Shown: in pieces, positions 1-34,971 of the stretch | Position numbering within the stretch: the stretch's first letter is position 1 | Layout: each line of letters starts with the position of its first letter | From: Acidobacteriota bacterium | GTDB taxonomy: Bacteria > Acidobacteriota > Terriglobia > Terriglobales > SCQP01 | DNA length: 34,971 nucleotides | Direction of reading: 5' to 3' | Assembly (NCBI GenBank): GCA_021827785.1 | Contig: JAKAUF010000154.1 | Coordinates: 1-34,971, forward strand | The notes under the pieces: model-generated | Databases searched by the model: none | The model's input: only the letters and a program-made list of their open reading frames with translations | Told to the model about the DNA's origin: nothing | Translations under genes and position numbers: made by a program

Positions 1-78
1 GCGCGCGAGCTGGCGGGCTTCATGTGGGCGGGCATGCAGGCGCTGGCGCGGCGGCCGCCGGCGGCGCCGGGGGCTTGA
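1..78 (+). CDS. 3' end of a gene entering the window (ARELAGFMWAGMQALARRPPAAPGA*); either a TetR-family C-terminus or an IS110-family transposase C-terminus
   Basis: Frame 1 is open to TGA at 76-78. ARELAGFxWA resembles the end of many IS110 transposases, but the position before an efflux operon also fits TetR. Only 25 codons are visible. Confidence 0.4.
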   Translation, partial: ARELAGFMWAGMQALARRPPAAPGA

Positions 79-118
79 CGGGAAGTGAACATTTGTTTTA
101 TACATTTGTTTGATAACA
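75..118 (+). promoter_or_regulatory. Putative sigma70 promoter and operator of the efflux operon
   Basis: TTGACG at 75-80, then an AT-rich island with TATACA/TACATT near 99-106. Direct repeat ACATTTGTTT at 89-98 and 102-111. Confidence 0.55.
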
Positions 119-196
119 CCTAGGGGCTGGCGGCCGGACGGGCCAACCCAGCGGAACTTTTTGCCGCCGGCGCCGTAGTGACCCACCAGGAACCGC

Positions 197-1345
197 ATGA
201 CGCTGACCGGATTCACCGCCAAAAGCGCGCTGCGCAACCGTCGGCGCAGCCTGCTGACCATCCTCAGCATCGCCTTTTCCTTGTTGCTGCTGACGCTGAT
301 GATGGCGGTCTGGCGGGGCTTCTATTTGACCAAGGGCACGCCGGCAGGGGCGCGGCGGCTGATGGTCCGCAACCGCACGTCGCTGACCTTCCCGCTGCCG
401 GCCTATTACGGCCAGAAGATCGCGGCGGTGCCCGGAGTGAAGGCCGTGGCGCCGGCGCTTTGGTTCGGCGGCGTCTACAAGAACAACAAACCGCAAAACT
501 TCTTCGCCCAGATCGGCACCGACCCGAAAACGTTCTTTCAGGTGTACCCGGATTACGGCATTCCCCCGGCGCAATGGGCCGCCTGGCGCCGCGACCGCGC
601 CGGCTGCGTGGTGGATGCGCGCCTGATGGCGCAGCATCATTGGCATTTGGGCCAGCATTTGTTCATCAAGGGCACCATTTTTCCGGTGACGCTGCAATTG
701 ACCGTGGACGGCGTGTTTCACGCCCCGCCGGGTTTCGAGGCCATCTATTTCAACCAGAAATATCTGCAAAAGGCGATGCCGCCGCTCACCTCCATCGCCG
801 GCATGTTTTACGTTCTGACGGATTCCAGCAAGAACGTCAGCCGGGTGGAACGCACCATTGACGGGATGTTCCAGAACTCCCCGGCGCCGACGCGCAGCGA
901 AACGGAACGGGCATTTTTCCTCGGCTTCGTCAACATGCTCGGCAATATCAAGGCGTTCATCCTGGCGATTTCCCTGGCCGTGGTGTTCGCCATTCTGCTG
1001 GTGAGCGCCAACACCATGGCCATGTCCATTCGCGAGCGTATTCGCGAGGTCGCGGTGCTGAAGACGCTGGGCTTCACGCAACGCGGCGTCGTCGGGCTGT
1101 TCGTGGGCGAGGCGGTGGCGATCGCGCTGCTGGGCGGGATTTTGGGCACGGCCGGCGCTGCCGGGCTGATTGCCATGGGCGGCCAGTCCCCGCAGGGGGC
1201 ATTGCTGAAGGCGTTCACGGTGACGCCGGGCATTGTGGCCGCCGCCTTGTTGGTGGCGGTCGTGGTGGGCCTGGTCAGCGCGGCGCTTCCCGCCTGGCGG
1301 GCGGCACAGCACAGCATCGTGGAAGGATTGCGGCACGCGGGCTGA
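197..1345 (+). CDS. MacB/FtsX-family ABC transporter permease
   Basis: N-terminal TM after RNRRRSLLT, large periplasmic domain, ANTMAMSIRERIREVAVLKTLGF motif, C-terminal TMs ending PAWRAA. Confidence 0.9.
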   Translation: MTLTGFTAKSALRNRRRSLLTILSIAFSLLLLTLMMAVWRGFYLTKGTPAGARRLMVRNRTSLTFPLPAYYGQKIAAVPGVKAVAPALWFGGVYKNNKPQNFFAQIGTDPKTFFQVYPDYGIPPAQWAAWRRDRAGCVVDARLMAQHHWHLGQHLFIKGTIFPVTLQLTVDGVFHAPPGFEAIYFNQKYLQKAMPPLTSIAGMFYVLTDSSKNVSRVERTIDGMFQNSPAPTRSETERAFFLGFVNMLGNIKAFILAISLAVVFAILLVSANTMAMSIRERIREVAVLKTLGFTQRGVVGLFVGEAVAIALLGGILGTAGAAGLIAMGGQSPQGALLKAFTVTPGIVAAALLVAVVVGLVSAALPAWRAAQHSIVEGLRHAG

Positions 1346-1362
1346 GCGGAGGGCGGCGGGCG

Positions 1363-2526
1363 ATGGCGATACCAATTACCTATAACCTGCGGCATCTGCG
1401 GCAACGGCCGGGAGCGACGGCGATGACCGCCGTGGGCATTGCCCTTACGGTGGCGATCGCGCTGTTTATTCTGGCCCTGCTCGGCGGTCTGCGGCAGGCA
1501 TTCGCCCGCAGCGGGCAGCCGCTGAACGTGCTGGTGCTGCGCAAGGGCTCGACGGCCGAGGTCAGCAGCACGGTGACCGAACAGCAGGCGGCGCTGCTGC
1601 GAACCATGCCGGGGATCGCCAAAAATGCCGCCGGGCAGCCGATGGTTTCGCCGGAGCTGGTGGTGGTGGTCTCCCTGCCGCAGCGCGACGGCGCCGGACC
1701 GAACAACGTCACGGTGCGGGGCTTGGGCCCGATTGGCATGCAGCTGCGGCCTCAGGTGCATTTGGTGCAGGGGCGATGGTTCCATGCCGGACAGCGGGAG
1801 GTGGACGTCAGCCAGTCGGTGGCCCGCCGCTATCGGCACGCCCACGTGGGCGGGTCGATCCGTTTTGGACAAGGGCAATGGCGGGTGGTGGGCATCTTCG
1901 CCGCCGGCAACACCGCGCCGAGTTCGGAAATTTGGGGTGACGTCCATCAGATGCAAGGCGACTTCCAGCGGCAGGGAGTGTTTTCCAGTGTGCTGCTGCA
2001 AGCGGCCAGCCCGGTGGAGGCCAGCGCCCTGGTCCGCCGGGTCAGCAGCGACCAGCAATTGGAACTGCATGGAACCCACGAGCAGGCCTATTACGCCCAA
2101 CAGACGCAGTCGGGGGCGCCGATCGAGTTCGTCGGTTGGGTGGTGGCGCTGATCATGGCCATCGGCTCCTGCTTCGCGGCGATGAACACCATGTACGCCG
2201 CCGTCGCCTACCGCGAACGGGAGATCGGCACGCTGCGCATGCTGGGCTTCTCCCGGCCCAGCATCCTGGGCTGCTTCGTCCTGGAAAGCCTGATGCTGGC
2301 GGTGCTAGGTTGGGCGCTGGCGGTGGTGGTGATGCTGCCTCTGAACGGCCTGACCACGGGCACCATGAACAACGCCACCTTCAGCGAGGTGGTGTTCCAA
2401 ATCAAGATGACGCCGGCGGTGCTGGGCTGGGCGCTGGCGTTCGCGCTGCTGATGGGCTTGATCGGCGGCCTAGCGCCGGCGTGGCAGGCGGCGCGGCGGG
2501 AAATCGTGAGCGCACTGCGCGCCTAG
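1363..2526 (+). CDS. MacB/FtsX-family ABC transporter permease (second subunit)
   Basis: MNTMYAAVAYREREIGTLRMLGF motif, 4-TM MacB topology, GGAGG upstream. Confidence 0.9.
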   Translation: MAIPITYNLRHLRQRPGATAMTAVGIALTVAIALFILALLGGLRQAFARSGQPLNVLVLRKGSTAEVSSTVTEQQAALLRTMPGIAKNAAGQPMVSPELVVVVSLPQRDGAGPNNVTVRGLGPIGMQLRPQVHLVQGRWFHAGQREVDVSQSVARRYRHAHVGGSIRFGQGQWRVVGIFAAGNTAPSSEIWGDVHQMQGDFQRQGVFSSVLLQAASPVEASALVRRVSSDQQLELHGTHEQAYYAQQTQSGAPIEFVGWVVALIMAIGSCFAAMNTMYAAVAYREREIGTLRMLGFSRPSILGCFVLESLMLAVLGWALAVVVMLPLNGLTTGTMNNATFSEVVFQIKMTPAVLGWALAFALLMGLIGGLAPAWQAARREIVSALRA

Positions 2527-2540
2527 GCGGGGTCACGAAC

Positions 2541-3881
2541 ATGGCCAGTTCCACCGACGATCTCAAGAGCCTGCGGATTGACCGCTCCTCCCCGCCCCCA
2601 TCGCGGCGGGGACGAACCGTGGCGGTTGCCATGGCCGTGCTCGTGGCCGTGCTGGCGTTCGCCGCCTGGCGTTTGCTGGCGCCGAAGCCATTGGCGGTGC
2701 GCGTCGCCATCGCCGCGGCGCCCAGTGCGGCGGCGGACCCGGTGGCCCTGACGGCGACCGGCTATGTCGTGGCCCATCACACGATCTATGTGAACAGCAA
2801 GGTAACCGGCAAAATCGCCTGGGTCGGCGTCGAGAAGGGCGATCATGTGCGCAAGGGACAGGTGCTGGTGCGACTGGACGACCGGGAGTTCCAGGCGCAG
2901 GTGCTGGAGGCGCAAGGGGCCTATGACAATGCCCGCGCCTATTGGCTGGAACTGAAACGGGGCTCGCGGCCGCAGCAGATCGCCCAGGCGCGCCACACCC
3001 TGCGGCAGGCGCAAGCCACGCTGGCGAACGACCGGCTCAACCTGCAACGCACCCAGGCGCTGGCGGCCCAGGGCATTGACGCGAAACAGACGCTGGACAA
3101 CGCTCTCGCGACCTACCGCGCCCAGGCGCAGAACGTGGCGGCGCTGGAACAGGCCTATCAATTACTCAAGGTCGGCAGCCGGCGCGAGGATATCGCCCGC
3201 GCGTACGGCAGCATGCTGGAAGCGCAAGGCCAACTGGAATACGCCCAAGCGCAGCTCGCGGCCACCCAAATCCGCGCCCCGGTCACCGGCACCATCTTGG
3301 ACCGCACCGCGGAAGTCGGCGAGCTGGTGACGGCGGAGTTCGCCAGCACCGCCACGGGCGGGCCGGTGGGTTCGGTCGTGACCCTGGCGAACCTGAAGGA
3401 CATCCAGGTGCAGCTCGACATCGCCGAGGCGGACTTCGGCCGGCTTCGCAAGAGAATGCAGGCGATTCTTTGGACCGACACCTACCCGAACCGGAAATAC
3501 CACGGTTATCTCGCTCAAGTTTCGCCGGAGGCGAATGAAGAGAAGGCCACCATTCAGGTGAAGGTGCAGGTGCTCCACCCCGACCGCTATCTCCGGCCGG
3601 AGATGAACGCCACGGTGCAATTCCTCAGCCCGCGCCAGCCGGCTGCGGCGGCGCCACGGGGCGTGGCCGTGCCCTCCGCCGCCATCCATCGGCGGAACGG
3701 TCGCCCGTTTGTCTGGCTGGCGTTTCGCGGCCGGGCATTGCGCCGCGGCGTGCAGGTCACCGGGCAAACCGCCGACGCGACCCTGGTCACCGGGCTAGAT
3801 GGCGGCGAGCAGGTCATCACCAAGGCGCCGGCCGGCCTGCGCGCCGGCGACCGCATCCACATTCAGACCTCGGGAGATTAG
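2541..3881 (+). CDS. Efflux periplasmic adaptor (MacA/HlyD-type membrane fusion protein)
   Basis: Start moved to ATG 2541 ([15 protein letters not shown]). N-terminal TM, lipoyl halves ([26 protein letters not shown]) and long coiled coil. Confidence 0.9.
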
Positions 3882-3883
3882 TC

Positions 3884-4603
3884 ATGACCACCACCGCCCC
3901 CTTCCCTGCCCCGGCCAAGACCGTCGCCGAACCCGACATCGTGGAGGCGGAACATATTGGCAAGGTGTTTCACCGCGACAGCTTCGAAGTCGTGGCGCTC
4001 GAGGACGTCTCCCTAACTATCGCCCGCGGGGATTTCGTGGCGCTGATGGGCCCGTCGGGTTCGGGCAAGACCACGCTGTTGAACATGATCGCGGCGGTGG
4101 ACCGTCCCACCAGCGGCACCATGCGCGTCATGGGCCAGGATATTTACCGGTTGAACGATCGCGAGGCAGCGCGCTGGCGCAACGAGAAGATTGGCTACAT
4201 CTTCCAGACGTTCAACTTGATCCCGGTGCTCACGGCGGCGGAGAATGTCGAACTGCCACTACTTTTGACCCGGCTGTCGAAAGGTGAACGGCGGGAGCAT
4301 GTGGAGACGGCGCTCCGGCTGGTGGGCTTGCAGGACCGCATGGGCCACTTGCCGAAGCAGCTTTCCGGCGGACAAGAACAGCGCGTCGCCATCGCGCGAG
4401 CCATTGTCTCCGATCCGGCGATCCTTCTGGCCGACGAGCCCACCGGCGACTTGGACCGGCAATCGGCGGCGGAGGTGCTGGAGATCATGACCCGCCTGAA
4501 CCAAGAATTCCGCAAGACGGTGGTGATGGTTACCCACGACGCGCATGCCGCGGGCTACGCCCATGTCACGCGCCATCTGGAAAAAGGCCATCTCCAGGCC
4601 TAG
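3884..4603 (+). CDS. ABC transporter ATP-binding protein (LolD/MacB-type)
   Basis: Walker A GPSGSGKT, signature LSGGQEQR, Walker [11 protein letters not shown]-loop VTHD. Confidence 0.95.
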
Positions 4604-4624
4604 AGGCCGCCTGGCTGCGCCCGG

Positions 4625-5785
4625 CTAGGCGGGAGAGGGCGGCGCCGGTGCCGGCCGCAGCGCGCGGACGGCGGCGATGACCCGGCTGGCCGCGAAGTCC
4701 ACCTCCTCCGCGGTGGTGAACCGCCCGAGGCCAAAACGCAAGGCTGACTGCGCCCATTCCTTGGGCACGCCCATCGCCAGCAGGACATACGACGGCCCGC
4801 CGGTTCCCGCCGTGCAGGCCGACCCGGCGGAAATGGCGAGATCGCCCAGTTCCATCATCAGCACTTCGCCGTCCATTTCTTCAAAACACACGTTCAGATT
4901 GTGCGGCAACCGGTGCTTGAGACTGCCGTTAACGTGGATGCCCGGCAACGCCGCCAGCAACTGATTCTTCAGGCGGTCGCGCAATCCCGCCAGCCGCACG
5001 CTTTCCGCCGCCATCTCCTGCATCGCAAGCGCCGCCGCCTCCCCCAGTGCGACGATGCCCGGAACGTTCAGCGTACCGGAGCGCAGACCGCGTTCTTGGC
5101 CCCCGCCCTCGATTTCCGCCATCAGGCCCGGTACGCTGCCGCGGCGGATGTATAACGCGCCGATCCCCTTGGGCGCATACATCTTATGGCCGGAAAGAGA
5201 AATCAGATCCGCGGCCCAAGCCGAGGCGTCAATGGGAATTTTGCCTGCCGCCTGAGCGGCGTCCGAGTGCAGCGGAATTCCGCGCTCCCGCGCCAACCGG
5301 CCGATGGCGGGCAAATCTTGCAGTACCCCGGTTTCATTATTGGCGGCCATGACGCTGATCAACGCGGTCTGGGGTTTCAGCGCCGCGCGCAAGCGCTCCA
5401 AATCCAGCCGTCCGTCGCCGCCGACAGGAAGAAAGGTCACTTCGTGGCCAGCCCGGGCCAGCGACTTGCAGGGGTCGAGCACGGCGTGATGTTCGGTGGC
5501 TACGGTGACCAGATGCGCGCCGGGGCGGCGTCGCATGACCCCCTTGATGGCGAGGTTATTGCTTTCGGTGGCGCCGCTGGTGAAGATGATTTCGTCCGCC
5601 ACGGCGCCGATCAGCTTGGCGACCTGGCCGCGGGCGTGAGCCACCGCCGCCTCCGCCTGCCAGCCGAAATGATGGCGGCTGGCGGGATTTCCAAATTGGG
5701 TGGTGAAGAACGGCGACATGGCCGCCAGCACCCTGCGGTCCACTGGGGTGGTGGCGTGATAATCCAAATAAACTGGCGTCTGCAC
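4625..5785 (-). CDS. iscS: Cysteine desulfurase, IscS/NifS group I
   Basis: YLDYHATTP, FTSGATESNN, PLP lysine in SGHKMYAPKG, catalytic Cys in SAGSAC. Start set at GTG 5785 with GGAG upstream. Confidence 0.9.
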   Translation of the reverse strand: MQTPVYLDYHATTPVDRRVLAAMSPFFTTQFGNPASRHHFGWQAEAAVAHARGQVAKLIGAVADEIIFTSGATESNNLAIKGVMRRRPGAHLVTVATEHHAVLDPCKSLARAGHEVTFLPVGGDGRLDLERLRAALKPQTALISVMAANNETGVLQDLPAIGRLARERGIPLHSDAAQAAGKIPIDASAWAADLISLSGHKMYAPKGIGALYIRRGSVPGLMAEIEGGGQERGLRSGTLNVPGIVALGEAAALAMQEMAAESVRLAGLRDRLKNQLLAALPGIHVNGSLKHRLPHNLNVCFEEMDGEVLMMELGDLAISAGSACTAGTGGPSYVLLAMGVPKEWAQSALRFGLGRFTTAEEVDFAASRVIAAVRALRPAPAPPSPA

Positions 5786-5911
5786 CCGATTTGCTCCGCG
5801 GAGAACATTCAGTGTACGGCGCGGGCGCACCCAGGTAAAGGCGCGCGCGTACAGGCCAGCCTTAGACCGGGCAGACAAGCGGCGGCAACCGCTCGCTGGC
5901 CGCGGGAACAG

Positions 5912-6577
5912 CTACTGCCGGGTCACGATCAAGCCGGCGGCGGGCATGGTTAGGCGCAGCAAACGCCCCCGTTGCAGGAGGAGATATACGGTCGCTTGGC
6001 TAGTCTCTGCGCGCAGTTGCTCTTCGCCCTGCTGGTGGCCGGGTCCATGGCCGCCAACCGGTATTTCCGTAAGCCGGACTTGGCCTGGATCGCCCGTATG
6101 GGGCACAAATACGGAAAACGTCTGTGTGCCGCCTTTGGACCAGTTATACCGGTCCGCCAGCGGTTCCCAGAGCGAATACACATTGGCGTCCAAGATCGCG
6201 GTGGTTGGCGGCAACTGGAACAGGAATGTTTGCGCCTGTCCATGCGCTGGCTGGTAGCGCGCGCGCAAGCGTTTGCTGGCAAAACGGACGGTGATGCGGT
6301 CCGCGCCCTGTCGCCATGCGTAGGCGCGCAAGCGTCCGCCGGCGAACCATTGCAACTCCGCCCGCTGCTTGATGCGCCCGCCGCCGACGCGGTATTGCAA
6401 TTGGACTTGCAAACGCCCGCCGGCGCCGCGGTTGCGCAATTGAAAATGCTCTTGGCCCAAACGCGTGCCGTGCTGCGCGATGACCAACGTGCCGGAATCG
6501 TGCTTGGGCAACTGCGCGGGTGCGGCCAATCCCAAGGCCAGGGCGAGCAGGGAGACGGAGAGTAACGGACGGATCAT
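5912..6577 (-). CDS. Hypothetical exported protein, predicted beta-rich
   Basis: ATG at 6577 overlaps the aroK stop (ATGA). Signal peptide MIRPLLSVSLLALALGLAAPAQ, then alternating beta-strand-like segments. Confidence 0.7.
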   Translation of the reverse strand: MIRPLLSVSLLALALGLAAPAQLPKHDSGTLVIAQHGTRLGQEHFQLRNRGAGGRLQVQLQYRVGGGRIKQRAELQWFAGGRLRAYAWRQGADRITVRFASKRLRARYQPAHGQAQTFLFQLPPTTAILDANVYSLWEPLADRYNWSKGGTQTFSVFVPHTGDPGQVRLTEIPVGGHGPGHQQGEEQLRAETSQATVYLLLQRGRLLRLTMPAAGLIVTRQ

Positions 6578-7161
6578 AGCGGGAAGGGAGCGGACAAATG
6601 CGGGTGCGCCGCTGGGCGCGCCACCCATTGATAGATCTGATCCAGCACGCGGTCCGCAAGGAGTTCCGCACTCACGCCGGTCTCCCCGGCCGCGATGGGC
6701 ACGGTCAGGTGGGCACGGCGATAGAACGGCAACCGCCGGGCGTGGAGTTCTCGGAACGAGGCTTCATCGCGGAACAAAGGCCGATTGGTGACCTGTGCGC
6801 AGCGCAGCAGCAACTCTTCCAGCGGCACATCCAGGAACACCACAACCCCGCCGGCGGCGAGCAGGCGCTCACAGTTGCTAGGCTGGGCGAAGGTCCCGCC
6901 ACCCAAAGCCACGACCATACGGCGGCGCGCGGCCGCACCGAGCACCAACTCCAACTGCTCCCGCTCCAGGGCGCGAAAACCAGCCTCGCCGCGGCGGGCA
7001 AAGATATCCGGAATGGGCAGCCCCGCAGCCGCCTCGATGCGCTCATCCAAGTCACAGAAGTGCCAGCCCAGCCGCGCCGCCAGGCAGCGGCCCAAGGTGG
7101 TCTTGCCGCTGCCCATGAAGCCGGTCAACAAGATCGGATTGGGAGGTGGAGTGGGCGGCAC
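6574..7161 (-). CDS. aroK: Shikimate kinase
   Basis: LTGFMGSGKTT P-loop, DLDERIE, GEAGFRALE, VALGGG, NRPL motifs. Confidence 0.93.
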   Translation of the reverse strand: MPPTPPPNPILLTGFMGSGKTTLGRCLAARLGWHFCDLDERIEAAAGLPIPDIFARRGEAGFRALEREQLELVLGAAARRRMVVALGGGTFAQPSNCERLLAAGGVVVFLDVPLEELLLRCAQVTNRPLFRDEASFRELHARRLPFYRRAHLTVPIAAGETGVSAELLADRVLDQIYQWVARPAAHPHLSAPFPL

Positions 7162-7167
7162 AGGGCC

Positions 7168-7176
7168 AGATTAGCA
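7168..7176 (-). promoter_or_regulatory. Extended -10 (TGcTAATCT) 6 nt before the aroK GTG; leaderless promoter
   Basis: Minus strand reads TGC-TAATCT-ggccct-GTG. No Shine-Dalgarno. Confidence 0.6.
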
Positions 7177-7341
7177 GGGCGCGGGCAGCGCGCGGTCGAA
7201 GCGCGGGCAGGGCGCAGGCCGGACGCGGAGCGCGACCGGGCGCCGGACGCGGCCCCCCGACGGGCGCCGGCGACGTTGGCCGCGGACCGAAGCCGGCTGG
7301 GGCGGCCGGACGCGCTCCCACCGCACCCCCCAACTCCCGAC

Positions 7342-7381
7342 CGTCGCCGCCCGCATCGTCGCCGCCCGCATCGTCGCCGCC
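7342..7381. repeat. Tandem repeat of the 15-bp unit CGTCGCCGCCCGCAT, about 2.7 copies
   Basis: Copies at 7342-7356 and 7357-7371, partial copy at 7372-7381; intergenic. Confidence 0.85.
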
Positions 7382-7418
7382 TCCTGCGGCGCCGCGCGGC
7401 AGCGGCGCGCCGCCGCGG

Positions 7419-8129
7419 TTAGGCCGCTTGCGAGCGTTGACTGGCGGAATTGAGAACCTCAATCTCCGCCGGCGCCTCCCCCAACGAGCGCACGACCTGC
7501 AAGATGGACAAGGGCAGCGAACGGGACGAACTGATGCCCATTTTGCGATAGGCGCTTTCCAGGTGGCGCTTGACGGTTGAGATCCCGATGTGCAAATCCG
7601 TGGCGATTTGCCGGTTCTTTTTGCCCTGCAAGCATTCCGAGACGATATCAATTTCCCGCGCCGAGAGATGAAACTGGCGGGCCAAGGCTTGCCGGGTGTG
7701 ATTGTCCAGCAGATTCATCTGCTCCGGTTTCGGCAACTGACTCTTGCGTTCGGTGGCCACCAGCAGCAGCAGCCGCGCTTCCCCCCCCTCCGCCTCCTCG
7801 CCCATCGCGGGCAGGATGGAGCAACTAATGGTGGTCGCGCCCAACTGGCTACGCTGCAAGCGCAGGCTCTCGGTGTGATAGGCGATGCCCGTCTGCAGCA
7901 CCCGTTCACAGATGGTCCGCAGGCCGCTGAGGTCGAAGTCCGGCAGGCATTGGTCCATCGGCATGCCCAGGGTCTTTTTCGTGCGCAATCGGCTGTCCAA
8001 CAACTCAAGAAAGGCGCCATTGGCGTCCTTGAGCTTCTGTTGAGCGGCATCGTAAATGGCCAGGCCCACGACTGGGTTCCGCCACAGCGATTCCAGCACC
8101 AGACTGCGCAATTTGCCGTTTTCACGCAT
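7419..8129 (-). CDS. LuxR-family HTH transcriptional regulator with N-terminal PAS-like domain
   Basis: ATG 8129 with AAAGGGG RBS. PAS-like PVVGLAIYD...DANGAFLELL; HTH LSAREIDIVSECLQGKKNRQIATDLHIGISTVKRHLESAYRKMGI. Confidence 0.85.
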   Translation of the reverse strand: MRENGKLRSLVLESLWRNPVVGLAIYDAAQQKLKDANGAFLELLDSRLRTKKTLGMPMDQCLPDFDLSGLRTICERVLQTGIAYHTESLRLQRSQLGATTISCSILPAMGEEAEGGEARLLLLVATERKSQLPKPEQMNLLDNHTRQALARQFHLSAREIDIVSECLQGKKNRQIATDLHIGISTVKRHLESAYRKMGISSSRSLPLSILQVVRSLGEAPAEIEVLNSASQRSQAA

Positions 8130-8416
8130 GGGATTCCCCTTTGCAATCGCGCTCGCACGGGCGCTCGACGGGACCAATCCAACGGTAATCGCAAGCGGGC
8201 ATGGCTGAGTTTGGCATTGGCTCCGACGGAAGGCGCGAGTGAGCTTTGCCTTTTCTACCTTGGTCCAACCTCGAAACGAGTGGAGTAGAGCGGCATGAGG
8301 TTGGAGGATTGCGGGCGGCAAAAGGTCGCACCAGGCGGAAGCCGAATTTGTCCCGCTGCCCAAAACGGGCATTTCGGCCCGACCACTGGCGGCACTGCCA
8401 GGCTGGAAACCGCGGC

Positions 8417-9274
8417 CTAACGGGTGCGGGCGATGGCCGGGGCAACATCCTCCTCCGGCACGGGATAGAGATACAGCCGCTCCAGCTCCCCTTTGAGGAT
8501 CGCGAGGGCATCGCCCGGGGTGTCGGCGAAGCGAAACAGATCCAAGTCCTCGGCGGAGATGGTGCCCCACTCCACCAAGGCCTCGAAATTCAGCACCTGG
8601 CGCCAATAGGCTTCGCTATAGAGCAGGACGGTGATCTTCTTGGCTAGCTTCTGAGTCTGCGCCAAAGTCAGAATCTCCATCAACTCATCGAGCGTGCCGA
8701 AACCGCCGGGAAACACGACGAGCGCCTTGGCGGGGTAGGCGAACCAAAACTTGCGCATGAAGAAGTAATGAAACTCAAACGCCAGGCCCTCGGTGATATA
8801 GGGATTCGGGTGCTGCTCGAAGGGCAGACTGATGTTGAGGCCGATGGTCTTGCCTCCGGCTTCGCGGGCGCCCAGGTTGGCGGCTTCCATGATGCCCGGG
8901 CCGCCGCCGGAGGTCACGACGAAACGCCGGCGGCGGCTAGGCAGGCCGTCAGCCCAGCGGGTGAGCAGGCGGGCCAGTTCCCGCGCCTCCTCGTAATAGC
9001 GGGACAACTCCACCGCTCGCTCCCGGGCGCGGCGCGCCGGCGAACCGGCGGCGTCGGTGCAAGCCGCTAGCGCCGCTTGCGCCGCCGCTCGCGCCTGCAC
9101 GCGGGCGGAACCGAAAAACACGATGGTGTCGTGGATATTCTCCCGCCGCAGGCGATGCAACGGCTCCAAGTACTCGGCCAAGACGCGCAGCGGCCGCGCA
9201 TCGGGGCTGTTGAGAAAGAGCGGATTGGCATACGCCAGGAGCGGATGCTCGGACAGATCGTCGGTAGGGTCCAT
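8417..9274 (-). CDS. LOG-family nucleotide phosphoribohydrolase (TIGR00730-like Rossmann fold)
   Basis: IVFFGSAR, TSGGGPGIMEAAN, FHYFFMRKFWF, PGGFGTLDE motifs. Start set at ATG 9274. Confidence 0.9.
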   Translation of the reverse strand: MDPTDDLSEHPLLAYANPLFLNSPDARPLRVLAEYLEPLHRLRRENIHDTIVFFGSARVQARAAAQAALAACTDAAGSPARRARERAVELSRYYEEARELARLLTRWADGLPSRRRRFVVTSGGGPGIMEAANLGAREAGGKTIGLNISLPFEQHPNPYITEGLAFEFHYFFMRKFWFAYPAKALVVFPGGFGTLDELMEILTLAQTQKLAKKITVLLYSEAYWRQVLNFEALVEWGTISAEDLDLFRFADTPGDALAILKGELERLYLYPVPEEDVAPAIARTR

Positions 9275-9307
9275 GGGAAGGCCAGGCCCGGCAGCGAGCC
9301 TGCAACT

Positions 9308-9314
9308 TATAATA
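9308..9314. promoter_or_regulatory. Overlapping divergent -10 elements between LOG and rel
   Basis: TATAAT on + (9308-9313) and TATTAT on - (9314-9309), within the only AT-rich patch of the spacer. Confidence 0.55.
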
Positions 9315-9398
9315 CTGAGAGGCGGGGAAAGACGGGGATGAGGGGGTCTGCCCTCATCGTATCCCGCAGCCAGCGGATCGCGAGCGGTCCGCCCCATC

Positions 9399-11573
9399 GT
9401 GGCCAAGGCAATCACTTCTTCGGCGGATGGCGTGAGCGCGAATTTCGCCGCGCTGGCGGCGCGCATTGCCGCCTTGCGCCCGGGCGCCGACCAGGAGTTG
9501 GTGGCGCGCGCTTACGCCTTTTCGCTGCAACATCACCAAAATCAGCGGCGCCGCTCCGGCGAGGCCTACATTACCCATCCGCTCGAGGTAGCCGCCATCC
9601 TGGCGGAGATGCGGATGGATGAAACCTGCATCGCGGCCGCGCTTTTGCACGACGCCTTGGAGGATACGCCCGCCACGCAGGAGCAGATCGCCGCCGAGTT
9701 CGGCCCGGTGGTGGCCCACTTGGTGGCCGGCGTCACCAAGATTGACCATTTGGATTTGGCCGGTTCCGGTCCGGATCGGCCTGGCGCGCGGCAAGCGGAA
9801 ACCGTGCGCAAGATGCTGCTGGCGATGGTGGATGACCTGCGGGTCATCCTCATCAAGCTGGCGGACCGGCTGCACAATATGCGGACGCTCCGCCATCTGC
9901 CGCCGCCGCGGCAGCAGGCGGTGGCGCGGGAAACGATGGAAATCTACGCCCCGCTGGCGCACCGGCTCGGCATGGGCAAAGTCCGCGGGGAATTGGAGGA
10001 CCTGGCCTTCAGCTACTTGGAGCCGGAGGCGTACGCCCAGGTGCGCCGCCAAGTGGAGAGCCGGCGCCAGGTCAGCGAAGAGTTCCTCCATCAGGTCAAG
10101 GCGCGGATCGAGGCGGCGCTGGCGGACTTGCAGATTCCCTGCCGCGTCGAGGGCCGCATCAAGCGCTTTTACAGCATCTGGCAAAAGCTGCGGCGGCAGG
10201 AAATCGAGATCGAGCAGGTCTACGATCTGCTGGCGGTACGGGTGATCACCGGTTCGGTGCGGGACTGCTATGCCGCCCTGGGCATCATCCACAATACCTG
10301 GCATCCGGTGCCCGGACGCATCAAGGATTTCATCGCCATGCCCCGGCCCAACGGCTATCAAAGCCTGCACACCTCGGTGATCCACGAATCCGGACAGCCC
10401 TTCGAGGCCCAGATCCGCACCGAGGAGATGCACCGCATGGCCGAGGACGGCATCGCGGCGCATTGGAAATACAAGGACGGCGGCTTGACCGCCGAAGCCG
10501 AGGATGAGCGCATCGGCTGGCTGCGCCGCGTGGTGGAATGGCAGCAGGAAATGCGCGATCCGGGCGAGTTCCTGGCGACGCTGAAGGTGGATCTGCACCC
10601 CGAGGAGGTCTACGCGTTCACGCCCAAGGGCAAGATCATCCGCCTGCCCCGGGACGCGACGCCCGTGGACTTTGCCTTCGCCATCCACACCGAGGTTGGC
10701 CACCATTGCGTGGGCGCCAAGCTGAACGGTCGCATGGCGCCGCTGCGCACGCCCATCCAAAATGGCGACATCGTCGAGATCCTGACGCAGCCGGGCCACG
10801 CCCCCAGCCGGGACTGGCTGGGCTTCGTCAAGACGGCGCGAGCACGGCAAAAGATCCGCCATTGGGTGAGCGCGCAAGAGCGGGCGCAGGCGGTGGACAT
10901 TGGGCGGCGCGCCTTGGAGCGCGAAGCCCGCAAGCGGGACGGCGGCCTGCGTCTGTTGCGCGATGCGGATCTGGGCCAAGCGGGCACGGAATACGGGTAC
11001 TTGCAAGCGGAAGATGTGCAGGCGGCGATCGGGTACGGCAAAATCTCCGCCCGGCAAATCTTTGGCCGCCTGGCCGGCGACCGGAGCGGTCCGGCCAAAA
11101 CGCCGCGCCTCCCCCGGCCGGCGGGCGGCGAGGGCGCGGGGCCGATTCTGGTGCGCGGCTTCCACGATTTAATGGTCTATCGCGCCCGCTGTTGCCACCC
11201 GCTGCCCGGCGAGCCGATTGTCGGCTACATCACCCGTGGCCGGGGCGTCGCGGTCCATGCCGAGCACTGCGCCAACGTGCAGAACCTGATGTACCAGCCC
11301 GACCGACGCATTGACGTCGCGTGGGCGCCGCATGCCGACGCCCCGCAACCGGTGCGCCTGCGCCTGCACACCGACGATCGGGCGGGGCTGCTCAACGCCA
11401 TCACGGCCGTGATCTCCGCCAGCGGCGCCAATATCGGCCATATCGCCGCCCGTACCGGGCAAGGCCGGGCCACCATTGAGGTCATCCTGGAAGCGCGCGA
11501 TCTGCCGCAATTGGAGGGGATCCAATCCGGACTTAAGGCCATCGCCGGCGTCCACGGAGTCGAGCGGCGGTGA
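9399..11573 (+). CDS. rel: Bifunctional (p)ppGpp synthetase/hydrolase (long RSH: HD, SYNTH, TGS, ZFD, ACT)
   Basis: HD motif LLHDALED, IKLADRLHNMRTL, RIKDFIAMPRPNGYQSLHT (RxKD), TGS TPVDFAFAIHTEVG, ARCCHPLPGEPIVGYITRGRG, C-terminal ACT. Confidence 0.96.
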   Translation: MAKAITSSADGVSANFAALAARIAALRPGADQELVARAYAFSLQHHQNQRRRSGEAYITHPLEVAAILAEMRMDETCIAAALLHDALEDTPATQEQIAAEFGPVVAHLVAGVTKIDHLDLAGSGPDRPGARQAETVRKMLLAMVDDLRVILIKLADRLHNMRTLRHLPPPRQQAVARETMEIYAPLAHRLGMGKVRGELEDLAFSYLEPEAYAQVRRQVESRRQVSEEFLHQVKARIEAALADLQIPCRVEGRIKRFYSIWQKLRRQEIEIEQVYDLLAVRVITGSVRDCYAALGIIHNTWHPVPGRIKDFIAMPRPNGYQSLHTSVIHESGQPFEAQIRTEEMHRMAEDGIAAHWKYKDGGLTAEAEDERIGWLRRVVEWQQEMRDPGEFLATLKVDLHPEEVYAFTPKGKIIRLPRDATPVDFAFAIHTEVGHHCVGAKLNGRMAPLRTPIQNGDIVEILTQPGHAPSRDWLGFVKTARARQKIRHWVSAQERAQAVDIGRRALEREARKRDGGLRLLRDADLGQAGTEYGYLQAEDVQAAIGYGKISARQIFGRLAGDRSGPAKTPRLPRPAGGEGAGPILVRGFHDLMVYRARCCHPLPGEPIVGYITRGRGVAVHAEHCANVQNLMYQPDRRIDVAWAPHADAPQPVRLRLHTDDRAGLLNAITAVISASGANIGHIAARTGQGRATIEVILEARDLPQLEGIQSGLKAIAGVHGVERR

Positions 11574-12175
11574 CCCACGCTTCCTCGCCGCCCTGGCGCC
11601 CTGCCGGGAGACGGGCGGGCCGGCGCTGGCGCGGCGGATTGGCTTTGGCCGCGGCCGTGTTGTTGGCCGCCGGCGCGGGAGCCGGCTGCGCGAATCCCAA
11701 TTTCGTCCCTCCCGGCAGCCTGCCGCTGACCGCGGCAGAGCCACGATCGGCCACCGCCACGGCCCAATTCCTGCCCGGCCGATGGCAGGTGGAACACGTG
11801 CAGCAGCCGCCGCAGGCGACCTTTGGCGCCAATTTGATTCAGCAGGCAGCGGAGGTAGCCGATGTAGCCGGTTGGTCGGAGATGGACTTCCAACCGCTCC
11901 CCGCCGGCGCCGGCGTTTCTCATCCCGGCACGGTAGAACTGAGCAGCGGCGCGCATCACGTACGTCTCAGCTATTGGATGGAAGGCAACGTGATGGCCAT
12001 CGCCGCCCGCGCGGAGCGTTTCCTGAGCCATGAGCACTGGCAAGTGTTAGCCGGCCGCAAGTTGCTTCTGCTGCGCTCGATCAGCGATGGCGAGGTGATT
12101 TTATTGCGCCGCCTCGGCCCCAAGGCAGCCCCGCCCCGCCCCACCCCGCCCAATCGCCGCTCGCGCCGCCGCTAG
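11570..12175 (+). CDS. Hypothetical lipoprotein
   Basis: GTG overlaps the rel stop (GTGA). Basic N-region, hydrophobic stretch and AGAGC lipobox-like site. Confidence 0.65.
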   Translation: MTHASSPPWRPAGRRAGRRWRGGLALAAAVLLAAGAGAGCANPNFVPPGSLPLTAAEPRSATATAQFLPGRWQVEHVQQPPQATFGANLIQQAAEVADVAGWSEMDFQPLPAGAGVSHPGTVELSSGAHHVRLSYWMEGNVMAIAARAERFLSHEHWQVLAGRKLLLLRSISDGEVILLRRLGPKAAPPRPTPPNRRSRRR

Positions 12176-12945
12176 GCTACCGCGGAGTCTCGCGCCGCCG
12201 CCTGGCGGTAGCCACCGCGCAGCGCGTACCAGCGGATGCGGACCAGGTCCGCGAACATCCGTCCGCTGTCGCGGAGCAAGCGAATCTTGGCGCCGGGCGC
12301 ATGCGCCCATACCACCGGCACCTCTTGCACCTTCCACCCTTGCAGTTTGGCCAAAAACAGCAGTTCCGGATCGAAGCCCCAGCCCTCGATGCGTTGCAGC
12401 GGAAAGATCCGCGCCGCGGCTTCCTGCCGGAAGAGCTTGAACCCGCACTGCGTATCGCGGAACGGCAAACCCAGCGTCAGCACCACCAGCCGATTGAAAA
12501 ATCGGCCGGCGGATTCGCGAACACGGCTTTGGTGCGCCTGGATCAACTCCGCCTCCGCCCGGCTGCCAATGGCGATATCGGCGCCGGCATCCAGTGCCGC
12601 TCGCAGCTTGGCGAGTTCGCCGATCGGCGCCGAAAGGTCGGCGTCGGTGAACAGCAGGTAACGTCCGCGGGCCGCCAGCATGCCGTGGCGCACGCTGTAG
12701 CCCTTACCCCGATTTCCGGGGTTGGCCAGCACTCGCAAGGGAAACGAGGCGCGGAAGGCGCGGACGGTGGCGGCAGTGGCGTCGCTGGAGCCATCATCCA
12801 CCACGAGCACTTCCACTTCGCCACCATAGCGGCCCAACGCCCGCTGCAACTCCGCCAGCGTGCGCGGCAGGCGCTGCTCCTCGTTGAAGGCAGGGATCAC
12901 AATACTCAGTTCCGGCGCGGGCGACGGAATGGCGGCGGCAGGCAT
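12172..12945 (-). CDS. Glycosyltransferase family 2, polyprenyl/dolichyl-phosphate glucosyltransferase-like
   Basis: SIVIPAFNEE, VVDDGSSD, NRGKG, FTDADLS, DTQCGFKLF, GFDPELL. Confidence 0.9.
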   Translation of the reverse strand: MPAAAIPSPAPELSIVIPAFNEEQRLPRTLAELQRALGRYGGEVEVLVVDDGSSDATAATVRAFRASFPLRVLANPGNRGKGYSVRHGMLAARGRYLLFTDADLSAPIGELAKLRAALDAGADIAIGSRAEAELIQAHQSRVRESAGRFFNRLVVLTLGLPFRDTQCGFKLFRQEAAARIFPLQRIEGWGFDPELLFLAKLQGWKVQEVPVVWAHAPGAKIRLLRDSGRMFADLVRIRWYALRGGYRQAAARDSAVA

Positions 12946-12949
12946 GTTC

Positions 12950-13933
12950 TCAGACGGCGGGCGGCTCAGGCGGCTGCGGTGATTGCCGCAGCATCGCCAG
13001 GTATTCGCCCATGATATGCGGGTCCCACCACCCCTGCTCGGTCTCGGTTGTCAATTGCGCCCGCGCCCGCTCCGCCGGCCATGCGGGCTTGTAGGGCCGC
13101 TCGGTGGTCAGGGCGTCGTAGGCGTCCACCACCTGTAGGATGCGGGCGAGCAAAGGAATGTTCTCCGCTTCCAAGTGGTCAGGGTAGCCACCCCCATTCC
13201 AGTGTTCGTGGTGATGCCGGATAATCGGCAGCACCCGGGCAAGCGACCGCAGCGGCCGGCAAATCTCCTCGCCCGAACTGGGATGCATGCGCATGATCTG
13301 CCATTCCGCTTCCGTCAGCCCGGTCGGCTTGCGCAGGATTACGTCCGGCACGGCGATCTTGCCGATATCGTGCAGCACCCCGCCGCGGCGCAGTGCGACC
13401 ACGTCTTCCTGCGCCAACCCCAAGCGCTGGCCCAGGGCCGCGGCTTGCGTCGCCAGCCGTTGGCAATGTCCCTGGGTATATTTATCCCGCGCTTCCACCC
13501 CAAGCGCCAAGGTAAACAGGACATCCTCGGCGCTTTCCAGCTCATCGGTGTAGCGCTTCAGCTTGATCAAACTGACCACCCGGGCGAATAGCTCGGGGGG
13601 GTCCACCGGCTTGTTGAGGAAGTCGTCGGCGCCGGCCTCGATGCCACGAATCTTCGATTCATGGTCCGTCAAACCGGTGATCAACATCACCGGCACCAAG
13701 CGGGTTCGGCCGTGCTGCTTGATATGGCGGCACATCTCAATGCCGCTCCCGTCGGGCAGAACCACGTCCAGCAGCGCCAGATCCGGCTCCCAGCTTTGGA
13801 ACACTTCCATGCCCTCGCGGCAGGTCGGCGCCATCCGCACCTGGAAACCCCGCAGGCGCAGCATCTCCGCCGTCAATTCCCGTCCCACGTCATCGTCGTC
13901 CACCACCAAAATGCGGGCGCCGGCAATTTCCAC
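12950..13933 (-). CDS. Response regulator with HD-GYP phosphodiesterase domain (RpfG-like)
   Basis: REC domain ILVVDDD...LLDVVLP...DDFLNKP; HD-GYP LHDIGKI, HHEHWNGGGYP, VVDAYDALTTERPYK. Start uncertain; GTG 13933 chosen. Confidence 0.9.
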   Translation of the reverse strand: MEIAGARILVVDDDDVGRELTAEMLRLRGFQVRMAPTCREGMEVFQSWEPDLALLDVVLPDGSGIEMCRHIKQHGRTRLVPVMLITGLTDHESKIRGIEAGADDFLNKPVDPPELFARVVSLIKLKRYTDELESAEDVLFTLALGVEARDKYTQGHCQRLATQAAALGQRLGLAQEDVVALRRGGVLHDIGKIAVPDVILRKPTGLTEAEWQIMRMHPSSGEEICRPLRSLARVLPIIRHHHEHWNGGGYPDHLEAENIPLLARILQVVDAYDALTTERPYKPAWPAERARAQLTTETEQGWWDPHIMGEYLAMLRQSPQPPEPPAV

Positions 13934-14009
13934 GGGCGGGGTCTCGGCGGAAGGAAACGCGGCAGCCAAGATTAGGGCCTCCGGCGGCTCAGGATCAACC
14001 GGGAACGAA

Positions 14010-14309
14010 TCAGCTGGCCAGCGTGGTGCGGCCAGAGTCAGTGAGATGCAAACGACCGGCGCCTGGCCCGGCAGCCGGCTCGGTCCCCGGCCGCGGACCT
14101 GCTTCGCCATCGCCCTCCGGCGCCAACCAACCCCGTTCCAAGGCGGCTTTCAAGGCCGCACGGATCTCCGCTTCCGGGTAGCGCTCCTCATAATGGCCGC
14201 CGGCCACCGTATTGAGGAACATGAACACGGATACATAGTCCAGTCCCTGCGGCGCATGCTCGGCAAGCAACGCCAAGATTTCCCGAATGAGTACCGTGGG
14301 CGGGGGCAA
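14010..14309 (-). CDS. Small hypothetical protein (possible winged-helix-like fold)
   Basis: Fills the gap between the decarboxylase and HD-GYP genes. GGGGAG before a TTG start; ends LHLTDSGR, resembling a wHTH wing. Confidence 0.55.
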   Translation of the reverse strand: MPPPTVLIREILALLAEHAPQGLDYVSVFMFLNTVAGGHYEERYPEAEIRAALKAALERGWLAPEGDGEAGPRPGTEPAAGPGAGRLHLTDSGRTTLAS

Positions 14310-14322
14310 ATCGGCCGTGGCG

Positions 14323-14868
14323 CTACTCCCCGATCAAAATGGCACAGGAAAGAACCGTGGTCCACAACCCCCGCTTGTCTCCCACCGCCGACTGGGTGAC
14401 GTTGAGGGTGCGAACGATCTTGTTGGAAATGCGATAAATCTCCTTCTTTTCGTCCCAAGAGCGGTCCGGATCGAAGTCCACCGCCAGCGTCGTGGCGAGC
14501 ATCTCCGCCGCCAATTCCTCGGCGTATTCCCCGGCCTGCTGCTCGGTTTCACCGAAGGAATGATGCTCGGACAGGTAACCATAGGCATTGCGGTCGGCGG
14601 GCAAGGCCAAGCCAATGGAAGCGGCGATCAGGCGGTGCGGTTCGCGGGTGGAGTTTTCGCTCAGCACGGCGAAAACCACCTCGCCCGGGCTCAGCAGCTT
14701 GAGGCCGGCGGAGCGCGGGATCAGCTTGCACCGCGGGGGGAAAATGCTGGAGACGCGGACCAGGTTACAGGCGGCAATGCCCGCGTCGCGCAGCGCCAAC
14801 TCGAAGCTGGTCAGGCGCTCACGGTGCTTGCCCACGCCTTTGGACAGAAAAATCTGTTTTGCAATCAT
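14323..14868 (-). CDS. pdaD: Pyruvoyl-dependent arginine decarboxylase (PdaD/AaxB family)
   Basis: [14 protein letters not shown], self-cleavage site [27 protein letters not shown]. Confidence 0.9.
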
Positions 14869-14954
14869 TCTGGCTGAGGCCCGCTGCAGGTCCGCGCCCC
14901 ACCCGTGGGCCCTGCGAGGCGGCTAAGGCGGCGGAAAATAGGCGGTAACTTGGA

Positions 14955-14983
14955 AAAGTAGCAAAAGCCGGCGGCAGCGTCAA
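14955..14983 (-). promoter_or_regulatory. sigma70 promoter of pdaD
   Basis: Minus strand TTGACG-17 nt-TACTTT with TG extension (-35 at 14983-14978, -10 at 14960-14955). Confidence 0.7.
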
Positions 14984-15019
14984 TGTGAAATCCTGCCCCC
15001 TTGGCGCCGGCCCTCGCGG

Positions 15020-15295
15020 CTAGGCGCCGCCGGCGATGGAAGGCAGGATCAGCACATCATCGCCGGGCCGGAACTCATACTCCGGGCCGCCCAGAAAACG
15101 AATGTCCTCGTCATTGACGTAGACGTTGAAAAACCGCCGCGGCCGGCCGTCCGCCTCGCAAATCCGCTCGCGCAGCTCGGGAAACCGCGCGGCCAATTCC
15201 GTGATCAGCGCGGGCAGGTTGGCGGCTTGGCAGTCCAGGCTCGCCTGGCCGCCGGTAAATTTTTGCAATGGGGTGGGGATGCGCAAGGTGTACAT
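15020..15295 (-). CDS. MoaD/ThiS/CysO-family ubiquitin-like sulfur carrier protein
   Basis: LRIPTPLQKFTGG, FFNVYVNDEDIRFL, C-terminus LILPSIAGG-A. GGAG RBS. Confidence 0.9.
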   Translation of the reverse strand: MYTLRIPTPLQKFTGGQASLDCQAANLPALITELAARFPELRERICEADGRPRRFFNVYVNDEDIRFLGGPEYEFRPGDDVLILPSIAGGA

Positions 15296-15316
15296 GGAAA
15301 CGTCTCCGGGAGGGGC

Positions 15317-16564
15317 TTAGGCGGTGGCGAGGGCGGGCTCGGAATGGGCGGCGAGCAGCGCCTCCAGATCTTGCAGGCGCGGACGAATGACCGGCGCCGC
15401 CGCCTGGTCGGCGACCACGGCATCCAGGGTCTTCAGGCCGTTGCCGGTCAGCACCAGCACGATCGGGCGGTCCGGATCCAGGCGCCCTTGCGCCAGCAGC
15501 TTTTGCGCGCAGGCAACCGTTACCCCGCCCGCGGTTTCGGCGAAGATGCCCTCGGTCTCCGCCAGCAGCCGCATGGCGGCGACGATCTCTCCATCGCTGG
15601 CGTCTTCGGCCCACCCGCCGCTTTCGCGCACCAGCTTGGCGGCGTAGAAGCCGTCGGCGGGGTTGCCGATCGCCAAGCTGCGGGCAATGGTCTGCGGCCG
15701 CTGCGGTTCAATTTCCCCACGGCCGGATTTCACCGCCGTCGAGATGGGCGAACAGCCGGTAGCCTGGGCGCCGCAAATCGCCGTCTCGCCCCGCGCCCAG
15801 CCCAATTGGCGCAGCTCGCGGAAGGCTTTGGCGATTTTGCCGATCAGCGAACCGCCGGCCATGGGACAGACCAGCGCCGCGGGCAATTCGCCGCCGAGTT
15901 GCTCCGCAATTTCAAAACCCACCGTCTTGGAGCCCTCGGCGTAATAGGAGCGCAAATTGACGTTGACGATTCCCCAGGGAAAGCGCTGTGCGATCTCGGC
16001 GCAGAGCCGGTTCACATGGTCGTAGTTGCCTTCAATCTGGATCAAGTGGGCGCCGTAAATGAGCGTCGCCGCCACCTTGGCGGGCTCCAGACCGGTGGGA
16101 ACGAAGATATAGGCGGGCAGGCCCAGCATCGCCGCTTGCGCCGCGACGGCATTGGCCAGGTTGCCGGTGGAGGAGCAGGCGACGGTCGTGAAGCCAAACT
16201 CCTGGGCCTTGCGCAACGCCACCGCCACCACCCGGTCCTTGAACGAGAGCGTGGGGAAATTGACCGCGTCGTTTTTCAGGAACAAGCGCCGCGCGCCCAG
16301 CGCGCGTCCCAGCCGTGGCGCGGGAATCAGCGGCGTGCCGCCGGTCGGCAGGTTGGCGGGCACGGCGTCCAGCGGCAGCAATTCCCGGTAGCGCCACATG
16401 TCGCGCGGCCGCGAGGCCCATAGCGCCGGACTGGCGGCGCGGCCCACCGCCTCCAGATCGTATTCGATCTCCAGCGGCGCGAAGCACTCATCGCACGCGG
16501 CGATCGGTTGGGGACGAAATTGTTTGCCGCAGTCGCGGCATCGCAAACCGGTTTCAAACGACAT
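15317..16564 (-). CDS. thrC: Threonine synthase-like PLP enzyme (fold type II); probably sulfur-amino-acid synthesis given its context
   Basis: N-terminal CxxC...CxxC, MWRYRELLP, FPTLSFKDR (PLP Lys), CSSTGNLANA, EGSKT, ARSLAIGNP, LTGNGLKT. ATG 16564 with GAGG RBS. Confidence 0.88.
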   Translation of the reverse strand: MSFETGLRCRDCGKQFRPQPIAACDECFAPLEIEYDLEAVGRAASPALWASRPRDMWRYRELLPLDAVPANLPTGGTPLIPAPRLGRALGARRLFLKNDAVNFPTLSFKDRVVAVALRKAQEFGFTTVACSSTGNLANAVAAQAAMLGLPAYIFVPTGLEPAKVAATLIYGAHLIQIEGNYDHVNRLCAEIAQRFPWGIVNVNLRSYYAEGSKTVGFEIAEQLGGELPAALVCPMAGGSLIGKIAKAFRELRQLGWARGETAICGAQATGCSPISTAVKSGRGEIEPQRPQTIARSLAIGNPADGFYAAKLVRESGGWAEDASDGEIVAAMRLLAETEGIFAETAGGVTVACAQKLLAQGRLDPDRPIVLVLTGNGLKTLDAVVADQAAAPVIRPRLQDLEALLAAHSEPALATA

Positions 16565-16635
16565 AGCAGGCCTCTGGCGAATGCTCCGCGCCCGGGAGAC
16601 CGAGAGAGGCTGTGCAAAAGAAGGTGGCAATCAAT

Positions 16636-16663
16636 GAAAAAGCCCCTTCTGTGAGAAGAGGCT
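16636..16663 (-). terminator. Intrinsic terminator of the riboswitch expression platform
   Basis: Minus strand AGCCTCTTCT-CAC-AGAAGGGGCT followed by TTTTC. Confidence 0.85.
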
Positions 16664-16688
16664 GGAAGGAGAACCGACCGCCCCTTGT

Positions 16689-16840
16689 CTCATCTTTCCC
16701 AAGCCAAAACCGCTCAGCGATTTTCTTGGGCAGGAATTGGCACCTTGACGCCCCGCGGTACGCCGTTGTTTGCGGCGCTCCCAGCGAAACCGGTTGCCGT
16801 GGCTTCTACGGGCCTGTTCCCTCAGCCACTCTCGATGATT
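16689..16840 (-). ncRNA. SAM-I (S-box) riboswitch aptamer
   Basis: Minus strand ATCATCGAGAGTGGCTGAGGGAACAGGCCCGTAGAAGCCACGGCAACC...GGTGCCAATTCCTGC...GGAAAGATGAG carries the SAM-I core: AUC..GAG, kink-turn P2, GCAACC, GGUGCxAAUUCC, AGAUGAG. Confidence 0.93.
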
Positions 16841-16891
16841 CAGGGCAGACTCGGCTTGCCAGCCGAGTCCGGATATTCAGTTGTCATACCG

Positions 16892-16920
16892 AATATACGC
16901 CAACCGGGGATTGGGCGCAA
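16892..16920 (-). promoter_or_regulatory. sigma70 promoter of the riboswitch-thrC-moaD unit
   Basis: Minus strand TTGCGC-17 nt-TATATT. Confidence 0.7.
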
Positions 16921-17074
16921 CCAGGCGCAAAGCCGGAATCACCCACCCTCGGCGCGACTGCGCACAGCGGCTGGCGGGAGGCGCCAGTGTCGCGCGCGCG
17001 GCGCCACCCGCGGGACCGGCCCATCCGCGCGGCGCGGGCCCGTCCGGCCCAGCGCCCTTGCTATGCTGCCAATG

Positions 17075-17797
17075 ATGACTCTTTCGACTCCCACCGTGCA
17101 GGTGGTCGCACCCGAGACGTTCGGCGCCACCGCCGCCGAGCATATCGCCGCCACGCTGCGGGTAAAACCGGATGCCGTCCTCGGTCTGCCCACGGGCAAC
17201 ACGCCGGTTCCCGTCTATGCAGCGCTGCTGGCCCGCCGCGACGTGAATTTCTCCCGCGCCCGGGTCGCCATGCTGGATGAATATTTGGGGGCCGGCGACC
17301 GCCCCATCAGCTTTTATCAATGGCTGCGCTCCCACTTTCTGGCCGCCGCCGCGATCGCGCCGGAGCGGATCCTGCGCATGCCATCGGATCCCGAAGGCAT
17401 AGCCGCGGCTTGCGCCGCCTACGATCGCCAACTGGAGCAGTGGGGCGGCTGCGACCTGCAACTGCTCGGCCTAGGCCTAAATGGCCATATCGGCTTCAAC
17501 GAACCCGGCTCTTCGGGCGATTCCGCAACCCGCGTGGTGCCGCTGAGCGCGAGCACCCGCGATGCCAACGAAGAGTATTGGCAGGGCGAGGAGGTGCCCG
17601 AGTTCGGCGTCACCACGGGCATAGGGGTCATTCTCCGCGCCAAACGGATCATCTTGCTGGTGAATGGCGCGCGCAAAGCGGCTACGCTGCGCCAAGCGCT
17701 CGATGGGCCGATCGGCCCAGACTGCCCCGCCAGCTTCCTGCGCCGGCACCGGGATGTGCTGGTGCTGGCGGACCGCGCGGCCGCCGGCCAAGATTAG
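17075..17797 (+). CDS. nagB: Glucosamine-6-phosphate deaminase
   Basis: LGLPTGNTP, MLDEY, LLGLGLNGHIGFNEPG, CPASFL. Start is ATG 17072 or 17075, just after TGcTATGCT. Confidence 0.9.
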   Translation: MTLSTPTVQVVAPETFGATAAEHIAATLRVKPDAVLGLPTGNTPVPVYAALLARRDVNFSRARVAMLDEYLGAGDRPISFYQWLRSHFLAAAAIAPERILRMPSDPEGIAAACAAYDRQLEQWGGCDLQLLGLGLNGHIGFNEPGSSGDSATRVVPLSASTRDANEEYWQGEEVPEFGVTTGIGVILRAKRIILLVNGARKAATLRQALDGPIGPDCPASFLRRHRDVLVLADRAAAGQD

Positions 17798-17931
17798 GCG
17801 GCTCTGCGTTCCACGGTTTGGACGGCCCGCCGCGGGCGCACCGCCGGCTGAGCTACGGCGGCGGCTGCGCCGCAGCCGCTGCCTCCCTTGGCTCCCGGCG
17901 CACATGCATGCAGGCGCGTGGGCAGGCGAAG

Positions 17932-19305
17932 TTAGGCGGACTGCGCCGCCGCCGCGAAAAAGCGGATCACCGTGGCGACCGCCTGTTGCAAGTTCGCCAG
18001 CGGCAGCTTCTCGTTCGGCCCGTGGGCGCCGCAATCCGCGGTGGCGAAGCCCATTAGCACCACGGGAGCATCCAGCGTTTGGGCGAACAAAGCGGCAATC
18101 GGAATGGAGCCGCCGGAACGCACCAGCACCGGCGGCCGGCCGTAGGTTTGCTCAAGCGCTTGCGCCGCGGCGCGCAGATAGCGGTTTTCGCTTTCCACCA
18201 GCACCGGCTCGGCCGTATGCAGAATTTCGACCTCCAGCGTGAATCCCGCCGGCGTCAACTCCCGCACGCGCCGCTCGAAGGCCGCCGCCACCGCCGCCGG
18301 CGCCTGGGCCGGCGCCAGCCGCATGCTGATTTTGGCCGCTGCGCGCGCGGGGATCACGGTTTTGGCGCCAGCGGCGGTAAATCCGCCGGCAATGCCGTGC
18401 ACCTCCAACGTGGGCCGCGCCCAAACCCGTTCTAGCGGCGTATATTCCAATTCGCCACTCAACGCCGCCGCCCTGACCTCTTCCCGCCGGTAGCGTTCCG
18501 CATCGAATGGCAACCGCGCCCAATCCGCGGCCTCGGCGGCGCTGGGTGGAAGCAGTGCATCATAGAATCCCGGAATCAGGATTCTGCCGCCGGCATCCTT
18601 TAGGCCGCAGATGATGCGCGCCAACGCCTCCAGCGGATTCGGCGCCACGCCGCCGTACAAACCGGAGTGCAGATCTGCTTCCGCCCCCCGCAAACGCACC
18701 TCGGCGTAGACCATTCCCCGCAAACCCGTGTTGAGAGTGGGCAGGCCGGCGGCAAACTGCGTCGTATCGGTAATCAGCACCGCGTCGCAGCCCAGCGCGG
18801 CGGCATTCCGCCGCACGTAGGCTTCGATGCCTTCACCGCCGACTTCTTCCTCGCCCTCAATCAAGAATCGGAGGTTGACCGGCACCCGTCCCTCGCCGCG
18901 CAAAAAAGCCTCCGCCGCTTGCATCTGCGCATACAGCTGTCCCTTGTCATCCGCCGCCCCGCGGGCATAAATATTGCCGTCCCGCAAAACCGGCATGAAG
19001 GGAGGGCTTTGCCACTCTTCCAGCGGCTCGGCGGGCTGCACGTCGTAATGGCCATAGCACAAAATCGTCGGCGCGCCGGCCACGTGCAGCCAATCCGCAT
19101 AGACCAAAGGATGGCCACCGGTGGGAATCACCACCGCGTGCTCCATCCCCGCCTCGGCCAGATGGCTCCTGACCCATTCCGCCGCGCGCTCCACGTCCGC
19201 CTTGTGCGCGGGCAGCGTGCTCACGCTGGGGATGCGGAGAAATTCCTGCAACTGGTCCCATTGCTGGGCCTGCCGCGCGCTTGCGTATTCCAATGCCGAG
19301 GCCAT
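17932..19305 (-). CDS. M20/M25/M40-family dipeptidase (CNDP/Dug1-like)
   Basis: LRIPSVS, YGHYDVQP, ARGAADDKGQ, EGEEEVG, DLHSGLYGG, GGSIP, HGPNEK. Start ATG 19305. Confidence 0.9.
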   Translation of the reverse strand: MASALEYASARQAQQWDQLQEFLRIPSVSTLPAHKADVERAAEWVRSHLAEAGMEHAVVIPTGGHPLVYADWLHVAGAPTILCYGHYDVQPAEPLEEWQSPPFMPVLRDGNIYARGAADDKGQLYAQMQAAEAFLRGEGRVPVNLRFLIEGEEEVGGEGIEAYVRRNAAALGCDAVLITDTTQFAAGLPTLNTGLRGMVYAEVRLRGAEADLHSGLYGGVAPNPLEALARIICGLKDAGGRILIPGFYDALLPPSAAEAADWARLPFDAERYRREEVRAAALSGELEYTPLERVWARPTLEVHGIAGGFTAAGAKTVIPARAAAKISMRLAPAQAPAAVAAAFERRVRELTPAGFTLEVEILHTAEPVLVESENRYLRAAAQALEQTYGRPPVLVRSGGSIPIAALFAQTLDAPVVLMGFATADCGAHGPNEKLPLANLQQAVATVIRFFAAAAQSA

Positions 19306-19357
19306 ACCTCGGCGACTATACAGCAGGCGGGCCGCGCCATGCATCTCCCCAGCCAGC

Positions 19358-20098
19358 ATGTGCTTGCTCCGCGCCTCCGGCCCGCTTCTCATTCTTGCGG
19401 CCCACCCTGATGATGAAACCGCCGGCGCCGGCGGCTTCGCCGCCCACTGCGCCGCACGCGGGCGTCCGGTGCATGTTCTGTTCCTCACGGACGGCGCGCC
19501 ACGCCAGCGCCAGTATTTCGCCCATGATTTCCGCGGCGGCCGCGCCGCCTACCGCCGCCGGCGCCGCGCCGAAGCCTTGGCCGCCGCCCAGGCCCTGGGC
19601 CTGGCGGCGGTGCGGTTGCACTTCGTTTCCATTCCCGATCTTGAGTTGCGCGATTGCCAGCCTCGGGCCATGGCCCGCCTGCGCGCCGTGGCCCGCGCCT
19701 CCGGCGCGCGCGCTTGGCTGGTTCCAGCCCGGGAAAATGGCCACCCCGATCATGACGCCGCCAACGACGTGGCGCGCCAGGCTTGCCGGCATTGGGCCCG
19801 CGGCGCCACGGTTTGGGAATATCCGCTTTATGCCCGCCACCGCGGCCAGACCCGCTACGCATGGTTCCCTCCGGGCCCGGGCGTCATCCAGTTAGCGCTG
19901 AATCGCGCGGAGCATGCCGCCAAGGTGCAGGCGCTAACGGCGTACCGCAGCCAAAGGGCAACGCTGGCGCCCTTTCTTCCCGTGCCGTCCGTTGAACAAT
20001 TTCGCCCCCTACGCCGCCGTCGGCCACGGCGCCATGCGGTGTGGACCGCTTGGGGTTGGGAACTGCCGCCGGCCACCCGGACATGCGGGCCACCGTGA
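19358..20098 (+). CDS. PIG-L/LmbE-family N-deacetylase
   Basis: AAHPDDE, LTDG, RRAEA, GHPDHD, KVQALTAYRSQ. Start ATG 19358 (approximate). Confidence 0.85.
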   Translation: MCLLRASGPLLILAAHPDDETAGAGGFAAHCAARGRPVHVLFLTDGAPRQRQYFAHDFRGGRAAYRRRRRAEALAAAQALGLAAVRLHFVSIPDLELRDCQPRAMARLRAVARASGARAWLVPARENGHPDHDAANDVARQACRHWARGATVWEYPLYARHRGQTRYAWFPPGPGVIQLALNRAEHAAKVQALTAYRSQRATLAPFLPVPSVEQFRPLRRRRPRRHAVWTAWGWELPPATRTCGPP

Positions 20099-21201
20099 CC
20101 CGGCGCCGCCCGCCGCCGGCGCCGTTGCGGCTGCTCAGCGTCGCCTACGCGCTCACACCGGTTTCTCCCGCCGCATGCGGCGGCACCGAGCAAGTGGCGG
20201 CGCAATTAGCGGCTCTCCATGTCCAATCCCCCTATGTGGAGCGGCTGCGCCTGGTAACGGTCGCCGCCGCGCCCAGCCAACTGCCCGGCCGCGTGGTCCG
20301 CACCAATGCCGGCTATTGGGCCGCCGGCGCGCCTCCCGCGGACGACGCCGCACAGGCGCGATTGGCCGCCGCGCATGATGCCGTGGCCCTCGCCGAACTG
20401 CGCCGCCGCCGCTACGATCTGGTGCATGTGCAAGGCGCCAGCTTCCACCGCCACGCCGCCGCCTTGGCGCTGCCCTGCCTGTGGACGGTCCATCTGCCCT
20501 TGTCGCAGTACCCGCCAGAGGCGTTCGCGGCGCCACCGTGCAATCTCTTCTTTCAGGCGGTCAGCCGCACGCAGCACCGCAGGCTGCACCGCGCCTTGCC
20601 TCCCCCCGCACGGCCGCGCCTACGCGGCTACATCGCCAATGGCGTGGACTTGGACCGCTATCGCCCGGGAGAACCGCCGGGCTCGTATTTGCTGGTGCTC
20701 GGCCGCATCTGCCCGGAGAAAGCCCCGCACCTGGCGATTGCCCTGGCCCGCCGTCTGCATCGGCGGCTGGTGATTGCGGGAACGGTCTATCCATTTCCGG
20801 CGCATCAGGAATATTTCCGCCGGCGGATTGCGCCGTATTTGGGCGGCGACGTGCGGTGGCTGCCGGCGTTGACCCGGGCGCAGAAGATCACCTGGCTGCA
20901 ATCGGCGGCGGCCCTGGTCATTCCCTCCCAGGCGGAAGAAACCAGTTCGCTGGTGGCCATGGAAGCCGCCGCTTGCGGCCGTCCGGTCCTGGCCTGGCGC
21001 AGCGGCGCGTTACCGGAGGTCGTACGCTCCGGCGTCACCGGCTGGGTGGGCGATTCCCTCGATGCCCTCGCCGCCGCCGCCGCCCGGCTCGGCCAAATCC
21101 GCCCCGCGGCGTGCCGCCGCCACGCCGAGCGCCGTTTCGATGCCCGCCGCATGGCGCGGGAATATTTCGCCCTCTATCAGCGGCTCGCCGCTTCCGCATG
21201 A
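20095..21201 (+). CDS. Glycosyltransferase family 4 (GT-B)
   Basis: GGTEQV, IANGVD, LGRICPEKAPH, EETSSLVAMEAAACGRPV, GALPEVV. GTG overlaps the deacetylase stop (GTGA). Confidence 0.9.
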   Translation: MTRRRPPPAPLRLLSVAYALTPVSPAACGGTEQVAAQLAALHVQSPYVERLRLVTVAAAPSQLPGRVVRTNAGYWAAGAPPADDAAQARLAAAHDAVALAELRRRRYDLVHVQGASFHRHAAALALPCLWTVHLPLSQYPPEAFAAPPCNLFFQAVSRTQHRRLHRALPPPARPRLRGYIANGVDLDRYRPGEPPGSYLLVLGRICPEKAPHLAIALARRLHRRLVIAGTVYPFPAHQEYFRRRIAPYLGGDVRWLPALTRAQKITWLQSAAALVIPSQAEETSSLVAMEAAACGRPVLAWRSGALPEVVRSGVTGWVGDSLDALAAAAARLGQIRPAACRRHAERRFDARRMAREYFALYQRLAASA

Positions 21202-21239
21202 GCCAGCGCCGCCCAAGGTGCGGCTGCTAGGCTGGGAGC

Positions 21240-22025
21240 GTGAGATCTTCCTCGCAACCGGAGACGGCGGTTCCGGAGGCGACGCCGGTTGCGCCCGCTG
21301 CGCCGGCCGGCGCGCCCGCGACGCGGATCCGCATCGTGCTGGTCGGCGCCCGTAATCCCCTCAATATTGGCGCCGCCGCCCGCGCCATGGCCAACTTCGG
21401 CCTGGCGGACCTGGCCCTGGTGCGCCCCTACGGCGAAGCCTGGCGGCGCGCCCGCTCGGCGCGCGCCGGCGCCGCGGTGCTGGCGCAGGCGCGAGTCTTC
21501 GCTTCCCTGCCCGAAGCCATCGCCGATTGCGGCTACGTTATCGGCACCGCGGGCCTGGCCGGCCGCCATCCGGAGATCCCGGTCGCCGATTGGAGCGACC
21601 TCGCCCAACGCCTTCCCGCCACGCGCTGCGCGCTGGTGTTCGGCAGCGAGAAAACCGGCATGACGGTCGCCGACATCGGCTGCTGCCATGTGCTGGCCCA
21701 CATAGATACCGCCCCCGCCGCGCCGTCCATGAACCTAGGCCAAGCCGTCGCCGTCTGCGCCTATGAGTTGCAGCGCCGCCGGGCCACGCCGGCGGCCCCG
21801 GAAGACTCCGCCGCCGACTGGGGCCAGCGCGACCTATTGGTCCGGCAAATCACGCCGGTACTGGAGCACATCGGCGTTTTCCGCCCCCAGCATCGCGCCG
21901 GCCAAATGCGCCGGCTCCGCCGCATGCTGTTGGCGTGGCGCTTGCGCCCGGCCGACATTCGCCTGCTGCTCGGCGTGGCCCGGGAGATGAAGCGGGTCCT
22001 CGGCTTGCCCCGTGACCAACCCTAA
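21240..22025 (+). CDS. trmJ: SPOUT RNA methyltransferase, TrmJ/LasT family
   Basis: RIVLVGARNPLNIGAAARAMANFG, LVFGSEKTG, SMNLGQAVAV. Confidence 0.85.
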   Translation: MRSSSQPETAVPEATPVAPAAPAGAPATRIRIVLVGARNPLNIGAAARAMANFGLADLALVRPYGEAWRRARSARAGAAVLAQARVFASLPEAIADCGYVIGTAGLAGRHPEIPVADWSDLAQRLPATRCALVFGSEKTGMTVADIGCCHVLAHIDTAPAAPSMNLGQAVAVCAYELQRRRATPAAPEDSAADWGQRDLLVRQITPVLEHIGVFRPQHRAGQMRRLRRMLLAWRLRPADIRLLLGVAREMKRVLGLPRDQP

Positions 22026-22050
22026 AAGTTCCGGCCGCATCTAGCCCGGG

Positions 22051-23073
22051 ATGCCGTCTCACGCCTCAGTTCGCCTTGCCGCGCTAAGCGCCGCCCTCGG
22101 CCTGAGCGTGGCGCTGTGCGCCCAAACCGCAGCCGCTCCGGGACAAACGGGCGCCACCAACGGGCAAGGCAGCGAGCAACAACGGGTCAACAACCTGGCC
22201 TACCAGGCGGGCTACGCCAGCGGCCGGTACGACGCCCAGCACAAGCTAGCCTATGGCGTCCAAAACCAACCGCTGTACACGGAAGCCAACCAGGGCTATC
22301 AGCCGGGCTCCGGGCTCAGCCTGACGCAGTACCAAGCCAACTACCGCCAGGGTTTTCAGGCCGGCTACAACGACGGCTATTACGGCCGGGCGCCGCAGCC
22401 CTCCTCCGCCGCGGCCGCCGCGCCCGCCACCAACGCCGCAGCGCCCGCCGCCGCGCCACCCGCCGCGGGCGCACCGCAGGGCGCCGCCGCCGGAACCGTG
22501 CCCGCCGGGACCGTTCTCCACCTGCAATTGCAGAATGCGCTCAGCACGCAAAGCAGCCAGCCCAACCAGCCCTTCTCCGCCACCGTGACCCAACCGGTGC
22601 GGGACGCAGCCGGCAATCTGGTCATCCCCGTCAACAGTGAGGTATTGGGGCGCGTCGGCGCGGTACATGCCGCCACTGGGCTGACCGGTGAATCTACGCT
22701 CCAAATGCAGTTTCAGCAGATCCGTCTGCCCAATGGCCGTACCGCCGCCTTGGAAGCCACCGTGGCGCAGGTCGGGCAGCAAGGCTCCGGCGTGGGCCAG
22801 GCCGTGGGCGGCGTGGTGGAAGGCAAGCCCTCCACCACCAGTGAAGGCCAGGTGCAGCAGAGCCGCACGCGCAGCACCGTGGGCAACGTGGCGGCGGGCG
22901 GCGCCGTCGGCGCGCTGCTCGGCGCCATTTTCGGCGGCGGCAAGGGCGCGGCCATCGGCACGGCCGCCGGCGCGGGGTTGGGCGTATTGCTGGCCAGCAA
23001 ACGCGGCCCGCTGAACCTGCCCGCCGGCACCCCGGTCACCATCCGCCTGAGCCAGCCTGTGTATTTGCAGTAG
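22051..23073 (+). CDS. Exported protein with Tyr/Gly-rich repeat region, TrbI/VirB10-like beta domain and glycine zipper
   Basis: Signal peptide; YQAGY/YRQGFQAGYNDGY motifs; Ala/Pro linker; TVPAGTVLHLQLQNALST...VIPVNSEVLGRV; GGAVGALLGAIFGGGKGAAIGTAAGAGLG; LPAGTPVTIRL. Confidence 0.75.
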   Translation: MPSHASVRLAALSAALGLSVALCAQTAAAPGQTGATNGQGSEQQRVNNLAYQAGYASGRYDAQHKLAYGVQNQPLYTEANQGYQPGSGLSLTQYQANYRQGFQAGYNDGYYGRAPQPSSAAAAAPATNAAAPAAAPPAAGAPQGAAAGTVPAGTVLHLQLQNALSTQSSQPNQPFSATVTQPVRDAAGNLVIPVNSEVLGRVGAVHAATGLTGESTLQMQFQQIRLPNGRTAALEATVAQVGQQGSGVGQAVGGVVEGKPSTTSEGQVQQSRTRSTVGNVAAGGAVGALLGAIFGGGKGAAIGTAAGAGLGVLLASKRGPLNLPAGTPVTIRLSQPVYLQ

Positions 23074-23153
23074 CCGCGGCAGTTGCAGCAGCCGCGCCAG
23101 TTTGCGCCGGCGCCGGCGATCCCGGAGCAGGGACCGAGCTACGTTCTTTTGCT

Positions 23154-23197
23154 CGGCAGGCTGAAGCCTGCCGCACACAGGCTAAAGCCTGTTCCAC
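23154..23197 (-). repeat. Two tandem REP-like palindromes
   Basis: Minus strand GTGGAACAGGCTTTAGCCTGT directly followed by GTGCGGCAGGCTTCAGCCTGCCG; lies between convergent genes. Confidence 0.7.
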
Positions 23198-23245
23198 CTC
23201 GCATAGGCCTCTGCGGACGCGAGCGTAGGAGGCGCGGCGCGGGCG

Positions 23246-24481
23246 TCACCAGGCCAGGGCCGCGCCGAGCACCACTAGCCCCGCCGCCGCCATGCCCACC
23301 GACAGCAGCGCCACCCGCCGCGTGACCGCCTTCTGCTGGGATTGCCGGTACAGCAACGGCAAATTGACCAGCGCGCTGCTGACCGACGATAGCACCGTTG
23401 CCGCCCCGGCAAGCGCAAAGCTGATCCGCCCATGCGCCGCCAGCACCGCCGCCGCCGCCACCGTGCTGGCGCTGCTCACCAGGCCGCCCAGCAAGCTGAC
23501 CAGCAGAAACCCGCCCCCTCCCAAGTACCGCTGCGCCAAGTTCGCCGTCACTTCAATCCCCAAGAACATCACCCCAAACAGCAGCACCCGTCCCAGCGCC
23601 ACCGGCGAACCCAACTCCACATGGGCGCCCTGCCCGGCGCCGTGGCGGTGCGCGCGCCAGGCAAACATCCCGGCCAGCGCCGCCATTACCGCCATGGGCC
23701 CCCAGGCGGTAGCCACGGCGGGCGCGGCGAAAATCGCCAATATGCCCAGGTTGCGCACGAACATCGCCACCGATGTCAGCAGGATCGCCGCCACCGCCAT
23801 CGGCGCCATCCCCGTGCCCGTCCCCAACTCCCGTGACAACTCCACTACCGTCGCCGTGCTGTTCACCAGGCCGCCCAGCCCGGCGGTGTAATACATGCCG
23901 CGGGCGCCGTAGAGCCGCAACAGAATGTAATTCCCAAAGCCGATGCCCGCAATCACCATCACCGCTACCCAAACGTCTCGCGGGTCCACCAGCCGCCAGG
24001 GGTCCACGAATCCCTTGGGCAGCAAAGGATAGATGACCAACGTCAGCAGCCCCAGCAACAAAGCACCGCGAATCTCTTGGATCAGCAGGCGTTCGGCGAA
24101 TCGCGTCAGTTCGGTTTTCCAGGCCAGCAGCGCCGTCATCACGATCGCCGCCGCCACCGGCGCCATCAGGTGTCCCTGGCCGAGGAATACGCCCAGGACA
24201 TAGGTCACCATCAGCGCCACCGACGTGGTGATCTCCAGGCCGCGGCTCACCAGCAGGCTGCGGGCGTTCACGGCGGCGATCAGCAGAAACACTCCGACCC
24301 AGCCGGCGAGCGCGAATCCGGGGCTCAACAGCCAGCACAATGCCCCCAACATCGCGGTCAAGGCAAAGGTGCGTACACCGACTTCCTTGTGCGCCCATTC
24401 CCGCTCCAGGCCCACCAGCAGCCCTACCCCGAGCGCTACCGCCAAGCGCACCGCCGTGGTCACGGGAAAGTTCCAGTCCAT
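23246..24481 (-). CDS. MgtC/SapB-family membrane protein with DUF4010 domain
   Basis: GLLVGLEREW, GVRTFAL, EITTSVA, GGLVNSTAT; many TM helices. Confidence 0.85.
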   Translation of the reverse strand: MDWNFPVTTAVRLAVALGVGLLVGLEREWAHKEVGVRTFALTAMLGALCWLLSPGFALAGWVGVFLLIAAVNARSLLVSRGLEITTSVALMVTYVLGVFLGQGHLMAPVAAAIVMTALLAWKTELTRFAERLLIQEIRGALLLGLLTLVIYPLLPKGFVDPWRLVDPRDVWVAVMVIAGIGFGNYILLRLYGARGMYYTAGLGGLVNSTATVVELSRELGTGTGMAPMAVAAILLTSVAMFVRNLGILAIFAAPAVATAWGPMAVMAALAGMFAWRAHRHGAGQGAHVELGSPVALGRVLLFGVMFLGIEVTANLAQRYLGGGGFLLVSLLGGLVSSASTVAAAAVLAAHGRISFALAGAATVLSSVSSALVNLPLLYRQSQQKAVTRRVALLSVGMAAAGLVVLGAALAW

Positions 24482-24619
24482 AACAGCCCTGGCCTAGCAT
24501 ACTCGGCCCCGGCGCCCGCCCGCAGGGCCAGGGGCCCGCCCCGGGGCTGCCGCCGGCGCCGGCCCCGGCCGGGCGCCGAACCGCTGCCGTCGCATGCTCC
24601 CGCCGGGTATGCTAGGGCC

Positions 24620-25426
24620 ATGGCCGATCGCACCCTAGGCGCGCCTCCGCCGGATTCGGCGCTGAGCCAAGCGCTGAAGCAGTGGCTGTTTTCCTTCCAG
24701 GAATTCTGGCTCCTCACGGCGCAGGCCTTCCGCAACATCGCGGCCACCCCGTTCTACGCCGCCGACACCTTTCTGCAAATGGACTCCATCGGCGTCGGCT
24801 CCCTGCCGATCGTGGTGCTGACCGGCTTTTTCACCGGCGCGGTGATGGCGCTGCAGCTCTCCGCCACGTTGACCGAATATGGCCAAATTGACCGCCTCGG
24901 GCAATTGGTCAGCCTCTCCCTTGTGCTGGAGTTGGGACCGGTGCTCAGCGCCCTCATGATTGGCGCCCGCAATGCCAGCGGCATGGCCTCCGAACTCGGC
25001 TCCATGGTCGTGACCGAGCAGATTGACGCCATGCGCGCCCTGGGCACCGACCCGGTCAAGAAGCTGGTCACCCCACGGCTGATCGCGACCATTGTGATGA
25101 CCTTCTTCCTCACCCTCATCGCCGACATGTGCGGCATCGTCGGCGGCTGGGTCTACGCGGTAATGGGCATTCACATGAACGGCGCGCTCTATTGGTTCTC
25201 CGCCTTCCGCATATTGGACGCCAGCTCCATGATCCAAGGGCTGATCAAACCGCTCATCTTTGGCGGCATCATCGCCACCGTCGGCTGTTATTACGGCATG
25301 AAGGCAAGGGGCGGGACCCAAGGGGTCGGCCGGGCAACCACCCAGGCCGTGGTCTTGGCATCGCTGCTGATCATCATCAGCGACTTTCTCCTCAGCCGCC
25401 TTTTGGTCGGGATCCTAGGCACTTGA
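24620..25426 (+). CDS. mlaE: MlaE-family ABC permease
   Basis: IGVGSLPIV, ELGPVL, ASELGSMVVTEQIDAMRALGTDP, GGTQGVGRATTQAVV. ATG at 24620. Confidence 0.92.
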   Translation: MADRTLGAPPPDSALSQALKQWLFSFQEFWLLTAQAFRNIAATPFYAADTFLQMDSIGVGSLPIVVLTGFFTGAVMALQLSATLTEYGQIDRLGQLVSLSLVLELGPVLSALMIGARNASGMASELGSMVVTEQIDAMRALGTDPVKKLVTPRLIATIVMTFFLTLIADMCGIVGGWVYAVMGIHMNGALYWFSAFRILDASSMIQGLIKPLIFGGIIATVGCYYGMKARGGTQGVGRATTQAVVLASLLIIISDFLLSRLLVGILGT

Positions 25427-26271
25427 GCGGCGCTCCGGCTCAACCCGCATCCGTGCCGTCCGCGGGCGGCGCCGCGACCCCGCCCGGCGACGTCGTGGTG
25501 CGCCTGGAGCATGTCGTGCTCTCCTTCGGCGGCGGCCCGGTGCTGGACGATGTGTCCCTTCAGGTCCGTCGCGGCGAAACCAAGGTGTTGCTGGGCGAGA
25601 GCGGCGCCGGCAAAAGCGTGCTGATGAAGCTGGTTCTCGGCCTGCTCCGCCCCGATCGCGGCCGCGTCTGGGTGTTCGACCAGGAAGTCAGCGCAATGAA
25701 AGAGCAGGCGCTCTACGACCTGCGCCGCAAGATCGGCATGACGTTCCAGGAAAGCGCGCTCTTCGATTCCCTCAGCGTGCGCGACAACGTCGCCTACCGG
25801 CTGGAGGAAGATGGCGTCTTAACCCCCGAGGTGATGGACGAACGCGTGCGCACCTGCCTCAGCTTCGTCAATCTCGACGCGGTCATGGACAAAATGCCGG
25901 CCGAACTGTCCGGCGGCATGCGCCACCGCGTCTCGATCGCCCGCGCCTTGGCCACATCGCCGGAAATCATGCTCTACGACTCCCCCACCGGAGGGCTGGA
26001 CCCGGAGACCGCCACCACCATCATGGATTTGATCATCAAGCTGCGGGATTGCAATCACGTCACTGCGTTGCTCGCCACCCACCGGCTTCAGGACGGCTAT
26101 CTGCTGGCCACGCACGCCTGGGACGATGCGACGCAGACCGCCCGCTGGGCCGCGGAAGGCGCCCGTCACACGTCATTCTTGCTGCTGCGCCAGGGCCGCG
26201 CCATCTTCGACGGCTCCGCCGCCGAACTGCGCCGGGATCCCGACCCCTACGTCCGCGAATTCCTCAGCTAG
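25423..26271 (+). CDS. mlaF: MlaF/Mkl-family ABC ATP-binding protein with atypical Walker B
   Basis: GESGAGKS, FQESALFDSL, LSGGMRHR, MLYDSPTGGLDP, ATH, DPYVREFL. TTG overlaps the mlaE stop; start approximate. Confidence 0.88.
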   Translation: MSGAPAQPASVPSAGGAATPPGDVVVRLEHVVLSFGGGPVLDDVSLQVRRGETKVLLGESGAGKSVLMKLVLGLLRPDRGRVWVFDQEVSAMKEQALYDLRRKIGMTFQESALFDSLSVRDNVAYRLEEDGVLTPEVMDERVRTCLSFVNLDAVMDKMPAELSGGMRHRVSIARALATSPEIMLYDSPTGGLDPETATTIMDLIIKLRDCNHVTALLATHRLQDGYLLATHAWDDATQTARWAAEGARHTSFLLLRQGRAIFDGSAAELRRDPDPYVREFLS

Positions 26272-26293
26272 CGGCCGTGTCCTGCCGCCGTGG

Positions 26294-27049
26294 TCATGCC
26301 CGCCTCCCGCCGCCGACCGCGGCGCGGCCCGCCGCTGCCAGCCCCTCCAAGCCCGCTTCCGATTGGGCCCATTCCCGCGCCTCGGGTGGCAAATGCTCCG
26401 CCAGCCGCGCGCCGATCTTCTCCGCGGTGGCCGCGCGGAGACCGGCGGGCATGCCGCCGCGCCGATGCAGAAACGTCTCGATGAGCTGCAAATCTTCGGG
26501 CGTCAGCCCGATCGCGGCAGCGATCGCCGCCGGCGGCGCCGCAGGCAGCGAAGGCGGCAACGCCGTTTCCCCTTCGTGCACCACCAGCGTGCCGGCGGCC
26601 AGGTCGCCCAGCCGCTGCGCCCGGCGGTTCAGCAACATGCACACCGCGCCGACCGCGTACACGCCCGGCAGTGCATCCACCAGGCGGAGCAGATTCCGAA
26701 TCAAAACCTGTCCCACCGTGGCGGGTCGCCCATCCACCGACATCACCCGCAACCGCGCCGCCCGCTTGCCCGGCGTTTGGCCCCGCCAGGCGATCTCAAA
26801 GATGCTGAAATAGCCCCAGTACAGCAGGAACATCGCCAGCAGCAGCCCCGCCGTGACCCAAGTTTCCAAAACCCTCCCGCGGAGTTCCCTCGCCACCGCC
26901 AAGCCAGCAATCAGAACCACGAACCCGATCAGTCCACCGACGATGCTGTCCAAGAGAATGGCGGTGAAGCGGCTGCCCAGGTTGGCGACGGGAAACTCCA
27001 GCTCCACCTGCTCGGGCGTGGGGACGGAAAATGCGTCGGGAGCGGACAT
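26294..27049 (-). CDS. RDD-family membrane protein
   Basis: TPEQVELEFPVANLGSRFTAILLD, GQTPGKR, RNLLRLVD, QRLGDLAAGTLVV. ATG at 27049. Confidence 0.9.
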   Translation of the reverse strand: MSAPDAFSVPTPEQVELEFPVANLGSRFTAILLDSIVGGLIGFVVLIAGLAVARELRGRVLETWVTAGLLLAMFLLYWGYFSIFEIAWRGQTPGKRAARLRVMSVDGRPATVGQVLIRNLLRLVDALPGVYAVGAVCMLLNRRAQRLGDLAAGTLVVHEGETALPPSLPAAPPAAIAAAIGLTPEDLQLIETFLHRRGGMPAGLRAATAEKIGARLAEHLPPEAREWAQSEAGLEGLAAAGRAAVGGGRRA

Positions 27050-27102
27050 AGTGGACACCGCGGCGCCGCACAAGTCCGGCGGCCTGTGACATAGTATCCG
27101 GC

Positions 27103-28131
27103 ATGCCCCCTGCGCCGCCACTCCCGCCGGCCGCCAGCGCGGTCCCCGCCCCATCGCGGATTTCTCACGCCTGGCTGGCGCGCCGTCAACCCGCCTGGCA
27201 GCGCTTGCGAGAACTGGCCGACGCCTTGCAACATGGTGGTCCCCGCGCCCTTGCCGCCGACGAATTGCGTGAAATTGGGCGCCTCTACCAGCAAGCCGCG
27301 GTGGACTTGGCGGCGCTGCGCCCGGTCCGCGGCGCGGACACCTACGCCTTCGCGCTCAATGCCCTTTTGGCCCGCACCCACGGCTTGATCTACGCGGCTC
27401 CGCGCCGCCGCGGCCGCGAGCCGTGGCGCTTCTACCGTAACGTCTACCCTGAGGTATTCCGCTCCTGCCGCGGAGCCATCCTCCTGGCTGCCGCCATCCT
27501 CTTGCTAGGGGCGCTGGCCGGCGCGCTGTTGACGCACCAGCAGCCAGCCTTCTTCGCTTCGTTGGCGCCGCCGGCAGTGCGCGCCGCCATTCGCCATCAC
27601 CGGATGTGGACCACCCCGGTATTGGCCATCTCGCCCTCCGCCTCCAGCGGCATCATGACCAATAATTTAACGGTCGCCTTCGCCGCCTTTGCGTTGGGCA
27701 TCACCGGCGGCCTAGGAACGCTGTACCTGCTGTTCTTCAACGGGTTGCTGGTGGGCGCCATCGCCGCCGCCTGCGCCACCGCCGGCATGGGCCTGCCTCT
27801 ATGGAGCTTTGTCGCCCCGCATGGCGTGCTGGAAATTCCCGCCATTTGCATTGCGGGCGGGGCCGGCCTCCGGCTGGCGCAGGGGCTTCTCTTCCCCGGC
27901 GCAGCACGCCGCAGAGCAGCGCTGGTGCGGGCCGCGGCGGAAGCCCTCCGCCTGTTATTGGGCGTCCTCCCGCTGTTGGTCGTCGCCGGGCTGGTGGAGG
28001 GATTCATCTCCGCGCGTCCTTGGCCCGTGGCTGGCAAGTTTGCCTTGGCCGCGGCGCTGGCCACGCTGATGATCGCTTGGCTGGCCGGCCTGGCGCGCCG
28101 CGCGCCGAGGGTGGCAGACCTCGGCGCGTAA
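27103..28131 (+). CDS. SpoIIM/DUF95-family membrane protein
   Basis: LYQQAAVDLA, IMTNN, FNGLLVG, FVAPHGVLEIPAI, AGLVEGFIS. Confidence 0.9.
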   Translation: MPPAPPLPPAASAVPAPSRISHAWLARRQPAWQRLRELADALQHGGPRALAADELREIGRLYQQAAVDLAALRPVRGADTYAFALNALLARTHGLIYAAPRRRGREPWRFYRNVYPEVFRSCRGAILLAAAILLLGALAGALLTHQQPAFFASLAPPAVRAAIRHHRMWTTPVLAISPSASSGIMTNNLTVAFAAFALGITGGLGTLYLLFFNGLLVGAIAAACATAGMGLPLWSFVAPHGVLEIPAICIAGGAGLRLAQGLLFPGAARRRAALVRAAAEALRLLLGVLPLLVVAGLVEGFISARPWPVAGKFALAAALATLMIAWLAGLARRAPRVADLGA

Positions 28132-28175
28132 TCGCCGCGCGGAATCCGGCCGCTGACTCGCCGCCTGCCGCGCGA

Positions 28176-29600
28176 TTACAGCCGCCCGGAAAGCTTGATC
28201 TCCAAATACTGCCGCACCAAGGTTGCCGCCATCGTTTCCCGCCCCAGTTCGATGGCGCGCGCCCCATGCGCCCGTAATCGCGCCAAGGTCTCCTGCCGGC
28301 GCACCGCCAGCTCCAGCGCGGCGGCGGCGAGGTACATTTCTCGGGGGCTGGCCGGGATCGCCGTAGCTGCCGCGGCCAGCGCTGCGACGCGCGGCACGGC
28401 CAACAACAAACAATGGCGGCGGCTAATCTGCGCCCCGGCCTCCACCACCTCCGGCATTAACCCGCTCTCCGCCAGTTCCGTCAGCCAAATCACCATCGCT
28501 CGGCGTGGCTGCGCCGCCAGCAACGCCGCCGCCGCCCGGTAGTGATCGGCTTCGCCGCGCTCCGCCTCCAACCCCGCCAGCGCTTCCAGAACCGCGCGCG
28601 CCTGCCCCGCCCCGCCGGCGGGCGGGAGCCGGCATTGGATGCCCGCACCGTAAGCCAGCAGCCCCACCTTGTCGCTCGCCGCTAACGCCGCGCTAGCAAG
28701 GGTCAGCGCCGCCGTCGCCGCCCGCCCCAAGCGCCGCGGTTCCCCGCCCCGTTCCCGGGCGCGCATCAGCCGTCCGCAATCCAGCACCAGCCACACCGGT
28801 TCGCCGCGTTCCGCTTGCCGCACCTTGACCATGGTCCGGCCGGTTCGCGCCGTCGCCGGCCAAAAGATATCGCGTGGCTCGTCCCCTTCCCGAAATGCGC
28901 GCAGGCTTTCGAATTCGCGTCCCCTGCCTTTCTGCCGCGCGTTCCGCAGCAACGCCGCCAGCCGCGGATGCGTCAGGCTGAGCGCCGCCGCATCGCGCCG
29001 CGCCGCCTCCAGATCCGGGTACACCCGCACGCTCTGCGCCAGCGGCGCCCGCGCACGGCGCTCCGCCAAACCCCAAGCGCTTTGATAGCGCAGGTACGGT
29101 TGGCCGCATCGCGCGCCGCCCAGATCTTGCGGCTGAAACTCCGCTTCCACGGCCAACTGGCTGCCCGCCGCCAGCCACCGTCCCTGCACCACCCCCGCTG
29201 CCGCTCCGCTTGTCAGACCCGGCGGCAGTTCGTCCGACAGCCACACGGTGACGCCGCGGGACGCCCGGTTGCGGATGCGCCAGCCCAGCCGTGCGCCACC
29301 CAAATGCGCCGGTCCCAACCAATTCCGTTCCACCGTCAGCCCAGCGGGAACGGGCAACCGCCGGAGGTCGAGAACCCATGCCGCCAGTACCGCCGCCTCC
29401 CACGCTGGCGCCAGGACGATCCAGCGCGGTTCAGCCAAGGCCGCAAGCCACCACACCAGTCCCGCGGCCAGCAGCCACAACATACGGCGCCCACAGGCCC
29501 AGCCCCACGGTGCTGCGTATGCCTCCGCCGCCACCGCTGCCGGCGCCAGCGGGGCCACCGCCGCCACCGGGCCGCCGCTGGTCGCCGCCGCCGTGCTCAC
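28176..29600 (-). CDS. DUF58 / vWA-like protein (MoxR partner)
   Basis: VRVYPD, GREFESLRAFREGDEPRDIFWPATAR, VLDCGRLM, DKVGLLAY, YLEIK. GTG 29600 overlaps the moxR stop. Confidence 0.88.
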   Translation of the reverse strand: MSTAAATSGGPVAAVAPLAPAAVAAEAYAAPWGWACGRRMLWLLAAGLVWWLAALAEPRWIVLAPAWEAAVLAAWVLDLRRLPVPAGLTVERNWLGPAHLGGARLGWRIRNRASRGVTVWLSDELPPGLTSGAAAGVVQGRWLAAGSQLAVEAEFQPQDLGGARCGQPYLRYQSAWGLAERRARAPLAQSVRVYPDLEAARRDAAALSLTHPRLAALLRNARQKGRGREFESLRAFREGDEPRDIFWPATARTGRTMVKVRQAERGEPVWLVLDCGRLMRARERGGEPRRLGRAATAALTLASAALAASDKVGLLAYGAGIQCRLPPAGGAGQARAVLEALAGLEAERGEADHYRAAAALLAAQPRRAMVIWLTELAESGLMPEVVEAGAQISRRHCLLLAVPRVAALAAAATAIPASPREMYLAAAALELAVRRQETLARLRAHGARAIELGRETMAATLVRQYLEIKLSGRL

Positions 29601-30565
29601 CGCGGCACCGGCACCGCGTCCAGGACCGCCGCGAGAATGCTGTCCGCCGTCTGGCCTTCCATTTCCGCCTCCGCCCGCGGCCGTAGCCGATGGCGTAGCA
29701 CCGGCGGCGCCGCCGCTTTGATGTCGTCCGGGAGCACATAGGTCCGCCCATCGGCTGCCGCCAGCGCCCGGCTCACTTGCAACATCGCCGCGCCGGCGCG
29801 CGGGCTGGCGCCCAGGGTCAATGCCGGCCATTCCCGCGTCTGGCGGATCACCGCCGTCGCATACGACACCACCGTCGGCTCGACACGGATACCCGCCAGC
29901 GCCGCTTGCGCCGCTGCCAGCGCCGTCGCCGGCAGCGGCTCTAGCGACACCTCGCCCAGCGCCAGCGGCTTCCGGCTCAAGATGGCCGCTTCCGCCTCCG
30001 CATCCGGATAGGGCACCGTCAGCTTCATCAGAAAGCGGTCCAATTGGGCCTCCGGCAGCGGGTAGGTGCCTTCGAACTCCAGCGGGTTTTGGGTCGCAAA
30101 CACGGTGAAATGCGGCGGCAGCGGGCGGCTCTCTCGGTTCAGCGTCACCTGCCGCTCCTCCATAGCTTCCAACAGCGCCGCTTGCGTGCGCGGCGGCATC
30201 CGATTGACTTCATCCACAAGCAAGATGCTGGCGAATACCGGCCCCGGGCGAAAGCTGAACCGCCCCTCCGGCGTCAGCACGTCCCCGCCGGTGATATCGC
30301 CCGGCAACAGATCCGGCGTCCCTTGCACCCGCTGATAGGGCAGATCCACGATGCGCGCGAATAGGCGTACGGCGAGCGTTTTGGCCACGCCCGGAGGCCC
30401 CTCCAGCAGCATGTGGCCGCCGCAGAGCAGGCCCAAGCAGCAAAACTCCAGCACGGCGTCTTGCCCGATCACGACGCCCGCGGCTTGCCGCCGCAAGTGC
30501 GCGAGCGCCGCCGCCACCGGCGCCAGCGCGGGAGAAGAAGCCGTGGAAGGATTTTCGAGCGTCAT
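29597..30565 (-). CDS. moxR: MoxR-family AAA+ ATPase
   Basis: HMLLEGPPGVAKT, TPDLLPGDITG, LVDEVNRMPPRTQAALLEAMEE, ATQNPLEFEGTYPLPEAQLDRF, GASPRA. ATG 30565 overlaps the upstream stop. Confidence 0.95.
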   Translation of the reverse strand: MTLENPSTASSPALAPVAAALAHLRRQAAGVVIGQDAVLEFCCLGLLCGGHMLLEGPPGVAKTLAVRLFARIVDLPYQRVQGTPDLLPGDITGGDVLTPEGRFSFRPGPVFASILLVDEVNRMPPRTQAALLEAMEERQVTLNRESRPLPPHFTVFATQNPLEFEGTYPLPEAQLDRFLMKLTVPYPDAEAEAAILSRKPLALGEVSLEPLPATALAAAQAALAGIRVEPTVVSYATAVIRQTREWPALTLGASPRAGAAMLQVSRALAAADGRTYVLPDDIKAAAPPVLRHRLRPRAEAEMEGQTADSILAAVLDAVPVPR

Positions 30566-31653
30566 CGTCGTCTCTGCTCCTGTGGCGCCACGCCCGCCAA
30601 CTGCCGGGCCCACCACCTGTACTCCTCCAATGCAGCCGCCTCCGTTGCTGGGCCGCCGCCGGGCGGGCTGGGCGGCGGGTCTAGGCCCGGCGCCTTGCGC
30701 AGCGCGGCGTGACGCACGATCTCCACCGCCATGATCCCCGCCGACGCCCGTTCGTACAAGTTGCCGACCGCCGCGGTAAACTCCAGCGGCGAATCCCGCG
30801 CCGCGTCGGGCGCGACCACCTCTGGGCCCCACCGGCGCCCATGGCTAGCCAGCGCCGCCAGCAGCAACAGCCCCAGCGGCAGCGCCAACCACGGCAGGCG
30901 CCCGGTTCCCAGGAATCCTGCCCAGCTTTGCCGCACGCCGTGGAAGTATTCATCCCACAGCACGCGTCGCGGCGCCGGCCCCACCGCGGCCAGCAGCAAT
31001 GCCAAGTTTCCGGCGCGCCGCAACCCGTCATTGGTCAAGGGCGTGGCCGAAGCCCACAGCACCAGGCGTCCCTTGCCTACCGGCGCCGCTACCACCACCG
31101 CACGGCGGGCGTCGCCGTACAACGTCACCCCATGGCGACCGGAGCGCGGCCAAGTCCATTGCGGCCGCAACCAGATTGGACCGGCCGCCGCCGCCGCGCC
31201 CGGCGCTAACGGCCGGTACTTTCCGACGCCGCCGCCGCGTGCCATCTTACCCCCGTAGTCCGGCGTCAGGCGAGCTCCCGCCCAACCCGTCGCCAACACC
31301 GTGCCTCCCGCGGCCATGAATTGCCGCAGCGCCGCCCAATCGCGCCGGCCCGCCGCGGTTTCCGCCGCGGGCGCCAACAGCGGATCGGCCAGCACCAGCA
31401 CGGCACCCCCGCCATTGGGCAAAACCGTCAGTGGCAGCCGCCAGCGCTGCACGCGGTAGCCGGACCGCCGCAGCAAGCGTACCGCCGCCAAGGCTCCCGT
31501 AGGCAGGGGCGAATAACTCGACGGAAATGGCTGCGGGACCGCCACGGACGGCATCCACAACCAAGCTGCGCCCAAAACCAGCACCGTGCCCACAGCCGCA
31601 GCGGTTAGCCAACGCCGGTCCTGCGCCGCCATGTCCGCGCCGCTCGCGCTCAC
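30562..31653 (-). CDS. DUF4350-domain membrane-anchored protein
   Basis: N-terminal TM, SSYSPLPTG, GKGRLVL, LTNDGL...GNLALL, WDEYFHG, second TM, LEFTAAVGNLY. Start GTG 31653 or ATG 31632. Confidence 0.8.
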   Translation of the reverse strand: MSASGADMAAQDRRWLTAAAVGTVLVLGAAWLWMPSVAVPQPFPSSYSPLPTGALAAVRLLRRSGYRVQRWRLPLTVLPNGGGAVLVLADPLLAPAAETAAGRRDWAALRQFMAAGGTVLATGWAGARLTPDYGGKMARGGGVGKYRPLAPGAAAAAGPIWLRPQWTWPRSGRHGVTLYGDARRAVVVAAPVGKGRLVLWASATPLTNDGLRRAGNLALLLAAVGPAPRRVLWDEYFHGVRQSWAGFLGTGRLPWLALPLGLLLLAALASHGRRWGPEVVAPDAARDSPLEFTAAVGNLYERASAGIMAVEIVRHAALRKAPGLDPPPSPPGGGPATEAAALEEYRWWARQLAGVAPQEQRRR

Positions 31654-32723
31654 CGGCAGCCCATCCCTTCCAGGGCGTCGAACATCGCCGCCGCGGCCGC
31701 CGCCGCTGGCATTGCCGCCGCATAGCGCCACGCTTCAAAATCGCGGGTCAGCTCCCGCCAATGGAAACACGCCGGATGACCCGCCGGCAGGCTCTGCAAA
31801 TATTCCCGCGGCGTCCGCGCCGCGGCCAGTTGCCACCATCCCGCTTCCGCGCCATACGCCAGACCCGCTTGATACGCGCACAGCGCCGCCGCCGCGCCAG
31901 CCCCAGCCCCTGCCTCCCGCCGCGCCCGCGCCAGCAACGCCGCCGCATCACTACGTTCTTGCTCGTACACGGCCGCCGCAACCTCCTGCCGCCGCCATCG
32001 GCGCCACGCCCACCGCCCCAGCCACAGAAGGCCCGCCGCCACGGCCAGGACGATCAGGGCGATCACCACCCAACTGCCGGCATCCGTGCCGGCCGCACGA
32101 CCGAACGCCTGATGCAGCACCGCTCCCAGCCATCGGGCGATGCGCCGCCACAGTTCCGCCGCTGCCGACTGCTCCTGCGCCGCGCGGAACTCCCGCGCCG
32201 ACAGAATCGCCTGCAACGTCCGCCGCCGCGCCGCTAGCACCGCCAGCGGCAACGCCGCCCCCGCCAAAATCTCCCTCCGGCGTAGTGCCGCGGACAACCG
32301 ACGCCGGCCCGCCGCCAGCGGCGTTTTTCCCAGGGCAATGCGCCCCAGCCCCTTCCGCAGCCAGCGCGTGGAGATCGGAAGTATTGCTCCGTCGCGGCCC
32401 GCCGGGCCCACCGCCACTGGCCAGGTTCGCGGCAAACGCCGCGCCAGTTGCGCCGCCTCCTGCGCCGAGCCCAGCCCCGCCACGGCCCGCCCCCACATCT
32501 GCAACCTGGCGCGGTACGCGGCCACGGAGAGAGGCCTCGCCGCCGCCCGCTCCAGGGCCTGCGCCGGCCCGCGATCGGGGTTCCTAACACCGCCGCCGGC
32601 CGCCGCGCGCGGCGCACTCCCGCCACGGTAGGGCGCCGCTACGCCCAGGCTCGCCAGCATCGCCGCGGCGCACGCGATCGCCGCCCCGCGAGCAACTCGC
32701 CTATGCCTGCGCGTTCGCGGCAT
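31650..32723 (-). CDS. DUF4129-domain membrane protein
   Basis: Signal-like N-terminus, ILSAREF, TM, RTPREY, LTRDFEAWRYA. Start uncertain (32723 or 32660). Confidence 0.75.
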   Translation of the reverse strand: MPRTRRHRRVARGAAIACAAAMLASLGVAAPYRGGSAPRAAAGGGVRNPDRGPAQALERAAARPLSVAAYRARLQMWGRAVAGLGSAQEAAQLARRLPRTWPVAVGPAGRDGAILPISTRWLRKGLGRIALGKTPLAAGRRRLSAALRRREILAGAALPLAVLAARRRTLQAILSAREFRAAQEQSAAAELWRRIARWLGAVLHQAFGRAAGTDAGSWVVIALIVLAVAAGLLWLGRWAWRRWRRQEVAAAVYEQERSDAAALLARARREAGAGAGAAAALCAYQAGLAYGAEAGWWQLAAARTPREYLQSLPAGHPACFHWRELTRDFEAWRYAAAMPAAAAAAAMFDALEGMGCR

Positions 32724-33603
32724 CGCGCCGCAACAAGACCTCGATGTCAAACGCCTCCTTGCGAACTTTGAAATCGTAGAACAACAGGGAAAGGCAGATG
32801 GCCAGGATGGGCATGACCAGCACATTGGCCAAGAACCCCATTGCTAAGCCCCACACCTGCCACACCCCGGTCGCCGGATGGCGCAACCCACCAATGATGA
32901 GCGCGGGCACGGCGAACAGGCCCTCCATGCCCAACTCCAGAGCAAACGTCAGCAAATACACCAGGAACACCCGCCCTACGTACCCTTTCGCCAAAGCCGC
33001 ACTGCGACGCAGCGCGGCGAAGACGCCCAAATCTTCCAGCACCACCGCCGGCACCGCCACGGCGAGCCGCAGCCATATCCACACCGCCGCGACAATTGCC
33101 GCGATTGCCACCGCGACTACCAACAACCCCCAGATGACCCCCACGACCCTACCAGCAATCGCCACCGCGGGCAGCAGCACCGCGAGCACAAACACGGCCA
33201 GCATGGGCAGCATCGCGACGACAATCTCGGCGAGCATCGTCAGCGCCACGCGTGCGACCCGTCCCTTAAGTCCGCGAAAAGAGCGCCCGATGCCGGTGGC
33301 TTCGCCCAACTGCAGATGGCCGACGGCCCAAACCGTCGCCCCCATGGAATAGGCCACCGCCAGGAAGACCACGCACTCGAGAACGGCAAGCGACACCAAG
33401 ATCCGCGGCCACTCGGCCAACAAGGCCGCGGGTGTCGTTCCCGGCTTCGTCAGGCCCAGCGTGGCCTCCAGCACCTGGAGCGCGGTCACCGCGACAAATG
33501 GAATTGCGGCAATGCCAACGAACAAGCCAAAGTGCTTTCGGTACAACTGGATCGCCCGGTCCAGTAATTCGGAAAGCGATAACGGACGCAATGACTCCGG
33601 CAT
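32701..33603 (-). CDS. Integral membrane protein of the MoxR cluster (GDPD membrane-domain-like)
   Basis: LRPLSLSELLDRAIQLYRKHF, PAVVLE...ALRRS, LLFYDFKVRKEAFD; about 6 TMs; GAGGTG RBS. Confidence 0.8.
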   Translation of the reverse strand: MPESLRPLSLSELLDRAIQLYRKHFGLFVGIAAIPFVAVTALQVLEATLGLTKPGTTPAALLAEWPRILVSLAVLECVVFLAVAYSMGATVWAVGHLQLGEATGIGRSFRGLKGRVARVALTMLAEIVVAMLPMLAVFVLAVLLPAVAIAGRVVGVIWGLLVVAVAIAAIVAAVWIWLRLAVAVPAVVLEDLGVFAALRRSAALAKGYVGRVFLVYLLTFALELGMEGLFAVPALIIGGLRHPATGVWQVWGLAMGFLANVLVMPILAICLSLLFYDFKVRKEAFDIEVLLRRDAANAQA

Positions 33604-33751
33604 CTCTCACACCTCGGCGTCGAAACTGCCAGCCATGCTACCACGCCGCTCGGAACCTTTGTCCCGCCCGCCGCGGCTCGTCGTCCGTCCTGTAGCCCGG
33701 GGATTTCGCCACCCGCTTTTCCCACCCCGCCCCGCCGCGTACCATGGCGGG

Positions 33752-34971
33752 ATGAGGAGATTGGCTCTCGCCGCCGTGGCCGCGGCCCTGGCCGCCGCCG
33801 CGTTATGGCCTCGCACCGCACCTGCCGCCGCGGCCAGGCCGCCCCGGGCCTCCGTCCCGGCGCACGCCCGGCGCCAGCGGAAACCGCTGCGCTGGTGGCA
33901 GCACGCGGTGATTTATGAGGTCTATCCGCGCAGCTTCAAGGACTCCGACGGCAACGGCATCGGCGACCTCAACGGCATTCGCAGCAAGCTGGGCTATTTG
34001 CATTGGCTCGGCGTCAACGCCATTTGGCTGACCCCGATCTATCCCTCCGGCGGCGTGGATGGCGGCTACGACATCATCCACTACAAACAAATCGCGCCGG
34101 TCTACGGCACCATGGCTGACTTCCACCGCCTGGTCGCCGCCGCCCGTCGCGACCATATCCATGTCTTCATGGATATGGTCTTGGCTCATACCTCGAATCA
34201 AAACCCCTGGTTTGCTGCCTCGCGCCGCTCCCGCACCGGACCCTACGCGAATTACTATATCTGGCGCGATGGCCATGACGGCGGTCCGCCGAACAACTGG
34301 ACTTCGCTCTTCGGCGGCTCCGCCTGGCAATATGACCCGCTGCGCCGCCAGTATTACTACCACTACTATTACCGCCAGCAGCCCGATCTGAATTGGCGCA
34401 ATCCGGCCGTTCGCCGCGCCATGTTCGCCCGCGCCCGCTTCTGGATGCGCCAGGGCGTTGCCGGTTTTCGCTTGGATTCGGTCGGCACCCTGCTGGTGGA
34501 CCCGCGCTTTCCCAACAACCCGCCGGGCGCCATGCGCACCGGCGATTTCCCCCTGCCGCAGCAGCATCACAAATACAACTACAACCAGCCCGGCGTGCAC
34601 CGCATTCTGCAAGCCCTGCGGCGCGTGGTCGCCCCCTACCACGGCCTGCTGATCGGCGAAACCGTGGGAAAAACCGCCGCCCAGATCTCGCGCTTCTACG
34701 GCACGCCGCGTCATCCTGAAATCCAACTGCCCTTCAATTTCCTTTTCGCCGACGTCAACCGCCTCTCCGCCCCCGCTTTCCGCCGCCAGATCGCCGCTTG
34801 GACCCACAACCCCGCCCACGGCACGCCAGTGTGGTTCTTCGACAACCATGACCAGCCGCGCGAGGTGCAGCGCTACGGCCATGGCCGCGATAACGCCTCG
34901 CCGGAAAACGCCAAAATCGCGCGCCTGCTGCCTACCCTGCTCTTCACCCTGCGCGGCGCCGTGATCCTCCA
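33752..34971 (+). CDS. GH13 alpha-glucosidase/alpha-amylase-family hydrolase with signal peptide; runs off the window end
   Basis: Not in the ORF track because there is no stop in the window. Translated by hand: MRRLALAAVAAALAAAALW...WWQHAVIYEVYPRSFKDSDGNGIGDLNGI...GFRLDSV...LIGE...FFDNHDQPR. Confidence 0.92.
   Translation, partial: MRRLALAAVAAALAAAALWPRTAPAAAARPPRASVPAHARRQRKPLRWWQHAVIYEVYPRSFKDSDGNGIGDLNGIRSKLGYLHWLGVNAIWLTPIYPSGGVDGGYDIIHYKQIAPVYGTMADFHRLVAAARRDHIHVFMDMVLAHTSNQNPWFAASRRSRTGPYANYYIWRDGHDGGPPNNWTSLFGGSAWQYDPLRRQYYYHYYYRQQPDLNWRNPAVRRAMFARARFWMRQGVAGFRLDSVGTLLVDPRFPNNPPGAMRTGDFPLPQQHHKYNYNQPGVHRILQALRRVVAPYHGLLIGETVGKTAAQISRFYGTPRHPEIQLPFNFLFADVNRLSAPAFRRQIAAWTHNPAHGTPVWFFDNHDQPREVQRYGHGRDNASPENAKIARLLPTLLFTLRGAVIL

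Follow-up and report, generated by a model that had tools for sequence, protein, structure and literature searches.

A SAM-I riboswitch precedes the metM-like and metO-like genes

The stretch of DNA analysed here (the window) comprises the 34,971 nt of contig JAKAUF010000154.1 (assembly GCA_021827785.1). Its host is a soil/mine-drainage acidobacterium, placed in the Terriglobales by database names. A SAM-I aptamer, a terminator/antiterminator platform, a metM-like gene and a metO-like gene follow one another in this order on the minus strand. The SAM-I (S-box) aptamer (16687..16841, minus strand) aligns with the full length of the Rfam covariance model RF00162 (positions 1–108), scoring 73.3 bits against a gathering threshold of 44.4 (E = 1.6e-15), and, compared with the Rfam consensus, carries insertions of 39 nt in one stem-loop and 18 nt in a second. 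No other Rfam match occurs in the window, and no other RF00162 match in the whole 3.23-Mb genome, which is 88% complete. This Infernal-type search bears out the complete SAM-I aptamer that the original prediction had read from the letters.

The terminator named in that prediction was also recovered. The intrinsic terminator (16632..16663, minus strand) consists of a 10-bp hairpin with an ACA loop (16663–16641), which the terminator scan found to be followed by TTTTTCATT. The hairpin energy is −14.1 kcal/mol, the U-run reads UUUUUCAUU, and approximately 70 nt separate the end of the element from the ATG of metM. In the predicted antiterminator helix (16652..16692, minus strand; ViennaRNA fold, −18.5 kcal/mol), the 3′ strand of P1 (GAGAC) and AAGGGGC are computed to pair with the terminator 5′ arm. 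The same helix is present in the minimum free energy (MFE) fold of the 351-nt leader. Both structures use the terminator 5′ arm and are thermodynamically predicted to be mutually exclusive. SAM-dependent termination may operate at this leader: with scarce SAM, the antiterminator would form and metM-metO would be transcribed, while with plentiful SAM, P1 would close, the terminator would form, and transcription would halt before metM. The promoter claimed in the original prediction was not confirmed: a consensus scan of the minus strand from 14200 to 17400 turned up no sigma-70-like site, and the only candidate, picked by eye, has 8 of 12 matches (TTGGCG, 17 nt, CTGAAT; about 16903–16875).

The metM-like gene (15317..16564, minus strand) encodes a 415-residue fold-type-II PLP enzyme, and its ATG start is preceded by AGAGG. 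From its stop codon, exactly 21 nt containing a GGAGA ribosome-binding site lead to the ATG of the metO-like gene (15020..15295, minus strand), which encodes a 91-residue carrier of the ThiS/MoaD/CysO type. An arginine decarboxylase gene lies further downstream, behind a spacer of about 151–157 nt. The MFE fold of the 157-nt spacer contains a long, GC-rich hairpin (14961..15017, minus strand), whose 3′ arm enters UUUUG, followed by CUACUUUU. This hairpin is an uncertain, possible terminator and is not among the calls of the terminator scan. Membership of the arginine decarboxylase gene in the operon was rejected: it adjoins none of 108 related loci (flanks of 1.5–2.5 kb examined). Given this absence, the separation of about 151 nt from metO and the possible terminator, it is regarded as a neighbor.

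One metatranscriptome run, in which 5% of the words matched, gave no near-identical contig over the metM and metO coding parts. Two contigs covering metM/metO are diverged pieces from other organisms. Such contigs show neither the level nor the ends nor the strand of transcripts.

The ThrC-like enzyme belongs to the MetM lineage

The original prediction named a ThrC-like enzyme and carrier pair for methionine in Streptomyces. This pair is real: it is MetM/MetO of Streptomyces albulus, described with Mec and MoeZ by Hasebe et al. (2024, Appl Environ Microbiol 90:e0124724; PMC11497804), as relayed in GapMind 2026 and an mSystems 2025 paper. According to the former, which already includes the route, MetM is MetO-thiocarboxylate-dependent on the O-phosphohomoserine route to homocysteine; its Table 2 gives the UniProt entries A0A059WBP2 for S. 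albulus MetM and A0A059W7F4 for MetO. The latter reports a SAM riboswitch upstream of S. albulus metM, as well as a cyanobacterial MetM homolog with threonine synthase and deaminase activities. In PMC12452182, thrC appears under T-box control only. A literature search on Acidobacteria or an earlier link between the S-box and thrC found nothing beyond the Streptomyces MetM/MetO papers.

The window enzyme is ThrC-like, as the original prediction held, with 247.6 bits to PF00291 and 263.8 bits to TIGR00260 (cut-off 167.1). With the cysteine synthase model it scores 45 bits, which sets it in the ThrC branch rather than that of CysK/CysM. With TIGR03844 (cysteate synthase; cut-off 324.9) it scores 52 bits. 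Its best PDB matches are threonine synthases (1UIM, 6CGQ, 2ZSJ, and 2D1F; E = 1e-56 to 3e-45). With canonical ThrC it shares the fold and the PLP-lysine motif (K109 in SFKDR). Its N-terminal CxxC...CxxC ribbon was considered as a MetM-specific dock for the carrier and was rejected, since it is also present in the genome's own ThrC and in several ThrC representatives. Because the enzyme passes the TIGR00260 threshold, pipelines call it thrC; every named database match is titled "threonine synthase", as had been anticipated.

The phylogenetic analyses separate the enzyme from canonical ThrC. It is 50–53% identical to Streptomycetaceae proteins and 36–38% identical to ThrCs. A quick tree (95 rows) unites the window protein with the Streptomyces proteins in a clade of 71 rows (SH-aLRT 100) that excludes the ThrCs, and a more careful PMSF tree (53 rows) sets 35 MetM-like rows apart across a branch supported at 100/99. 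The Streptomyces rows in these trees are riboswitch- and carrier-linked loci other than S. albulus MetM. In both trees the ThrC of this genome falls outside the MetM-like clade, as do those of actinobacteria. Twelve positions are specific to this clade, and the window protein has all 12. Among them are Arg205, which is Asn in 18 of 21 ThrC-group rows, and Tyr208, which is Arg in 12 of 21. The genomic context also differs from that of canonical ThrC, consisting of a riboswitch and a carrier instead of hom and thrB. Judged by its sequence, the window enzyme belongs to the MetM lineage and is distinct from the housekeeping ThrC.

The carrier MetO and its modeled contact with MetM

The product of the downstream gene matches PF02597 (ThiS) with 47.5 bits (cut-off 22.5), which confirms the carrier of the original prediction; the 21-bp spacing given there is exact as well. 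Its C-terminus, SIAGGA, places an alanine after the Gly-Gly pair. This pair is invariant in all 40 aligned relatives, 37 of which have a variable tail after it. In databases, the carrier is annotated "MoaD/ThiS" or "molybdopterin converting factor". MetO is 40–42.5% identical to the carriers adjoining Streptomyces metM-like genes and 36% identical to the CysO-type carrier encoded on another contig of the genome, C193. Similarity to Streptomyces MetO failed to tell these two carriers apart, the second being 37–45% identical to the same proteins. The pairing of MetM with MetO therefore rests on adjacency.

A complex of MetM, PLP and MetO residues 1–90 was modeled. It scored 0.68 against 0.00 for the best of three controls, in a run whose own alignments and riding ligand differ from the calibration of the tool. 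Of the solved complexes 58 of 80 attained that mark, and of the mismatched pairs 2 of 110. At least 79% of the contacts recur between runs, and the pLDDT of the partner is at least 82. The modeled interface comprises MetO residues 53–67 and 84–90 and the clade-specific MetM residues Asn185, Arg186, and Arg205, with the C-terminal tail of MetO (84–90) set against MetM. A solved complex of a carrier with a PLP enzyme exists in the related cysteine pathway, and the score may echo such structures.

The genome encodes the partners of a proposed carrier-dependent route to homocysteine

The genome contains a separate housekeeping thrC (267.6 bits) on contig C232, overlapping thrB and with hom as the next gene; a second thrC, which the original prediction had proposed to look for, is thus present. 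The homoserine kinase ThrB (TIGR00191, 189.5 bits; cut-off 168.25) means that a supply of O-phosphohomoserine is encoded. Contig C193 holds a JAB protease gene cut by the contig end (Prok-JAB, 53.9 bits), the second ThiS-like gene, and a gene for a ThiF-rhodanese activating enzyme (ThiF 276.7 bits, Rhodanese 72 bits; MoeZ model 514 bits), so that Mec and MoeZ flank the second carrier on a contig other than that of metM-metO. MetH is present in two pieces.

Considering these findings, we propose that MetM is an O-phosphohomoserine-dependent and carrier-thiocarboxylate-dependent homocysteine synthase. The enzyme, descended from threonine synthase, would take O-phosphohomoserine from the homoserine kinase and add sulfur from the C-terminal thiocarboxylate of MetO in place of the water that yields threonine. 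The resulting homocysteine would be methylated to methionine by MetH. MetO would first be trimmed, losing the alanine after Gly-Gly, probably through the JAB/Mec protease, and would then be adenylated and sulfurated by the MoeZ-type enzyme. All of these steps are predictions, from the substrates and the transfer of sulfur to the removal of the alanine and the activating enzyme involved. We give a probability of roughly 0.8 to the reading that the locus is a two-gene metM-metO operon, controlled by a SAM-I "off" riboswitch and serving the MetM/MetO route to homocysteine; the function assigned to the two genes derives from orthology.

The original prediction further held that the route bypasses MetA, MetX, MetB and MetY. 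MetA (HTS family) and a MetY-like gene are, however, present in the genome. MetX (TIGR01392) and MetE (PF01717) gave no match, and at 88% completeness these missing matches are not proof of absence. Since MetA and the MetY-like gene are retained, MetM/MetO appears to be a parallel route, not a bypass forced by gene loss, and methionine prototrophy can be accounted for without it.

Distribution in Acidobacteriota and Actinomycetota

Acidobacteria are an abundant, mostly uncultured soil phylum. A MetM-lineage match (at least 49% identity and at least 389 bits) is found in 29 of 151 Acidobacteriota genomes, the present one included. The similarity is bimodal across the 151 genomes, with the next best match below the MetM set at 38% identity and 234.5 bits. 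The 28 other acidobacterial loci have an adjacent carrier gene in 10 cases and a riboswitch in 11, so the carrier link is not universal. Riboswitch, metM and metO occur together in the present genome and in three of these 28 loci. At E thresholds of 1e-30 for MetX and 1e-40 for MetA, neither is detected in 24 of the 28 other holder genomes, and the same holds for 72 of 122 non-holders; these counts ignore kinship and so treat related genomes as though they were independent. It is possible, although doubtful, that the O-phosphohomoserine/thiocarboxylate route is the main or only homocysteine route in a sizeable part of the phylum. If so, the 18 loci without an adjacent carrier could mean that cysteine and methionine synthesis draw on a single Mec-carrier-MoeZ module, and the obligatory removal of the variable residues behind Gly-Gly could act as a checkpoint.

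In the Actinomycetota, SAM-I lies directly upstream of the ortholog in all 20 scanned loci, and a MetO-like gene lies directly downstream in 50 of 80 loci, among them every one of the 31 titled Streptomyces. A separate short ThrC (308–326 bits) was found in both Streptomyces and both Micromonosporaceae genomes searched. The module recurs in the Terriglobales, in another phylum, with the same three-part architecture: SAM-I, thrC-like gene and ThiS-like gene stand in this order in the 10 Streptomyces-titled loci scanned for both features. The enzymes share a fully supported clade and the carriers 40–42.5% identity (loci other than S. albulus), a separate ThrC coexists in each case, and the genome encodes an E1 of the MoeZ type along with a JAB/Mec protease, as in the S. 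albulus system. The differences lie in the flanking of a second carrier gene by Mec and MoeZ, and in the carrier tail, which is GG-Ala here, whereas actinobacterial carriers end in GG (35 of 50) or GG-Cys (13 of 50). The acidobacterial locus is accordingly a new instance of the known MetM/MetO system, not a new kind of system.

These comparisons correct a systematic misannotation, in which MetM relatives are titled threonine synthases and their carriers are named after molybdopterin or thiamine proteins. As a consequence, a methionine pathway is hidden in metabolic reconstructions of Acidobacteria. The locus also supplies testable details, namely a GG-Ala carrier that would need trimming, clade-specific residues at the modeled interface, and a classical terminator/antiterminator platform.

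Alternative functions of the pair

MetM could instead be an O-phosphohomoserine sulfhydrylase acting on free sulfide or another small thiol, with the adjacent carrier dispensable or serving another purpose. The 18 of 28 acidobacterial and 30 of 80 actinobacterial loci that have no adjacent carrier would fit such an enzyme, as would the failure of similarity to single out MetO from the two carriers of the genome. However, loci of this kind may encode a carrier elsewhere, the 21-nt spacing and the separate ribosome-binding site point to co-expression, and the carrier adjoins metM in every Streptomyces-titled locus. The model, moreover, puts the carrier tail on clade-specific MetM residues, and MetM is called MetO-thiocarboxylate-dependent in GapMind 2026. 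Use of free sulfide is therefore considered unlikely.

Synthesis of cysteine or another sulfur amino acid, by β-replacement on O-phosphoserine with the carrier thiocarboxylate or by chemistry resembling that of cysteate synthase, is very unlikely. Cysteine genes are among the targets of SAM-I switches in some phyla, MetO resembles the CysO-type C193 carrier at 36% identity, and the ThrC homologs include cysteate synthase. The match to TIGR03844 is nevertheless far below its cut-off, the orthologous Streptomyces loci are assigned to homocysteine synthesis, and the genome has, in another place, a Mec-carrier-MoeZ cluster of the kind usual for the cysteine route.

Least credible is a second genuine threonine synthase, tuned by SAM and partitioning O-phosphohomoserine between threonine and methionine: although the enzyme passes the thrC equivalog model, so that residual threonine synthase activity is conceivable, has the PLP lysine and core motifs of ThrCs, and has a cyanobacterial homolog with such activity in vitro (mSystems 2025), a housekeeping thrC already stands beside thrB and hom, the split from the ThrCs at 100/99 comes with the 12 substitutions that include Arg205 and Tyr208, a SAM-off switch would cut threonine synthesis at high SAM and would make no regulatory sense for partitioning, and the conserved carrier partner would be left unexplained.

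Relation to other carrier-dependent systems

Carrier-dependent homocysteine synthesis by MetM and MetO would parallel the CysO pathway of Mycobacterium tuberculosis (CysO/CysM/Mec/MoeZ), in which a fold-type-II PLP enzyme with a phosphorylated hydroxy-amino acid as its substrate receives sulfur from the thiocarboxylate of a ThiS-like carrier. The carrier is processed by a JAMM protease and a ThiF-rhodanese enzyme. The Mec-carrier-MoeZ genes on contig C193 resemble this set. Unlike CysO/CysM, the acidobacterial pair is expected to use O-phosphohomoserine in a γ-replacement and is placed under a SAM riboswitch. In the HcyS/HcyD/HcyF/MetY system of Wolinella succinogenes, homocysteine also obtains its sulfur from a carrier thiocarboxylate, and HcyS is made with an extra C-terminal alanine that is cut off by a JAMM protease; the GG-Ala end of the acidobacterial MetO is of the same form. 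As its PLP enzyme, the Wolinella system has a sulfhydrylase of the MetY type (Cys_Met_Meta_PP) that works on O-acetylhomoserine, whereas the acidobacterial enzyme is of the ThrC type, and the MetY-like gene found in this genome is on a different contig, without a carrier.

Architecture of the metM–metO locus and its leader

The original prediction described a SAM-I riboswitch in front of a nominal threonine synthase and a sulfur carrier, together serving homocysteine and methionine synthesis. The observation is confirmed, and the reading of the locus as a SAM-I-controlled metM–metO operon is supported, with the mechanism drawn from homology, gene context and models. The aptamer (16687–16841, minus strand) is a full-length match to RF00162 at 73.3 bits against a gathering score of 44.4; it represents the sole Rfam family matched in the window, and no second RF00162 match was found in the genome of origin (3.23 Mb, 456 contigs, 88% complete). 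Directly 3' of the aptamer, a predicted terminator (16663–16632, minus strand; −14.1 kcal/mol) comprises a GC-rich 10-bp hairpin followed by UUUUUCAUU. In the predicted antiterminator (16692–16652, minus strand; −18.5 kcal/mol), the 3' strand of P1 and AAGGGGC pair with the 5' arm of the terminator. The leader is thus predicted to have the classical S-box off-switch layout. Aptamer and terminator both stand as originally described; the promoter is the sole part of that anatomy left unsupported, as a scan of the minus strand from 14200 to 17400 found no consensus site. The aptamer is preceded on its immediate 5' side by a strong 10-bp GC hairpin (GGACUCGGCU GGCA AGCCGAGUCU; 16847–16870, minus strand), and this in turn by an AT-rich hairpin at about 16873–16897; both hairpins sit between a weak promoter candidate and P1.

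The metM-like ORF of 415 aa (16564–15317, minus strand) begins ~70 nt past the terminator, with AGAGG ahead of its ATG at 16564. Its product scores 247.6 bits with PF00291 and 263.8 bits with the thrC model TIGR00260 (cut-off 167.1), in agreement with the predicted ThrC-like enzyme. The expected carrier follows: a ThiS-family, metO-like ORF of 91 aa (15295–15020, minus strand) behind GGAGA, which starts exactly 21 nt after the metM TAA and ends in SIAGGA. The upstream neighbor is a divergent, plus-strand nagB-like gene. Downstream of metO by 151 nt and on the same strand lies a gene for a pyruvoyl-dependent arginine decarboxylase (14323–14868, minus strand). A link to SAM via polyamine synthesis is conceivable, but none of the 108 related loci examined, over flanks of 1.5–2.5 kb, showed this gene. 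An HD-GYP-type (HD_5) response regulator (12950–14110, minus strand) and, after it, a family-2 glycosyltransferase (12172–12945) seem unrelated to the finding.

Correspondence to the published MetM/MetO system

The Streptomyces pair of a ThrC-like enzyme and a carrier for methionine, mentioned in the original prediction, matches the published MetM/MetO system. The 2026 GapMind paper, citing Hasebe et al. 2024, describes a route that turns O-phosphohomoserine into homocysteine, points out that MetM "is often misannotated" as a threonine synthase, and states that MetO maturation requires the protease Mec, where its text reads "N terminus". A 2025 mSystems paper reports a SAM riboswitch upstream of S. 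albulus metM, metM homologs in cyanobacteria, and a metO homolog adjoining a cyanobacterial one. As in Streptomyces, the window combines riboswitch, thrC-like gene and carrier gene in the same three-part architecture. The predicted route from O-phosphohomoserine and carrier to homocysteine matches this published system, and the window holds an acidobacterial ortholog. What is new is the acidobacterial member, the system itself having been published in 2024.

Phylogenetic placement of MetM

A search for the window protein across 151 genomes of Acidobacteriota gave a bimodal similarity distribution: 29 genomes, its own included, hold a match of 49–100% identity and at least 389 bits, and the next best match in any genome reaches 38% identity and 234.5 bits. 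All counts for the phylum include two unpublished genomes (G049 and G024). By database names, the closest relatives belong to Terriglobales, and every named relative is called threonine synthase, as the original prediction anticipated of annotation pipelines. A Micromonosporaceae representative (52% identity) served as lead sequence for a scan of species genomes, which yielded 80 loci from Actinomycetota, 31 bearing Streptomyces titles. SAM-I lies immediately upstream of the gene in all 20 loci scanned with Rfam, which were picked by hand to span taxa. With a profile of acidobacterial carriers, a carrier gene was detected immediately downstream in 50 of the 80 loci, including all 31 from Streptomyces; the 30 others are mainly from Micromonosporaceae and relatives. 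A separate, shorter ThrC (308–326 bits) is also encoded in each of four genomes searched for one, two from Streptomyces and two from Micromonosporaceae.

The 95 rows of a quick LG+G4 tree comprised all acidobacterial proteins except the L051 fragment (28 of 29), 22 of the 80 proteins from Actinomycetota, 35 full-length proteins hand-picked from 150 representatives, seven housekeeping ThrCs, two distant outgroups and one extra PALP protein. In this tree, a 71-row clade (SH-aLRT 100) takes in the window protein together with every riboswitch- or carrier-linked one; the ThrCs, that of the same genome among them, lie outside. When 53 of these rows were used for a careful LG+C20 PMSF tree, the 35 MetM-like ones made up one side of a branch supported at 100/99. 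Both trees hold the window protein apart from true ThrCs; it shares 50–53% identity with Streptomycetaceae members. Twelve alignment positions, including L136 (STGN-L motif), N185, R186, R205 (N in ThrC), Y208 (R in ThrC), A236 and G347, reach 90% conservation or more within the MetM-like clade but seldom occur in the group of ThrCs, a descriptive comparison since the groups were drawn from the tree. The window protein carries all twelve. In genome G028, a second, distant PALP-family ORF overlaps the MetM-like gene directly downstream (L049:128–1741, minus strand); it scores 115 bits to the window enzyme and joins the ThrC of the window's genome on a long branch in the quick tree.

The window protein is not the threonine synthase of its own genome. 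Two of the four protein matches in this genome pass the thrC cut-off: the window protein and one on contig C232. This second thrC, whose existence the original prediction had left to be checked, overlaps thrB (189.5 bits, cut-off 168.25) and is followed by the homoserine dehydrogenase gene. No riboswitch was found at the C232 thrC, and its product shares 36–37% identity with the window protein.

The carrier and its predicted complex with MetM

MetO is 40–42.5% identical to the MetO-like proteins of Streptomyces and 36% identical to the genome's second carrier, on contig C193. Since the latter is equally close to the Streptomyces proteins (37–45%), the MetM–MetO pairing rests on adjacency rather than sequence. 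In an alignment of 40 Terriglobales-type relatives, hand-picked from 120 listed, the GG is invariant, and 37 carriers have 1–7 further residues. These tails are short and highly variable (A, C, CC, SR, RA and VGGRAH among them). Of 50 actinobacterial carriers, 13 end in GG-Cys and two have longer tails. Because most aligned carriers extend past GG, trimming by a JAB protease is probably a common requirement of these proteins.

The complex was modeled from MetM (41-row alignment), PLP and MetO residues 1–90 (40-row alignment). It scored 0.68 against 0.00 for the best control. In the tool's calibration, from which our alignments and the added ligand depart, 58 of 80 solved complexes attained the score mark, as did 2 of 110 mismatched pairs. 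Agreement between runs extends to at least 79% of contacts, with a partner pLDDT of at least 82. The modeled interface involves residues 53–67 and the tail 84–90 of MetO, and residues 11, 22–30, 131, 182–193, 201–205, 237, 284–289 and 299–306 of MetM, within which the clade-specific N185, R186 and R205 fall. The model supports MetM–MetO binding as a prediction. A solved carrier–enzyme complex exists for the related cysteine pathway, which the model could echo.

Homocysteine synthesis in the genome

The genome encodes a homoserine kinase. A JAB/Mec fragment, the second ThiS-like carrier and a ThiF+rhodanese gene lie on one strand at C193:2243–4265 (loci L014, L018 and L022). The contig ends inside the JAB/Mec gene, so that a possible upstream cysM is out of view. 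The second, CysO/MetO-like carrier (98 aa) has seven residues after its GG (SVAAARC). The 402-aa ThiF+rhodanese protein falls short of the cut-off of the MoeZ model (514 bits against 647) and clears that of another MoeB model. Elsewhere, a MoaD-like ORF (C304:14938–15168) runs more than 100 residues past its GG in the same frame, which may reflect a MoaD fusion or the misreading of a low-complexity tail. Contig C237 encodes a plain 66-aa ThiS ending in GGG.

MetH is present as two contig-split pieces (C361 and C383), and MetE has no match in this 88% complete genome. Rather than being bypassed through gene loss, the canonical route is retained: MetA and a MetY-like sulfhydrylase are present. 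MetX has no match in the same assembly. MetA, of the HTS family, is in two pieces (C175:1–703 and C191:1–569), with a 231-nt overlap (98.3% identity) between the contig ends, suggesting that strain heterogeneity broke the assembly here. The MetY-like gene, on the contig of the first MetA piece, is cut by the contig end, and two further cystathionine-synthase-family genes are present. Given MetA and the MetY-like gene, MetM/MetO is a parallel route in this genome, and the sole homocysteine route seen under SAM-I control.

Distribution in Acidobacteriota and the environment

Among the 28 other acidobacterial ortholog loci, a riboswitch lies upstream in 11 and a carrier downstream in 10; three have both, always in the window's order, eight the riboswitch only, seven the carrier only and ten neither, with two loci lacking downstream sequence and two having little or no upstream sequence. 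MetX was detected (E ≤ 1e-30) in 43 of 151 genomes, including four of the 29 holders, three of which score at least 250 bits. MetA (E ≤ 1e-40) was detected in 12 of the 151, none of them a holder, the split MetA described here falling under the threshold. At these thresholds, neither enzyme was found in 24 of the 28 other holders versus 72 of 122 non-holders, a weak hint that MetM/MetO is the main homocysteine route in some acidobacterial lineages.

Runs of 13 studies other than the possible source study contain near-identical DNA; their samples come from soil, rhizosphere, sediment and mine drainage or tailings. An RNA library (metatranscriptome) yielded a 260-nt contig that covers 16576–16834 with five differences, possibly through DNA carry-over; it comprises aptamer, terminator and the spacer down to 12 nt ahead of the metM ATG, with neither ends nor level readable. 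Of two runs compared in detail, one has a single contig over the entire 3.2-kb stretch with 49 differences, and the other covers it in two contigs with 18.
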